Shown: one piece after another, positions 1-64,000 of the stretch
How positions within the stretch are numbered: position 1 is the first letter of the stretch
Layout: every line of letters starts with the position of its first letter
NCBI GenBank assembly: GCA_965246885.1
Contig: OZ251992.1
Coordinates: 288,001-352,000, forward strand
Reading direction: 5' to 3'
Source of the DNA: Abditibacterium sp.
GTDB taxonomy: Bacteria; Armatimonadota; Abditibacteriia; Abditibacteriales; Abditibacteriaceae
Length of the DNA stretch: 64,000 nucleotides
Translations under genes and position numbers: made by a program
Notes under the pieces: model-generated
Told to the model about the DNA's origin: nothing
The model's database searches: none
Seen by the model: the letters and a program-made list of their open reading frames with translations, nothing else

Positions 1-266
1 CGCTGATTCACCTCATCGGCATCCCGGTGACGAACCTGAGCGTGAATCCGGCGCGCTCGACTGGCCCCGCGCTGATGGCGGCGCTCAATGGCGGTGGCGG
101 GCACATCGCGCAACTGTGGCTGTTTTGGCTGGCGCCGCTTGTGGGCGCAGCGATTGGCGGCGCCTTGTATCCGCTCGTGGCGGGCGATGCCGGAACGCGC
201 GCGGTGGACACGCAGTCCGAGCCGGGCGCTGGCCCCGCCGGTCGTATCGGTGAGCGCGCGGCGTAG
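1..266 (+). CDS. aqpZ: Aquaporin Z, C-terminal part (5' truncated by window)
   Basis: Frame from nt 3 reads [24 protein letters not shown]...[17 protein letters not shown]: second NPA motif and AqpZ-typical C-terminus. Confidence 0.93.
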
Positions 267-272
267 TGCGAG

Positions 273-974
273 ATGGCGGCGGTTTGGGCGCGTAATTCGC
301 CGTTAAAGGCCGCGATGCAACGCTTCACCCCCGCCGCCCTGCGCGGACTGTTAGTTGGTTTGGCGCTGGTCGTCGTGTCACTACCGAGGCTGTGGGCGCT
401 GCACGGCGCCTTGGGGTTGGGGAAGCCGCCCGCCGAAGGCTTGTTGTTGCTGGGCGGGGCGGTGATGCTGTCGCTGGCATTGTCGGGCGCGGCGGGAGCG
501 TTTATCGGTCGCACGCACGGCAACGCGACGTTGGCGGCGCTCGCGGGGCTGGCCATTGCCCTGAGCGCCTGCTTTGTGGCGGCGCCCTTTTATGGGGCCT
601 TAGTGATGGACGACGTGGACAGGGACGCGACGGAAATGGTCGTTCGTGAGGGAGGCCGCCTGACGGAAGGGGCGCAAAGTGCCGTCGAAAACGGCGCGCT
701 CACGCGGGCGCAGGGCACCCTCGAAGCCGCGCGGCAGGGGCGGATGCGCGAGGAAATGGCGCGCTTGCAAGCGCAGGCCAAAGCCGCGACTTCGCCGCAA
801 GCGCGCGGGCGAGCCGCCAATGCCGCGCAAGATTTGGCCGACCAACTGGCGCCCAAAGGCGTGGAACTATTCAAATCCGGCGTGGCGCGGCTGAGCGCGT
901 TTGCCTTGTTGCTGTGGGCCATCGGCGCGGCGCCCATCGGCGCGGCGTGGGAATGTCGCCGTGCGCGGCGTTAA
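273..974 (+). CDS. Hypothetical membrane protein
   Basis: 233-aa ORF with several hydrophobic segments that fills the gap between neighbours. Confidence 0.65.
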   Translation: MAAVWARNSPLKAAMQRFTPAALRGLLVGLALVVVSLPRLWALHGALGLGKPPAEGLLLLGGAVMLSLALSGAAGAFIGRTHGNATLAALAGLAIALSACFVAAPFYGALVMDDVDRDATEMVVREGGRLTEGAQSAVENGALTRAQGTLEAARQGRMREEMARLQAQAKAATSPQARGRAANAAQDLADQLAPKGVELFKSGVARLSAFALLLWAIGAAPIGAAWECRRARR

Positions 975-1261
975 CAGGCGCTACCCTGTTCGGTGTCCAA
1001 CACATCGCGCGCGTCGGGGTGGCGCGCGAAGTAGGTCACCATGAACGGGCACACGGGCACGATTTTGCCGCCTTCGCGCCGCGCGTGTTCGACGATGCCC
1101 GCCGCCAACTGTGAGGCGACCCCGCCGCCCCGCAAGGCGACGGGCACTTCGACGTGGGTGACGATCCACTTATTTGGCTCGGTGCGGCAGTCGGCGATGG
1201 CGGTTTCACCGTCGGTTGCTAATTCAAAGCGCGAGCGCGCGGCGTTCCATTGGACGTTCAT
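971..1261 (-). CDS. Small GNAT-family N-acetyltransferase (YjdJ-like)
   Basis: THVEVPVALRGGGVASQL...KIVPVCPF..YFARHP motif, 96 aa. Confidence 0.88.
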   Translation of the reverse strand: MNVQWNAARSRFELATDGETAIADCRTEPNKWIVTHVEVPVALRGGGVASQLAAGIVEHARREGGKIVPVCPFMVTYFARHPDARDVLDTEQGSAC

Positions 1262-1309
1262 GAAGGGCGCGACGCCGCAAGATGGGCGCCGCGCCTTAAA
1301 ATGTCTGGC

Positions 1310-2113
1310 ATGGTTTCGGTTTGTTTAATCGGCGCGGGCGGGCGCATGGGCTTGGAAATCGTGCGCGCGCTTTACAACGACGCTGACACGCAGTTAGCCG
1401 CCGCCGTTGGCACCCCTCGCACGGCGGGGCAAGACGCGGGCGCCTTGGCAGGCATCGGAGGGGTTGGCGTCGCGGTGGCTACCGACCTGAGTAGCGCCTT
1501 GGGCGCGACGCGCCCAAGGGCAGACGTGGCGCTCGATGTCAGCGTTCCCGCCGCCGTGATGGGCAACGCCCAGACCGCACTTCGGGCGGGCGTTCCACTC
1601 GTCATCGGCGCAACGGGGTTGTCCAAAGACGACTTAGCCCATCTCGACGCCCTCGCCAAGGAAGCGAACGTCCCCGTTCTGGTGGCCCCCAACTTTGCCA
1701 TCGGCGCCATCCTGATGATGCGCTTTGCTGCCGAGGCCGCGAAGTATTTCGACAACGCCGAGATACTCGAATTTCACCACGACAAGAAACTCGACGCGCC
1801 GTCCGGCACGGCGTTCAAGACCGCGCTGCTCATGCGCGAAGCGCGCGGGTCGGACTTTGAGCGGGTGGGCGGCGACGATGCCAACGCTCCCGGAGCGCGC
1901 GGCGGGCAGATGGGCGGCGTCGCGCTCCATTCCATCCGCCAACCGGGGTTTCTGGCGCACCAAGAAGTCATCTTTGGCATGAAGGGTCAAACTCTGCACA
2001 TCCGCCACGACGCCCTTTCCCGCGAGTGCTACATGCCCGGCGTCCTGCTCGCCGTGAAGCGGGTGCGCGGCCTCGCGGCGGGTGTCCATTTCGGTCTGGA
2101 GAACGTCTTATGA
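1310..2113 (+). CDS. dapB: 4-hydroxy-tetrahydrodipicolinate reductase
   Basis: GAGGRMG, APNFAIG, EFHHDKKLDAPSGTA motifs; start placed at ATG 1310 (alternative 1301). Confidence 0.95.
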   Translation: MVSVCLIGAGGRMGLEIVRALYNDADTQLAAAVGTPRTAGQDAGALAGIGGVGVAVATDLSSALGATRPRADVALDVSVPAAVMGNAQTALRAGVPLVIGATGLSKDDLAHLDALAKEANVPVLVAPNFAIGAILMMRFAAEAAKYFDNAEILEFHHDKKLDAPSGTAFKTALLMREARGSDFERVGGDDANAPGARGGQMGGVALHSIRQPGFLAHQEVIFGMKGQTLHIRHDALSRECYMPGVLLAVKRVRGLAAGVHFGLENVL

Positions 2114-2889
2114 AGAGAACCTTCCTACTCTTAGCGGTGCTGGGTGTTGCCTCCATCGCGCACGCGCACCCGGAGCCAACGCTCGACATAGACGCTCTCG
2201 TATGGGGCAGCGATGCGGTCGTCGAGGGCACGGTCGCCAAGGCCCACACTCGCACTTACCCGCCCCGCGACGGCGGCTTCACCGTCGTGGAAAGCGCCGA
2301 TGTGCGCGTGGAAAGGGGATGGATGGGCGCCATCCTGCCGGGGCGCACCGTCCTCGTCGGCGACCTGTCACTTTACTCCGTCGGCGGCGGCGAGGGCGCT
2401 GTGGCGTCCGCGCTTGGCATCCTCACCGAGAACGGCAAAACGGTCACGGAGTGGGTGCGCCCTTCCGAGCCGCGCTCGTTGGGGGCGGGCGACCGCGCCA
2501 TCTTCTTCTTGCGAGACGCCCGCAGGCACCCTGACGCTTACGGCGCGGCGGGGTTCGCCGCGTTGCCTTCGGGCATACGGATGGTGCGCGGCGGGCGAGT
2601 TTGGGGCTTTCGGCAGTGGAGCAATCCCGGCGGCTACGGCGAAACCGCCCCCGTATCGCGCGCCGCTTTTGACGCCGGGTTCGCCGCCAGCCGCGCGCGC
2701 ATCGCCGAGTTAAAAGCGCGCTTGCACAACCCGCCGCGCGCCGCAGACCGCGCCTTCTTCGCGCGCTGGAAAGCCGCCCGCCAAAGCGCGAGGCAAGGCC
2801 GCGACTCTTGGGGCGCCGATCAGGGCCTCACGCAAGCCCTCGACGAGCGGCTCGCCCAAATCGCGCGCGTCGCGCCCCAAACCCGCTAA
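2110..2889 (+). CDS. Hypothetical exported protein
   Basis: ATGA overlap with dapB stop; signal-peptide-like MKRTFLLLAVLGVASIAHA. Confidence 0.7.
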   Translation: MKRTFLLLAVLGVASIAHAHPEPTLDIDALVWGSDAVVEGTVAKAHTRTYPPRDGGFTVVESADVRVERGWMGAILPGRTVLVGDLSLYSVGGGEGAVASALGILTENGKTVTEWVRPSEPRSLGAGDRAIFFLRDARRHPDAYGAAGFAALPSGIRMVRGGRVWGFRQWSNPGGYGETAPVSRAAFDAGFAASRARIAELKARLHNPPRAADRAFFARWKAARQSARQGRDSWGADQGLTQALDERLAQIARVAPQTR

Positions 2890-2904
2890 ACCAAACTATT
2901 CTCC

Positions 2905-3981
2905 ATGACTAAGAAGAAAGTCGCCGTTGTTGGCGCGACCGGCATCGCCGGTCAACAGTTCCTCGCCGCCCTGCCCGCTCACCCGCAGTTTGAACTGGTC
3001 GCGCTCGCCGCTTCCCACCGCAGCGCGGGCAAGACGTATCTCGACGCCATCCGCGAGCCGTCCGGCATGGTGGGCTGGTGGTGCGACGAGCCGCTCGACC
3101 CCGCTTTCGCCGCCATGACCGTGCAGGACTCCCTCGCTTTCGACGCCCAAAGCGTTGACCTCGTGTTTACCGCCGTCGAGTCGGACGCGGCCAAGGAGTT
3201 GGAGCCGATATACGCCCGCACCACGCCCGTTGTTTCGACCGCCAGCGCGTTCCGCTACTTCGACGACACGCCCATCTTCGTCCCCGGCGTCAACAACGCG
3301 CACATCGCGCTCCTCGACCGCCAAGCGCGCGAGCGCGGCTGGAAGGGCTTCGTCACGCCCGTCCCGAACTGCACCACGACCGGCCTCGTCATGACGCTCA
3401 AGCCCATCTTCGACGCCTTCGGCATTGCGGGCGTTGTGCTCACTTCGATGCAAGCGATGAGCGGCGCGGGACGGCGCGGCGGCGTCTTGGGCTTGGACGC
3501 GCTCGACAACATCATCCCCTATATCTCCGGCGAGGAAGAGAAAGTCCAGAAGGAAACGCAGAAGATTCTCGGCACACTTGGAAACGGCGCCATCACGCCC
3601 GCCAACTTCGGCGTGTCGGCGACTTGCACGCGCGCGAATGTGTCGGACGGCCACACCGAAGCCGTCTTCGTGGCGACCGAGCGGCCCTGCACGCCGGAAG
3701 AAGTCGCGCGCGTCATGCGCGAGTTCAAGGGCGGCTTGGAGGGCTTGCCTTCGACGCCGGAGCAGTTAATCTACGTTCACGACGACCCGTTTCGCCCCCA
3801 GCCGCGCCGCGACCGGGACATGGGCGCGGGCATGACAACCGTCGTGGGCCGCCTGCGCCCCGAAACCGTGCTGGGGCAAAGCGGCGTGAAGTACGTGCTG
3901 GTATCGCACAACACCAAGATGGGCGCCGCCAAAGGCGCCATCTTGGTAGCGGAACTGCTGCTACGCGAGGGGCGCATTTAA
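2905..3981 (+). CDS. asd: Aspartate-semialdehyde dehydrogenase (archaeal/fungal-like subtype)
   Basis: GATGIAGQQF, PNCTT catalytic Cys, QAMSGAG, EEEK, DGHTE, PQPRRDR, SHNTKMGAA. Confidence 0.95.
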   Translation: MTKKKVAVVGATGIAGQQFLAALPAHPQFELVALAASHRSAGKTYLDAIREPSGMVGWWCDEPLDPAFAAMTVQDSLAFDAQSVDLVFTAVESDAAKELEPIYARTTPVVSTASAFRYFDDTPIFVPGVNNAHIALLDRQARERGWKGFVTPVPNCTTTGLVMTLKPIFDAFGIAGVVLTSMQAMSGAGRRGGVLGLDALDNIIPYISGEEEKVQKETQKILGTLGNGAITPANFGVSATCTRANVSDGHTEAVFVATERPCTPEEVARVMREFKGGLEGLPSTPEQLIYVHDDPFRPQPRRDRDMGAGMTTVVGRLRPETVLGQSGVKYVLVSHNTKMGAAKGAILVAELLLREGRI

Positions 3982-3999
3982 CCTGCTTCCGCACTCCCC

Positions 4000-5004
4000 A
4001 TGATTTACGACGAGCAAGAACTGAAGCGGGCCATCGAAGCGGGCGAGCGGCGTTTGGCGCAGTCGCGGCAAGCGGCGCGCAAGCGGCGGCGCTCGGAAGC
4101 GCTGGGCATCGGCGCGGCGGTTGTGCTCGTGTCGCTTGTCTCGCTGTATTATCTCGCGTCGCGGCGCGTGCCGGGAGCGCCGCACTTTCTCGTCACGTGG
4201 CCCAAAACCGACGCGCCCCAAAGCGTGGCGTCGGGGCAAACGGTGCTCCTGCGCGAAGGGCAACCCTTCGACGTGACGGTTTCGGAAGCGCCGAAGTGGA
4301 ATGTGACGTGGACATCGCCCAACGCTTCGCAAAGCGGCGAGTCGGTTTCGTGGGCGCCGCAACAAAACGGGGAGCTATTGCTGGCGCGGTGTCGCGCGCA
4401 AAACACCGGCTGGGCGGCGCTCTTTTCCCATGTGGTGCCCACGCGCGACCTATCTCTGGGGTGCGTGGCGCCCACGCAAAGCGTCGGCTCGCGGCGCACG
4501 GTTTCCCTCCCCGATGCGGGCGCGTGGGTGTGCCCGCACGTGCAAGCCGCAGGAAACGTCGGTTGGGATGAGCGCGCTCTGCCCGCCCTGAGCGCCGCGA
4601 CTTCGGCGGTTCCTGACGCCGCTTTGTCGGAGAAGTTGGAAGCTCCGCCCACTCCCGCACTGTGGCAATTGGTCTCGAACTTCGACGGCGACACCCGCGC
4701 GCCCACCGAAGAAGCCGCCACCTACGCTTTGCTCCACGCCCCCCATCTGGAAGACGCGCTTCCCCAAGTCGCCGCCAAACTGGTGCGCCTCGCGCCCGAC
4801 GCGAGCGTGAAGTGGGTCTTGCGGTTGGATAAAGACGCGCCCGAAGGCATCATTCGCGTCGCCTTCGACGGCAAGCGGAGCCATCAAGCGTGGATCAAAC
4901 ACAAGGGAGTCGCCGCCGGAACCCCCGTCACCGGCTGGGAAACCGCCGCCAGCCCCGCCACTGCCCCTGAAGTGCCCACCCCCACGCCCACTTCGCGGCA
5001 GTGA
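4000..5004 (+). CDS. Hypothetical membrane-anchored protein
   Basis: 334 aa, one N-terminal TM helix, Pro/Thr-rich tail. Confidence 0.65.
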   Translation: MIYDEQELKRAIEAGERRLAQSRQAARKRRRSEALGIGAAVVLVSLVSLYYLASRRVPGAPHFLVTWPKTDAPQSVASGQTVLLREGQPFDVTVSEAPKWNVTWTSPNASQSGESVSWAPQQNGELLLARCRAQNTGWAALFSHVVPTRDLSLGCVAPTQSVGSRRTVSLPDAGAWVCPHVQAAGNVGWDERALPALSAATSAVPDAALSEKLEAPPTPALWQLVSNFDGDTRAPTEEAATYALLHAPHLEDALPQVAAKLVRLAPDASVKWVLRLDKDAPEGIIRVAFDGKRSHQAWIKHKGVAAGTPVTGWETAASPATAPEVPTPTPTSRQ

Positions 5005-5063
5005 CATGGAGATGTGCCTCCCAAAACGTCACCGTCAGGGCAACCGGCGGCAGCTGGAGTCGT

Positions 5064-5515
5064 CCAGACCTCGCCGAAGGCGAGTCAGAAGGTCATGGGT
5101 CGTACTGGAGCGCGATTGTCGCGGCCGCGCTCAACGGAACGGACAGCACGGCGTAAACCGACGCTTCGACCGCTTCAGTTCGGCGCCAACTGGCATTCCA
5201 TCAAGAGGTGGCGACATTGCTTTGGCTGGTCAACTCTTGCGGCATCGCCGTCGCCGCGCCCGCCGGGATGCGCGCCATCACCGGCCATCCTTGCCCGCCG
5301 TCGCTTGCACGGTTTGGCCGCGAAACGCCACGCGGACGACGGTTCCCATTGTGTCCCGGCCCCAAGCGGCGTCGCTTTGCCTTTGCTGCAACACCATGTT
5401 GTCGCCGATAACCGAGAGCAATAGCCCTTGGGCGCGCGCCGGAGCACACACGCAAAAAAGCCCGCACAACCCCGCGAAAAGGGGCGCCGGGTGGAGACGT
5501 GAAAGAGTTCGTGTC
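5064..5515 (-). pseudogene. Decayed sialate O-acetylesterase N-terminal fragment
   Basis: Signal-peptide remnant, then LLSVIGDNMVLQQ..WG..GTVVRVAFRGQTVQATAGKDGR*W with an in-frame stop, and FGEVW at 5064-5078; no start codon, rest of gene missing. Confidence 0.7.
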
Positions 5516-5654
5516 TAAGGTGGGAAGGGCCTCCTACGGTTTGAGGGGATTTTTTGGAAGCGGGCCGCCGCATTTTGCCCCTGAGCGGCCAAACTTTGTC
5601 CGTAAGCGGACGCCCACCCCCATTGGGCGCGGGTGGAGCGAGGGCAATTAGCAG

Positions 5655-6461
5655 ATGAACCTCTTTGATTTGAGCGGCGAAGTCGCCGTCGTAGTGGGCG
5701 GCACGGGCGAGTTGGGCGGCGCCCTCGCTCTGGCCCTCGCGGGATGCGGCGCACGGGTGGCCGTCGTCGGGCGCGACGCGACGCGCGGCGGCGAGCGGGT
5801 CGCCGCCATCCGCGAGGCGGGCGGGGAGGCGGGGTTCTTCGCCGCCGATGCGTGTGACCGCTCGGCCCTGCAAGGCGCGCGCCTCGCCATCGAGGGCAGT
5901 CTTGGCCCCGCCTCGGTCTTGGTCAACGCGGCGGGGGGCAACCGCGCCGGGGCCACGCTGCCTCCGGGCGCGGACTTTTGCGCGCTCGAACAGGCCGCGT
6001 GGAACGAGGTGTTCGACCTGAATCTGGTCGGCGGCGCGTTGCTCCCCTGCCAAGTGTGGGGCGCGGGGATGGTGGCGCGCGGGCGCGGCTCGATTGTCAA
6101 CATCGCCTCCCTCAGTGGCATGACGCCGCTTTCGCGCGTGGTGGCGTATAGCGCGGCGAAGGCGGCGGTGCTGAACCTGACGCAGTTTCTGGCGCGCGAG
6201 TGGGCGCCCTCTAACGTGCGCGTGAACGCGCTGTCGCCCGGCTTTTTCCCCGCCGAGCAAAACCGCGCCCTGCTTCAGAACGCCGATGGCACGCTGTCGC
6301 AACGCGGCGCGGCTATCATCGGACACACGCCGATGGCGCGCTTTGGGCGGGCCGACGAGTTGGCGGGCGCCTTAGTGTTTCTGGCCAGCGCGCGAGCGTC
6401 GGGCTTTGTGACGGGGCACAACTTGGTCGTGGATGGCGGCTTTAGCGCCACGACGATTTGA
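5655..6461 (+). CDS. SDR oxidoreductase, D-mannonate oxidoreductase (fructuronate reductase)-like
   Basis: GGTGELG, NAAGGN, YSAAK, PGFFPAEQNR; hexuronate gene context. Confidence 0.85.
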   Translation: MNLFDLSGEVAVVVGGTGELGGALALALAGCGARVAVVGRDATRGGERVAAIREAGGEAGFFAADACDRSALQGARLAIEGSLGPASVLVNAAGGNRAGATLPPGADFCALEQAAWNEVFDLNLVGGALLPCQVWGAGMVARGRGSIVNIASLSGMTPLSRVVAYSAAKAAVLNLTQFLAREWAPSNVRVNALSPGFFPAEQNRALLQNADGTLSQRGAAIIGHTPMARFGRADELAGALVFLASARASGFVTGHNLVVDGGFSATTI

Positions 6462-6467
6462 ACTTCC

Positions 6468-7706
6468 ATGCTGACACCAACCGACATCGCCGCGCGTGTG
6501 GCCGCCTTCGCGCAGACTCTGCCGCTCGACGGCAAGCGCGTCTTGCTCATTGTGCCCGATGCCACGCGCACCGCGCCCATTGGCCCGCTCTTTCGCGCGC
6601 TGTGGGCGGCGCTCGATGGGCAGGTAGCGGCACTGGATGTGATGGTGGCGCTGGGCACGCACCCGGCGATGAGCGAGGCGGCGATTCGGGCGCGCTTGGA
6701 GATAACCCCGCACGAGCGCGAGACCACCTTCGCCCGCGTCGGGTTCTACAACCACGAGTGGGACAACCCGGCGGCGCTCACGCTTTTGGGCACCATCCCG
6801 GCGGGCGAGATAGCGGCGCTGTCGGGCGGCTTGTTCGAGATGGACGTGCCCGTCACCTTCAACGCGCGCGCTTTGAGCTACGACCATCTGCTTATTGTCG
6901 GCCCCGTCTTTCCGCACGAGGTGGTGGGCTTTTCGGGCGGCAACAAGTATCTCTTTCCGGGTATCGGCGGGCCGGAAGTGCTCAACTTCTTCCACTGGCT
7001 GGGCGCGGTCATCACCAACGCGGCCATTATTGGGGCGGGCTATACGCCGGTGCGCGCCGTCGTTGACCGCGCCGCCGCTCTGGTTCCGGTCGCCAAGAGC
7101 GCCATTTGTCTGGTCGTGTCGCCCGGTGGGGAGTTGGTGGGGATGTTCACCGGCACCCCCGAAGCCGCATGGGAAAGCGCGGCGAAGTTGTCGAGCGAGG
7201 TGCATATCACGCGCAAGGCGCACCCGTTCCACACCGTCTTGAGTCGTTGCCCGCTCATGTATGACGACCTCTGGGTGGGCGGCAAGGCGATGTATAAGTT
7301 GGAGCCAGTCGTCGCGGATGGCGGCGAACTGATCATTTACGCGCCCCACATCCGGGAGATTAGCCCGGTGCATGGCGCGCTGTTGGAGCGCATCGGCTAC
7401 CACTGCCGCGACTACTTCCTCGCCGATTGGGACACGTTCAAGGCGCTGCCTTGGGGCGTCCTCGCGCACTCGACACACGTGCGCGGGCAGGGCACGATGG
7501 AAGGTGGGGAGGAGCGGTGCCGCATCCGCGTCACCCTTGCGACGGGCATCCCCGAAGCGACTTGCCGCCGCGTCAACCTCGGCTACCGCGACCCCGCTTC
7601 GATTCGTATCGGAGACTACCAAAACAGCGAAGACGAGGGTGTTCTCGACGTGCCCAAAGCGGGCGAAATGCTCTTTCGATTGGAAGACCCCAGCGCGCGG
7701 GTGTAA
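6468..7706 (+). CDS. LarA (lactate racemase)-family epimerase
   Basis: PDATRT, ALGTH, NHEW, PHEVVGFSGGNK.LFPG motifs. Confidence 0.88.
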   Translation: MLTPTDIAARVAAFAQTLPLDGKRVLLIVPDATRTAPIGPLFRALWAALDGQVAALDVMVALGTHPAMSEAAIRARLEITPHERETTFARVGFYNHEWDNPAALTLLGTIPAGEIAALSGGLFEMDVPVTFNARALSYDHLLIVGPVFPHEVVGFSGGNKYLFPGIGGPEVLNFFHWLGAVITNAAIIGAGYTPVRAVVDRAAALVPVAKSAICLVVSPGGELVGMFTGTPEAAWESAAKLSSEVHITRKAHPFHTVLSRCPLMYDDLWVGGKAMYKLEPVVADGGELIIYAPHIREISPVHGALLERIGYHCRDYFLADWDTFKALPWGVLAHSTHVRGQGTMEGGEERCRIRVTLATGIPEATCRRVNLGYRDPASIRIGDYQNSEDEGVLDVPKAGEMLFRLEDPSARV

Positions 7707-7718
7707 GACTTACCACTC

Positions 7719-8981
7719 ATGCCTCCCTCCCTCCCGCTGTTTGCCGAGCAGCTGCCCACCGCCGTGTCGCGCGCGGTGCGCGAAGCGCGCGTCTTCGACA
7801 TCCACACCCACCTCTACGCCCCGGCGTTTGGTGACCTGCTGTTGTGGGGCATAGACGATCTGCTGGTGTTCCACTACCTCGTCGCCGAGACGTTTCGCCA
7901 CGCTGCGCTGCCTTACGAGCGCTTCTGGGGGATGTCCAAGAGCGAGCAAGCCGAGTTGGTGTGGGGGACGCTGTTCCTCGACCGCTCGCCTCTTTCGGAA
8001 GCGCGCCAAGGCGTGCTGACCACGCTCCATGCTTTGGGTTTGGATGTCCGCGCGCGCGACTTGCCCGCGCTCCGGCGCCACTTCGCGGGGCAGAACCGCG
8101 ATGCCTACATCGGGCACTGCATGGAGTTGGCGGGCGTTTCCAAGATATGCATGACGAACTCGCCCTTCGACCACGACGAAGCGCCGCTTTGGGACGGCTT
8201 CAGGGGCGATGAGCGCTTTTGCGCGGCCTTGCGCATAGACCCGCTCCTCAACGAGTGGGAGCAAACCCTCCCCCAGATGCGTGGTTGGGGCTACGATGTG
8301 GGCAGCGACCTGAACGAGGCGACGCTGCGCGAGGTGCGCCGCTTCCTCGGTGACTGGGCGCGCAAGATGAACGCGCTCTACCTGATGGTGTCTTTGCCGC
8401 CGGAGTGGAACTTCCCCGACGACCGCCACAACCCCACGCGCGGACGGCTCATTGAAGGTGTCATCCTGCCCTTTTGCCGCGAGGCGGGACTGCCCTTCGC
8501 CGTCATGCCCGGCGTGCGCAAGCTCATCAACCCCGACCTGCGCTTGGCCGGAGACGGCGTGGGCCGCTCCGACCTCTACGCCTTGGGCAACTTGTGCGCG
8601 CACAACCCCGACGTCAAGTTCATGGCCACCGTCCTTTCGCGCGAGAACCAGCACGAACTGAACGTGTTGGCGCGCAAGTTTGGCAACCTGCACCCCTTCG
8701 GCTGCTGGTGGTTCCTCAACATCCCGACCCTCGTGGACGAAATGACGCGCATGCGGCTCGAACTGTTGGGAACGAGCTTTACCTTCCAACACTCCGACGC
8801 CCGCGTGTTGGAGCAGATGATTTACAAGTGGGATCACTCCAAGACCGTGTTGGAGCGCATCCTTTCCGAGAAATACGCCGCCATGACCGCGAGCGGCTGG
8901 GGCGTTACCGCAGGGGAGATCGAGCGCGACGTGCGCGAAATCACCGGCGGCGCTTTCGAGGAGTTCCTCGCTCGTTCCTGA
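7719..8981 (+). CDS. uxaC: Uronate (glucuronate) isomerase, amidohydrolase fold
   Basis: DIHTHL, MTNSPFD, GCWWF, QHSDARVLEQMIYKW. Confidence 0.85.
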   Translation: MPPSLPLFAEQLPTAVSRAVREARVFDIHTHLYAPAFGDLLLWGIDDLLVFHYLVAETFRHAALPYERFWGMSKSEQAELVWGTLFLDRSPLSEARQGVLTTLHALGLDVRARDLPALRRHFAGQNRDAYIGHCMELAGVSKICMTNSPFDHDEAPLWDGFRGDERFCAALRIDPLLNEWEQTLPQMRGWGYDVGSDLNEATLREVRRFLGDWARKMNALYLMVSLPPEWNFPDDRHNPTRGRLIEGVILPFCREAGLPFAVMPGVRKLINPDLRLAGDGVGRSDLYALGNLCAHNPDVKFMATVLSRENQHELNVLARKFGNLHPFGCWWFLNIPTLVDEMTRMRLELLGTSFTFQHSDARVLEQMIYKWDHSKTVLERILSEKYAAMTASGWGVTAGEIERDVREITGGAFEEFLARS

Positions 8982-10243
8982 TGTTAATCCTTGAAAAACT
9001 TTCTTTCGGCGTGGGCGACCGCTTCGCCCACCAAGCCCGCGCCCAACTGCGCGCCTTCGAGATGCTCCACACGGCGGGCGTGGACGTCGTGCCCGTGTGG
9101 AACAAGTCGCACCGCGAACATAGCACCATCGGCTCCGCTCCAGAGGATGTGCGCCGCGCCGCCGATGCCGCCGTCAAAGAGGCGAGGTGGCCCCTCGCGC
9201 ACTATGTGGACGCCGACCATGTGCGCTTGGAAACCGTCGCGGGCTTTGTGGAAAGCAGCGACTTTTTCACACTCGATGTCGCCGACTTCATCGGGCCAGC
9301 GCCGCCAGCGTCGGATGAAGGTGGAGCGGCCTCGTTCGTCGCGCGCCACCCCGAACTCGTCGGGCGCGTCGAGATTCCCGGCATCGAAGCGCCCTTTGAG
9401 ACGACCAAAGAGCAAGTGCAAGCCGTTGCCGCCAAGTATCTCGCGGCGGTCGCCGAAGCGGGGCGCTCGTATCGCCACATCGCGGGCGTCAAAGGTGTCG
9501 GCACCTTCATTACCGAAGTCTCGATGGACGAAACCGACGCGCCGCAAACTCCGCCCGAACTGTTGGTCATCCTCGCCGCCCTCGCCGACGAAGGCATCCC
9601 GCTCCAAACCATCGCGCCCAAGTTCTCCGGGCGCTTCAACAAGGGCGTGGACTACGTTGGCGACCCCGCCCAGTTCGAGCGCGAGTTGGGCGACGACATC
9701 GCCGTCATCGCGCACGCCGTCGCCCGCTACGACCTGCCCGCCAACCTCAAACTCAGCGTCCACTCCGGCAGCGATAAGTTCTCCCTCTACGCCCCCATCC
9801 GCCGCACCCTCGCGCGCACCGGCGCGGGGTTGCACCTCAAAACGGCGGGCACCACATGGCTCGAAGAACTCATCGGCCTTGCCGAAGCGGGCGGATCGGG
9901 CCTCGCGCTCGCCAAGGAGATTTACGCCCTCGCGCTCGAAAAGCAGGCGGAACTGTGCGCGCCGTATGCGTCAGTCATTGACATCAACCCGGCCCTCCTC
10001 CCCTCTGCCGCGACAGTGAACGGCTGGACAAGCGAGCAGTTCACCGCCGCCCTGCGCCACGACCCAACTAACCCCAGTTTCAACCCCGGCGTGCGCCAAC
10101 TGCTCCACGTCGGCTACAAAATCGCCGCCCAACTGGGCGCGCGCTACACCGATGCCCTCCAAGCGAACCAAGCCACCATCGCCCGCAACGTCACCCACAA
10201 CCTCTTCGAGCGCCACATGAAACTTCTCTTCCTCAAAGATTAA
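8981..10243 (+). CDS. uxaE: Tagaturonate/fructuronate epimerase
   Basis: SFGVGDRF, DADH, EVSMDET, APKFSGRFNKGVDY, KLSVHSGSDKFS, HLKTAGTTWLEE; ATG overlaps upstream TGA. Confidence 0.9.
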   Translation: MLILEKLSFGVGDRFAHQARAQLRAFEMLHTAGVDVVPVWNKSHREHSTIGSAPEDVRRAADAAVKEARWPLAHYVDADHVRLETVAGFVESSDFFTLDVADFIGPAPPASDEGGAASFVARHPELVGRVEIPGIEAPFETTKEQVQAVAAKYLAAVAEAGRSYRHIAGVKGVGTFITEVSMDETDAPQTPPELLVILAALADEGIPLQTIAPKFSGRFNKGVDYVGDPAQFERELGDDIAVIAHAVARYDLPANLKLSVHSGSDKFSLYAPIRRTLARTGAGLHLKTAGTTWLEELIGLAEAGGSGLALAKEIYALALEKQAELCAPYASVIDINPALLPSAATVNGWTSEQFTAALRHDPTNPSFNPGVRQLLHVGYKIAAQLGARYTDALQANQATIARNVTHNLFERHMKLLFLKD

Positions 10244-10325
10244 ATCAGCAGAATTCATAAAGAACACCGCTGTCAGGTCAGGCGCAGACGGACACCGAGA
10301 AATACCCAGCAGAGATAATCCTTTG

Positions 10326-10349
10326 TGGTAAATTCAAAGGTAGAACCTT
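10326..10349 (+). promoter_or_regulatory. Extended -10 (TGnTAAATT) plus FadR-type palindromic operator AAGGT-AGA-ACCTT
   Basis: Perfect inverted repeat at 10337-10349; the same core recurs at 26359 and 35350. Confidence 0.75.
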
Positions 10350-10358
10350 AGACTTTCT

Positions 10359-10754
10359 ATGTCCATGAACTCTTACCCGATGGCACCGGGCCAAACGCAG
10401 CATGCGCCGCCGCTTTCGATGTGGCGACGCGCGGGTGGCCTCGTCTTCGTGAGCGGACACGGCGCGGTCGATGAGCGCGGGCAGTTTGCGTCCGAGGAGT
10501 TCGAGGCGCAGTATCGGTATACGATGGAGCAATTGAGCGCCACGCTCGCCGAAGCGGGTTGCGCGTTCGCCGATGTCGTGAGCGTCCGTTGCTACATTCA
10601 GCACCCGTCCGACTTGCCCGCCCACAACCGACTTTACCGCGACTACTTCTCCGAGCCGTTCCCCGCTCGCACGACCGTCGTCAGCTGCCTTCCGCCCGGA
10701 CTGCTGTTTGAGATCGAGTGCATCGCCCTCGCGCCGGAAGGAGCCGCGCCATGA
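10359..10754 (+). CDS. RidA/YjgF family protein
   Basis: LVFVSG, N..Y..YF..PFPART, LFEIECIA. Confidence 0.9.
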   Translation: MSMNSYPMAPGQTQHAPPLSMWRRAGGLVFVSGHGAVDERGQFASEEFEAQYRYTMEQLSATLAEAGCAFADVVSVRCYIQHPSDLPAHNRLYRDYFSEPFPARTTVVSCLPPGLLFEIECIALAPEGAAP

Positions 10755-11878
10755 AGTCTGCCCTTTGCTGCTATGCGTGGGACTTTGCCGCCGAGGGTGT
10801 CGAGCCGCTCTTGGGCCAGTTAGCGGGCGCCGGGTTTAGTCACCTCATCTATGCCGTCACCTATCACACCGGCTGGTTCTTGCACGCGCGGCGCCATCCC
10901 AAAGCGTTTATGCCCCCATCGGGCGCGCACTACTTCGCCCCGCAGAGCGCGCTCTACGGAAAGCTCCAGCCGCTTGTCGCCCCGGAGTGCATCGCGCGCG
11001 ACTGGACGCGCGAGGTCGGCGCCGCCTTGGGAAGGCACGGCCTCCAGATGATCGCGTGGACGGTAGGCGCGCACAACTTCCGGCAGGGGGCGCTTCACCC
11101 CGACTGCGCGAGCCGCAACGCTTTTGGGGACGTTTATCCGCACGCGCTGTGCCCCGCCGACCCCGACGTGCGGCACTACCTGCTCGCCTTGGCGCGCGAT
11201 GTCGGGACGAATCTGCCTGTCGAAGCGCTCGCCTTGGAAGCCTTCGATTATCAGGGCTGGAAGCACGATCATCAGCACGAGCGCGACTTCTACAACCTCG
11301 GCCCGCTCGAAGGGCGCCTGATGAACCTGTGCTTCCACCCCGCCACCCAAGCGCGCGTGGGCGCAGCAGGCGTGGACGGCGCGCGCGTTCAATCGCAGGT
11401 CGTGGCCCTCCTGCAAGCGCGCTTTGATGCTTCGCCGGAGCGTCCGCCGGGTTATCCCGACTCGCTCGATGAGTTGCATGCGCGCATCGAAGGGTTGGCG
11501 GGTTACGAAGCGGCTATGGTGGAAGTGGTCGAGGAGATAACGCGCGAGGCGGTCGCAGCGATGCGCCCCGCGATGTGGCACTCGTTCGGCGGGCCAAAAG
11601 CAGCCGATGTGTCCCTCGCCGGACGTTTCTCGCTGTTCGCGTATGGTCAGGACGCCGATTACGTGCGCGCCGCATATCCCGCCGCTAAAGCCAAAGCGGG
11701 CGAGCGGGAACTGTGGGTGATGCTCAAAATGGGCGCCCAAGAGATGCCCTCGCGCGCCTTCGTCGAGGAACTCATCGGCGCGGTGCGCGAAGTGAAGGCG
11801 GACGGACTGGCGTTTTACAACTACTCCGAAGCGCCGCCGCGCGTGTTCCAGTGGGTCTGCGAGGCGATGCAACGATGA
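10751..11878 (+). CDS. Hypothetical TIM-barrel (glycoside-hydrolase-like) protein
   Basis: AVTYH.G, ALCPADPDVR.Y motifs typical of GH-like barrels; ATGA overlap. Confidence 0.6.
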   Translation: MKSALCCYAWDFAAEGVEPLLGQLAGAGFSHLIYAVTYHTGWFLHARRHPKAFMPPSGAHYFAPQSALYGKLQPLVAPECIARDWTREVGAALGRHGLQMIAWTVGAHNFRQGALHPDCASRNAFGDVYPHALCPADPDVRHYLLALARDVGTNLPVEALALEAFDYQGWKHDHQHERDFYNLGPLEGRLMNLCFHPATQARVGAAGVDGARVQSQVVALLQARFDASPERPPGYPDSLDELHARIEGLAGYEAAMVEVVEEITREAVAAMRPAMWHSFGGPKAADVSLAGRFSLFAYGQDADYVRAAYPAAKAKAGERELWVMLKMGAQEMPSRAFVEELIGAVREVKADGLAFYNYSEAPPRVFQWVCEAMQR

Positions 11879-12669
11879 AGCGCGTCTTGTTTATTGGCGC
11901 AACCGGCGTCGTCGGAAGCCAAGTCGTGCCCCTGTTGGCGCGCGAGTTCGAGTTGTCCCCCGCCGCCTTTGGCGGTGGGCGGGTGGAACAGTTGGAAGTG
12001 GCCCACTGCGACATCACCGACTTCGAGGCCACCCAAGCGCTGTTGAGGAGCGCGCCGTTCGAGGCCGTCGTCAACTGTGCGGTTGCCGACCATCGCGGCG
12101 CCCGCTTCGATGACCCCGAAGCGCGGCGCACATATTTCGAGCGCTGTTTGGACATCAACGCGCGCGGCGCTTACTACGTTTTTGAAGCGGCGGCGCGCGC
12201 GGGTGTGCCCGCGTGCGTGTTCGTTTCCAGCCTAACAGCCGTGATGGGCGAGCCGCGCTACTCGCACGTCCCCGCCGATGCACCCCCGCGTCCGCGCGAC
12301 TTGTACTCTTGCACCAAGCTCTTCGGCGAGCAGTTGGGCGCCACCTACGCGCACCGCGCACACGACCCGCTCCGCGTGCTGTGCTTGCGTTTGGGGCAGC
12401 CGTATCCCGCTTTTGTCGAGTCGGACGAAAACTGGAATCAAAACGCTTTTAGCCGCTCGATGATGGTGCACCACGAGGACATCGCCGCCGCCATCACCCG
12501 CGCGCTCCACTCGTCGCGGCGCTACGGGGTGTATCCGATTTTGTCGCGCTCGGATGGGGCTTGGATAGATCAGTCGCGCTGCCAAGAAATTGACTACGCC
12601 CCGCAGTGGACGTTTAGTGCCGACGGCTCCCTGACGCGCGCGGGGGAAGGAGGGGTGTCCCGCGAGTAA
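11875..12669 (+). CDS. NAD-dependent epimerase/dehydratase (extended SDR, uronate-dehydrogenase-like)
   Basis: GATGVVG, FVSS, YSCTKLFGE. Confidence 0.85.
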   Translation: MKRVLFIGATGVVGSQVVPLLAREFELSPAAFGGGRVEQLEVAHCDITDFEATQALLRSAPFEAVVNCAVADHRGARFDDPEARRTYFERCLDINARGAYYVFEAAARAGVPACVFVSSLTAVMGEPRYSHVPADAPPRPRDLYSCTKLFGEQLGATYAHRAHDPLRVLCLRLGQPYPAFVESDENWNQNAFSRSMMVHHEDIAAAITRALHSSRRYGVYPILSRSDGAWIDQSRCQEIDYAPQWTFSADGSLTRAGEGGVSRE

Positions 12670-12689
12670 CGGGGCACATCCCTCCTCGC

Positions 12690-12789
12690 GTGCGGGGAGG
12701 CGTTCTTCGCATGGCGGACGTCCGCCGTCGCATGGCGGGAGAAATTCTTCCGATGCGGGGAGGAGTTTTTCGGATGGCGGGAGGAAATT
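12690..12789 (+). repeat. Degenerate 21-bp tandem array (RTGCGGGGAGG family), 5 units
   Basis: Units start at 12690, 12711, 12732, 12753, 12774. Confidence 0.85.
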
Positions 12790-14016
12790 ATGTCGAAGCC
12801 GCTTCAATTGGCCGTTGTCGCAACGGTGTTTTATCCCTACTCGCACGCCGATGTCATCGTGTCGCGCTGGCTGTCGCCTTGGCCCGATGACGCGCGCGCT
12901 GGGTGGGTGGCGCAAACGCAAATCGCGGGGATGTTCGTGGCACAAACTCCGCCGCGCGACCTGCGCGACGACCCGGCGCTGCTGCAATGGGTCGAAGCGC
13001 GCGAGCGGCCCTTCCATGTCGTGCGCGACGTGGATATGGCGGGCTATACGAGCGAGAAGTACGGCATCCCACTTTTCCCTTCCATTCGGGAGGCGCTGTG
13101 TTTGGGTGGGCGCGAGTTGGCAGTGGATGGGGTGCTGCTGATTGGCGAACACGGCGCGTATCCGTTCAACGAGTGGGGACAAAAAATGTATCCGCGCAAG
13201 GAGATGTGGGACGAAATCGTGGCGGTGTTTCGCGGGAGCGGGCGAGTGGTGCCCGTTTTCAATGACAAGGGCCTCAGTTGGAACCCCGACTGGGTGCGCG
13301 ACATGTTCGACACGGCGCGGGCGCTGAACATTCCCTTTATGGCCGGTTCGAGCCTAACGCTCAACGGGTTTGCATCGGAACGCTTTGGGGTGGAGCCGCA
13401 AGAAGGGGATGCCATTGAGGAAAGCGTATCGCTGTTCGGTGCCGGGCCGGAGAGTTACGGCTTCCACTCGGTCGAGTGGATGCAATCTCTCTTGGAGCGG
13501 CTTCCCCATCCCCCACCCGCGCCCATCGGGGTGGATGCGGTGGAAGTGTGGGAGGGCGCGGCGGTATGGGACGCGCTGGATAACGATACCTTGCCCCGCG
13601 AGTTATGGGAGTTGGCCGCCGCGCAACTGGGTCTTTCGACGGAGAAAATCCGCGCCAGTTGCGAGACGGCTAACGAAGGCGCGACTTCGGCGCACCCGGA
13701 AGAAGGGTGGTTCCGCGCGCCTATCGCCTTTCGCTTGCACCACCAGAATGGCACCATCTCCAACCACTTCTACCTCGCGGGGCCGGGGATTCGCTTTGTG
13801 ATGGCGATGCGCACCTGCGCCCCGGAGGGCGCGCCCCATCTTTTCGCCGCGCGCAACTTTGCCGACGAGCCGGAAGATGTGATTCTGGGCCACTTTGCTC
13901 GCTTGAACACTCACATTCAGAAGTTGATGCTGACGGGCCAATCGCCCGTCCCGCCAGAGCGCACCCTGATTGCTTCGCTCGCCATCGCCGCTGTAATGAA
14001 GGCACGGGCTGCGTGA
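12790..14016 (+). CDS. Conserved hypothetical protein, Gfo/Idh/MocA-like oxidoreductase fold
   Basis: SHADVI, VDGVLLIGEHG.YP.NE.GQ..YPR, PVFNDK, MAGSS, SYGFH. Confidence 0.7.
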   Translation: MSKPLQLAVVATVFYPYSHADVIVSRWLSPWPDDARAGWVAQTQIAGMFVAQTPPRDLRDDPALLQWVEARERPFHVVRDVDMAGYTSEKYGIPLFPSIREALCLGGRELAVDGVLLIGEHGAYPFNEWGQKMYPRKEMWDEIVAVFRGSGRVVPVFNDKGLSWNPDWVRDMFDTARALNIPFMAGSSLTLNGFASERFGVEPQEGDAIEESVSLFGAGPESYGFHSVEWMQSLLERLPHPPPAPIGVDAVEVWEGAAVWDALDNDTLPRELWELAAAQLGLSTEKIRASCETANEGATSAHPEEGWFRAPIAFRLHHQNGTISNHFYLAGPGIRFVMAMRTCAPEGAPHLFAARNFADEPEDVILGHFARLNTHIQKLMLTGQSPVPPERTLIASLAIAAVMKARAA

Positions 14017-14176
14017 CCGGACGCACAACAAGCGTTTCCAAGGGTGCCCAGAGTTGCTCTCGCTTCTTTATCTGTTGTGGGGAGCAGCCGGTCACATCCT
14101 CTCCTGCCCCGGTTTCTACGCTCAAGTGTGGTGCTTTTAGCCCGCCGAGACACCGGCCCGAAAAAAATTCCGGGCG

Positions 14177-14208
14177 GATGTTTAAAATTGGCTCTAAGTG
14201 GGTATAAT
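14177..14208 (+). promoter_or_regulatory. Sigma70-like promoter of the GntR/LacI regulator
   Basis: GATGTTTAAA-N12-TGGGTATAAT; same architecture at 26313-26344. Confidence 0.6.
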
Positions 14209-14256
14209 GAGATGGCATACCTAAAGCCCGATGCGCGGGGGCACTTGAAAGCTGGT

Positions 14257-15528
14257 ATGCCCACTGCCATGACCGCCCTTTCTGCTGTTCGCCCAAACCA
14301 GACTCTTCACGAGTGGGTCGCAGCCGATTTGCGCTTGAAAATCGAGAGCAGCGAACTGTCTCCGGGAGAGCGTTTGCCATCTCGCCAACGGCTGGCCGAG
14401 CAGTACGGTGTGAGCACCATCACGGTGCGCGAAGCGCTGCGTCGTTTGGCTGCCGAAGGTTACATTTTGAGCCGCCGGGGTTCGGGGTGCTACGTGGATG
14501 GCAAAGACGTTTTAGCGTCGGGCGACATAGATGGCGCGCGAAATCAGAGCGTGAATGGGGGCAACGCGTATGCCCTTGGGCGGGCGTCGGTCGAGAAAAC
14601 CTTCAGCAATATGGTGGCTGTTTTGACGCCATTGACGGAGGCGCTTTCGGGAGCGGACGCGGCGCGGTTTCAACTGCTGGAACAAGGCGCCCTCAACGAA
14701 GTCCGGCGCGCGGGTTCTCATGCTTTGGCGCTTCATCCCGACCGTTTAAACGACGAGGAGATCGAGCGACTGGCCGAGATGGGCGTGCGCGGGGTGATTA
14801 TCGGCGAATTCGGGGCGGACACCAAACGTGAGGTGGCTTGCGCGCAGTTGCTGGCGAATCACGGTGTTGCGGTCGTGATGTATGGGGAAGGGGAAGCGGA
14901 TGAGTTCGAGGCGTTCGACCGCGTCGTTTCCGACCACGAAAGTGGGGCCTACGATTTGGCACGTTGGCTCATCGAGCAAGGTCGGAAGCGCATCCTGAAC
15001 GTGTGGGGGATGCCCGCGCAGGGGTATTGGTTCGCCCAGCGCTACAAAGGCTACGAGCGGGCGATGCGCGAAGCGGGGCTTGAAGTTCTGGCACCCATTC
15101 AAGTTCCGCCAACGCCGCTCACCACCTCGTCGTCGTGCGCGCCCTTTGAACAGCACGCCCGGTTCATGGCGGGGTTCCTCATCGAGCACCTGCGGGGAAG
15201 CGAGTCGGTTGACGCTATTATGGCGGGAACTGACCGCGATACCTTTGGAGTGCTGGCCGCCTGCCGCTTGCTGGGCAAGGAGCCGGGCCGCGATGTATCG
15301 TTGGTGGGCTACGACGACTATTGGAAGGAGTGCGAGGAGCGCGCGTTCGAGCCTTGCAGCCCTCAAGCCACCGTTTCCAAGCGCACGGCTCAGATAGGGC
15401 GTGAACTGGCCACGCTCCTGTTTGAACGCACGCAAGGAAGTTTGCCTGCTCCCGCGCAGCGCCGGGTGGTTACGCCCCAAATCGTGGTGACGAGAAGCAG
15501 CGCCCGCAGTCAGTTGCCAGAAGAGTGA
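14257..15528 (+). CDS. GntR-HTH / LacI-type sugar-binding hybrid transcriptional regulator
   Basis: PGERLPS..LAEQYGVSTITVREAL..L...G....RRGSG; C-terminal periplasmic-binding-like domain (VSDHESG, SLVGYDD); start uncertain (14257 or 14269). Confidence 0.88.
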   Translation: MPTAMTALSAVRPNQTLHEWVAADLRLKIESSELSPGERLPSRQRLAEQYGVSTITVREALRRLAAEGYILSRRGSGCYVDGKDVLASGDIDGARNQSVNGGNAYALGRASVEKTFSNMVAVLTPLTEALSGADAARFQLLEQGALNEVRRAGSHALALHPDRLNDEEIERLAEMGVRGVIIGEFGADTKREVACAQLLANHGVAVVMYGEGEADEFEAFDRVVSDHESGAYDLARWLIEQGRKRILNVWGMPAQGYWFAQRYKGYERAMREAGLEVLAPIQVPPTPLTTSSSCAPFEQHARFMAGFLIEHLRGSESVDAIMAGTDRDTFGVLAACRLLGKEPGRDVSLVGYDDYWKECEERAFEPCSPQATVSKRTAQIGRELATLLFERTQGSLPAPAQRRVVTPQIVVTRSSARSQLPEE

Positions 15529-15650
15529 ATGTCTACATGCCATAAACCAAACGCCATGCTGGTGGCGACTTGGAAAGTATTATTTACCAGCGCAGGGGAG
15601 TTTCTCCCACCACGTCAGCAAACAATCGGCTTTCAGCCCAAGGAAACAAA

Positions 15651-16424
15651 ATGAACACATCCAAACAAGGCTTTACCCTTATAGAATTGCTCGTAGTTAT
15701 CGCCATCATCGCTATTTTGGCAGCTATCTTGTTCCCCGCTTTCGCGCGTGCGCGCGAGAACGCCCGCCGCGCCTCTTGCCAGTCCAACCTCAAACAAATC
15801 GGCCTCGGTTTGCTTCAGTATGCCCAAGACTACGACGAGAAAATCGTGCGCTGCTCCTACGGCACTGGCGGCGGTGATGGCGCTTCCCAATCCGATAAGT
15901 GGAAGTGGATGGACGCCGCTTACCCCTACGTCAAGAGCACCCAAATTTTCACCTGTCCCAGCGACTCCGTGAACACTGGCTACACCTACAACCAACCGGG
16001 AGTTGGAGGAGGCAACCTCTCTTTCGGTTCTTACACCATCAACTGCGCCGTTGGCGTTGGCGGAACGGCGCCTTCGAGCAACGCGAGCGAAACCACGCTC
16101 GCGCAACTGAGCGAATCGGCAACCACCGTTTGGGTGGCCGATGGAGCGCCCAACCCAAACAAAGACTACACCTACCGTTACATTCCCGTCGACCTAGGGC
16201 CAGGATCAGCAGGAGGTACTGGTGATGGCGTCAGCATTTCCGGCACGTCACCGCGCCTTTTGAACGGCCACTCTTCCGCTTCAAGCAAAATCAGCGAGCG
16301 CCATTTGGATACGACAAACGTCCTGTACTGCGACGGGCACGTCAAAGCCGTGAAGCTGGACGCCATCGCCAAAACGAACGCGGCGGGAACTGCCATCCCC
16401 GCGCTCACCGTAGAAGCCGACTAA
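15651..16424 (+). CDS. DUF1559 prepilin-type N-methylation / H-X9-DG protein #1
   Basis: [67 protein letters not shown]. Confidence 0.93.
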
Positions 16425-16434
16425 CCCAAATACC

Positions 16435-16479
16435 GCATCCGCGCGTGACCGGGGAGTGGAACCGGTCACGCGCGGATGC
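16435..16479. other. Perfect 18-bp intercistronic hairpin, no U-tract
   Basis: GCATCCGCGCGTGACCGG-9 nt-CCGGTCACGCGCGGATGC. Confidence 0.85.
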
Positions 16480-16496
16480 TATGGAAGAAAACTGCC

Positions 16497-17207
16497 ATGA
16501 CACACAGAGAAATAAAGCGCGATTCTGGATTTACCCTTATAGAATTGCTCGTAGTTATCGCCATCATCGCAATCCTTGCAGCGATTCTGTTCCCCGCTTT
16601 CGCGCGTGCGCGCGAGAACGCCCGCCGCGCCTCGTGCCAGTCCAACCTCAAACAAATCGGGCTGGGGCTGGCGCAATACATTCAAGATTACGACGAGCGC
16701 ACGCCCATTCAAAGCTACAGCTACAGCGTCAACGGCGACGTGGTCTACTATTCCAGTAGCACGGCCCTCACCAACTGGATAAAGGGCATAGACCCCTATG
16801 TGAAAAGCTGGCAAATCTACCGGTGCCCGTCGGCTACCAGTTACGCCGCCCTTCCCGTTGGGGATTATACACCCAACGGCACCAACGATACCAGTTACTT
16901 CGCCAACGCGGTGGTAATGAACCGCAGCGCCAGCGTCATTCCCGCTTCATCCGAGATCATCTGGGCGCACGAAGATCAGGTCTCTTACGGCGCTTCGGTG
17001 CTTAGGCCGACCACGCAGGACAGCGGCGCGACTTATCTGGGCTGGCTCAACTCAACTTACGATGTTCATCACTTCGAGGGCGGCAACCTGCTGTTCTGCG
17101 ATGGGCACGTCAAGTGGCGCAGACAAAGCAGCATCAAGGCCAGCGAGTTTGGACTGACCAGTACAGCCGTCGGCGTGGCCGGTGGAACATCAACGGCGGC
17201 GTTTTAA
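16497..17207 (+). CDS. DUF1559 prepilin-type / H-X9-DG protein #2
   Basis: Same N-terminal prepilin motif; [15 protein letters not shown]. Confidence 0.93.
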
Positions 17208-17234
17208 GCGCCCAAACATCGCCCGGAGGAATTC

Positions 17235-18179
17235 ATGATTTCCCAATACGCAGGTGGCGGCGCCCCGGCGGCGCCTTCCGGTTATGGTTTGTGCTTCCAC
17301 TGGACGACGTGGACGATGCCCCGGCACGGGGAATTGCTGCCGTTTGAAGAAGCGATCAATGCTTTTGATGTCGGGCGCTTCGCGAACATGGTGGCGCAGA
17401 CCGGCGCGAGTTATTGCTTCGTGACGGCGACGCACGCGCTCGAACAGATTCCCGCGCCGATTCAATCTCTGGAAGCGGCGTTGCCGGGTCGCACTTGCGC
17501 GCGCGACCTGTTGGGCGAGATGGCCGATGCGCTCATCGAACGCGGCGTCCAGTTCGCGCTTTATTACAACCATTCCTGCAACGCGGAAGACGACCCGCAG
17601 TGGCAACGCGCCTGCGGCTGGTTGGACGAAGATAAGTCCCGCTTTTACGACATCGTTTTCGGCATCGTGCGCGAACTGGGCGAACGCTATGGCGAGCGCT
17701 TGGCGGCGTATTGGTTCGACAGCGCCTTCACCCTCGCGCCCTTAAGCCCCGATTGGCAAAGGTGGACGGATGCGGCCAAAACTGGAAACCCCGACCGCCG
17801 CATTTGCTACAACTCCGGCGTCAATGACCTGACCAGCTACACCCCGCTTCAAGATTACTGGGCGGGCGAGTTCGACGACATCCATCATCCCAACGCGCAA
17901 CCTCCAACCGACTACGCTTCGGGCGGACGCTTGGCCGCCAACGGGCTGCCTTTTCATAGCCTGTTCTGGCTCGACGACTTCTGGGGACACACGGCCAAAG
18001 ATACCGACATCGTGGCGCCCAAGTACTCCGACGAAGAATTGTGCGAATACGTGACCCGCGTCCTGCGGCACGGCGGCGCCGTTACGCTCAACCCCAGCGT
18101 CTATCAGGACGGAACCATCTCCCCGGCGACTTTCGCGCAACTGCTCAAAGTCAAAGCCGCCGCGCACGACGCGCGCTAA
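17235..18179 (+). CDS. Alpha-L-fucosidase-like glycoside hydrolase (GH29-like)
   Basis: GLCFHW, RDLLGEMADAL..RG..F.LYY, EL..RYG....YWFD nucleophile motif. Confidence 0.7.
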   Translation: MISQYAGGGAPAAPSGYGLCFHWTTWTMPRHGELLPFEEAINAFDVGRFANMVAQTGASYCFVTATHALEQIPAPIQSLEAALPGRTCARDLLGEMADALIERGVQFALYYNHSCNAEDDPQWQRACGWLDEDKSRFYDIVFGIVRELGERYGERLAAYWFDSAFTLAPLSPDWQRWTDAAKTGNPDRRICYNSGVNDLTSYTPLQDYWAGEFDDIHHPNAQPPTDYASGGRLAANGLPFHSLFWLDDFWGHTAKDTDIVAPKYSDEELCEYVTRVLRHGGAVTLNPSVYQDGTISPATFAQLLKVKAAAHDAR

Positions 18180-18194
18180 CCCTACCCCCTTTTC

Positions 18195-20858
18195 ATGGAC
18201 AAGACCTTTTCGGCGGCACGCGCCTTGTTGTGGGCGGCGTTTCTGCTTTGCCCTACCTGTGGCTGCGTGCGCGCTGACGAAGCCGCCGCGCCCGCCGCGC
18301 CCGCGAACAAAGCCACCAACAGCGCGCCTGCTCCGCTTTCCTACACCTCGACATGGGTGGGAAACTCTTACGGGCAGGGCGACGGCAAATGGATTCAAAA
18401 CAACATTTTGGGCCTGCATGTCACGGCGTCCGGCGTCGTGTATACCAACAGTTGGTGGGACGAAGGGCGGCGCGAAAGCGGCATCTACGCCGGAAAAGAC
18501 GGGACTCCCGTCGGCATGTTGGAAAGCTTGCACGACTCTTTCGGCGGCGGCTTCGCGGTGACGGGCGACGACGGGTTCATCTACGCCTCGAACTGGGACA
18601 ACGTGCGCCGTTGCCATTTCGATGGTAGCCCCGCGCCTTTTCCCGGCGGGCAAGGCGTGCGCGGTGACACCGTCGGCACTTCCACCAAGCCCACCGGCAC
18701 CGACAAGAGCAAGGGCGTGCGCGGTTTGGGCGTGGATAAGGCGAATCACCTGCTGTTCGTTTCCCAAAACAACGACAACGAACTGCAAGTGTGGGACACC
18801 GCCACCATGACGCGCGCCCGCAAATGGAGTGTCGAGCGACCCGGCCAATTGGCTGTTGCGCCCGATGGCACAATATGGCTGATTTCCCGCAAAGAAGCCG
18901 GACAGAGCGGCCAAGTTTTTCACTACCAAGCGGACGGCACGCAGCTTTCCCAGACAATCGAGGGCGGCGCCGACTTCGACCCGACGGGGATTTGGTTCGA
19001 CGCCAAGACCAACCGCCTCTTTGTGGCCGACAACGGCCCCGACCAGAACATCAAGATATACGGCCAATCGCTGGCCCTTGCGCACCCCAAGCCGAGCGCG
19101 GTCTTTGGGGCGGGCATTTACTCCGGCACGCCGGGTCAAGTCACAACTTCCAAGTTCGGCAGTAGCGGTTTGACCGGCATCGCCACCGATGCGGCGGGCA
19201 ACTTTTACGTGAGCATGAACGGCGTCGGCCCGCAGTCGTTCTGGCATGGCGGCGGGACGGTGCTGGAATCGTGGACGCCTGCGGGCAAGCTGCGTTGGCG
19301 CAAGCTCGGCCTCGCGTTCGTGGACAGCGCCGACGCCGAACCCGCGTCCGACAAGGGTAGCGGCCTTGATGTCTACGACAAGTACTCCCACTACCGCCTC
19401 GACCTGTCCAAGACGACGGCGGGGACGGAGTGGACATACGCGGGTCGCACGCTCAACCAACTGAAGTACCCGCAAGACCCGCGCTTTCTGCGCTCGGCGG
19501 ACGGCTGGGACTACACCGGTGGCACCTTCGTGCGCCAAGTCCAAGGGCATAAGCTGCTGTATGTATTGAGCATGCAAGCGCGCCGCGTGCTCATCTTCCG
19601 CTTTAGCCCCGCCACCGATGGCGAAACCGCTATTCCGGCGGGCATCTGGGAATCGCAGGGCGGCTACTCCGCCGACTACCCCGGCAGCCCGCGCGGGAAG
19701 GATTTCTTCTGGCGCGACATCAACGGGGACGGACGCTTCGACGCCGATGAATTCGCGGCGGGGCCGGGAGTGCCCAACGTCGGCTTCGGGTTGTGGGTGG
19801 ACTCCAACGGCGACTTCTGGTCGTGCAACCACTGGGCCGGGAATGGCGTCGGGATTCGCCGATGGAAGATGCAGGGCTTTGACGCGCACGGCAACCCCAT
19901 CTACGACTATTCGGCGGGTAACTACACCGAGTTCCAGCGTCCCGAAGGGAGCCAAGGCGACCTGCGCCGTTTGGAGTATTTTCCCGCGACCGACACCATG
20001 TACGTCGCCAGCACCAGCGTTTCCGATGGCGACCGCGACGCGGGCAACCGCATCGTGAAATACGACCACTGGAACAGTTCCAAACGGAGCGTCGCTTGGA
20101 CGCTTGACCCGCCTTTGGACAAGACGAAAATCTCGGCAATAAGCGTCGCCGGAGATTACCTGTTCCTCGGCTATAGTTACTTCGGCACCAACAGCCGTGA
20201 GGGAACAATCCGCGTTTACAAGGTCGCCGACGGCTCCTATGCGGGTGAGATTACCCCCACGCCTGCCGTCGGCTCGGTCAGTGGCACCTTCGACATCCCC
20301 TACGCCATTCGCGCCGTCAAACGGCAAAGCGGCGAGTACCTGATTTTCGCTGAGGACGACCACTACGCGAAAATCATCGTCCACCGTTGGAACCCAACCG
20401 GCACGACAGTGGTGGATACCCTCGACCAACTGAACAAGATAGACGCGGCGCGCAGTTCCAAGGGGTGGGACATTGACGGCTCCAATCCGGGGCAGTTCTC
20501 TGGCGACACCGGACGGGCGACGCGCACCAGCGATACGGCGCAGGCGTTGGTGTGGCACGTCCCGAATCTTTCCAATTTTGCCGGGGCGATATATTTCGAT
20601 TCTAAGCTCGACCTCGATGGCTTGGTGACATTTTCCACTTCGATGGATGGCGCCAAATGGACGCCCCTCCAGACGGCCCGCACCGCTTCTCTGGGCACGA
20701 GCGGCGGGTGGAGCGTTTCCTCTTTTGCGCCCCATAGCGGCGCCGTGCCCGCCCACACGAACTACCTCAAGTTGCAGGTCGCTCCCAGTGGCGTGAGTTG
20801 GAACGTGCAGTTGGGCCGGATGGAATTGTTTAGTGCACCGGAGCCGGTAACGCGATGA
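18195..20858 (+). CDS. Secreted beta-propeller (NHL/SMP-30-like) protein
   Basis: Signal peptide; WVGNSYG, YTNSWWDEG, repeated propeller blades, WRDINGDGRFD. Confidence 0.7.
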   Translation: MDKTFSAARALLWAAFLLCPTCGCVRADEAAAPAAPANKATNSAPAPLSYTSTWVGNSYGQGDGKWIQNNILGLHVTASGVVYTNSWWDEGRRESGIYAGKDGTPVGMLESLHDSFGGGFAVTGDDGFIYASNWDNVRRCHFDGSPAPFPGGQGVRGDTVGTSTKPTGTDKSKGVRGLGVDKANHLLFVSQNNDNELQVWDTATMTRARKWSVERPGQLAVAPDGTIWLISRKEAGQSGQVFHYQADGTQLSQTIEGGADFDPTGIWFDAKTNRLFVADNGPDQNIKIYGQSLALAHPKPSAVFGAGIYSGTPGQVTTSKFGSSGLTGIATDAAGNFYVSMNGVGPQSFWHGGGTVLESWTPAGKLRWRKLGLAFVDSADAEPASDKGSGLDVYDKYSHYRLDLSKTTAGTEWTYAGRTLNQLKYPQDPRFLRSADGWDYTGGTFVRQVQGHKLLYVLSMQARRVLIFRFSPATDGETAIPAGIWESQGGYSADYPGSPRGKDFFWRDINGDGRFDADEFAAGPGVPNVGFGLWVDSNGDFWSCNHWAGNGVGIRRWKMQGFDAHGNPIYDYSAGNYTEFQRPEGSQGDLRRLEYFPATDTMYVASTSVSDGDRDAGNRIVKYDHWNSSKRSVAWTLDPPLDKTKISAISVAGDYLFLGYSYFGTNSREGTIRVYKVADGSYAGEITPTPAVGSVSGTFDIPYAIRAVKRQSGEYLIFAEDDHYAKIIVHRWNPTGTTVVDTLDQLNKIDAARSSKGWDIDGSNPGQFSGDTGRATRTSDTAQALVWHVPNLSNFAGAIYFDSKLDLDGLVTFSTSMDGAKWTPLQTARTASLGTSGGWSVSSFAPHSGAVPAHTNYLKLQVAPSGVSWNVQLGRMELFSAPEPVTR

Positions 20859-21001
20859 CGGGAGGCGGCAGCGCCATGCGGGGAGGAAATCATGGCGTGC
20901 GGGGAGGCGGTAGCGCGACGAGGGGAGGAATTATTCCCGTGCGGGGAGGTAATCATGGGACGCGGGGAGGTATTCTTCCCGTGCGGGGAGGTAATCATGG
21001 C
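20855..21001 (+). repeat. Degenerate 21-bp tandem array (RTGCGGGGAGG family), 7 units, in frame with downstream CDS
   Basis: Units at 20855+21n; translates MTGGGSA MRGGNHG VRGGGSA TRGGIIP VRGGNHG TRGGILP VRGGNHG. Confidence 0.88.
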
Positions 21002-21028
21002 GTCCCGGCTGTGGCCGGGCTTGGTATT

Positions 21029-24000
21029 ATGCACACAGTTCTCAAAATCGCGCGCGCCGCTTCCCTGACGGGCGTTTTTCTGGCGTTCCCTGCACCCCGT
21101 TGTTTGGCCGCCGGGGAGATTCCCTTGGTGGCCAATTACACAATGGAGCCGCCCGCCGACGCGCGCGCACTCGCGGACAATGGCCCGCTTCATATAGATG
21201 GGCGCCTGACTTCGGGCGTGGAGTATTCGACGCCCGGACGCGACGGGACGGGCCACGCGCTGCGCTTTTCCGGCGAGGGCGATGGCGTGGCCCGCATAGA
21301 CAAGGGAAAGTTTCTCCACCGGCTCGGCGCGCCTTTGTCGGTTTCCTTGTGGATCAAGCCGCAAGCGTGGGCCGAGCCGGGGCGCGGCGCCGCTCTGCTG
21401 ACCAAAACCTCCCAATCGTGGATTTCCAAAGCCTTTGCGCTGAGCATCGGCGACAACGGCAGTTTGGGCTTCGAGGGCAGCGAGGGCAACGGGTCGGGCT
21501 GGACGGGGCCGATACTCCAACTGAACAAGTGGCAACACGTCGCTTTCACCTTTGCACCCGGCGGCCAGAGGATTCTCTACCTCAACGGCCAAGCCGTCAG
21601 CCAAGCCCCGGCGGGGCCGGGTTTGTACAACAACGAAGAACCGCTTTTCTTCGGCTACGAGAACGGCTACGACGGGCCGGGCGGCTACCGCTCGAAATAC
21701 AAGGGCGAGATGGACGACGTGCATATCTACGCCGCCGCCTTGTCCGGCGACCAAATCAGGGCCGACATGATCGCTCCCCTCGCGCCCACCCGCGCCGCGA
21801 CCGAAAGCGACCTCGCGCCGCGCCGCTTCCGCACTACTCTGCGGCTCGCGCGCTTTGATTGGCCGCTTGGACTGCGCGACTATCGCGGACAAACCCGCGC
21901 GGGCGCCCGGCGCACGGATGGCCCGGACGCGCTCGACTTTCCGGCGCTCACCTTGACAAACGGCGACGGCACCGCGCAAACCCTCTTTGAAAAAGAGGCC
22001 GAGCAGACCGTTGACTTGCCCGAATTTCAAGACGCCCAAGGCAGCCCCGTCTTTCGCCAACCCTACGACAGCACCATCTCCCCCGGCGACCATTGGGTGC
22101 GCGCCCACAAGCTCACCTTGTGGGGGCGGCGCGACGTGTATTCCACTGATGCCACGCTGCGCGGGGGGCGCGACTTGGAAATCTGGGCCTTTCCCATTCG
22201 CATATCCGGCGAGCCAATCGCCTCCGTCGAAGTCAAGTCCGGCGCCCAGATCGTTTACCAAAGGACGTTTGTCCCCGCGCTTCACTCCCTCACGCTCCAA
22301 CTGCCGCAAGCCGCCTATTCCGTTACGGTCAACAACCGCGCGCCCGTCAGTTTCGCCGCCGGGTTGCAGCCACTCCAAAGCGGCGACCCGCGCTGGAACG
22401 CCCTCGTGGTGAACGCGCCCATCGCCGGAACCAAGTTGAGAATCGAGAACGCGCCGCGCGCTTTTGTCCATCAAAAAGAGTGGGACGACGACCTCGCGGC
22501 GGTCTCGCAAGCGGCGCCGTTGCCATTTGAATGGACGCGCGAGGTGCGCTCGTTCCCCGATTTCGTCGGCGTGGAAGTGCCGCGCTCGCCGCTTTCCATC
22601 TACGCCACCAGCCTAACGCACGGCATGAGCGGCGGCTTTCTGTATCACTCCGAACAAGGCCCGGCGTTTTCCGGCTCCGCCGACAATTACGCGCAGTTTC
22701 TGGCCGACAACGGCTATGATTTGGTCTTCGAGCAAAGCATCAATGGTTACGTGCTCGATCGCGCGAGGGACGTTAGCTCCTACGAAAACTGGCTGGCGGC
22801 GCTTGGACGGCACGGCGTGCGCGGCGGCCTCAACGTCAACAGTCTGAACAACTCGCACCAAGCGCTCTTTGGCGCGAACCTCGTCGAGTTCCACGCGCCC
22901 AAATTCCGCGACGCGCAGCTAATGGCGGGGCGCTTCGCGCGCTTCCCCAACTTCGCGGGCATGGCGATGGGCGCCGACAACGCGCAGTATTCGTGGTATT
23001 GGGATTGGAACGGGCCAAGCAGCGAGCACCCCTTTGGCATGGCGCTCAGCACTTTGTTTGCTCAAAGCGCGCCCGTCATCCCCGCCGCGCCCGCTTGGAC
23101 GGAACTCAAATCCTACCAACAAAAGACAACGCAACAGCAGTTCCTCCGTTACATCGCCCGCTTCGACTCGGCCTATAAAAAGAACGGCGAATACTTTGGC
23201 CGCGCGGTGCGCGAGGTTAACCCCGCTCTGGCGATAACGTCCGGCTCATACGGCAGCGAGTCGGGAGTGGGCGCGCGCGGCGGGCACTGGTCAACCCTGC
23301 CGGGAAAAGCGATGTTCGAGGGGCTTCCCGTTGCGCAGGCTTACGACTGGGACGAAACCGACGTGGTCAAGCCGCTCCAAAACGTGGCCCTCACCGACCG
23401 GCTCCGCTCGTATTTCCCGGACAAACCGGCGTGGTCGCTGTTGGACGATTTCCGCTTGAAGTTCGGACGCGAAACCATGCAGCGCCAATACGCCTTAGCC
23501 CTCACGCGTGGAATTGAGGGGATGGGCGTGTCCTTCCTCGCCAACCCCACCAACCAAAAGGAGTGGAACAAGCCGGACTACTCCAACTGGCGCCGCGACA
23601 TGCACGCTTGGGCACACCGCTACGGCGGCGTTTATGCCCGCACCCAACCGCGCCCGTCCGTCGGGATTCTCTACGTCAACGCGCAAGCGCTATCGCGCAC
23701 CGTCGTTGGCAACAAACCCGACGCCCCCGACGCCGCTTTGCTCGCAGGCTCGCACGGCGGCAAGACGAGCGAGGCGCTGTTCTTTTGTCAGGCCGCCGGT
23801 TGGCCCGCCAAAATCGTCACGCCCGAAGAATTGCGGCGCGGCCTCGCGCCTTCCGTGCACACGCTGTTGCTGGTCGGCCTGAACCGCTTCGACGGAACGT
23901 GGAACTGGTATGACGGACTGACGCCCGACCTAAAACGCTTCGTCGCGCGCGGGGGCCGCCTCGTTTCGGACGCCGAAACCGTCGCGCCGCCCGGTGTTCC

Positions 24001-25165
24001 CGTCGAGAACCTCGGCTTGCAAGTGCGCGCCTACGTCGAGCAAGGCGAACACGTGGCGCCCGCGCCCTCGACCGACCGCACCGCCCTGCTTTACGCGCGC
24101 AACCGCGACAACATCGCCAAACTGCGCGCCCTGAAAAACGCCGCGCCCCCGTTATGCGCGAGCGACGACCCCGCCATCTGGACAATCCCGACCCAAACCG
24201 GCGGCGTTCAATACGTGACCGTCGTCAACTACGCCGCGCCCGCAGGCCAAAACGCGACGCACGTCTTTGAACCGCGCACCGCCGCCTTGCGCTGGAACTC
24301 CGCGCGCCCCATCTACGATGTTCGCCTACGCCGCAAGCTCACGCCTGCCGAAGCCGCAACGGTGGACTTGACCCGAAACGCCTTCGCACTTTACGCCCTG
24401 CCGCCGCGCGCGGTGGGTGTGCCCCGCATTGCCCTCGCGCGCGGCGCCGATGGCTTCTGGAGCGCCAAAGTGGGCGTCGGGGCGCCCGATATGGACGGCG
24501 TGCCAGTGGAAATTGCCATCGAGAAAGGTGGGCAGAAAGCCACCGTTTGGGGCGCGACGGGAAGCGGCATCAAGCTGCCCATTCACGCGAGTTTGCCCGG
24601 CGCTTACTCCGTCACCGCGACGGAACTGTTGTCCGGCCTGAGGGGGAAAGCGACGGTTTCGGTGCCCGCCGCCCCGAAGAACGCGCCCGCGACACACGAT
24701 ACAGCCATCGCACGCTTTTTCGCGCGCCAAACGGTGCCCTTAACCGTTGCTCTCACGCCGTCGCAGTTCGACGACGCGGCGTGGCAAAAGGCGGCGGCAC
24801 TTCTCGTGGGCATGGCGCGCGCCGCCGGACGCCGCAACGTGACCGTCGCGCGGCTCGAACCGGGGACGCTCGTGACGGGTTTACAGGTCGTGGGCGGCGC
24901 CCAAAGTTTTCCGCGATGGCAGACCATCGAAAGCGACATCGTTCTACTGGGCACGCCGAACAGCAACGTGTTGTTGCTCGACCAAGCGCGCGGCTTTTTG
25001 CTGCCTCAAGCGGCGTTCGACCTCTCGCGCGGCGCTTACTCCGCGAGCGCTTCCTATTCGCCCTTCGTCGGCGAATACGACGCGCTCAACCTCGTTTCTC
25101 CCGATGCTTCGGGCGTGGCCGCGTTCATCCATGACTCCACAAAACTTCAAAAGAAAACCCCATGA
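21029..25165 (+). CDS. Large secreted LamG-domain protein with putative glycoside-hydrolase-like region
   Basis: LamG motifs SVSLWIKP, WQHVAFTF, LYLNGQ, YKGEMDDVHIY..ALS; signal peptide after ATG 21029 (ORF open from 20855). Confidence 0.75.
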   Translation: MHTVLKIARAASLTGVFLAFPAPRCLAAGEIPLVANYTMEPPADARALADNGPLHIDGRLTSGVEYSTPGRDGTGHALRFSGEGDGVARIDKGKFLHRLGAPLSVSLWIKPQAWAEPGRGAALLTKTSQSWISKAFALSIGDNGSLGFEGSEGNGSGWTGPILQLNKWQHVAFTFAPGGQRILYLNGQAVSQAPAGPGLYNNEEPLFFGYENGYDGPGGYRSKYKGEMDDVHIYAAALSGDQIRADMIAPLAPTRAATESDLAPRRFRTTLRLARFDWPLGLRDYRGQTRAGARRTDGPDALDFPALTLTNGDGTAQTLFEKEAEQTVDLPEFQDAQGSPVFRQPYDSTISPGDHWVRAHKLTLWGRRDVYSTDATLRGGRDLEIWAFPIRISGEPIASVEVKSGAQIVYQRTFVPALHSLTLQLPQAAYSVTVNNRAPVSFAAGLQPLQSGDPRWNALVVNAPIAGTKLRIENAPRAFVHQKEWDDDLAAVSQAAPLPFEWTREVRSFPDFVGVEVPRSPLSIYATSLTHGMSGGFLYHSEQGPAFSGSADNYAQFLADNGYDLVFEQSINGYVLDRARDVSSYENWLAALGRHGVRGGLNVNSLNNSHQALFGANLVEFHAPKFRDAQLMAGRFARFPNFAGMAMGADNAQYSWYWDWNGPSSEHPFGMALSTLFAQSAPVIPAAPAWTELKSYQQKTTQQQFLRYIARFDSAYKKNGEYFGRAVREVNPALAITSGSYGSESGVGARGGHWSTLPGKAMFEGLPVAQAYDWDETDVVKPLQNVALTDRLRSYFPDKPAWSLLDDFRLKFGRETMQRQYALALTRGIEGMGVSFLANPTNQKEWNKPDYSNWRRDMHAWAHRYGGVYARTQPRPSVGILYVNAQALSRTVVGNKPDAPDAALLAGSHGGKTSEALFFCQAAGWPAKIVTPEELRRGLAPSVHTLLLVGLNRFDGTWNWYDGLTPDLKRFVARGGRLVSDAETVAPPGVPVENLGLQVRAYVEQGEHVAPAPSTDRTALLYARNRDNIAKLRALKNAAPPLCASDDPAIWTIPTQTGGVQYVTVVNYAAPAGQNATHVFEPRTAALRWNSARPIYDVRLRRKLTPAEAATVDLTRNAFALYALPPRAVGVPRIALARGADGFWSAKVGVGAPDMDGVPVEIAIEKGGQKATVWGATGSGIKLPIHASLPGAYSVTATELLSGLRGKATVSVPAAPKNAPATHDTAIARFFARQTVPLTVALTPSQFDDAAWQKAAALLVGMARAAGRRNVTVARLEPGTLVTGLQVVGGAQSFPRWQTIESDIVLLGTPNSNVLLLDQARGFLLPQAAFDLSRGAYSASASYSPFVGEYDALNLVSPDASGVAAFIHDSTKLQKKTP

Positions 25166-25950
25166 CAAAGCACCTCCTTTCAGTACTCCTCGTGATGGCC
25201 TACCCTTTGGTAGCCCGCGCGCAAAGCTGGCCACAGGTTCTGGTGCCGCGCACCGCCGCGCCGCCGGGAATGAAAGCCGCACCCGATGAAACGGCATGGA
25301 ACCGGGCCGCCTTGATTCCTCGTCTCACCCTATCGCGCGGCGCCGACGCCAAGGGCCTCGCGCCCCTGCCCACCTCGGTGCGCTTGTTGTGGGATGCCCA
25401 CTATCTTTATTTGCGCTTTCGCTGCGCCGACGCGGAAATCTACACGCCCATTAAGGGCCGCGACGCCGAGCTTTACAAGGGCGACGTGGTGGAAGTATTC
25501 CTCGACCCCGTTGGCGACGCGCGCTGGTATATCGAGTTGGAAATCAGCCCGCGCGGTGACATCTTCGACCAAATGTTCTCCGTCACGGCCCAACCGCGCT
25601 TCAACGCGCACGGGCGGCTGGTGGACGACGTGCTGGCGCGCGACTGGTGGCCCAACCTGTCGTGGACGCTCGACGGTTTGCGCGTGGCGACGCGCGTCAT
25701 CCCGGCGCAGAGCCAAACGAAGGAATGGATCGCCGACATCGCCATTCCCGCCGCGCCGCTCTTGCGGCGGTTGGGCAAAAGCCAGTTCGAGCCGATGGAT
25801 TTGCGCGCCCATTTTCTGCGCTACGATTGGACAGCGCCGCTTTCCACAACCCACCAACGCCGTTTGGTCGCCATGAACTGGGCGACGGTAGATTACGGAT
25901 GCCCCCACATCTCGCCCGCAGCGATGGGATTCGTGACCTTGAATCGCTGA
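25162..25950 (+). CDS. Secreted CBM9-like (DOMON-like) carbohydrate-binding protein
   Basis: VRLLWDAHYLYLRFRC.D, GDVVEVFLDP, Y.ELEISP.G..FD. Confidence 0.8.
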   Translation: MTKHLLSVLLVMAYPLVARAQSWPQVLVPRTAAPPGMKAAPDETAWNRAALIPRLTLSRGADAKGLAPLPTSVRLLWDAHYLYLRFRCADAEIYTPIKGRDAELYKGDVVEVFLDPVGDARWYIELEISPRGDIFDQMFSVTAQPRFNAHGRLVDDVLARDWWPNLSWTLDGLRVATRVIPAQSQTKEWIADIAIPAAPLLRRLGKSQFEPMDLRAHFLRYDWTAPLSTTHQRRLVAMNWATVDYGCPHISPAAMGFVTLNR

Positions 25951-26074
25951 GTCACAAACATACGCGGACGAGCGACAGACCTCTGGCAACCAGTCACAGA
26001 CGTCTGGCAATGAGTCACACACCTCTGCCAACGACTGACAGACGTGCGCCGACCGCCGACACGCGTCTGCCAAT
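25949..26074. repeat. Degenerate 21-bp tandem array (CAGACGTCTG family), 6 units
   Basis: gagtcacaaacatacgcggac/gagcgacagacctctggcaac/cagtcacagacgtctggcaat/gagtcacacacctctgccaac/... Confidence 0.8.
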
Positions 26075-26312
26075 GGTTGCCGGAGGGCGTTGGGCGAAGC
26101 GCAGACACCGCCCGTCTGGACATAAGGCACCTTACCCCCGGCAGGGCGCGCTGGCTTTTGATGCGCGCGTGCAACTCCTTGGGGCGGTCTTATGGTGAAG
26201 CGCCTGAGTTGGAGAGTGGTTCGAGAAGCGGAAGGCGCGTTCAACCGCATGACAAGCGTTTTCAGCCCGTAAACGGCGCGAAATAAAAAATTTACATGGG
26301 AGAATCGAAAAA

Positions 26313-26371
26313 GATGTTTAAACGCCCCGCGATTTGGGTATATTGATATTGCGGACGAAAGGTAGAACCAA
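26313..26371 (+). promoter_or_regulatory. Promoter (TATATT -10) plus operator AAGGTAGAACCAA upstream of the FadR gene
   Basis: GATGTTTAAA-N12-TGGGTATATT, then operator at 26359-26371. Confidence 0.7.
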
Positions 26372-26383
26372 GAAGGGGAGACC

Positions 26384-27193
26384 TTGACCGCAGTTATGAC
26401 GACTTCCACGCTTCCCTTGTCTTCCGTTCTGGATATTCCGGCCAAGCCCCGCAAAGGCGTAAACCGCGAATTGTCGGAGATGGCGAGTCTGCATCCGTTA
26501 GGCAGCGCCAATCGGGTGACGGCGGTGGTGGATCAACTGACGCAGGTCGTGCTTAAAGGCGAGTTTAAGCCGGGTTCGCTGTTGCCGCCCGAACGGGATT
26601 TGGCCGAACATCTGGGCGTGTCGCGCAATGCGGTGCGCGAAGCGACCAAGATTATGCAGTCGCGCGGGTTACTGTCGGTCAAGCAGGGATTGGGAACTGT
26701 CGTCACCGGCGTAACCAGCGCGCCGATGCAGCAGATGTTTACGCAAGCCCTGCACGGCAATGAGGAAGCGCTATTGCATCTGACCGAAGTGCGTTTGTCG
26801 TTGGAAGTGCGCATCGCGGCATGGGCCGCCGAGCGCGCGACCGAGTTGAACGTGGCGCGTCTCAAGGAGCTACTCGACGCGATGGAATCGAGCCTGAACG
26901 ACAACGGGCGTTACGCCGATTTGGATGTCGAGTTTCATCTGGAACTGGCGCGCGCCACACAAAACCCGCTGTTCGTGCTCATGCTGGAATCGGTGGCCGC
27001 CATGCTGCATCAGAGCCGCGAGTTGGCACTGTCGGCGATTGCTGCCCCTGTGACCAAAGTCGCCCAGCGAGCGCACGGGCGTCTTTTCAAGGCTGTCGCG
27101 GCCAAAGACTCAGCCGGGGCAGCCCAAGCGATGAGCGACCATCTCGAAATGCAACGCCAAGATTTCGAGAGATTGCTCGCCAAGCCGGAGTAA
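26384..27193 (+). CDS. FadR-subfamily GntR transcriptional regulator (FCD domain)
   Basis: LPPERDLAEHLGVSRNAVREA...QG.GT.V; EVR..LE; D.EFH..LA.ATQNP; start uncertain. Confidence 0.92.
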   Translation: MTAVMTTSTLPLSSVLDIPAKPRKGVNRELSEMASLHPLGSANRVTAVVDQLTQVVLKGEFKPGSLLPPERDLAEHLGVSRNAVREATKIMQSRGLLSVKQGLGTVVTGVTSAPMQQMFTQALHGNEEALLHLTEVRLSLEVRIAAWAAERATELNVARLKELLDAMESSLNDNGRYADLDVEFHLELARATQNPLFVLMLESVAAMLHQSRELALSAIAAPVTKVAQRAHGRLFKAVAAKDSAGAAQAMSDHLEMQRQDFERLLAKPE

Positions 27194-27210
27194 CCGGCAT
27201 TTACACCTTA

Positions 27211-27255
27211 TCAATTCCTCGTTTCGCCAACCGAAACGGAGTTGAAGTTTAGAAA
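27211..27255 (+). repeat. 45-bp leader hairpin element, copy 1
   Basis: 44/45 identical to 28083-28127. Confidence 0.9.
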
Positions 27256-27268
27256 GAGGACAATTCTT

Positions 27269-28000
27269 ATGTCACATTTCAATAGCCGTACAAAGCGGCC
27301 CGCTTTCACGCTCATAGAGCTTCTCGTTGTCATTGCCATCATCGCCATTTTGGCAGCTATCTTGTTCCCGGCTTTTGCCCGCGCCAGAGAAAACGCCCGC
27401 CGCGCGTCGTGCCAATCCAATCTTAAACAAATCGGCTTGGGCTTCGCGCAATACACGCAGGACTACGATGAATTTCTTCCGCCTGGCTACAACACCAACA
27501 ACGGGCGCTATCCTGTCGCTCCAGCCACGCTGTTCAGCGTCCCTTGGGACATCCTACTGCAACCCTACCTTAAAAGCTCACAACTTTTCGTGTGTCCCAG
27601 CGATACTAACTCCATAACCCAAGATTTGACGGGTGTTCCCGGCTACGGTACCACTGCAAAACGCTCATACGCCATTGCCGATTATATTCGCGGTGTCTCC
27701 CTAGCCACCATTAATTCCCCGGCCCTCACGATTGAAGTGGGTGAGCGTGACAAAAACGCAGCGCCGCCCGACCAGTGGTTTTACTACCACGACCTCGACA
27801 ATACCGGTGGAGAAACGTGCGCCAACAACAACGCTGCCAACGACACGCGCCACTTGGGAACGTCGAACTGGCTGTACACCGATGGCCACGTCAAAGCGCA
27901 AAAAGGTGGTAAACGTTCTTTTACGGTGTTTACCGGCCACCCCAACACAGCCTCCGATGGTAGCACCAAAATTGCCGTTGCTGCCGATCTACCTCAATAA
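27269..28000 (+). CDS. DUF1559 prepilin-type / H-X9-DG protein #3
   Basis: [14 protein letters not shown]...[28 protein letters not shown]. Confidence 0.93.
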
Positions 28001-28082
28001 TAAAGCAAGGGGCACCATAACAGATGGTGTGTGGTGCCCTACTACCTTAACTTGACAGGGTGTTTCTACCAACGGAACTCAT

Positions 28083-28127
28083 TCAATTCCTCGTTCCGCC
28101 AACCGAAACGGAGTTGAAGTTTAGAAA
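28083..28127 (+). repeat. 45-bp leader hairpin element, copy 2
   Basis: Direct repeat of 27211-27255. Confidence 0.9.
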
Positions 28128-28431
28128 CTCGACGGCCACCCTCATAATGGCTTTCGACTCCGGCTTTTTCTACCTCAACTTGTACAGTACCAACTTTCGG
28201 TTTTTGCCGGGTCAGGGCAGTAACGGAAACGCGGCGGACTGCACAGGTACAACTGACCCGCGTTGCCAAGCAGCCGATTCGGCGCACTTGGGCGGTATCA
28301 ACGTCGCCTTTGCCGATGGACACGTCAAGTTCCAGCGCATCGGGCCGGTCGCGTCCGACCTCAAAGCGTGGACGGCCGCCAGCCGTGCCGCGACTACCCT
28401 CAGCGCTTGGAATCCCGCCAAAAGCTCGTGA
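28128..28431 (+). pseudogene. Orphan C-terminal half of a DUF1559/H-X9-DG gene
   Basis: ATLIMAFDS...HLGGINVAFADGHVK..WNP, but no prepilin N-terminus; fused directly to the duplicated leader. Confidence 0.8.
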
Positions 28432-28596
28432 GCCAAGCGAAGACTCGCTTTTGTCTCGCCGGTATGTTTTAAATACCCGCTTCTGGGAACATTACGTCGA
28501 AGGCGACGGGATACCACAGATCATGGTTTGGCTTGTCGTGCTCCGTCGCCTGAAGATTTCTGGAGCTTTATCGTTTACCGGAACACATTCACATCT

Positions 28597-30399
28597 ATGA
28601 TACATTTCTCGAAGGGAACAAGCGTCTGGTTACTGGGGGGCGCTTTTTTAGTGGGCGGTTGCATGGCTACCAGCGCGCCTGAAGTTTCGGCCCAATCTCT
28701 ACCCAACCGGGCCAAGGTGCGCGCCGATGGCACCATCTTGCTCAACGGAGACAACCCCTACTTTCCTTTTGGGTTTCAATACGACTACTACGAGCCGAAC
28801 GCGACGGGAGGTTTAACCGAGCAAAACCGCACTAACGCTTTGAACGCGCTTTCGAGCGCCGGATTCGATTCCATGCACACCGGGGAGGCCAGTGGCGCGG
28901 GGGCGGGTGGATTCAACTTCAATACGTTTCTGGCCAACTGCGATGCGAAGACTCCGAGGATGAATGTCAATGTGTATCCCGGCCCCAATACCTACGATGT
29001 GAGCAGTTCGGACGCTGCGTTATCGGCCTACATCGACACCTACAAGGGCTACAAATCGCCTTTGTGGTGGACTTTGGGCGATGATGTCAACGGTACCAAC
29101 CTCAACCCCAATGGCACTATTAACTGGCCGCCCTCCCGGATTCAACAGCGCAACGCAGTGGCGAAAGGGCGCGACCCCAACAGACTGACGTTCATTTCGG
29201 GTGGTGGGACGGATGTAGATTATCCCAACAACGGCGACAAAAACACGGCGCCCTTTATGGGAACAGCCGATTGTTACGGCGTCCAAAACTACTCTCTGAG
29301 TCCCAGTAACACCAATCCCTTGGGAGGCTCGTTCGACAAATACGCCATTGTCACCAGACAAGCCGATAACGCCACGTATGCGGCGGGCCAATCGAAGACC
29401 TGTGTGATAGCGGACTTGCAAACGTTTCGCAGCGCGCCAACTGATCCGTTCCCCAATCCCGCGTTGCTGCGCGGCCATGTTTACATGGCTTTGGCGGCGG
29501 GCGTGAAGGGACTCAACGGTTATACCTACGAGAGAAGTCTGGGCGTTGGGAAGGGGCATGAGGGAGTCTTTGAATTCCCGGATTCGTGGAATTTATTGAA
29601 GTCGTTGCGCCCCGAAATCTCCACGCTCGCTCCGGTGTTGTGCGATGGCTACATTTATAAGGATGTCGAGGATAACGACGGGCCATACGCGCGGACATCC
29701 CTATGGGTTTTCAAAAACAAATTGTATGTAGTGTCCGGCAATATCTCCCCGACGAATCCGCAGCCAGTCACCATTCCCTTGCCCGGTTCGGTCGCCGGAA
29801 ATCTCACCAACCTTTTTGGCGCGCGGCCTGCGGGACTTTCCTTTTCTGGGGGCGCCCTACGCGGCACATTGCCCGCCGCGAGTTGGGCTGCGGGTCAAAA
29901 CGTCAATAACATCAGTGGCGGTGTCGGCGTGTACTCGCTGGATATGCAACCGCTCCTCGCCAATCCAGATTTCGAGAGCGGCTACACCGGCTGGACGACA
30001 TGGGAAATCATTCCCGGCTCAGCCAGCGCCGTTTCTACCCCCACTTTCGATGTAAAAAGCGGAAGCAAAGCCTTGTCGCATTCCCGCAACACTCCGTATT
30101 TCGTCGCCAGCCAGCAAGCGCTCAGTGGATTGACCAACGGCAAATACACCCTGCGTGCATGGGTGCGTTGTAGCGGCGGACAGGAAATCTGCCAGATGGA
30201 GTCGTGGAACGGTTCCAATCTCTATTCGACGCCCATTACCAACACCTACTCCACCGAGTTGGGCAAACACATCTGGACACCCATCGTCATCAAAGACATC
30301 CCTGTGACCAACGGCACGCTAACTGTGGGCGTCAAATCCAAAGCGGCGGCAAATCAGTGGTTGAACTTCGATTGCGTTGACCTTTGGCGCCAACCTTAG
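28597..30399 (+). CDS. Secreted glycoside-hydrolase-like TIM barrel with C-terminal carbohydrate-binding module
   Basis: Signal peptide; LNG.PYFPFG, W.LGDD, DPNRLT, YMALAAGVKG; LANPDFESG..GW CBM. Confidence 0.7.
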   Translation: MIHFSKGTSVWLLGGAFLVGGCMATSAPEVSAQSLPNRAKVRADGTILLNGDNPYFPFGFQYDYYEPNATGGLTEQNRTNALNALSSAGFDSMHTGEASGAGAGGFNFNTFLANCDAKTPRMNVNVYPGPNTYDVSSSDAALSAYIDTYKGYKSPLWWTLGDDVNGTNLNPNGTINWPPSRIQQRNAVAKGRDPNRLTFISGGGTDVDYPNNGDKNTAPFMGTADCYGVQNYSLSPSNTNPLGGSFDKYAIVTRQADNATYAAGQSKTCVIADLQTFRSAPTDPFPNPALLRGHVYMALAAGVKGLNGYTYERSLGVGKGHEGVFEFPDSWNLLKSLRPEISTLAPVLCDGYIYKDVEDNDGPYARTSLWVFKNKLYVVSGNISPTNPQPVTIPLPGSVAGNLTNLFGARPAGLSFSGGALRGTLPAASWAAGQNVNNISGGVGVYSLDMQPLLANPDFESGYTGWTTWEIIPGSASAVSTPTFDVKSGSKALSHSRNTPYFVASQQALSGLTNGKYTLRAWVRCSGGQEICQMESWNGSNLYSTPITNTYSTELGKHIWTPIVIKDIPVTNGTLTVGVKSKAAANQWLNFDCVDLWRQP

Positions 30400-30437
30400 A
30401 ACGAAAGGCTTTACACGCCCCTCAATAACGCGAAAAG

Positions 30438-30476
30438 CGAGGAGTCAGAAGCCAACTCGTGGTTTCTGACTCCTCG
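30438..30476. other. Long intercistronic hairpin
   Basis: CGAGGAGTCAGAAGCCA-5 nt-TGGTTTCTGACTCCTCG. Confidence 0.8.
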
Positions 30477-30488
30477 TAAAGCCGCACT

Positions 30489-31751
30489 ATGACCGATATT
30501 TTCTCTTTGCCGGACTTTGATTTCCCGCCGGGTTTTTGGTGGGGTAGTGCCACTGCCGGTTATCAAACCGAAGGTGAGGTGATACACGCCCACCTTTATC
30601 CCAAAGAGCAGGCGGGCGAGTTCGCCGAACTTTCGGGGCGGGCCTGCGATTCGTGGAACCGCTTGGACGAGGATTTGGAACTGCTCAAAACCTTGGGGCA
30701 CAACACCTATCGCTTTTCCGTCGAGTGGAGTCGCATCGAGCCGCGCGAAGGCGAGCGCGATGAAGCGGCGCTACGCCGCTATCTCGACTTCGCCCGCGCG
30801 CTCAAGGCGGCGGGCATCCGCGTCGTTCTCACGGTAGTTCACGGCGCGCACCCTTTGTGGTTCGAGGAAAAAGGCGGCTTTGGCGCCATCGAAAACCTGC
30901 CGCTTTTCGAGCGTCACGTCGCGTTCGTCGCCGAAAAGTTCGCAAACTTGGCCGACGCATGGATTGTGCTCAACGAGTTCAATCTCAGTTCGCGGCGCTT
31001 ATCTGCGCTTCATTTTCACGCGCGCGGCTACCACACCATTAAGAAGTTCTCGGATGCGCCGGTTTCGTCGGCGCACGCTTATCAGGAGTTGGCCCCGCTT
31101 CGCTCCCGCGACGAACTCGACCAACTGATGACGCGCCACCGCGACTTTGTGGAAAACGAGTTTTTCTTCCACGCTGTTCGCACTGGCGAAGTCGCCTCGC
31201 CACACACCCAAAGCGTGATGGCGCCCGAAATACAAGGCACCGCCGACTTTTGGGCCATCCAGTACTACACGCGCTTTATGGTGGACGGGCGTCAGGCCAA
31301 CGGGCAAGGCAAACGGTTCGACGCGCTGAAGTTGCAAATGATCGACCTGCCGGGATTCTACATGGAAGAGTTCTTCCCCGAAGGTTTGTTCAACTCTTGC
31401 CTGCGACTGCGAGATAAACCCATCATCGTCACTGAGAACGGCGTGAGCGCCGATAACGACGAGTTTCGGCTGGTGTTCTTGGTCGCCCACCTCAAAATGC
31501 TCCACGAAGCCATCGAGCAGGGGTGCGATGTGCGCGGCTACTTGCACTGGTCGCTGCTGGACAACTGGGAATGGGGCAGTTTCGTGCCGCGCTTTGGCTT
31601 AGTTGCCGTTGACCGCGACACCTTCACGCGAACGGTCAAACCCAGCGGCAACTTGTTCCGCGACATCATCCAACACAACGGCTACCAACCGGAAATGATC
31701 GCGCGCTACCTGCGGCAGATGCCGCGACTTTCTTCCCAACCCTCTTCATAA
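30489..31751 (+). CDS. Glycoside hydrolase family 1 (beta-glucosidase-like)
   Basis: FPPGFWWGSATAGYQTEG, YRFSVEWSRIEP, NEF acid/base, VTENG nucleophile, WSLLDNWEW, PRFGL. Confidence 0.93.
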   Translation: MTDIFSLPDFDFPPGFWWGSATAGYQTEGEVIHAHLYPKEQAGEFAELSGRACDSWNRLDEDLELLKTLGHNTYRFSVEWSRIEPREGERDEAALRRYLDFARALKAAGIRVVLTVVHGAHPLWFEEKGGFGAIENLPLFERHVAFVAEKFANLADAWIVLNEFNLSSRRLSALHFHARGYHTIKKFSDAPVSSAHAYQELAPLRSRDELDQLMTRHRDFVENEFFFHAVRTGEVASPHTQSVMAPEIQGTADFWAIQYYTRFMVDGRQANGQGKRFDALKLQMIDLPGFYMEEFFPEGLFNSCLRLRDKPIIVTENGVSADNDEFRLVFLVAHLKMLHEAIEQGCDVRGYLHWSLLDNWEWGSFVPRFGLVAVDRDTFTRTVKPSGNLFRDIIQHNGYQPEMIARYLRQMPRLSSQPSS

Positions 31752-31756
31752 GCATC

Positions 31757-33589
31757 ATGAACAAATCAAATCTTTTAGGCGCCCTCAGCTTGACTGTGGG
31801 CTTATGGACGGCCACTCTCGCGGCAGGCGCGCAACCCGCGCCGACATTGGCTACTAACGCTCCGAACATGACCACCGGCAGCAAGAAGCTGATTCAAATC
31901 GGCTGGGACTCGGTTGAACCGGCTTATCTGCGCGATCATGCCGCCCAAATGGAAGCGTCCTCGCCGTTCAACGGGCTTGTCGTTGTGTTGCGTCCCGCGC
32001 CTTTTGGCGATGAAGCGCGCATTCACCAGTTCGGAATGCAGTTGGACGAAACGCAAATTTTTCAGGGCCAAGCGTGGCCGCGCGCCGCGTTCGTGCCCGA
32101 AGTGGCAGCGATGAAAGCGTGCAAGTTCAAGCAGTTCACCGACAACTTTGTCCGCGTGAATTCGACGCCGGGCAACCTCGCATGGAACGACGACCGGGCG
32201 TGGCAAAACGCGACGACCACGCTCGGTAACTTCGCGTGGTTCGCCAAGCAGGGCGGCTTGAAAGGGATATTCTTCGATCAAGAAACCTACGCTTCGCCAC
32301 TTTACAAATACCAGCCGACTTCGGGCTTATCGTGGGAGGAAACGAATCGTTTGGCCCGCAAGCGCGGCGCTCAGGTGATGCGCGCCATCGGCAAAGAGTA
32401 TCCCGACATCACGATGATGTATCTGTGGTTCATGACGCGCAACATGTCGACGGCGCGTGGCGGCAACGTGCAAGAAGCTCTCAAGACAGATAATTATGGC
32501 CTATGGCCCGCCTTCGCTAACGGAATGCTCGAAGCTGCTCCCCCACAAGCGAAATTCGTGGACGCGACTGAAGAGGCTTACTACGCGCGCAACAAAAGCG
32601 ATCTGCTCGACCTGTATAACGCGGTGCGCAACGACAACAGCCCGTTGCAGCGTTTGGTGTCGCCGGAACTGCGAGCCAAATACCGCGCTCAGGTGCAGGC
32701 CGGTCAATCGGTTTATGCTGATGCGTATTATTCAAAGCCCGATTTCGAGTTCTATATCGGCCCCAAAGAGGGCGGCACGGAACTCGACAGATTGCGGGAG
32801 ATGACCCATTTCGCGCTTGATGCGTCGGACGAATACGTGTGGTTTTACAACGAGAGCGCGAAGTGGTGGCCGGTTGATTATTACGTGGACTCGCCCGCCA
32901 ACAAAACGTGGCGCGAGGGACTTTTGCCCAAAACCATCGGTCAAGGCCGCCCCATCGAACAGGTGCTACCGGGTATCACCCAATCGGTCGCGTGGGCCAT
33001 CAACCCGAACAAAGAATCGCTGCACATCGTAAGCGAAAAGATGGAAACCGGCGCGCTGCCGGGGAATCTGGTGGCGAACCCGACCTTTTCAGACCAAGCG
33101 CCAGCGACAGTTGCGGCAACGCAAGCCGATTGGAAAACCGGCGCGGTGCCGGGTTATGCCAGTTGGCAAGACGACAAGTCAAAGGGCATTTTCGAGCTAA
33201 GCAAAGAAATCTCGAACGGCGCGGACGGAAGTGCCCTCGTGCGCGGCGTGAGCGCGGGGTGCCTCATTCAGCGCGTCCCGGTTAAGGCCGGTCAGCAATA
33301 TGTGGTGTCGCTCGACGCACTGCAAAAAGGCAAAGGGATTCCGCGCTTGCTCGTCCGTTGGGGAACCGACGCGGCGAACATGATCTACCAAGACGAGCAG
33401 GTTTATTCCTTCGACACCAAAGCTGAGAACGGCTGGAAGCGCGCGGGCGGCGTGTTCACGGTTCCCGAAGGAAAGACCTACGCCGTCGCGCTGTTGTTGG
33501 TGGATGGCCAAAGCAACAAAGACGCCGACCGGATTCACTTCGACAACTTCAATATCGTTCCTCTGGAAACGCTCCTCAACCCGAAATGA
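31757..33589 (+). CDS. Secreted hypothetical TIM-barrel protein with C-terminal CBM4/9-like domain
   Basis: Signal peptide; KKLIQIGWD, PFNG, GIFFDQETY, ASDEYVWFY; NLVANPTF. Confidence 0.7.
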   Translation: MNKSNLLGALSLTVGLWTATLAAGAQPAPTLATNAPNMTTGSKKLIQIGWDSVEPAYLRDHAAQMEASSPFNGLVVVLRPAPFGDEARIHQFGMQLDETQIFQGQAWPRAAFVPEVAAMKACKFKQFTDNFVRVNSTPGNLAWNDDRAWQNATTTLGNFAWFAKQGGLKGIFFDQETYASPLYKYQPTSGLSWEETNRLARKRGAQVMRAIGKEYPDITMMYLWFMTRNMSTARGGNVQEALKTDNYGLWPAFANGMLEAAPPQAKFVDATEEAYYARNKSDLLDLYNAVRNDNSPLQRLVSPELRAKYRAQVQAGQSVYADAYYSKPDFEFYIGPKEGGTELDRLREMTHFALDASDEYVWFYNESAKWWPVDYYVDSPANKTWREGLLPKTIGQGRPIEQVLPGITQSVAWAINPNKESLHIVSEKMETGALPGNLVANPTFSDQAPATVAATQADWKTGAVPGYASWQDDKSKGIFELSKEISNGADGSALVRGVSAGCLIQRVPVKAGQQYVVSLDALQKGKGIPRLLVRWGTDAANMIYQDEQVYSFDTKAENGWKRAGGVFTVPEGKTYAVALLLVDGQSNKDADRIHFDNFNIVPLETLLNPK

Positions 33590-35301
33590 AGATGTTGCCT
33601 CTTGTTACATGGGGAGCGGCTGGACTGCTGTGGGTCGCTTCCTCTTGCGCTGTTGCCGCTCCCGCCTCGCCGCGAACGCCCGCGCCTCTTTCTGCGCTTA
33701 TCGAATATGGCGATGACGCGCCCACGCCCGCATGGGCGCGCGACCATGCCCGCGAGATGCAGTCGCGCCCTTTCGAGGGCGTGGCTTTGCGCTGCGAGGG
33801 TGGTGCGGCGCTTTTTACGCATCAACCGTTAAAAGCGGGCGCCTTCGCGTCCGACTCAAAGGCGTTGCGCGAGTTTCAAGGCGGAAAGTTGCGCGCCAAT
33901 TTCTTGATCGTCGAGATGGGCCGCGAGCGTGGGTGGAGCTTTGAGAACGCCTCCGATGTGCGCGCGATGGAAGAAAACGCGCGGCTTTATGGGCAACTAA
34001 TCCGCGCGGGACACCTGCGCGGTGTGCTATTTTCCGAGCGGCCTTGGGGCGTGGACGTGCCTTGGATAAAATCCGAACGGGACGGAGATTTGGGCGCGTT
34101 GCAGGGGGCGTCGCGTCAGGCTGGAATGCGGTTCTTTCGGGCGCTGCAAAGCGAGATGGTTCCAGTCGAGATGTTGCTGGTGACAGGCAAAAATCGCGGC
34201 GACGCCAACGACGTATTGCCCGATTTTCTGACTGGAGCGCTCGAAGTTGCGCGCTTGCAAGACACCATCATTGACGGTGACGGCTTGTCTTTCGACTACA
34301 CCTCAGGAGAAAGCCTTCTCCTATCTTACAACCGCCGTCGGAGTCGGGGATGGAAAGGTTTGCCGCCTGAACTGCGGCCCAAGTTTCAACTTGTGGCGCG
34401 CGCGGCGTCGGGCGCTTACGCCGAATGGAACTATCATGCGGGCGGCGATTCTCCCTGGCCAGCCGACAACCCGACGGCGTGGCTTGAACACAACCTTTAC
34501 TATGCCCTCAGCACCTCCGATGATTACGTGTGGCTGTGGAGTGGGGTCTACGACTGGTGGCACAAAGCGCCCGACCCGACCTTGACGGCGACCATCGAAC
34601 GCGCCCGCGCGAAAGTCGAGCAGGGGCAACCGTTGGGATTCGAGTTGGAGCCATATCTTCGCGCCGACCGCGACAAAAAGCGCGCGCAGTTCGCCGCTAA
34701 AGCCAGCATCACCCGCACCAAAGGCGCCGCGCTGCGCATAGGTGGCGAAAGGGATCCACTCTGGCAAACGCTTCCTTCGCTGGGCGCATTCCGCGCGCTG
34801 GGAAGCTCGGCGCCGCTTCAACCCCAAGAGCAAACTGAGGTGCGCGCCTGCTATGACGACACGTTCTTATATCTCTCCTTCACCTGCCACGAACCGGACA
34901 TTTCCCAGGTTACCATCGCGGGCACCAAACGCGGCGACGCTTTGTGGGAAGGCGATACGGTCGAGTTCTTTATTGACAACCCGGCGCGGGCGCACTCGAT
35001 GTTTCAGGTGATTTTAAACCCCAAAGGCGTTGTGTTCGACCAGATGTTCACGACGGGCACAGGCGGCGAAACCGCTTCCCTCGCGCTCCAAAGCGCGGGT
35101 AGAATCAATCGGGACGGCTGGGCGGGCGAACTGGCCATCCGCTGGGATTCCATAGGCGGCGCGCCCACTCCCGGCCAGACGCGCTATGTCAACATCGGGC
35201 GGGGCCGCACGCGCGCGGCGCAGAAAAGCTCGTGGTCACCCCTGAGCGGCGGCAGCTTCTTGGCGCCCGACCAAATGGGGGTTTGGGCGTTCGCGCCCTG
35301 A
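33586..35301 (+). CDS. Secreted paralog of the previous barrel with C-terminal CBM9-like domain
   Basis: LIEYG, PFEGV, TSDDYVWLW shared with 31757; YDDTFLYL.F.C.E, WEGDTVEFFID. Confidence 0.7.
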   Translation: MKMLPLVTWGAAGLLWVASSCAVAAPASPRTPAPLSALIEYGDDAPTPAWARDHAREMQSRPFEGVALRCEGGAALFTHQPLKAGAFASDSKALREFQGGKLRANFLIVEMGRERGWSFENASDVRAMEENARLYGQLIRAGHLRGVLFSERPWGVDVPWIKSERDGDLGALQGASRQAGMRFFRALQSEMVPVEMLLVTGKNRGDANDVLPDFLTGALEVARLQDTIIDGDGLSFDYTSGESLLLSYNRRRSRGWKGLPPELRPKFQLVARAASGAYAEWNYHAGGDSPWPADNPTAWLEHNLYYALSTSDDYVWLWSGVYDWWHKAPDPTLTATIERARAKVEQGQPLGFELEPYLRADRDKKRAQFAAKASITRTKGAALRIGGERDPLWQTLPSLGAFRALGSSAPLQPQEQTEVRACYDDTFLYLSFTCHEPDISQVTIAGTKRGDALWEGDTVEFFIDNPARAHSMFQVILNPKGVVFDQMFTTGTGGETASLALQSAGRINRDGWAGELAIRWDSIGGAPTPGQTRYVNIGRGRTRAAQKSSWSPLSGGSFLAPDQMGVWAFAP

Positions 35302-35341
35302 GCCAGCGCGAGTTAGTCCGCATCAGGTGGCTGCTTTCGGG

Positions 35342-35362
35342 TAAATTGAAAGGTAGAACCTA
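35342..35362 (+). promoter_or_regulatory. -10 (TAAATT) plus operator AAGGTAGAACCTA
   Basis: GGTAAATT(c/g)AAAGGTAGAACCT is almost identical to 10327-10348. Confidence 0.75.
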
Positions 35363-35387
35363 ATGCGATCAGGAGCAAGCCACCCCG

Positions 35388-37466
35388 ATGCCAACATTCA
35401 CTTCCACGCCTTCCTTGGAGGAAATTTCTCCTCCCACCCCAAGCAGCCCGGCGCCCGTTTCGCGCGAAGGGCGCGTGGTTTCGGCGCGGGCAGTCGCTTT
35501 GGGGCTAGTGCTGTCGGTGTTGGGCGCGGCACTCAATGCGTGGATGGTGACCATCGCCAACGTGGGTTCGATTGGCGGCGTGCAGTTGCCTTTGGGCGCT
35601 GTGTTCGCGCTCGCGGTTTTGATTTTGGGCATTAACTGGCCGCTTCATGCTTTGAACCAGCGCGGGTTTCGGCTGGTCGCACCGCTATCGCGGGCGGAAA
35701 TGGCGACCATTTACACGATGCTGCTGGCCGCGACGATTCTGTCCACGTCGGGCACGCTCGACTTCTTCGTGACGCTTGGGCCGGGGCTGTTCTATTTTTC
35801 GACGCGCGAGAACGGTTGGGCCGACACCTTCTATCGCTTTTTGCCGCGTCATTACGCGCCGGGGTGGGACGGGCACGTGTTTCAGCGTGAAGTCATTGAC
35901 GCTTTCTATGTCGGCGGCCTTTCTCGCTCACAGATTCCTTGGCACGCTTGGACGCTGATGTTGCTGTCTTGGGGGGTGCTACTGGGGTTGGTGACGGGCG
36001 CGTTTTTCTTCTTGTCGCTGCTGTTGCGCCGCCAATGGATCGAGAATGAGTCGCTCACCTTCCCCTTGCTCGAACTACCGCTTCAGATGGTGGACTCGTC
36101 GGATGAGCGGCCCACGCATTCGGCGTTTTGGACGAACCGCGCGCTGTGGATGGGCGTGGTGCTGGCTTTTGGCGTTCACTTTTTGCGGGGGATGAACCAC
36201 TATTTCCCCGATTGGCCCATTGTTCCGGGCTTTCACGGCCCCGGAGTGGATGTGGAGTTCACCGAGATGCCGTTTCTCGTGCTGGGAAAGATGGGCATTA
36301 ACATCCTGCTCGGCGCCGTCGGCGTGGCTTATCTGCTGTCGCGCGAAGTGTCGTTCTCGATGTGGTTCTGCTTCTTTCTGGTCAAAGCCCAACTCGTCTT
36401 GGCGCAGATGTCAGGGTATCCGCCAAGTAACCTGCCCAAGGATTTGTATTTGGGCCGCCCCACTTTCATTACCCATCAAAGCATCGGCGGCTGGGCAATG
36501 ATGGCCGCGATGCTGTTGTGGACGGCGCGCGGGCATGTGGGGAACATGGCGCGCGCTGCTCTTCGCCCGCGAAGCGCGTCGGCGCTCCTTTCCAACGAAC
36601 CATTTGCGCCGCGCGTTGTGATGGGCGGCCTCGCGCTCTGCGCGTTGGGGACGCTCGGCTGGTGCGTGTATGCGGGCATCAACCCGCTCTTGGCGCTTTT
36701 GTTCTTCGCGCTTTATGGCGCGATGAGCGTGGTGCTGGCGCGACTGGTTCTCGAAGCGGGGATGATTTTTCCGCAGTTCACGTTTTCCTCGTTCGACGTG
36801 CTGACGGGGCTGGCACCGGGCGCGGGCGCGATGGGCGGCGCGAACTTAACCCGCCTCAGCTTTTTGCAGACCTCTTTGTTCGGTGACGCGCGCTCGAACT
36901 CTTTGCCCGTGTTCCTCACGGCGCTCAAACTGGCGCACGCGCAGGGTCTGGACGGTCGCAACACCCGCCGCCTGATGGGAGCGGCTTTGCTCGCGGCATT
37001 GACGGCGATGGCGGTGTGCGTTTTGGTGGACATCTGCGCCCTTTACAGTCACGGCGCGCTCGCTTCCTATAGCTGGTTCACCAAAGACGGGCCGCAAAGC
37101 ACATTTTCGGGCGTCGCCAGTTTGCTGCGCGGCGACAGCGCGCCAAACGCGGGGAACTGGGCGTGGTTCGCCGTCGGCGCTTTCGTGGTGTGGGCGATGC
37201 TGTTCCTACGCACGCGCTTCCTGTGGTTCCCGCTCCATCCGCTCGGATATATTGTCGCATCCGGCTACGCCATTGGCCCGCTCTACACTTCGTTCTTCAT
37301 CGGCTGGCTACTCAAGGTCGTGATGGTCAAATACGGCGGACATGACCGCGCGCAGGCGCTCAAGCCGTTCATGATCGGCCTCATCCTCGGCAACGCCTGC
37401 GCCATGATGCTGTGGATCGCTATCGGCACCTTCGCCGGAAGCTACATCCAATACTTCCCGGCCTAA
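35388..37466 (+). CDS. Polytopic membrane protein, DUF6785/DUF6784-type (putative transporter)
   Basis: Many TM segments; IPWHAW, LLRRQW...E.L.FP, R.RFLWFPLHPLGY, P.MIGLILG. Confidence 0.7.
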   Translation: MPTFTSTPSLEEISPPTPSSPAPVSREGRVVSARAVALGLVLSVLGAALNAWMVTIANVGSIGGVQLPLGAVFALAVLILGINWPLHALNQRGFRLVAPLSRAEMATIYTMLLAATILSTSGTLDFFVTLGPGLFYFSTRENGWADTFYRFLPRHYAPGWDGHVFQREVIDAFYVGGLSRSQIPWHAWTLMLLSWGVLLGLVTGAFFFLSLLLRRQWIENESLTFPLLELPLQMVDSSDERPTHSAFWTNRALWMGVVLAFGVHFLRGMNHYFPDWPIVPGFHGPGVDVEFTEMPFLVLGKMGINILLGAVGVAYLLSREVSFSMWFCFFLVKAQLVLAQMSGYPPSNLPKDLYLGRPTFITHQSIGGWAMMAAMLLWTARGHVGNMARAALRPRSASALLSNEPFAPRVVMGGLALCALGTLGWCVYAGINPLLALLFFALYGAMSVVLARLVLEAGMIFPQFTFSSFDVLTGLAPGAGAMGGANLTRLSFLQTSLFGDARSNSLPVFLTALKLAHAQGLDGRNTRRLMGAALLAALTAMAVCVLVDICALYSHGALASYSWFTKDGPQSTFSGVASLLRGDSAPNAGNWAWFAVGAFVVWAMLFLRTRFLWFPLHPLGYIVASGYAIGPLYTSFFIGWLLKVVMVKYGGHDRAQALKPFMIGLILGNACAMMLWIAIGTFAGSYIQYFPA

Positions 37467-37476
37467 CCCTTTCGTC

Positions 37477-38895
37477 ATGTCCTCTTATTCCACTTCCCAA
37501 TCGCTTTTTGAGCGCGCGCAGAACGTGCTCGCGGGCGGCGTGTCCAGCGAGTTCCGCAAGTTCTCCAGTCCGCATCCGCTCTTCTACACGCGCGGCGAGG
37601 GCGCGCGCTTGTGGGACGCCGACGGCAACGAGTATCTCGACTTCACGCTGTCCCAAGGGCCACTCATTCTGGGCCATTCCCACCCGCGCGTGTTGGAAGC
37701 GGTCGCCGCCTCATCCGCGCACGGGCAACTGTTCGCGGGGCAGCACTTGCAAGAGTTGGAACTCGCCGAGAAGCTGCAACGCCTCTTGCCATGCGCGGAG
37801 CTTTTGCGCTTTTCGCTGTCGGGCAGCGAGTGCGACCACATCGCGCTGCGTTTGGCGCGCGCGGCAACGGGGCGGCAAAGGTTCATCCGCTTCGAGGGGC
37901 ACTATCACGGCTGGTTCGATAACGTCGCGCTGGGCGTGACCGGGCCAAGCGTCGAAGCCCTCGGCGCGCGCGAGCACCCCACGCTCCACCCTTGGAGCCA
38001 AGGCTTGCCGCCGCGCCTCGACGAGGAGATGATCGTCTTGCCTTGGAACGACCTTGCCCTCTTGCAGCGCACCGTGCGCGAACACGCGGGGCAAATCGCC
38101 GCTATCATCACGGAACCGGTGATGTGCAACAACGGCTGCATCCCGCCCGCGCCGGGGTTCCTCGAAGGCATCCGCGCACTGTGCGACGAGGCGGGCATCG
38201 TGTTTATTCTCGACGAGGTCATCACCGGCTTCCGCTTGGGGCTGGGCGGCGCGAGCGCGTATTTTGGCGTTACGCCCGACCTTGGCATCTTTGGCAAAGC
38301 GATGGCGAGCGGCTACCCCATCGCTGTCATCGCGGGCCGCCGGTTCTTTGGCGAAGGGCACGCCCTCGCGGGCGCGCCGCTCATGGAACTGATGGCGCAG
38401 GGCAAAGTGGTGCACGCGGGAACGATGAACTCGTGCAATCCGTGCGTAGCGGCGGCTCTGGCGACGCTCGAAGTGCTGGAAGAGGGCGGCGACGTTCACG
38501 CGCGCTTGTTCGCCTTGGGGCGCCGCTTCATGGACGGACTATGCGAAGCGGCGCGCGCGGCGGGGCACGACGACTTTCTGGTGCAGGGGCTGGGGCCGAT
38601 GTTCAACGTGCAATGGACGCCGCTCCCCTCTGTGCGCGACTACCGCGACACACTTCTCTCCGACAAAGGGAAGCTGAACCAGTTCGTCGCGCTGATGGCG
38701 GCGCGCGGCGTGCGCGTCATCGGGCGCGGCCTCTTCTATATCTCCGCCGCGCACACCGAAGCGGACATCGAGCGCGGCATCGAGACGGCGCGCGCCGTGC
38801 TGAGCGACATGAAAAGCGGGCACGGCGGCACCAACGGGACGGCGCCCGCGCGTGATGAGACGGCGGACGTGCTGTCCAATGGGGACGCGCGATGA
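37477..38895 (+). CDS. Class III PLP aminotransferase (glutamate-1-semialdehyde aminomutase-like)
   Basis: GGVSS, WDADGNEYLD, FEGHYHG, DEVITGFR, PDLGIFGKAMASG. Confidence 0.9.
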   Translation: MSSYSTSQSLFERAQNVLAGGVSSEFRKFSSPHPLFYTRGEGARLWDADGNEYLDFTLSQGPLILGHSHPRVLEAVAASSAHGQLFAGQHLQELELAEKLQRLLPCAELLRFSLSGSECDHIALRLARAATGRQRFIRFEGHYHGWFDNVALGVTGPSVEALGAREHPTLHPWSQGLPPRLDEEMIVLPWNDLALLQRTVREHAGQIAAIITEPVMCNNGCIPPAPGFLEGIRALCDEAGIVFILDEVITGFRLGLGGASAYFGVTPDLGIFGKAMASGYPIAVIAGRRFFGEGHALAGAPLMELMAQGKVVHAGTMNSCNPCVAAALATLEVLEEGGDVHARLFALGRRFMDGLCEAARAAGHDDFLVQGLGPMFNVQWTPLPSVRDYRDTLLSDKGKLNQFVALMAARGVRVIGRGLFYISAAHTEADIERGIETARAVLSDMKSGHGGTNGTAPARDETADVLSNGDAR

Positions 38896-40517
38896 ACCGC
38901 TTTCTGAACCGCGCGCCGCGCGTCCTTGTCGGTGGCTTGCACCACGAAACCCATACCTTTTTGGCGGGCCGCACGACGGCGGGCGACATCGAATGGCAGC
39001 GCGCCCCGGAGATTTGGGGGCAGCAAGGCGCCGCGACGCCGCTCGCGGGTGCCTTGTCCGTCGCGCGCGGATGCGGTTGGGATGTCGTGCCCGTCCTCCA
39101 CGCCAACGGCGTTTCCGGGCCGTGCGTCGAAGACAGCGTCGTCGAGGCGTGGTGGAACGAGTGGGAGCGCGCCATTGTGCAGCAAAGCGGGCCAGTGGAC
39201 GCCATTTTTTTGGCTCTGCACGGCGCGATGGTGTCGGGGTCGCTGCCCGATGTCGAAGGCGAACTGCTCACGCGCTTGCGCGAGTTGGTCGGGCCGGACG
39301 TCTTCATCGGCGGCGTGCTCGATTTGCACGCCAACTACTCGCCCGCGATGGCCCGCGCCGCCGACGTGCTGGTTTGCTACCGCGAGAACCCGCACACCGA
39401 CGGTTGGACGTCCGGCGCGCGCGCGGCAAAGCTACTCGCGCGCTTGCTCGATGACCCCTCTGACCATGCGCACACGCTTTGCGCGCACGCGCCCCTCATC
39501 TGGGCGCCGCCCGATACGGGCACGGCTCAGGGGCCGATGCGCGCTTTGGAAGCCAAGGCGCGCGCCCTCGAAGCGGGGCACCCCGACTTCTGGGCGGTCA
39601 ACGTCTTTTCCGGCTACTCCTTTGCCGACACGCCTTGGACGGGCGTTTCGTTCTCGGTCGTCACCTCTGGTGACGACGACGAGGCGCGCGCGGCGTTGCA
39701 GGAGTTGTGCGACCAAGCAATGCAGGGCGCGCAGGACATGGAGGGTGACGAACTTTCCCTTGGCGCCGCCCTCTATGACGTGAGCGCCCTCCTGCGTGAC
39801 TCGGCGCGGCGCGGCCCGATTGTGTTGGCCGAACCAAGCGACAACATCGGCGCGGGCGCTCCCGGTGATGGCACCCATCTCCTGCGCGCCTTGCTCGCGC
39901 ATAACTTCGGGCGCCCGCACTCGGCACGCTTTGACGGCGCTCAAACCCCGCTTATCGGCGCCATCTTGTGCGATGCCCACGCCGTCGAACAGGCCCAGTC
40001 TTGGCAACCGGGCGAAGCGCGACGCGTGTGCGTGGGCGGTCAGGTGTCTCCTCTGAGCGGCCCACCCCTCGCGCTGATGGCGACGCGTCTGCACATGAGC
40101 AACGGCGAGTTTGCCCTGCAAGACCGCGACTCGCACATGGCGGCGGCGGGCGTGCGGTTGGTCGAGATGGGGCCAAGCGTTTTGCTGCGCGTCGAGCCAC
40201 AGCCGCGCTCCGGCATCCATAACCGCGCCCTCCTGTTGCTGACGAGCCGCCCGACGCCGCCTTGGGACTTGGGGCAGTGGCGGAGCATGGGCGTTGACCC
40301 GCGCGCCCTCGACATCTTCGTCGCCAAAGCTGCCGTTGCGCACCGGCGCACCTACGACCCCATCGCGTTCGCCTCGTTGCTGGTGAGGACGCCGGGGCCA
40401 TGCACCTCCGACCTGAGCGCGCTCCCGTATACCCACGTGCGCCGCCCGATTTGGCCCCTCGACCCGCTCGACGCCTTCGGCGCGGAAAGACTTTTGGAGG
40501 CGACTGCAACGTCATGA
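38892..40517 (+). CDS. M81 family metallopeptidase (MlrC-like)
   Basis: HETHTF, LALHGAM, DLHAN, YRENPHTD, DNIGAGAPGDGT. Confidence 0.9.
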   Translation: MNRFLNRAPRVLVGGLHHETHTFLAGRTTAGDIEWQRAPEIWGQQGAATPLAGALSVARGCGWDVVPVLHANGVSGPCVEDSVVEAWWNEWERAIVQQSGPVDAIFLALHGAMVSGSLPDVEGELLTRLRELVGPDVFIGGVLDLHANYSPAMARAADVLVCYRENPHTDGWTSGARAAKLLARLLDDPSDHAHTLCAHAPLIWAPPDTGTAQGPMRALEAKARALEAGHPDFWAVNVFSGYSFADTPWTGVSFSVVTSGDDDEARAALQELCDQAMQGAQDMEGDELSLGAALYDVSALLRDSARRGPIVLAEPSDNIGAGAPGDGTHLLRALLAHNFGRPHSARFDGAQTPLIGAILCDAHAVEQAQSWQPGEARRVCVGGQVSPLSGPPLALMATRLHMSNGEFALQDRDSHMAAAGVRLVEMGPSVLLRVEPQPRSGIHNRALLLLTSRPTPPWDLGQWRSMGVDPRALDIFVAKAAVAHRRTYDPIAFASLLVRTPGPCTSDLSALPYTHVRRPIWPLDPLDAFGAERLLEATATS

Positions 40518-41335
40518 ACCTCGGCGAACTTTCTTGGCGCGAAGCCGGACGGAACACCGGCAAGGTCGTCGTCGTGCCCCTTGCCGCCTGCGAGCAGCAC
40601 GGCCACCACCTGCCGCTCTTGACCGACGCCTTAATTGGCGAGGCCATCGTCCGGCGCGCCCAAGCCGAACTGGGCGACGAGGCGCTTTTTGCCCCCGTTT
40701 TGTGGCTGGGCCACTCGCCGCACCACTTGGCGTTCCCCGGCACGCTGTCCGTCTCAGGCGACACCTACGTCAAAGTCATTGAAGACCTCGCTGAGTCTCT
40801 TCTGCGCGGCGGTTTCGGGCGCATTTTGTTCTTCAACGCGCACGGCGGTAACGTCGCGCCCGCCAACCTCGCTTTGAGCAACGTCCAAATGCGCCACGCC
40901 CATGCGCGGCCCGACGCGTATCTGGCGTTTGCGTCGTGGTGGAGCCTCGCGGCGGGCGCCATTCGAGAGGAGATGCCCGAACTGAAGCAAAGCAAGATTT
41001 CCCACGCCTGCGAGTGGGAAACCAGCGTGTTGCTTCACACCCGCCCCGACCTCGTGGGGCAGGAGCGCCCCGCATCGCGCACGCTCCTCGAAGTGGAGGG
41101 GTACCCGTCGCGCTTCTGGGTGGCGGACTACTCCTCCATCAGCCCAGTTGACATCGCGCGCACCATTGACCAAAACTCCGCGTCGGGCGCTTTTGGCTGG
41201 CCCGAACTGGCGAGCGCCAACAAGGGCGAGGCCATCATCACCGTCGCCGCGCGCGAGTTAGCGGCCTTTGTGCGCGAGTTCGCGCGCTGGCCCGCGCATT
41301 TAAGCGCCGAGACCAAAGCAAACGAAGCTCGTTGA
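40514..41335 (+). CDS. Creatininase-family amidohydrolase
   Basis: EQHGHHLPLLTD, SPHH..FPGT, NAHGGN, HACEWETS. Confidence 0.9.
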   Translation: MNLGELSWREAGRNTGKVVVVPLAACEQHGHHLPLLTDALIGEAIVRRAQAELGDEALFAPVLWLGHSPHHLAFPGTLSVSGDTYVKVIEDLAESLLRGGFGRILFFNAHGGNVAPANLALSNVQMRHAHARPDAYLAFASWWSLAAGAIREEMPELKQSKISHACEWETSVLLHTRPDLVGQERPASRTLLEVEGYPSRFWVADYSSISPVDIARTIDQNSASGAFGWPELASANKGEAIITVAARELAAFVREFARWPAHLSAETKANEAR

Positions 41336-41378
41336 CGCGCCCGCCGGTTGGCGTCGCTTTCCGTCGGCGACTGCATGA

Positions 41379-41525
41379 GAGACGCCCCGCAACCGATGAC
41401 AGAGGGCGGCGAGCGATTCTCAGACGTCTGTCACTGCGCCACCGACGTCTGCCATTGAGTCCCAGACGTCTGTCACTCGTTCGCCGCCGTCTGTCACTGC
41501 GCCACAGACGCCTGTCGTTGCATCA
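41379..41525. repeat. Degenerate 21-bp tandem array (CAGACGTCTG family), about 7 units
   Basis: cagacgtctgtcactgcgcca/ccgacgtctgccattgagtcc/cagacgtctgtcactcgttcg/ccgccgtctgtcactgcgcca/... Confidence 0.85.
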
Positions 41526-41632
41526 CCGGCGCCGGGGGTTGCGCGAGGGTTATCATTCCGTCTTTCACCCGCTTGCCGCTCTTTTTGAGCGACTTTTTGG
41601 CTTAAACCGTCACATAGATTTGTTGGGGGAGG

Positions 41633-41643
41633 TGTGGTAAAAT
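41633..41643 (+). promoter_or_regulatory. Extended -10 promoter element TGTGGTAAAAT
   Basis: TGnTAAAAT in an AT-richer intergenic region upstream of DUF1559 #4. Confidence 0.5.
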
Positions 41644-41768
41644 AGCCGCGCCCCAATTCTTCTTCCTGTGGGGGTTTGACAACGGTTTTTTATTTTTATC
41701 CGGGAACAGTTGGGGGCGGATGACCACCCCCGAAACGGAGCGAGCGGCTTGAAGCGAGGCGCCTTATT

Positions 41769-42476
41769 ATGCACACCTTATTCTCAGCGCGCAAAGCGTT
41801 CACGCTGCAGGAGATTCTGATTGTCATCGCCATCATCGCCATTCTGGCGGCGCTGCTGTTCCCGGCTCTGTGGCGCTCCCGCGAAGGCGCGCGGCGCACC
41901 GCGTGCCAGTCGAACATGAAGCAGATCGGCCTCGCGCTCGTGCAATACGCCCGCGACTACGACGGCGTCAACCCGCCCCGCTATAGCGGCGCCACCCTCG
42001 AAGGCCCCGACAAAAACCCGCTCAACTGGCGCGTCATCCTTTTCCCCTACGTCAAAAGCGCCGGGGTGTATCAGTGCCCTTCCAACCCCGAAAACGGCGT
42101 GAGCGCCACCAACCTCACCACCGCCCCCGCCGGAACGCCCGACCTGCACGTCTCCTACGCTTGCAATTACAACTCCGGCACCGGCTTGGGCGTGTTCTCC
42201 GACGAAACCGGTACTTTCGACCGCACCACCGACGCCTCGTTCCAATACCCCGCCGAAACCATCGCCGTCGCGGAAACCACCTCGACCCGCCCCGACATAG
42301 ACATGGACGACATCGCCCTCTTCGGCAAGCTCTACGCCGGACACATGGACTTTACCAACTACCTGTTCACCGACGGCCACGTCAAAGCGCTGAGGCCCTT
42401 GCAAACCTACTTCGGCGCGAACGGCCAAATCGTCAACCTGTGGACGCGCGACCACTCCGAGTTTCTGCGCGAGTAG
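41769..42476 (+). CDS. DUF1559 prepilin-type / H-X9-DG protein #4 (divergent N-terminus)
   Basis: [14 protein letters not shown]...[32 protein letters not shown]. Confidence 0.9.
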
Positions 42477-42516
42477 ACGCCCCCTGCCCCGCTTGTTTTC
42501 CAACCGTTTCACTGCC

Positions 42517-45500
42517 ATGCATCCCTTTTCTTCTGGTGTCATCCGACGCATCGCGCTCCTCTTGGTTCTGCTGGGCGTGATGGGCGCGGGCCGCGCGGCG
42601 CACGCGGCGACTTTTGCGGTGTCCAACTTGAACGATAGCGGCGCCGGGTCGCTGCGCGCGGCCATCACGAGCGCCAACTCCACCGGGGGCGCGAACACCA
42701 TTTCCTTCAACCCCGGCGTGACCGGCACCCTCACGCTGACGAGCGGCGAGTTGGGAATCAGCTCGAACATCAACATTCAGGGGCCGGGCGCCAACGAGTT
42801 GGCGGTAAGCGGCAACAACGTCAGTCGCGTGTTCAACATTTCGAGCGGCACCGTCGCCTTGGACGGTTTGACCATTAGCAATGGGAAGTCAGGCAGTGGT
42901 GGCGGAATCTACAATTTTACGGGCGCAGTCACCCTTTCCAATTGTCAAGTTTCGGGGAACTCTGCTACTGCTGCTGGTGGGGGTATTTATGACTATTTTG
43001 GCAGCTTCAAGCTGATGAACTCCAGCGTGTCGGGTAATTCAGCAACGAACCAAGGCGGGGGTATCTACAGCCTTTATAACACGCTCACTTTGTTGAACTC
43101 CACCGTGTCGGGGAACTCAGCCAATTACGGCGGCGGCCTTTACAACAACTTCAGCACCGTCACCACAGGTAACAGCACAGTAGCCAACAACTCATCTATT
43201 ATAGGCGGTGGATTCTACAATCACTACGGCTCACTCTCTGTTAACAACACCTTGCTGGCCAAAGGCACTTCCGGGGAGAATCTTGCTGTGGATGGCACGA
43301 CTGTCACCTCCAACGGCTACAACCTGAGCGACGACGCGACCGGCCCCACGACGGGAACGGGCGACAGGGTGAACGTGTCGAATTTGAACTTGGGCGCGCT
43401 GGGCAGCAATGGTGGCCCGACGCAAACCTGCGCCCTTCTCGCGGGAAGCGCCGCCATCAATGCGGGCGATCCGTCCGTTACGAGTGGCACTGACCAACGG
43501 GGAACCGGCTTTGCGCGCGTTATCGGTGGGCGCATGGATGTCGGCGCGTTCGAGTTCCATCCCCCAATTACCCCGTCGCTCGTCGTGACGACCCTTGCCG
43601 ATGAAGACGACGGTAACAGCGACCCTTCTGCCGGAAGCGGCACTTCGCTGCGTGAAGCGCTCAACTTCGCGGCGACCCTTGCGGGCACCCCCACCGTCAC
43701 CTTTCAAAGCGGCTTAAGCGGCACCATCACCCTGACGCTCGGCGAGTTGCCTATTGGTTCCAACGTCATCGTTCAAGGGCCGGGCGCGGGCGCGCTTAGC
43801 GTCTCAGGCAACAACGCCAGCCGCGTGTTCAACATCGCGGCGGGCACCGTCACCATTGACGCTTTGACCATCGCTGGCGGCAACGCAACCATTGGCGGAG
43901 GCATCTACTCGGCGGGCACGCTCACGCTGACGAACTGCGCGCTTTCCAACAACACCGCAAGCGCGTCGGGCGCCATCGAGAACAGGGGCACCCTCACGCT
44001 GACGGACTGCACCCTCTCGAACAACAGCGGCGGCTATTACGCCGGAGCCATTCACAACGGCGGCACGGTGTCGCTCAACAGTTGCACCTTGAGCGGCAAC
44101 ACCGCGCCCGGTGCCGATGGCGGCGCTATAGTGAACGAGTCGGGGAACACCCTTATCCTCAATAATTGCACCCTGAACGGCAACTCCTCCGGGCGCTACG
44201 GCGGAGCCATCGCCAACGCTGGTGGCACCGTCAACCTTTACGGCAGCACCCTGAGCGGCAACTCTTCGGCTTACGGCGCGGGCATTTACAACAACTCTTC
44301 CGGCGCCATCAACCTGACCAACTGCACCTTGGCAAACAACGCGGCCACCACCAACGGTGGCGGCATCCGCAACCTGTCCGGCTCGGTCTACATGTCGAAC
44401 TGCACCCTTTCGGGCAACTCGGCGGCGGCTGGCGTTGGTGGCGGCATCGCCAACGCCGATGGCATAGGCTTTTTCAACACCATCCTCGCGGGCAACACCG
44501 CCGCGACCGACCCCGATTTGTCCAACTCCGGCTGGATGTATGGCGACTACGACCTCGTGCAAACCCCCGGCGCGGCCACTGTTCCCGGCACCCACTCCAT
44601 TACCGGCAAAGACCCCAAGCTCGGCCCCTTGGCCAGCAACGGCGGCCCCACGCAGACCTGCGCCCTGCTCGCCGGAAGCCCCGCCATCAACAAGGCCGAC
44701 TCGTCCAACTCGTCGTTCCTCACCTATGACCAACGCGGCGCAGGCTTTGCGCGCGTCGTGGGAGGGGCGGAAGACATCGGCGCCTTCGAGTCTCAAGCCG
44801 TGCCCATCGAGTCGCTCGTCGTCACCACCATCGCCGACGAAGACGACGGCACCAGCGACCCCTCGTATGGAACTGGCACCTCCTTGCGCGAAGCCGTCAA
44901 CTACGCAAACACCCTCGGTGGCCCCTCCACCATCACCTTCGCGCCGAGCGTGACCGGCACCATCAGCCTTTCCAGCACCATCCCGGTTTCCTCGTCCGTT
45001 TCCATCGTCGGGCCGGGCACGAGCGTGCTGGCCGTGAGCGCCGGCACATCGGGCTTTTCGATGTTTTCCATCAACGGCGTTTTCACGGTCAACATGAGCG
45101 GACTTACTCTATCTGGCGTCAGTGGCGCCTTCAATGGCGGTGCCATCTACAACAACACGGGCGCCCTGTCCCTCACGGATTGCGTTTTGTCGAACAATCA
45201 GGCCGCGCGCGGCGCGGGCATTTATACCAACTCCGGCAATTTGAGCCTCGTGGACTGCACCCTATCGGGCGACAGCGCCAGTGATGGCGGCGCCGTGTAT
45301 TCTCAAGCCAGTCAGGTCAGAGCATGGTATTGCACCTTTTCGGGCAACACTAACAACATCGAAAGCCAGAACTCGACTTTCTCCTTTGTCGACTCCACCT
45401 TCGCTGGCAATACCAGCACCGGTAGTAGCGCATTCTATAACGTCAACGGCACCGGCAACTTTTCGAGTTGCACCCTCACGGGCAACAGCACCTCATCGTC

Positions 45501-47526
45501 CACTGCGGGCGCGCTCCGCAATTATGGTGGCACCGTCAACGTCAATAACTCCATCGTCGTGGGCAACAGTGGCGGCGCGGGCGATGTCGTGGGCGTCATC
45601 ACCAGTGGCGGCTATAACCTCATCGGCACCGGCGACGTCAGCCAGTTCGCGGGCACGGGCGACCAAACCGGCGTCACGAGCGCCCAAGTCAAGCTCGACG
45701 CCTTGGCCAACAACGGTGGCCCAACGCAAACCTGCAAGCTGCTTTCCGGAAGCATCGCCATTGACGCGGGCGACCCTTCAGTTACCGGCGGCACCGACCA
45801 GCGCGGCGCGGGCTTTGCGCGCGTCAAGAACAGGGCGATGGACGTCGGCGCGTTTGAAGTGCAAGACACCGCGCCCGTCGCCACCGCGCAGAGCGTCACC
45901 GTCGCCGAAAATTCCTCCGTTGCCATCACCCTTGCGGGCACCGACCCACAAGGCGACCCGCTCACCTTTCGCATCGTGAGTGGCCCCGCCAACGGCGCGC
46001 TGTCGGGCACGGCTCCCGGCGTCACCTACACACCGGGCGCCAACTATAACGGCGCCGACTCATTCACCTTCGTGGTCAACAACGGCTACTACGATAGCGC
46101 GCCCGCGACGGTCTCCATCACCGTCACCGAGGTCAACCAAAAGCCCATCGCCAACGATGTTTCCAAAAGCACGGATGAGAACACCGCGCTTTCCTTTCCC
46201 ACCAGCGACTTAACCGCTACGCCCAACGCGCCGGGGCCACCCAACGAGTCGGGCCAGACCCTCATTGTGTCCATAACCTCCGGTTCTACCTCGCACGGAA
46301 CGGTGAACTTGGCGGGCGGCACCATCACCTACACGCCCAACACGAACTACGTCGGTTCCGACTCGTTCGCTTACACCCTCACCGACAACGGCACGACAAA
46401 CGGCGTGCCTGATCCTAAGTCCTCCAACGCCCAAGTGAACATCACTGTTAACCGCGTCAACCAGCCGCCGGTTATCGCGCCTATCGCTGACCAAACCGCT
46501 CTCGTCACCGTGCCCTTCACGTTCACCGCCACCGCCACCGACCCCGAAAACAACGCCCTGACGTGGAGCCTCGACACCTTCCCCACCGGCATGACCATCG
46601 GCGCTTCCACTGGCGTTATTTCCTGGACTCCCGCCGCAGTTGGCGTTTACACGGTCAAGGTGCGCGTCACCGACAACGGCACCCCCATCAACGCTTTCGC
46701 TACCACCAGCTTCCAAATCACCGTTGCCACCGGCGGCGGAAGCACCACCGGGGGAACAACGGGAAGCACCACCGGTTCGACCACTGGAGGGACAACGGGA
46801 GGAACCACCGGCTCGACCACTGGGAGCACGACGGGTTCGACTACCGGGAGCACGACTGGCTCGACTACGGGAAGTACCACTGGCTCGACTACCGGGAGCA
46901 CGACTGGCGGAACAACCGGCTCCACCACTGGTGGCACAACCGGCTCCACCACTGGTGGCACGACGGGCAGCACCACTGGAAGCACGACGGGTTCGACTAC
47001 AGGTAGCACAACCGGAGGCACCACTGGGGGAACAACGGGTTCCACCACCGGGAGTACGACGGGTGGAACCACCGGCTCCACCACTGGCGGAACCACCGGC
47101 TCCACCACTGGTGGCACGACGGGTGGAACCACCGGGGGCACGACGGGTGGAATCACCGGCTCGACTACTGGCTCCACGACGGGGAGCACTACCGGCTCCA
47201 CTACGGGTGGCACAACGGGAAGCACTACCGGCTCCACTACGGGTGGCACAACGGGAAGCACGACCGGTTCTACAACCGGCTCGACGACAGGCGGAACCAC
47301 CGGGGGAACAACGGGTGGTACAACTGGAAGCACCACCGGAGGCACGACCGGTTCCACTACGGGGGGCACGACCGGCAGTACGACCGGAAGTACCACCGGG
47401 GGCACGACGGGAAGCACCACCGGCGGGACAACAGGGAGCACGACGGGCGGGACAACGCACGCGCCGCATCCCGGTGTGGGCCTTAAAATTCTCAAGGAAG
47501 CGCAGCGAATGTACGCTTCCTCCTGA
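42517..47526 (+). CDS. Large secreted adhesin-like protein: beta-helix/CSLREA/choice-of-anchor-Q repeats, Ig-like domains, G(S/G)TT tail
   Basis: GSLRAAI/TSLREA, GGGIYN repeats, LGxLxxNGGPTQT, DQRG..DVGAFE x3, YTPGANYNGADSFTF, putative Ig. Confidence 0.85.
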   Translation: MHPFSSGVIRRIALLLVLLGVMGAGRAAHAATFAVSNLNDSGAGSLRAAITSANSTGGANTISFNPGVTGTLTLTSGELGISSNINIQGPGANELAVSGNNVSRVFNISSGTVALDGLTISNGKSGSGGGIYNFTGAVTLSNCQVSGNSATAAGGGIYDYFGSFKLMNSSVSGNSATNQGGGIYSLYNTLTLLNSTVSGNSANYGGGLYNNFSTVTTGNSTVANNSSIIGGGFYNHYGSLSVNNTLLAKGTSGENLAVDGTTVTSNGYNLSDDATGPTTGTGDRVNVSNLNLGALGSNGGPTQTCALLAGSAAINAGDPSVTSGTDQRGTGFARVIGGRMDVGAFEFHPPITPSLVVTTLADEDDGNSDPSAGSGTSLREALNFAATLAGTPTVTFQSGLSGTITLTLGELPIGSNVIVQGPGAGALSVSGNNASRVFNIAAGTVTIDALTIAGGNATIGGGIYSAGTLTLTNCALSNNTASASGAIENRGTLTLTDCTLSNNSGGYYAGAIHNGGTVSLNSCTLSGNTAPGADGGAIVNESGNTLILNNCTLNGNSSGRYGGAIANAGGTVNLYGSTLSGNSSAYGAGIYNNSSGAINLTNCTLANNAATTNGGGIRNLSGSVYMSNCTLSGNSAAAGVGGGIANADGIGFFNTILAGNTAATDPDLSNSGWMYGDYDLVQTPGAATVPGTHSITGKDPKLGPLASNGGPTQTCALLAGSPAINKADSSNSSFLTYDQRGAGFARVVGGAEDIGAFESQAVPIESLVVTTIADEDDGTSDPSYGTGTSLREAVNYANTLGGPSTITFAPSVTGTISLSSTIPVSSSVSIVGPGTSVLAVSAGTSGFSMFSINGVFTVNMSGLTLSGVSGAFNGGAIYNNTGALSLTDCVLSNNQAARGAGIYTNSGNLSLVDCTLSGDSASDGGAVYSQASQVRAWYCTFSGNTNNIESQNSTFSFVDSTFAGNTSTGSSAFYNVNGTGNFSSCTLTGNSTSSSTAGALRNYGGTVNVNNSIVVGNSGGAGDVVGVITSGGYNLIGTGDVSQFAGTGDQTGVTSAQVKLDALANNGGPTQTCKLLSGSIAIDAGDPSVTGGTDQRGAGFARVKNRAMDVGAFEVQDTAPVATAQSVTVAENSSVAITLAGTDPQGDPLTFRIVSGPANGALSGTAPGVTYTPGANYNGADSFTFVVNNGYYDSAPATVSITVTEVNQKPIANDVSKSTDENTALSFPTSDLTATPNAPGPPNESGQTLIVSITSGSTSHGTVNLAGGTITYTPNTNYVGSDSFAYTLTDNGTTNGVPDPKSSNAQVNITVNRVNQPPVIAPIADQTALVTVPFTFTATATDPENNALTWSLDTFPTGMTIGASTGVISWTPAAVGVYTVKVRVTDNGTPINAFATTSFQITVATGGGSTTGGTTGSTTGSTTGGTTGGTTGSTTGSTTGSTTGSTTGSTTGSTTGSTTGSTTGGTTGSTTGGTTGSTTGGTTGSTTGSTTGSTTGSTTGGTTGGTTGSTTGSTTGGTTGSTTGGTTGSTTGGTTGGTTGGTTGGITGSTTGSTTGSTTGSTTGGTTGSTTGSTTGGTTGSTTGSTTGSTTGGTTGGTTGGTTGSTTGGTTGSTTGGTTGSTTGSTTGGTTGSTTGGTTGSTTGGTTHAPHPGVGLKILKEAQRMYASS
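46738..47457 (+). repeat. 12-bp coding repeat, (G[S/G]TT) x about 60
   Basis: 720 nt of GSTT/GGTT tetrapeptides with mixed synonymous codons. Confidence 0.95.
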
Positions 47527-47550
47527 GCGGTTGCCGCGTCCTGCTGATCA

Positions 47551-49086
47551 ATGCCGACCGTTTCCCTTCGCTTCAACCCCGCGCAAATCTTTGGCATTGA
47601 CTTGCGCTCGCTCGCGCTGTTTCGCGTCTGCCTCGCGCTGGTGTTGCTGTTTGACCTGACGGTTCGCGCCTTGGATGCCGGGGCGTTCTACACCGACGCC
47701 GGGGTGTTGCCGCGCTCGGCGCAGATCGAAATCTATGCCGGCTTGCCCGCGCTCCTCAGCCTTCATTTGATGACTGGCACTTGGGGCGGGCAAATGGTGC
47801 TGTTTGCGTTGTCCTTCGCGGCGGCTCTGGCGCTACTGGCGGGATACCGCACCCGAACAGCCGTTTTGGTGTCTTGGGTGTTGCTCGTTTCGCTGCACAA
47901 TCGCAACCTGATGGTGCTCCAAGGCGGCGACGTGCTTTTGCGCTTGCTTTTGTTTTGGGGCCTATTCTTACCTCTGGGCGCCCGCGCTTCCTTAGACTCC
48001 TTACTCGCGTCGGGACGCGAGGCCGCCCCCAACGCGGGGTCGTCGCTCGTTTCCATCGCCACACTCGCCGCCCTGCTTCAAGTGTGTTTTGTCTACTGGT
48101 TCGCGTCGGCGATGAAGACCGATGCCTCTTGGCGCGTGGACGGAACGGCGCTGGGCTACGCGCTGTCCATTGACCAAATCTCCCGGCCCTTGGGCCACTT
48201 TCTGCTCGGCTTTCCCGGCCTGCTGCGCCCGCTCACGTTTGGCACGCTCGCCTTGGAGCGCTTCGGGCCGATGTTGGCTTTGCTCCCGTTCTGGCGGCTG
48301 CGCATGGCGATGGTCGTGGTTTTCATCGGCTTCCACTTAGTCATGGGGCTATGCCTCACGCTGGGCATTTTTACATGGATTGCGCCCGTCGCATGGCTCT
48401 TGTTCATTCCCGCGCCCGCGTGGGATTGGCTGGCGGGGCGACGCACTTCGCTCCGGCCCGCGCTGCAAAGCATGGTCGCGCGCGGGCAAAGCTCCGCCGA
48501 CCGAGCGCGCGCCCGACTCCTCGCCCAAAGTCAAGCGCTTGGCCTGCGCGCGCCCGCACCGCCCTCGCGCGGCAAGGGGTTGCTCACCGGGGGGAGTTGC
48601 GCGTTCTTCTTGCTGTACGTCTTCGCGTGGAATCTGCGCGTTTTGGACGTGGCGACGTATGGCCCGTTCTTTCCGCAAAGCTGGAACTGGATCGGCCATT
48701 CGCTCGGCCTCGACCAAGTGTGGGACATGTTCGCGCCTTTTCCCCTCAAGGATGACGGCTGGTTTGTCGCTCCCGCGCGCCTACGCGACGGCAGACAAGT
48801 CAACCTCTTGCGCGACGGCCAACCCGTGCGCTGGGACGAACCGGCTGACCTGCCCGCCACCTTCCGCGACCCCATCTGGCAAAAGTATCTGCTCAATTTG
48901 TGGTCGGCCTCCAACGCCGCGCACCGCGCCTACTTCGCCGCCTACTTGGTGCGCCGGTGGAACGACACCCACGACGCCAAAGAGCGCATCCAATCGCTGC
49001 AACTCATCTACATGCGGCAAAACACCCTCCCCAACTTCCGCAAAGACAAAGTTCAGCGCATCACCGTCTGGTCGCAAACTTTCTAA
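47551..49086 (+). CDS. HTTM-domain membrane protein
   Basis: DLRSLALFR, FYTDAGVLPR, SLHNRN...GGD, GLDQVWDMFAP. Confidence 0.85.
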   Translation: MPTVSLRFNPAQIFGIDLRSLALFRVCLALVLLFDLTVRALDAGAFYTDAGVLPRSAQIEIYAGLPALLSLHLMTGTWGGQMVLFALSFAAALALLAGYRTRTAVLVSWVLLVSLHNRNLMVLQGGDVLLRLLLFWGLFLPLGARASLDSLLASGREAAPNAGSSLVSIATLAALLQVCFVYWFASAMKTDASWRVDGTALGYALSIDQISRPLGHFLLGFPGLLRPLTFGTLALERFGPMLALLPFWRLRMAMVVVFIGFHLVMGLCLTLGIFTWIAPVAWLLFIPAPAWDWLAGRRTSLRPALQSMVARGQSSADRARARLLAQSQALGLRAPAPPSRGKGLLTGGSCAFFLLYVFAWNLRVLDVATYGPFFPQSWNWIGHSLGLDQVWDMFAPFPLKDDGWFVAPARLRDGRQVNLLRDGQPVRWDEPADLPATFRDPIWQKYLLNLWSASNAAHRAYFAAYLVRRWNDTHDAKERIQSLQLIYMRQNTLPNFRKDKVQRITVWSQTF

Positions 49087-49135
49087 GACCAACGCTCGCG
49101 CAAGCGAGAGGGCAGGCACGACCTGTTCAGCCTGT

Positions 49136-49225
49136 GCCACTGCGCGACAGAGCCGCGCCACTGCGCGACAGAGCCGCGCCACTGCGCGACAGAGCCGCGC
49201 CACTGCGCGACAGAGCCGCGCCACT
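49136..49225. repeat. Perfect 21-bp tandem repeat GCCACTGCGCGACAGAGCCGC x4.3
   Basis: Four exact copies; resembles the cactgcgccacagac units at 41.5 kb. Confidence 0.97.
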
Positions 49226-49317
49226 CGGCGGTGAGGCGATGGCAGAAGGAGAAAGAAGCCATACACTGAACGCGAAGGCTCCGCTTTCCTTTCTTTCTTC
49301 ATTTGAAACCATCCGCC

Positions 49318-50355
49318 ATGACGACCGCATCCCATTTTTCCAACGGCGCTGAGGGTATAGACCCGCGCGCGGTTCCGTTTCGCTCGCTCGCATCGGGCGC
49401 GCGCATCCCCGCGATTGGGCTGGGCACTTTCGGCTCGGACTCCGTGACGGGCGAGCAAATCGCCGCCGCCGTCGGGGAAGCGGCACGCGTCGGGTATCGG
49501 CACTTCGACTGCGCGAGCGTGTATGGCAACGAGCACTTGATTGGCGCCGCGCTGCGCGAGATAATGGCGGGCGGCGTCGCGCGGGAAGAGTTGTGGATCA
49601 ACTCGAAGTTGTGGAACGACAAGCATGGCGAAGCCGATGTCGTGCCGTCCTGCGAGCAGTCGCTCGCGGACTTGGAGCTGGAATATCTCGACCTTTACTT
49701 TGTGCATTGGCCCTTCCCACACTTCCACGCGCGCGGGGTGGACGTCTCGTCGCGCGACTCGCACGCGCGGCCTTACAATCACGAGGCGTTTATGAAGACG
49801 TGGCGGCAAATGGAGCGCTTGGTGGACATGGGGCTGGTGCGGCACATCGGCACCTCGAACATGACGCGGCCCAAGCTGGAACTGCTGCTGCGCGATTGCC
49901 GTGTTCGTCCGGCGTGCAACGAGATGGAACTGCATCCGCACTTCCAGCAGACGGCATTCTTCGAGTGGGTGCAAGCGCAGGGTATCGTGCCCATTGGCTA
50001 CAGTCCCATCGGTAGCCCCGCGCGGCCCGACCGCGACCGCACGGACGCAGACACCGTAGACATCGAAGACCCGGTCATCGTCGAGATAGCGCGCGCGCAC
50101 GATTTGCATCCGGCCAGTTTGTGCGTGAAGTGGGGCCAGCAACGCGGGCAGATTCCCATCCCCTTCTCAACCAACCCCCGGAACATCCTCGCCAACCTGC
50201 GTGCCGTCGCGGGCGCGCCCCTGTCCGACGAGGAGATGCTTCGCCTCGCCGTGATAGACCGCAACTGCCGCCTGATAAAAGGGCAGGTCTTTTTGTGGGA
50301 AGGCAGCCGGGGTTGGGAAGACCTCTGGGACGAGGATGGGGTCATCACGGCTTAA
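49318..50355 (+). CDS. Aldo/keto reductase
   Basis: IGLGTF, GYRHFDCASVYGNE, SKLWN, YLDLYFVHWP, IGTSN. Confidence 0.92.
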   Translation: MTTASHFSNGAEGIDPRAVPFRSLASGARIPAIGLGTFGSDSVTGEQIAAAVGEAARVGYRHFDCASVYGNEHLIGAALREIMAGGVAREELWINSKLWNDKHGEADVVPSCEQSLADLELEYLDLYFVHWPFPHFHARGVDVSSRDSHARPYNHEAFMKTWRQMERLVDMGLVRHIGTSNMTRPKLELLLRDCRVRPACNEMELHPHFQQTAFFEWVQAQGIVPIGYSPIGSPARPDRDRTDADTVDIEDPVIVEIARAHDLHPASLCVKWGQQRGQIPIPFSTNPRNILANLRAVAGAPLSDEEMLRLAVIDRNCRLIKGQVFLWEGSRGWEDLWDEDGVITA

Positions 50356-50371
50356 ACTGCACCCCATCGCC

Positions 50372-51430
50372 ATGACCCGCACCACTTCCAACACCATGAC
50401 CGGCGCCGTTTTGCCGGGAAACAGCACCGTCGAACTGCGCCCATTCCCGATTCCCGAACCGGGCGCGGGGCAGGTGCGCATCGCCATGAAAGCCAGTTCC
50501 ATTTGCGGCAGCGACATCCGCGCCATCTACCGCGCGCACTTAGGCAGTGGCCCGGAAGGGTATCAGCCCGGCACCGTCGCGGGGCACGAGCCGTGCGGCC
50601 AGATCGAGGCGGTCGGGCCGGACGTGACCCGCTTCCAAGTCGGCGACCGCGTGGTCGTTTACCACATCGGCGGATGCGGCCTGTGCGCCAACTGCCGCGC
50701 CGGATGGATGATCTCGTGCCACTCGCCCATGCGCGCGGCGTACGGCTGGCAGCGCAACGGCGGACATGCGCCGTTTCTGCTCGCGGATGAGCGCGTGTTG
50801 GTCGCCTTGCCCGACGCGCTGACGTTTGTAGACGGCGCGATGGTGGCGTGCGGCTTGGGCACGGCTTACGCCGCGTGTTTGCGGGCAGGCGTATCGGGGC
50901 GCGACCGAGTGCTAATTACCGGACTGGGGCCGGTGGGCTTGGGAGCGGCGCTTTTGTGCCGTGCGCTGGGCGCGCAGGTCGTCGGAGTGGAAAGCAACCC
51001 GGCGCGCGTGGAGTTCGCCGCCAGTTTGGGCTTTACGCACGTCGTCGCGCCGGGAGAGAGTGCCCTCGCGGAGCTAATGACGCTCGGCGAGGGGCACGGC
51101 TTCGAGGTCGGGATAGATTGTTCGGGCGCGGGCGCGGCGCGGCACTTGTTGTTGGAAGCGGCGCGCGAGTGGGGCCGCGTGGTGTTCGTGGGCGAGGGCG
51201 GGACGGTTACGTTCGAGCCGTCGCCGCTTCTGATTCACAAGCAACTGACACTGCACGGCTCGTGGGTGTGCTCCATCGGGCAGATGGAGGAGTTGGTCGA
51301 GCAGTTGGCGAAGTGGGGCTTGCATCCCGAAGTGTTGGTCACGCACCGCTTCGCCTTGGAACAGGCGGACGAGGCATACGAACTGTTTGCGTCGGGGCAG
51401 TCCGGCAAGGTCGCCTTCGTGTGGGAATAA
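50372..51430 (+). CDS. Zinc-binding (MDR) alcohol/polyol dehydrogenase
   Basis: ICGSD, GHE, GCG.C..C..G...C, GLGPVG. Confidence 0.92.
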   Translation: MTRTTSNTMTGAVLPGNSTVELRPFPIPEPGAGQVRIAMKASSICGSDIRAIYRAHLGSGPEGYQPGTVAGHEPCGQIEAVGPDVTRFQVGDRVVVYHIGGCGLCANCRAGWMISCHSPMRAAYGWQRNGGHAPFLLADERVLVALPDALTFVDGAMVACGLGTAYAACLRAGVSGRDRVLITGLGPVGLGAALLCRALGAQVVGVESNPARVEFAASLGFTHVVAPGESALAELMTLGEGHGFEVGIDCSGAGAARHLLLEAAREWGRVVFVGEGGTVTFEPSPLLIHKQLTLHGSWVCSIGQMEELVEQLAKWGLHPEVLVTHRFALEQADEAYELFASGQSGKVAFVWE

Positions 51431-51450
51431 TCCCCACCCGCGTCGGGGCG

Positions 51451-52266
51451 TTACTGCGGTTCGGCTGCGACGGGGTTGGACAGGGCGCCGATGGATTCGA
51501 TTTCAACGGTCACGAGGTCGCCGGGCGCGAGCCAGACGGGGGGCTTGCGCGCCATGCCGACGCCGTGCGGGGTGCCGGTGAGTATCACGGTGCCGGGAAG
51601 GAGCGTGGTGGAGCCGCTCAAAAACTCGATGAGCGCCGGGACATCGAAGATCATATCGCGGGTGTTCCAGTCCTGCATGGTCTGCCCGTTGAGAACCGTC
51701 TTGATTTGGAGGGCGTTCGGGTCGGGAATGTCGTCGCGCGTGACTAAGCAGGGGCCAAGCGGCGCGAAGGTGTCGAAGGTCTTGCCCCGGCACCATTGCC
51801 CGCCGCCGCGCTTGATTTGCCAGTCGCGCGCGCTCACGTCGTTGGCCGCCGTATAGCCCAACACGTAATCGAGGGCGTTCTCGCGCCGCACGTTCTTGCA
51901 GGCTTTGCCGATGACGACGGCCAACTCGCACTCGTAATCTACCTCGTCGGAGCGCAGATAGGCGGGAAGCAGGATGGGGTCGTCGGGGTTCTGCACAGCA
52001 TTGATGCCCTTCAGGAAGAGGATGGGATATTCCGGGATGGCGGCGCCGCTTTCCGCCGCGTGGTGGCGGTAGTTGAGGCCGATGCAGAACAAACCCGTCG
52101 GCGCAACGGGTGCCAGCACTTTACGGACGTCCGCGATGCGCGCGGAAACGCGGAAGTCGCCGTAAAGGTCGCCTTCAAGCTCGGCGTATTCGGCCCCCTC
52201 GCGTTGCGGGACGTACGCGGCATACCCGATGCGCCCCTGCCCGTCTTGGTAGCGAATGATTTTCAT
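51451..52266 (-). CDS. Fumarylacetoacetate hydrolase family protein
   Basis: CIGLNY..H, DYECELAVVIGK, NDVSARD, GKTFDTF.PLGP, TGTPHGVG. Confidence 0.93.
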   Translation of the reverse strand: MKIIRYQDGQGRIGYAAYVPQREGAEYAELEGDLYGDFRVSARIADVRKVLAPVAPTGLFCIGLNYRHHAAESGAAIPEYPILFLKGINAVQNPDDPILLPAYLRSDEVDYECELAVVIGKACKNVRRENALDYVLGYTAANDVSARDWQIKRGGGQWCRGKTFDTFAPLGPCLVTRDDIPDPNALQIKTVLNGQTMQDWNTRDMIFDVPALIEFLSGSTTLLPGTVILTGTPHGVGMARKPPVWLAPGDLVTVEIESIGALSNPVAAEPQ

Positions 52267-52307
52267 GGGATATAAGATTACTCTGCTCCCACAGGATAGC
52301 CATCCGG

Positions 52308-55300
52308 CTACCCGGCCTTAGCCGCCGTAAGCGCGAGCAACGCCGGGACGCCGCGCCGGTCGGCGCCGTAGCCGAAGTCAATGGTCGTGATTTCCACGTC
52401 GGGACGCGGGTTGTTCCACTGCATCGAATACGCGACGGCGCTTTGGTCAGTTCCGGCATAGGGCGCCACCCACGCGACCTGCGCGCCCGGAAGCGCCGCA
52501 ACAGGCGCGCTCTGCTTGTACGAATCCACATTCACTTGCGAGTAGACCGGGATGTTGACCGTTTGGCCGTCGGCGTAGTGGACGGTGTAGCGCGCCATTT
52601 CAAAGCGGCGACCATTCTTGCGGTCGTCGTCGTTCATCGGGCTGTCAATGCGCGCGGCCTGCAAGAAGAACAGCGCGTCCGCCTTCTGGCCGACCGGAAT
52701 ACCGCTCACATGGTCGGCCAGATTGCCCGGAACGCCGCCCCCACCGAGGATGACCGCCGTCGGCACGGGCGAAGTCTTGAAGTCGTAAATGTTGTAGCGC
52801 ACCCCCGCGAAGGTCTGGGCGCCCGTTGGCAACGCCGCGAAAGAGAAAGCCCGGTCGCCGAACCACCCCCCTTCTCCCCGGTAAGCGTTCGCCGCTTTGC
52901 CCAAGTCAACCGGCGTATACGCGAGGTTCGCTCCCGCGATGATGGTTTTCCCGCCGCTAAAGGGCGCGTGCAGATTGCGCAACAGGGCCGCCAGAATCGC
53001 CCGCTTTTTGCCCATGTTCTCCGGCACCGCTTCCGTATCCTTGTACAACACATTGTTCAGCACGAGGCCGCCCGGCCCTTGCGGGTATTCGACGAGCGCC
53101 CCGATGTTGAGCAGGGGCCGCACCTTTTGCGCGAAGTCGGCGGGTCGTTGGGCGAAAAGGGAAATGTTGTCAATGCCCAAATTCGGCGTAACGCTGGGAC
53201 GGGTTTCCCAGCCCGCGAGTTGCAGCGTGATGTCTTTGGCGCGGCGCGGCGGGTTGATGTCGAAAGTCTGCGCTTCGCCGTTAGGCACCGTGTTGAACGT
53301 GACCGTCCCATCGGGGAACACGAGGTTCACCTTGGTCGAGGCGAAGTAGTTCGTGTTGCCAATCCACGTCCAACGGCGGATGGTCTCCTCCTTCGGCAGG
53401 GAGATGGGGATGTCGAACGGCTTGCCGTCCTTGGGCGCGTCGAAGTTGATGATAAGGGGCCAGCCGTCGGCGTTGGTGAAGTTGTTGACGATGTTGCCAT
53501 ACGCCCAAAACGGCGACTTGCCAAACGGCGCGACGTCCTCCAAGTCCACGACATACGAAAAGGCGTCCTCGGCGGGATACTCCCCGGCCTGCCAGTCGAA
53601 GATGCGCTTGCCGCTTCCCATCACGATGTCCGAGGTGGACAGCCCCGCCGTGATGGGGCTACGCACCGCCGGAAACGTGACCTTCTCGCGCCCAAAGGGG
53701 CGCAGAACGTGGTTGAAGCCGACCAGCGTGTTGTACGCGGCGAGGCCATCCGGCGTCAGGTTGTTGAACACAATCCAGCCGCCGCCCGAAGTAAACGCCT
53801 TGACTTTGACGGTGTTGGCGGCGAGCGCCTGCAAATTGGCGGGCGAAGCGTCCATCACGGCAACCGAGCCGGACTTATTCAAGGCGGCGAGGGCATCCCC
53901 GGCCTTCTCGTATTGCACGCCGAGCGCGTCCATCGCTTTGGCAAGCGGCGCGTTGTCGCTTGCCACGAGGGTGACGGGATGAAAGACCAGCTTGTAGCTC
54001 GCGCCGTAGCCAATCATGTTCGCCAGCAGTTGCGCCGCGACGGGATTAGTGCCGAGCTTTTCGCCCACTGTCAGTTGCGACAACAGCATTAACCCCTGCC
54101 CCGCCGGAACTTCCACCAAGGCCGTCGAGCGCAGTCCGTCCTCGACCTGCAACAACGAGCGCCCGCCACTCGTGGGTTTGTCGTAGGCGTTGCGATACAA
54201 GACCGAGTCCGGCCCCCACGTTTGGAAGTCGCGCGCCCTCAGGCCGCGAAACACCGGATTGTCCAAGTCTTCGGGAAAGCCGATGCGCCCCTCGTTGCTT
54301 CCCGTCGCCATTTGCGCGGGCGTCGCTTGATAATGGAGCGGGTTCTTTTGCTCCAACACAATCACCGTCCGTCCGCTCGCCGCCCACGCCGCGAGCGCGC
54401 TCGATGTGCTCTGCGCCGCATCGAGCGCGTCTTTGCCGACGACCAGCACCTTGCCCGCATCGGGCAAGCTGTCCAGCCCCGCCAGCGCGGTGAACGGCAC
54501 CGACCGGCTTTGCAAAAACGCTTTCACCGTTCCAAGCGGATCGAATACCAGCAGGCCAGTCGCCGCCGTCCGCGAGCCAGTGACAGACGTGCGGGAATGG
54601 ATGGCGGACGTCTGGGACGCGACGACAGACGTGCGGGAATGAATGGCGGACGTCTGAAACTCATTCCCGGACGTCTGTCGAGCAGTGACGGATGTCTGGG
54701 AATGGACGGCGGACGCCGCTACTCGCACCGGGGGAAGAACGGACAGGGGCTTTTCGTCGCGGAACACTTCGCGTCCGTCTTTGGATAGCGAAAGCAGCAG
54801 CGTCCCCTCTTGGCGGGCGGCAACCGTCGGCATCGGGAGGGTGTCGTCGAACTTGCGGTTGGAGCCGGGCGCAAGAGTGGCCAGCGTGGTCTTGGACGCG
54901 ACCTTCTTGCCGTCAAGGGTGAGCGTCCACGTGAAGGAAAGCGGCTGCGTTTCGTGCGTGTCGTTGAAGATGCCGTAGGTGCGCTTGACCTTTTGGCCGG
55001 AGCCGAAGGAGGAGTCCCACTGGCGTTGCAAAACGGCGATGGGTTGCCACGAGTTGTAATACGCGCCGTCGGCGCTGCCCCACAGATGGAAAGCGGCGAC
55101 GCCGCTCCAGCGCATGCCCTCGGTCAGCATTTTGGAAATCAGGCCAACAGCCGGGCGCGCTTCGGCTTTGCCGAGCATGGCGCTCTCGCCACCTGCCGCC
55201 GCGAGCGTGGACAGGTTGTAGCCGTTGGAGTAAAAGACCTCGCCGAAAAAGAGCGGCTTTTGTTTTGTGATGGGCCAGCCCTGCGCGTGCGCGATTTGGG

Positions 55301-57446
55301 CGGACGGGAAGCCGAGGTTGTAACCCCAGTCGGGCAGTTGGCCCATTCCCGGCTCGATGTAGTGGATGCCGTAAACGGGCAAGGACTCATCGCCCAGCGC
55401 GTTGCCGCCGTCTAGCATCTGGGGGCGCGTCGGGTCAACTTGAGCGACGAGGTCGGCGCCCGTCTTGATGAACGGCGCGCTTTGCGGGGTGGGGCCGCGC
55501 CCGCGCCCGTCGTTGTCGTTGATGTAGGTGACTTCGTTCTCGATGCTCCAGATAAAGATGGAGGGGTGGTTGCGCTGCCCCTTGGCCCAAGCCGCGAGTT
55601 GGGTGTGCCAGTTGGCGAACAGCGCGGGGGTCAGGGTGTAATTGACGCCCTCGCCATCGAAAATGCCGGTGCGCCGCACGTTCATGCCGTGCGCGTCGAA
55701 AAAGTCGAGCGCCGCTTCGGGCGAAGCCAGTTCGTGCCAGCCGCCTTCGCCCCACAAGCGCACCATGTTGATGCCGCGCTTTTTAAGGCCCGCCAAGTCG
55801 CTTTGGGCATCGCTTCCAAACGAGGCGGTGTCGGCGCGGCCATACCAGTTGACGCCGTTGAGCTTGAAATCCGTGCCGCTCCAATCCCACTCGCGGAAGC
55901 CGAACTTGGTGGCGCGCTCGTCTACAGGCTTGCCACCATCGGCGAGGGTGGTGACGACTTGGTACTGCTGCGGGTGCGCGTCGTCGGGCCACCATAGTTT
56001 CGGGTTGGCCCACGCTTCGCTGAGCTTGACGACCTGCTCGGAGTTGGGCGCGAGGGTGACGGTGCGCGGCGCAAAGGTCTTCTCGGCTTTGCCGCCGCCC
56101 AACGGCACGACTTCGTTGCCCACGCTCACGGTGAGCGGCGCATCGGTCGGGTTATTAAGCGTGACTTCCAAGCCGAGGGTCTTGTTTTTGACCGAGGGAA
56201 TGGCGAAGACGTCCGAAGCATAGGCGCGGCCCGCCACGACAAGGGTGGGGGTTTGCAGGATGCCGTTGTCGGCGTGGTTCCACACGGGAAAATCGAACGC
56301 TTGCGAGATAAAGTTCTTCGAGGTAATCCAGTCGGTGGGAATGACAAAGCGGGTGCGCGCGTTGTTACCGCCGTCGGGCGTCAGGCCATAGTAGGTGTCC
56401 TTGATGCCAACCCACACTTCGTTGGTCTGGCCGGGTTTAATCGCTTTAGTGACGTCGCAATCCCACACCGCCAAGGGCGCTTTCGTCGTGCCGCACAGTT
56501 GCCCGTTGACGAAAACGCTGCCCAACATGTTGACGGCGGGCAAGTGCAACACGAACGAGCGGCCCGCCGCTTCTGCGGGAACCGCGACGCGCGTCCGCAA
56601 AAAGTAGCGGTGCGCGAAGGTGAGATCGGGGCGCTCGCGGTTGCGGTCGCCCGGCACGGCCATCGCGCGCCAGTTCAAGGTATCGGCGGCGGGCGCGGTG
56701 CGGATCGGCTCCGTCCTGTCCTGAACGAGGCCCTCGTCCCAGCGCCCGATTTGCCATTGCCCCGCGAGCGAGGTCGCCGTTTGAGCCGCGCCATCGGGCG
56801 CCTTCAAGGAGAACACCTGCGCTCCCGCCGCGCGGTCGGCGTCGGTCTGCCAACCCTTATCGCCCGGCTTGAACTTGCCGTTGGGGTGCCAGTCGCCCTT
56901 CACGACGGCGAGGGCGTCACCCACGTAGTGAATCTTTTGTGGTTTGCCGTCGGCGCCGTGCGCGTTGATGCGAATACGGAGGGTGTGCTTGCCCGCCGTC
57001 AAGTCCGCCTCGCCCATCGAAAGCCACGAGATGTGCGTCCAAAACGCGAGTTCCGTCAGGTCAAAGGTGGGGGCGTCGCGCCCGACCGACTGCCACGCGC
57101 CGCCGTCTACTTGGAAATCGAACGGCGGGCGGTCTACCTCGAAACCCAAACGGTTCCAGAAATGATAGTGCCCCGCCGAGGGCGCGCTGAAATCGTAGTC
57201 GAGCAACACGCCCTCTTTGGGGACGGTCTTTTCGACATCCTTGTCTTCTATATTGACGTTTAGCCAAGCATCGCCCGACATCGCGCCGCCAAAAGCATCG
57301 GCCTTGACGGGAACGTTGGCGTGCGTGGGCGCTTCGCCCTCAATCCAAGCGAAATCGGCGGCGTTCGCCGCTTTGCTCGCGCCGATGCCAAGGAACAAAA
57401 CCAAAGCCGCCCATCGGCGCGCGGAAGAAGTGCGAGGAGTATTCAT
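52308..57446 (-). CDS. Large secreted GH2-like glycoside hydrolase (multi-domain)
   Basis: Signal peptide after ATG 57446; VFVNGQ, PKLWWP, KFGFRE, RNHPSIFIWSIENE, DPTRP; C-terminal WNNPRPD module. Confidence 0.82.
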   Translation of the reverse strand: MNTPRTSSARRWAALVLFLGIGASKAANAADFAWIEGEAPTHANVPVKADAFGGAMSGDAWLNVNIEDKDVEKTVPKEGVLLDYDFSAPSAGHYHFWNRLGFEVDRPPFDFQVDGGAWQSVGRDAPTFDLTELAFWTHISWLSMGEADLTAGKHTLRIRINAHGADGKPQKIHYVGDALAVVKGDWHPNGKFKPGDKGWQTDADRAAGAQVFSLKAPDGAAQTATSLAGQWQIGRWDEGLVQDRTEPIRTAPAADTLNWRAMAVPGDRNRERPDLTFAHRYFLRTRVAVPAEAAGRSFVLHLPAVNMLGSVFVNGQLCGTTKAPLAVWDCDVTKAIKPGQTNEVWVGIKDTYYGLTPDGGNNARTRFVIPTDWITSKNFISQAFDFPVWNHADNGILQTPTLVVAGRAYASDVFAIPSVKNKTLGLEVTLNNPTDAPLTVSVGNEVVPLGGGKAEKTFAPRTVTLAPNSEQVVKLSEAWANPKLWWPDDAHPQQYQVVTTLADGGKPVDERATKFGFREWDWSGTDFKLNGVNWYGRADTASFGSDAQSDLAGLKKRGINMVRLWGEGGWHELASPEAALDFFDAHGMNVRRTGIFDGEGVNYTLTPALFANWHTQLAAWAKGQRNHPSIFIWSIENEVTYINDNDGRGRGPTPQSAPFIKTGADLVAQVDPTRPQMLDGGNALGDESLPVYGIHYIEPGMGQLPDWGYNLGFPSAQIAHAQGWPITKQKPLFFGEVFYSNGYNLSTLAAAGGESAMLGKAEARPAVGLISKMLTEGMRWSGVAAFHLWGSADGAYYNSWQPIAVLQRQWDSSFGSGQKVKRTYGIFNDTHETQPLSFTWTLTLDGKKVASKTTLATLAPGSNRKFDDTLPMPTVAARQEGTLLLSLSKDGREVFRDEKPLSVLPPVRVAASAVHSQTSVTARQTSGNEFQTSAIHSRTSVVASQTSAIHSRTSVTGSRTAATGLLVFDPLGTVKAFLQSRSVPFTALAGLDSLPDAGKVLVVGKDALDAAQSTSSALAAWAASGRTVIVLEQKNPLHYQATPAQMATGSNEGRIGFPEDLDNPVFRGLRARDFQTWGPDSVLYRNAYDKPTSGGRSLLQVEDGLRSTALVEVPAGQGLMLLSQLTVGEKLGTNPVAAQLLANMIGYGASYKLVFHPVTLVASDNAPLAKAMDALGVQYEKAGDALAALNKSGSVAVMDASPANLQALAANTVKVKAFTSGGGWIVFNNLTPDGLAAYNTLVGFNHVLRPFGREKVTFPAVRSPITAGLSTSDIVMGSGKRIFDWQAGEYPAEDAFSYVVDLEDVAPFGKSPFWAYGNIVNNFTNADGWPLIINFDAPKDGKPFDIPISLPKEETIRRWTWIGNTNYFASTKVNLVFPDGTVTFNTVPNGEAQTFDINPPRRAKDITLQLAGWETRPSVTPNLGIDNISLFAQRPADFAQKVRPLLNIGALVEYPQGPGGLVLNNVLYKDTEAVPENMGKKRAILAALLRNLHAPFSGGKTIIAGANLAYTPVDLGKAANAYRGEGGWFGDRAFSFAALPTGAQTFAGVRYNIYDFKTSPVPTAVILGGGGVPGNLADHVSGIPVGQKADALFFLQAARIDSPMNDDDRKNGRRFEMARYTVHYADGQTVNIPVYSQVNVDSYKQSAPVAALPGAQVAWVAPYAGTDQSAVAYSMQWNNPRPDVEITTIDFGYGADRRGVPALLALTAAKAG
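54561..54720 (-). repeat. 21-bp CAGACGTC-family array inserted in frame inside the GH2-like CDS
   Basis: Encodes HSQTSVT ARQTSGN EFQTSAI HSRTSVV ASQTSAI HSRTSVT GSRTAAT; DNA units match the 41.4-kb array. Confidence 0.85.
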
Positions 57447-57569
57447 TACGGGTGTTGAAACGGCCCACCAAACGGAGCACCGCGAACTGTTAGACCCAGC
57501 GCGCTCGCTTCCGGTTCGCCGATAAACGTAGTGTTTCAGAATTGCGAATACGGTGCGAGCGCAAGCGCC

Positions 57570-57598
57570 ACCCGCGACGAAGAACACGACTTCCCGCC
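57570..57598 (+). repeat. 29-bp cassette-boundary repeat, copy A
   Basis: ACCCGCGACGAAGAACACGACTTCCCGCC; copies at 58244, 58507, 59197. Confidence 0.85.
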
Positions 57599-57600
57599 GA

Positions 57601-57981
57601 TTAGGGGTAGGGCAACAGGTTCAAGCCGCCAATGAATTTGTAGTCGCGCTGGTTTTTGGAGATGAGCGGTTCGCCGTGAATGAGAGCCGTTGCTGCGATG
57701 AGGCTGTCGGCGATGAGTAAGCCGTGACTAAGGCGGTAAAGACGCAGCAACTCGACCGACTTGTCCGAGACCGCTTCGTCCAACGGCAGAATTTGGAACT
57801 GCTTCAGGAACCCGTCGAGGGCGCCGAGTTCGCCCTTGTTGCGGACGCCGACCAAAAGTTCCATCTGCGTCACAACACTGATGGCGGGGGAGGAGTTCTG
57901 CTGGATGCCCTTCAAACAATCGAGCGCCTCTGGGCCGCCGCGTCCGGCATCAATGAGAATGTCGGTGTCAATGAGGGTCAC
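57601..57981 (-). CDS. vapC: VapC-family PIN-domain toxin
   Basis: LIDTDILID, SVVTQMELLVG, ADSLIAATAL, SKNQRDY; GTGA overlap with antitoxin. Confidence 0.9.
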   Translation of the reverse strand: MTLIDTDILIDAGRGGPEALDCLKGIQQNSSPAISVVTQMELLVGVRNKGELGALDGFLKQFQILPLDEAVSDKSVELLRLYRLSHGLLIADSLIAATALIHGEPLISKNQRDYKFIGGLNLLPYP

Positions 57982-58208
57982 GATTCGCCCCACTCCGAGC
58001 GGCGCAACTCGCGCACGAACCCGGTGCTGTCTTCCATCTCGCCCCGGTCGCGCCACATTCCGATGAACGGCTCGTCTTCCAGAGGTGCGGACGGTGCCAC
58101 CGCCGCCCGCGCGTGTTTGAAGCGCAAAAACGCGACGAACTCATCCACTTGGCGCCGCGCTTCGGGCGGCAACGCGCCATATTCTTCCGTGATACTCTGG
58201 GCTGTCAT
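57978..58208 (-). CDS. Putative antitoxin (DUF2281-like)
   Basis: LPPEARRQVDEFVAFL...FIGMWRDR..M; directly upstream of the PIN gene. Confidence 0.8.
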   Translation of the reverse strand: MTAQSITEEYGALPPEARRQVDEFVAFLRFKHARAAVAPSAPLEDEPFIGMWRDRGEMEDSTGFVRELRRSEWGES

Positions 58209-58243
58209 GCCTTCCAGTGTGGCCCAAACAAAACCGAACTTCA

Positions 58244-58272
58244 ACCCGCGCCGAAGAACACCCCCTCCCGCC
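58244..58272 (+). repeat. 29-bp cassette-boundary repeat, copy B
   Basis: 25/29 identical to copy A. Confidence 0.8.
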
Positions 58273-58287
58273 CGGAACAGCGCGCAA

Positions 58288-58471
58288 CTTGCCTTGGCCA
58301 ACTGTCAGTTGGCCTTGGCCGATTGTCGTTTGGCCTTGGCCAACCCACTTAATTACTTGGCCAGTTGGCAATTGGCCAACTCATGTCGCCAGTTGACCAA
58401 GGTGCGCCCGCAGTTGGCCAAGGCCAAACGAGACAATCGGCCAAGGCGAACTGACAGTTGGCCAAGGCAAG
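58288..58471. repeat. Foldback element of 21-bp TTGGCC units with about 57-bp inverted arms
   Basis: 58288-58344 matches the reverse complement of 58413-58471 with one mismatch and a 2-nt indel. Confidence 0.9.
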
Positions 58472-58506
58472 ATTTGACCTCCTCAGTCGTCGGAGCATGG
58501 CTCCGG

Positions 58507-58614
58507 GCCAATGGAGAAGAACACCCTTTCCCGCCCGGCCAATGGGAAGTCGTCGTTTCCGCCACCAACGCCGCCGGAGATGGCCCGATGTCCAACACCG
58601 TCACCGTCACGTGA
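58507..58614 (+). pseudogene. Fibronectin type III C-terminal gene remnant 1 (contains boundary repeat copy C)
   Basis: EEHPFPPGQWEVVVSATNAAGDGPMSNTVTVT*. Confidence 0.65.
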
Positions 58615-58626
58615 ACCACGAAACAA

Positions 58627-58656
58627 AACGGCCCGCCAAGAAATTGGCGGGCTGTT
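58627..58656. terminator. Bidirectional terminator-like hairpin
   Basis: AACGGCCCGCCAA-GAAA-TTGGCGGGCTGTT between convergent ends. Confidence 0.7.
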
Positions 58657-58662
58657 GTTGGG

Positions 58663-58959
58663 TCAAAAGCGCCAACTCGTCGGGTCGCTCCGGTCGTGGT
58701 AACAGGCGATGATCGTGACTGTGTTTCGCGCCGCGTCGAAGACGGAAAACAGCGAGTAGGGCGCGCGTCGCAGCACCAATCGGCGCACATCGTCAGCCCA
58801 CATTACGCCCGATTCGGGGAATTGTGCGAGTTGCTCGACCTTGACATCCACCGCGTCCCAAAAATCGCGCACCGAATTGGACGACCGCTCGGCCAACTCT
58901 TGCGTGATGTCCTCAATTTGCTTTTCGGCGCGGCGCAAGAACAAGACGGTGGCGCTCAT
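58663..58959 (-). CDS. RelE/ParE-family toxin
   Basis: AEKQIEDI, LAQFPESG, VRRLVLRRAPYSLF, IIACYHDRSDP. Confidence 0.88.
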   Translation of the reverse strand: MSATVLFLRRAEKQIEDITQELAERSSNSVRDFWDAVDVKVEQLAQFPESGVMWADDVRRLVLRRAPYSLFSVFDAARNTVTIIACYHDRSDPTSWRF

Positions 58960-59174
58960 ATTCGGGCCAGCAACTGCGCTTTGATGTCGCTCCAAGGCCG
59001 CGCGTCGTGCGGGTTCTCGCGGTATTCGCGGATGGCCTCGCGCAAGTCGGCTTCCTGTTCGGGCGACAAGGGCGGCACTTCTTCTGTGGTCAGTCGCTCG
59101 ATAACCTCGACACGCGCGGCGTCATCCAATTCCATCACGGCTTCAAAGACTTGCTCTTTGGTCAAAACAGGCAT
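58956..59174 (-). CDS. Addiction-module antitoxin
   Basis: 72-aa acidic protein, LSPEQ...RPWSDIKAQL; ATGA overlap with toxin. Confidence 0.85.
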   Translation of the reverse strand: MPVLTKEQVFEAVMELDDAARVEVIERLTTEEVPPLSPEQEADLREAIREYRENPHDARPWSDIKAQLLARI

Positions 59175-59196
59175 ACCTTTATTTTACCCCGCCCAA

Positions 59197-59310
59197 ACCC
59201 GCGACGAAGAACCCGACTTGCCGCCAGGAACAGGGGAAGTCGTCGTCCTCGCCACCAACGCGGCGGGCGATGGCCCCTATTCCAACAGCGTCATCGTGAC
59301 GGTTGGGTGA
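59197..59310 (+). pseudogene. Fibronectin type III C-terminal gene remnant 2 (starts with boundary repeat copy D)
   Basis: TRDEEPDLPPGTGEVVVLATNAAGDGPYSNSVIVTVG*; copy D is 27/29 identical to copy A. Confidence 0.65.
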
Positions 59311-59322
59311 ACCACGAAACGA

Positions 59323-59352
59323 AACAGCCCGCCGAGAAATTGGCGGGTTGTT
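59323..59352. terminator. Terminator-like hairpin, duplicate of 58627-58656
   Basis: AACAGCCCGCCGA-GAAA-TTGGCGGGTTGTT. Confidence 0.7.
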
Positions 59353-59563
59353 GTGGTTGCTACCCCGTCGCAAAGTTTCGTAAATTAATCAAGCATGAAA
59401 AAGCACGTCCCTTTGCCTCGCCTCGCTCTTGCCTTGATTTTGGTGCCGCTCTTGACCTCGCTTGCATCCTCTCAAGAAACGATGAGCAGAAAAGACCGCT
59501 TGGCGCTGGAATCGGCCAAACGTCAAGACGCCTCATCTGCCCGAAAGATGATGAAGATTATTA

Positions 59564-60418
59564 ACCAGTGGTGCGGGTAGTTCAGAGGGCGAAGTCGGCA
59601 AGTTGGAGTTTGACTTTGCCCGTCCAGTTGATGCAGATGTTGAAGGCGGCGACCACATAGGCGAGGCGCGCACGTAGGGCGGGCCATGTGCGGTTGCTCA
59701 TCCTCTTGAGTCCAAGCACCCGGGTGAAGAGCGAGAAGATGGTCTCAATGAGCATCCGCTCGTTCCACTTGCCGCGCTTGCACACCAGCAAGTTGTCCGG
59801 GTCGCCTTCGTGGGCGTGAAAGCCTTGGTCGCTCAACACGATCATCTCCTCGCGCACGCGGTCAATCATCGCGTGGAAGGCGCTGTCATGGCACGCGGCA
59901 CCGGCACAAAGCCACCTCACGATCTGACCTTGGCTGTTGCAAAGCACAACGAACTTGGCGCCCACGATCCATCGGTGGTTGGAGAGGGTCTTGCGCCCGA
60001 TCTGGCGGGGGCTACGTCCTTGGCGGCGCGGGTGCAACAGTTCGATACCTAAGCTGTCGCACACGCCAAACAAGGTGGGGTCGGCGAGAAAATGCTGGGT
60101 TTGCTCTGCGTGTTGCTCGAACAAGCGGAACAAGCGCGTGCGCTCTGGCAAGCGGGGGAAAAGCTCCTTCAACTCGCGTTTAGCCCAGCGATAAAAGGCG
60201 CGATTGCCCCCGCCCTTCAAAGCGTGAAGCAGGCCCAAGGTCACCACTTCGCTGGGATGAAGATGGGCTAAGGGGTGTTTGAGGGCAGCCAAGGCGTCGT
60301 CCACACGGCAAAACAGAGACACGGTAAAATCTTGAAGGGTCACAGGTCGCTCCTTGAGGTTTGGTCACCATCAAGATTACGCTGACCTGTGGCCTCACCG
60401 CAAACCCGCACCACTGGT
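59564..60418 (-). mobile_element. IS982-family-like insertion sequence (855 bp)
   Basis: 15-bp perfect terminal IR ACCAGTGGTGCGGGT (59564-59578 / 60404-60418) flanked by TATTA direct repeats. Confidence 0.88.
59582..60343 (-). CDS. DDE transposase (IS982-like)
   Basis: LFCRVDD, SEVVT, FPRLPERTRL.R, DS, SDQGF, R..IETIFS. Confidence 0.85.
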   Translation of the reverse strand: MTLQDFTVSLFCRVDDALAALKHPLAHLHPSEVVTLGLLHALKGGGNRAFYRWAKRELKELFPRLPERTRLFRLFEQHAEQTQHFLADPTLFGVCDSLGIELLHPRRQGRSPRQIGRKTLSNHRWIVGAKFVVLCNSQGQIVRWLCAGAACHDSAFHAMIDRVREEMIVLSDQGFHAHEGDPDNLLVCKRGKWNERMLIETIFSLFTRVLGLKRMSNRTWPALRARLAYVVAAFNICINWTGKVKLQLADFAL

Positions 60419-60693
60419 TATTAGGCTGAATGGCGATTACCCCTATGTTTCATCTATACGCCCAGTTGTCTTGGAGGTCTGGGAGCCATCTATTATCCTC
60501 CACATAAAGATGAAGCCTTCGTGGACAAAGCTGTCTCCTTCCAAGAAGAGGAAAGCTACTCAGTCATTGCTCAAACTGTGGGATTCTTTTTGCTCGATGC
60601 AAAGTCCGCCGAGTTATGCTTGGATTAGAATCTACGACTCAGGAGGGCAACAGGTGGGCGAGGCAAGTAAAGGGAGTGAGTAAGCCACTCATC

Positions 60694-60727
60694 AACAGCC
60701 CGCCGTTCTCTCGAACGGCGGGCTGTT
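60694..60727. terminator. Bidirectional terminator hairpin
   Basis: AACAGCCCGCCGTTC-TCTC-GAACGGCGGGCTGTT between convergent genes. Confidence 0.75.
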
Positions 60728-60749
60728 TGTTCTTATTATCAGTTGACCC

Positions 60750-61229
60750 TTAGAAAATTGTTCTGTGTGTTCTATAAAAGGCGTGGGCCTTTTCGGATTG
60801 ATCTTTCCAAAACGCAACTTTGGCTGCATCATTTTTAGTCTCGTCATCAAACTTAGTCAAAGCGCCTATTTTATACATGAGATTGTAAAACCCGTCAGTT
60901 GGCATCCCATTTTGTTTACCAACACCAAAACAGCTTGCAAAAAATTGGTGTTCTATGTAGCTATGACGCGAGATAAACCCCATATAATCTCCCAATAAAT
61001 CTTGATCGAATCCATTCCAGCTTCGAGTGTCTATCTGGAATGGCACACCGAGCCTGATGTTGGGCAGACAAAAATCGACACCTTGCACTAAATTGGAATA
61101 GTTAATCCAGTTCTCTTTGTGTGACCTTGCTGCACTGGCGATTCGTGCTTCCAAAGCGGTCACAGCATTCCAGTCTTTAGGCGCATATTTCCATTCTATG
61201 CTCAGCAATTTCTCAGCGATTGGGTTCAT
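60750..61229 (-). CDS. Hypothetical protein, AT-rich (probably horizontally acquired)
   Basis: 159-aa ORF with GGAGG RBS; visibly lower GC than flanks. Confidence 0.75.
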   Translation of the reverse strand: MNPIAEKLLSIEWKYAPKDWNAVTALEARIASAARSHKENWINYSNLVQGVDFCLPNIRLGVPFQIDTRSWNGFDQDLLGDYMGFISRHSYIEHQFFASCFGVGKQNGMPTDGFYNLMYKIGALTKFDDETKNDAAKVAFWKDQSEKAHAFYRTHRTIF

Positions 61230-61342
61230 TGTTCTTCCTCCATAAATTATCCAGCACGTTCATTAGGCTAACTGAAACCATACATCCAAGCAAGACAAGA
61301 AATGAAAGGCGCGCCGCTTTCTCGAACGGCGCGCTCCTGAAG

Positions 61343-62830
61343 CTACCAACTCAGCGACTTTGTAAACGCGGTCGCTTCGGTTTCGTAGGTGTGGAAGGGG
61401 TTGCGGAGTTCGAGGTGGCGGTCTTTGTCGACGCGCACCCAGTCCCAGTCAATGAGGTAGCGGCCCCATTTGTGGGCGATGAGTTGAGAAATCACTTCGG
61501 CGCGGCCTTTGGCGCGGGTGTTTTGCGGCGGGAGTTTGGTGGCGTTTTCGATTTGCTCGTCGGTCAGCATCCGGTGGGCGTCGCCCAACTCTTCGAGGCC
61601 GAAATAGAGGCCCGTCGCGGGGTTGATGTTGTGGTATTCGAGGTCGAGCGAATGGAGAACGTCGTCGCCCCAGCCGACTTTCTCGGAGTCCATATATTCG
61701 AGCAGCATCTTCTTTTTTGCCACCCAGTCGAGCTTGTCGGCTAAACGCATCGGGTCGCTTTCCAAGAGGGCGAGGGTGGATTCCCACTCGTAAATCGCCT
61801 CGTCGGTCTGGGCGTCTTTGCCTTTGAGATGCTTTTGCGCGGCTTCGAGATAGAAGCGTTGCAGGTCTACCGCGCTCATGGTTTTGCCGCCCGTTCCGCG
61901 CACGGGCCACTTCTGGGTTTGGTCGCGCGAGACGGATTTGAGGGCCGACAGCGCGTCTTCGAGGCGCACGTCTTGGGGCACGACTTTCATGTCGAGCAGG
62001 TCGAGGACGAGGCACGTCGTCGCCACTTTGAGCCACGTCGCGTATTCCATCATGTTCGGCTCGCCATACAGGACGTGCAAGCGGTGCAAGTCAGAGTAGT
62101 CGTAATACGAATCGCGCTTGGGGTTGATGATGGCGCGGTTGAAGCGCACGCGCGACGACACGGTGTTGACGATGTGATCGGCGCGCTGCGACAGTTGGAA
62201 ATCAACGGTGTCGTCTATCTCGACGCCATAGAAATCGGCGACCCACATCGTGTCCACCTCGTGTTCGCCCACGCTCATAATGTTGCGCCGGAAGTCGTGG
62301 CGGTTCAGCTTGTGCCCGCCGACGCGCCCGACACCCGCGAAAATCTGCCGCGTCACCAGAAACGGCATTAGCAAACTCAGCGAGCCGCGAAACGCCGACG
62401 CGGAAATATCTACCAGATAGTTCTCGTGGCAACCGAAGGTGTGCCCGCCGAAGTGGTCAATCGAGTTGGCGTAGAACGCCACATCCTCGGACAGTTCCAA
62501 ATCTTCGAGGAGGGATTGTAAAATGACGCGCCCCGCGCGGTCAAAGGCCACCACATCGCGCCAGTTGGTGCATTCGGGCGTGGCGTATTCCTCGTGCGAG
62601 CCGACGGCATCCACATACAAACGCCCGCCGTTGATCAAAAACCCGCCCGAACGCGCCGGTTCAAACGCATAATCGCGCGCGTGCATATCGAGCAGCCCGA
62701 TCTTTTTCCGCAGAAAAGCGTGGTCTTTGACCGCCTCGACAATGCGCTCACTCCCGCCGCGCCCGCCAATGCGGTCGTTGCGAACCATACAGCCAAACTC
62801 GGTTTCAATCCCGACGATGCGTTGTTCCAT
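61343..62830 (-). CDS. pafA: Pup/UBact-protein ligase, PafA family
   Basis: RIVGIETEFG, FL.NGGRLYVD.VGSH.EYATPEC, GCHENYL, PFLVTRQIFAG.G, SQRAD, RLHV..GE.NM, LDWVAKK, LDLEYH, PP.NTRA..R, NPF. Confidence 0.85.
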   Translation of the reverse strand: MEQRIVGIETEFGCMVRNDRIGGRGGSERIVEAVKDHAFLRKKIGLLDMHARDYAFEPARSGGFLINGGRLYVDAVGSHEEYATPECTNWRDVVAFDRAGRVILQSLLEDLELSEDVAFYANSIDHFGGHTFGCHENYLVDISASAFRGSLSLLMPFLVTRQIFAGVGRVGGHKLNRHDFRRNIMSVGEHEVDTMWVADFYGVEIDDTVDFQLSQRADHIVNTVSSRVRFNRAIINPKRDSYYDYSDLHRLHVLYGEPNMMEYATWLKVATTCLVLDLLDMKVVPQDVRLEDALSALKSVSRDQTQKWPVRGTGGKTMSAVDLQRFYLEAAQKHLKGKDAQTDEAIYEWESTLALLESDPMRLADKLDWVAKKKMLLEYMDSEKVGWGDDVLHSLDLEYHNINPATGLYFGLEELGDAHRMLTDEQIENATKLPPQNTRAKGRAEVISQLIAHKWGRYLIDWDWVRVDKDRHLELRNPFHTYETEATAFTKSLSW

Positions 62831-62886
62831 GATGTGGGGTCTGCTCCCTGCAAATTGAGGGGCGAAGAGGAGTTTAAGAGGGTGCG

Positions 62887-63168
62887 TTACTTGCCGCGTT
62901 TGAGGAGGCGCCAGCCACCACGGATCAGCAAAATTCCGAAATAACAAAAGACCAAGCCCATCAATGCTGAGCCACTCACCGCAGAAAGACTCGCAGGACG
63001 CGGCGTAGGAATTCCGGCAAAACGGAACGCGATTCCGGTCATGCAAATACCACCCAGAACAAAAAGTGAGAAGCCCTGAAATACATGAGTCAGCCCCTTC
63101 CAGTTAGTCCAAAAAGTGCGAGACGGTTTTGAACGCGGGTCGGCGATGGGGGGCGGTTCGGGGTTCAT
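62887..63168 (-). CDS. Small 2-TM membrane protein (MNPEPPPIAD...)
   Basis: Paralogous to 63324-63608 (shared N-terminus, G..H, G.LLIR.G.R). Confidence 0.7.
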   Translation of the reverse strand: MNPEPPPIADPRSKPSRTFWTNWKGLTHVFQGFSLFVLGGICMTGIAFRFAGIPTPRPASLSAVSGSALMGLVFCYFGILLIRGGWRLLKRGK

Positions 63169-63194
63169 GGCGAGGCGTCGGAGTTTATGGGCAG

Positions 63195-63312
63195 CGCGTC
63201 CGGGAGGACGCTTGGCGAAGCCGGATGCCGGGGATTTCATATCCCCGAACACCAACGGGGGTATAAAACCCCCGGCATCCGGGCGCAAGCGCCCAAGCGT
63301 CCTGCCGGACGC
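63195..63312. repeat. REP/REPIN-like nested palindromic element
   Basis: Outer IR GCGTCCGG..GGACGCTTGG / CCAAGCGTCC..CCGGACGC; inner CCGGATGCCGGGG / CCCCGGCATCCGG with two small hairpins. Confidence 0.7.
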
Positions 63313-63323
63313 GGCGCCGCGAT

Positions 63324-63608
63324 TCACCGCCCGTACTTCCAGATTCGCAGCCCATGCCGGATGAGCAGGAAGCCCAACGCGCACAGAACCAGCGAGAACA
63401 CACCCACTACGGCGTAGCCAAAAGTGTTGCCGAGCGTCATTCGTGGCATGAGGTCGCCGGGTATGAAAAACCCCAACAACAACGTCGGCACGCCAAAGCA
63501 AATGTGAACCAGCCCCAACAACCAAGTCCAAACCGTGCGCGGCGCCGTTTCGATGGGTAGGGGCGGCGCCCCTTGCGCGTCGGCAATGGGCGGCGGGTCG
63601 GGGTTCAT
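63324..63608 (-). CDS. Small 2-TM membrane protein (MNPDPPPIAD...)
   Basis: 94 aa, two hydrophobic helices. Confidence 0.7.
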   Translation of the reverse strand: MNPDPPPIADAQGAPPLPIETAPRTVWTWLLGLVHICFGVPTLLLGFFIPGDLMPRMTLGNTFGYAVVGVFSLVLCALGFLLIRHGLRIWKYGR

Positions 63609-63623
63609 GGGATAGCACGCGGG

Positions 63624-63788
63624 CTAATAACCTTGGGTGCACATCGCGTAAATGAAGCAGCCAGCCCCGATAATATAGGCCAGAAAGAAGGCGGCAAGGA
63701 GAATCACTGCGCGGCTCACTGGCGGTCGTTGCGGCGGGTCGGGCGGCGCCCCATGCGGGTTGGCAATGGGCGGCGGTTCGGCGGGCAC
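63624..63788 (-). CDS. 54-aa single-TM protein (MPAEPPPIAN...), not in the ORF track
   Basis: GTG start 6 nt after TATACT; MPAEPPPIANPHGAPPDPPQRPPVSRAVILLAAFFLAYIIGAGCFIYAMCTQGY*. Confidence 0.65.
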   Translation of the reverse strand: MPAEPPPIANPHGAPPDPPQRPPVSRAVILLAAFFLAYIIGAGCFIYAMCTQGY

Positions 63789-63808
63789 CGCCGAAGTATA
63801 CGGACGAA

Positions 63809-63838
63809 AAAGGCGCGCACCAAGCGGTGCGCGCCTTT
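63809..63838 (-). terminator. Rho-independent terminator of msrA
   Basis: AAAGGCGCGCACC-4 nt-GGTGCGCGCCTTT followed by a T-run on the minus strand. Confidence 0.75.
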
Positions 63839-63840
63839 CC

Positions 63841-64000
63841 CTACTTCAACTTCCCCGCGAACTTCGCGCGGAATTCGGCGATTTCGGGGGCGATGACGCC
63901 CGCGCAGTAGGGTTGCTGCGGGTGCAGGTTGTAGTAGTCGAGGTGGTAGTCTTCGGCGCGATAGAAAGTCTTGAGCGGTGCGACTTCGGTCACGATGGGC
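63841..64000 (-). CDS. msrA: Peptide methionine sulfoxide reductase MsrA, C-terminal part (truncated by window)
   Basis: PIVTEVAPLKTFYRAEDYHLDYYNLHPQQPYC..VIAP. Confidence 0.9.
   Translation of the reverse strand, partial: PIVTEVAPLKTFYRAEDYHLDYYNLHPQQPYCAGVIAPEIAEFRAKFAGKLK

Follow-up and report, generated by a model that had tools for sequence, protein, structure and literature searches.

How small toxin–antitoxin (TA) and restriction modules enter chromosomes without an integrase is the wider question to which repeat-bounded gene arrays speak. Integron and CALIN arrays consist of short cassettes bounded by repeats, among them reverse-oriented TA pairs that carry their own promoters, and depend on IntI and the attC hairpin. 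In pdif modules, sites of ~28 bp bound TA modules and the recombinase acts in trans. Accretion at gene 3′ ends is exemplified by e14 in icd and SCC at rlmH, and illegitimate joins assisted by homology have GC-rich hot spots.

Insertion with long target duplication, in the available text of PMC2853133, places addictive modules between direct repeats of >30 bp that often overlap the 3′ end of a gene, with no other mobile element; the cases are single events involving restriction-modification genes, the repeats vary in length and most cases come from naturally competent species. Additive flexible genomic islands (fGIs; PMC4898812) and integrase-free hotspots (PMC5635113) show tell-tale target repeats that are, in the accessible portions of both sources, mostly tRNA or tmRNA ends. 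The parts available of PMC2884548 and PMC6382021 describe homology-assisted illegitimate recombination, and those of PMC5704250 the tandem accretion of ICE, IME and CIME at a gene 3′ end, which requires an integrase and element-side att arms.

The locus described here, an array of small modules beside pafA in an Abditibacterium genome, is a variable cassette hotspot of known kind, its twist being a near-fixed breakpoint in a rare accessory gene. It resembles integron and CALIN arrays in its short repeat-bounded cassettes and reverse-oriented TA pairs with their own promoters, but IntI and the attC hairpin were not found and the repeat consists of coding sequence and a terminator. The sites are direct and gene-derived and by eye show no dif arm consensus, and a dif/pdif origin was rejected. 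Direct repeats, gene 3′ ends, addictive cargo and an insert without a mobility gene are shared with long target duplication as presented in the available text of PMC2853133; unlike there, the locus is serial, TA pairs make up most of its cargo and the left edge in the FN3-type gene is nearly fixed. Tell-tale target repeats are likewise shared with the systems of PMC4898812 and PMC5635113, and relatives carry differing cassette sets at one locus together with partial repeats of the target gene, as in fGIs; what is repeated here, in contrast to those descriptions, is the end of a rare accessory protein gene, of which no intact copy turned up in the genome. So far as their available text goes, PMC2853133 and PMC5635113 are precedents for the explanation that we prefer. 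The likeness to the accretion of PMC5704250, in its accessible part, is limited by the finding of neither integrase nor element-side arms. With nine comparable junctions in one gene, the locus is a serial record, and it would represent a new route of cassette capture if an enzyme acts and plainly exemplify a known kind of scar if none does.

A repeat-bounded array beside pafA

The window is a stretch of 64,000 nt (contig OZ251992.1, positions 288,001 to 352,000). Repeat analysis of the window bore out four direct copies of a 29-bp site, starting at 57570, 58244, 58507 and 59197 (Table 1), with identities to copy 1 of 86%, 69% and 93% for copies 2, 3 and 4, and translation confirmed that the copies encode the same peptide, both as originally predicted. 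When the 29-mer was searched against the whole 3.56-Mb genome with up to seven mismatches, copies 1, 2 and 4 were the only matches and are unique to the array; copy 3, at nine mismatches, is at background, contig C1 having 40 matches of that level, and it aligns to the 29-mer from base 10 onward only. We regard copy 3 as real because it continues for 96 nt at 76% identity to copy 4. A degenerate site pattern gave three matches in the window versus none in 100 shuffles. The repeats are real and, within the genome, present solely at this array. Misassembly of the array is unlikely because a public contig covering 55000–59333, which may be the window's own source, shows zero differences to it.

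The usual repeating unit is the site with a 110-nt tail and a terminator, not the 29-mer. Copies 3 and 4 share 149 bp at 78% identity around the ParE pair, copies 2 and 4 a 38-bp match, and copies 1 and 2 just 29 bp. Compared with an intact relative of the parent gene on metagenome contig L029, which matches copy 1 at 29/29, copy 4 has a better preserved site than tail (27/29 vs. 54/82, P = 7e-4, a value inflated by the way in which the site and L029 had been identified).

Between the copies lie the antitoxin–VapC and antitoxin–ParE pairs that had been predicted; family matches, those of the antitoxins below cut-off, and gene overlap suggest that both are type II TA modules. The −10-like elements placed upstream of the TA starts can be seen by eye and were missed by a consensus scan. 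The long foldback of 21-bp units between copies 2 and 3 proved real (40-nt arms 98% complementary; fold z = −12.6). No mobility gene was detected between copies 1 and 4 in the open reading frame (ORF) list or by Pfam, and cargo blocks in the window are <1.5 kb. An IS982-like element outside copy 4 interrupts a small ORF starting at 59395 and has a second copy, 99.9% identical, at C1:2.65 Mb. Behind a 159-aa orphan gene is a hairpin of the same terminator family (60694–60727). Upstream of pafA, at 62887–63790, three or four short tandem membrane-protein ORFs have an N-terminal NPxPPPIAD motif in common, and metagenome contig L025 carries similar ORFs.

Table 1. Coordinates of the array, its neighbors and similar scars (window positions unless a contig is given; left run, bp matching the L029 gene leftward of the site)
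Feature	Position	Strand	Remarks
GH2-type glycoside hydrolase gene	52308..57446	-	Pfam GH2 domains; left neighbor of array
Copy 1	57570..57598	+	Bare 29-bp core trimmed on both sides; 29/29 to L029 intact gene; left run 0; tail absent
VapC/PIN toxin	57601..57981	-	PF01850, E 6e-14; NF047959 below cut-off
VapB-like antitoxin	57978..58208	-	NF050009, E 7e-4, below cut-off; partner of VapC homologs in relatives
Copy 2	58244..58280	+	Core and ~9 bp of copy-4-type tail; 25/29 to L029
Foldback of 21-bp units	58288..58471		Likely upstream element of parent FN3 module
Copy 3	58507..58614	+	Degenerate site and FN3 tail; ~500 bp of the gene's 5′ part gone after foldback
Terminator-like hairpin	58627..58656		Between converging copy-3 tail and ParE
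ParE-family toxin	58663..58959	-	PF05016, E 1e-6, over cut-off
Antitoxin of ParE pair	58956..59174	-	PF09720 (Unstab_antitox), E 7e-4, below cut-off
Copy 4	59190..59310	+	Site and FN3 tail; against L029, site 27/29, tail 54/82, left run 7
Terminator-like hairpin	59323..59352		3′ of copy 4
IS982-like element	59559..60423	-	Terminal inverted repeat; DDE and NF033520 below cut-off
159-aa low-GC orphan cargo	60750..61229	-	Pfam match absent; GC 0.44–0.50
pafA (Pup ligase)	61343..62830	-	PF03136; conserved right anchor of hotspot
Tail and terminator scar, rplO	G000:C1:1793991-1795471		
Tail and terminator scar, groEL	G000:C1:663403-666639		
Tail and terminator scar, pfk	G000:C1:767608-769605		

The parent FN3 gene family

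By sequence, the repeats are 3′ remnants, comprising about the last 37 codons and the terminator, of a gene for a predicted helical plus FN3 protein of ~200 residues, the site encoding the start of the last ~37 residues. A search with the tail in 27 family genomes gave one open frame, a 201-aa gene in genome G036 (L015) with a foldback of 21-bp period directly upstream and a hairpin behind; the model of its protein (pLDDT 86.7) has three helices followed by a beta-sandwich, and its best Foldseek match in the PDB is FN3con. The Pfam fn3 match of the intact relative (E 5e-5) is just under cut-off, and the tblastn-type matches have E values of 2e-5 and 6e-4. A Pfam search of the array tail alone gave no match; the FN3 identity of the tails is assigned because of the intact relative, with its tblastn-type, Pfam and Foldseek matches, and through it the predicted derivation of the repeats from an FN3-type gene is supported. 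Since a foldback is the usual upstream neighbor of the FN3 family, the one in the array reads as an upstream remnant of the parent module rather than as one of the cassettes, and the interval between it and copy 3 is best read as having lost ~500 bp of the parent gene.

No intact parent gene was found in this genome by tblastn, motif or hidden Markov model (HMM) searches, and a 214-aa foldback-preceded protein encoded at C1:1.336 Mb scored a probability of 0.6% and was rejected as the parent. The family is rare, its alignment matching in 7/401 phylum genomes, and within this sample clear tail-only remnants occur in this genome only. A search of 1.84 billion proteins for FN3 relatives was swamped by multi-FN3 proteins. 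A search of openly available articles gave no literature on the helical plus FN3 family or on the array. Small genes for helical plus FN3-like proteins of 200–310 aa, each with a foldback in ~21- or ~42-bp units ahead of it, occur in G036 (L015, L023, L024) and in this genome (G000:C1:1.336 Mb, L141:1830-2750), where the gene adjoins a Y1 (RAYT-like) gene.

Tail scars at pafA in relatives and at unrelated genes

The locus is a real gene-gain hotspot where relatives carry other genes between the same leftovers, and in this the prediction of a cassette-accumulating interval held. The interval proposed for comparison, GH2–pafA, gave way to pafA–dhs, which flanks the cargo in relatives: pafA is present in 26/27 family genomes, and in the nearest relatives variable cargo lies between it and a gene that we take to be deoxyhypusine synthase (dhs). 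In this genome dhs is at 916 kb (C1:916367), 570 kb from the pafA neighborhood (C1:349343). The pafA–dhs neighborhood is broken here, and the left end of the array borders a GH2 sugar-use region.

The content behind pafA is different in each of the window, L025 and genomes G003, G010 and G011, and all five contain repeated tails or units. G010 (L092:9910-13347) has two extra pafA 3′ fragments of ~149 and 69 nt with cargo between them, G011 (L086) an extra pafA tail of 35 nt with terminator, and metagenome contig L028 one of 27 nt with terminator, the stranded tails of the three each lying behind different cargo. An FN3 HMM gave no match in 16 pafA stretches from 15 relatives. The closest relative, G003 (pafA 96%), contains a noncoding unit of ~130 bp three times in the same orientation (L081:1-140; L096:1-135 and 1400-1485) that adjoins a homologous antitoxin and ends in the same terminator as the array. 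Aligned to the FN3 tails without its terminator, the unit beat all but 0–3 of 500 shuffles in two of the three copies and did not in the third, and it lacks bases 1–14 of the site, about half of the 29-mer, in our alignment; the unit is probably homologous to the FN3 tail, as a decayed descendant. No empty allele, an intact FN3 gene without cargo, was found; the L029 gene is intact, but its 1.3-kb contig has other cargo.

For 2,492 long ORFs the 3′ end was compared with the genome, counting same-strand copies across the stop codon ≤15 kb downstream, and nine rows were left once the CRISPR region had been dropped: three clean copies of tail and terminator around small cargo, this array, and five paralogs or palindromic repeats. 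The clean scars are at genes that we recognize from their sequence as rplO (21 nt; antitoxin and PIN-like cargo), pfk (40 nt) and groEL (an HNH pair). The groEL scar is common to G010, where its trimming differs, indicating that scar junctions are inherited and eroded. In G003 the TA pair linked to rplO is found one gene farther downstream, and a tail copy is absent. Four other genes of the lineage bear scars that can serve as controls, so that insertion anchored by homology and capture at a specific site make distinct, testable predictions. A CRISPR array of 214 repeats is located at C1:2529000-2544500 of this genome, and none of its spacers matched the FN3 array loci.

Junction geometry and possible routes of cargo entry

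An exact 28-letter pattern recovered five stretches on four metagenome contigs (L025, L027, L028 and L029), which may stem from few organisms and of which one, L025, lies beside pafA. On L025 a DUF2335 pair lies between two copies of site, tail and terminator (167 bp, 96% alike); a Bpu10I-type restriction system and pafA come next, in the order and orientation of the window. The L025 tails have no synonymous and five nonsynonymous codon changes, a pattern like that of dead DNA. L028 has two site copies, with a DUF2335 pair and an antitoxin/PIN-like pair assigned by reading of the sequence, and L027 has one copy next to a ParE-type pair. On L029 the FN3 gene is intact to the contig limit and is followed by the terminator and Vsr. 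In 12 other genomes of the genus the site had only background-level matches at two or fewer mismatches. A genome-contig scan gave 11 loci, with L060 as the only close family member, viral contigs gave two weak matches and none for the hairpin pattern, and the plasmids searched gave no match.

Measured against L029, the match to the left of the site runs for 0 bp in copy 1 and L027, 1 bp in copy 2 and L028b, 4 bp in L028a, 7 bp in copy 4, 8 bp in L025b and at least 30 bp in L025a, and copy 3 begins at +10, so that 7/9 truncated copies start no more than 8 bp from a single point of the ~620-bp gene. Copies 1, 2 and 4 served to define the site and the metagenome loci were picked for holding it, so more-trimmed copies could have been missed; this choice of loci does not explain the clustering of left edges against longer remnants. 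The junctions have at least six different left flanks, the DUF2335 cargo reaches the site via two different upstream lengths, and copies 1 and 2 are cut back from both sides to the same core. The prediction that one segment of the FN3 gene is the recombination point stands for the left breakpoints; the role of the 29-mer as a recombinase site is unsupported, and we doubt it because pafA tails range from 27 to ~150 nt, scars occur at three unrelated genes and the G003 unit is present.

The explanation that we prefer, with a little more than even confidence, is that insertions with long target duplication took place one after another at an additive hotspot, anchored by homology and followed by RecA-type shuffling and decay. 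An FN3 module consisting of foldback, gene and terminator would once have lain convergent to pafA. DNA from a relative, probably taken up by transformation, would have been anchored by RecA-type pairing with the FN3 gene, the unit of tail and terminator or pafA; comEC is present in the genome. The nonhomologous side would have been joined via a few matching bases, adding a promoter-bearing TA or restriction module and duplicating the old gene end, and may have been joined repeatedly at an accidental inverted-repeat pair of this FN3 allele acting as a hot spot. Once two units were present, ordinary recombination between them could shuffle, add and delete cargo, and TA and restriction modules, being addictive, would be hard to lose as the tails decayed, leaving stubs of 29–38 bp and a deleted parent gene. 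We favor this reading because it accounts for the scars at pafA, rplO, pfk and groEL, the ragged edges of 0–8 bp, the G003 unit and the missing integrase. Direct repeats of >30 bp around an insert of <20 kb are found in copies 3 and 4 (149 bp, 78%) and in L025 (167 bp, 96%). The preferred reading has more difficulty with the sharp left edge in FN3, with copies 1 and 2 having been trimmed on both sides and with the site of copy 4 being better preserved than its tail. Tails of pafA vary in length (27 to ~149 nt), as do the repeats of PMC2853133, whereas FN3 tails largely do not, with 7/9 beginning within 8 bp.

The tight left breakpoints would be expected if the site were an attachment point cut by an enzyme in trans, a reading that we consider unlikely. 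Circles of site, tail, terminator and cargo might insert themselves in the FN3 gene and regenerate its end, in the manner of elements targeting gene 3′ ends, a version consistent with the intact L029 gene followed by terminator and cargo, or one-armed recombination might capture promoter-bearing cargo. Candidate enzymes are encoded in the genome, namely three tyrosine recombinases and five Y1 HUH proteins. One reverse transcriptase is encoded there too. Breakpoints also coincide with inverted repeats of the L029 gene: the left breakpoints map to the 8-bp spacer of an imperfect 11-8-11 repeat (8/11) or right next to it, and copies 1 and 2 end on the right within or adjacent to the loop of an 11-7-11 repeat (10/11). 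These were the best two of 1,269 position-by-spacer combinations in a post hoc scan of 452 nt, in which two others reached 8/11. Repeats so placed around the 29-mer fit either recombinase cores or accidental hairpin hot spots, and the stronger hairpin may be accidental because it follows from the D-F-P and W-E-V codons.

Several results weigh against an attachment site cut in trans. Cargo-side flanks have no common arm motif or left arm, the site is absent from the flanks of the Y1 and reverse transcriptase genes, the G003 unit has multiplied lacking half of the site, and pafA bears the same scar at variable length. Folding either strand of the site, or of site plus tail, gave no attC-like structure in nine copies, the folds being no better than those of shuffles (36 folds, z −1.7 to +1.4), and the attC end motifs RYYYAAC and GTTRRRY are inconsistent among copies by eye. 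None of the tyrosine recombinases passes the IntI cut-off (TIGR02249 best 42 bits vs. 265, in a genome 92.7% complete), serine recombinases/resolvases and IS110 had no match in the genome, and no integrase ORF was recognized in the window stretch or on the short contigs L025–L029, in agreement with the prediction of an array without attC, IntI or a recombinase gene in the window. Two contig sets contained no excision joints at any site; they come from one study and contigs drop rare variants, hence this is evidence neither way. The more specific proposal, that a host enzyme encoded elsewhere cuts within the 11-8-11 repeat and joins it to DNA 10–23 bp upstream of foreign promoters, seems improbable to us; if true, the FN3 tail and terminator would form a reusable capture and shuffling site, integron-like without attC or IntI, on a platform tied to an undescribed foldback–FN3 module.

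More doubtful still is the possibility that whole foldback–FN3–terminator modules once alternated with TA pairs and that deletions removed their 5′ parts. The common stop point would then reflect a core kept for another function, such as a protein-binding or promoter element for divergent cargo, or one early truncation spread by gene conversion. Copy 3 still lies behind its foldback, L025 retains one longer remnant, G036 holds several dispersed members of the family, and copies 2 and 4 have derived bases in common and appear mosaic, all of which would suit such a history. Tandem intact paralogs were seen in no locus, however, the scars at pafA, rplO, pfk and groEL are left unexplained, and the −10-like box of the cargo lies at a variable distance of 10 to 23 bp from the site, which rules out a fixed −35 role for the site. 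Retro-copying was rejected on the clustered left edges and the cargo's retention of DNA upstream of the −10 box.

Foldbacks are widespread in this genome. One of 21-bp units lies in frame within the GH2 gene (54557–54715), the window has further 21-bp arrays at 12732, 20877, 25968, 41421 and 49136, and a crude scan counted 141 long foldbacks on C1.
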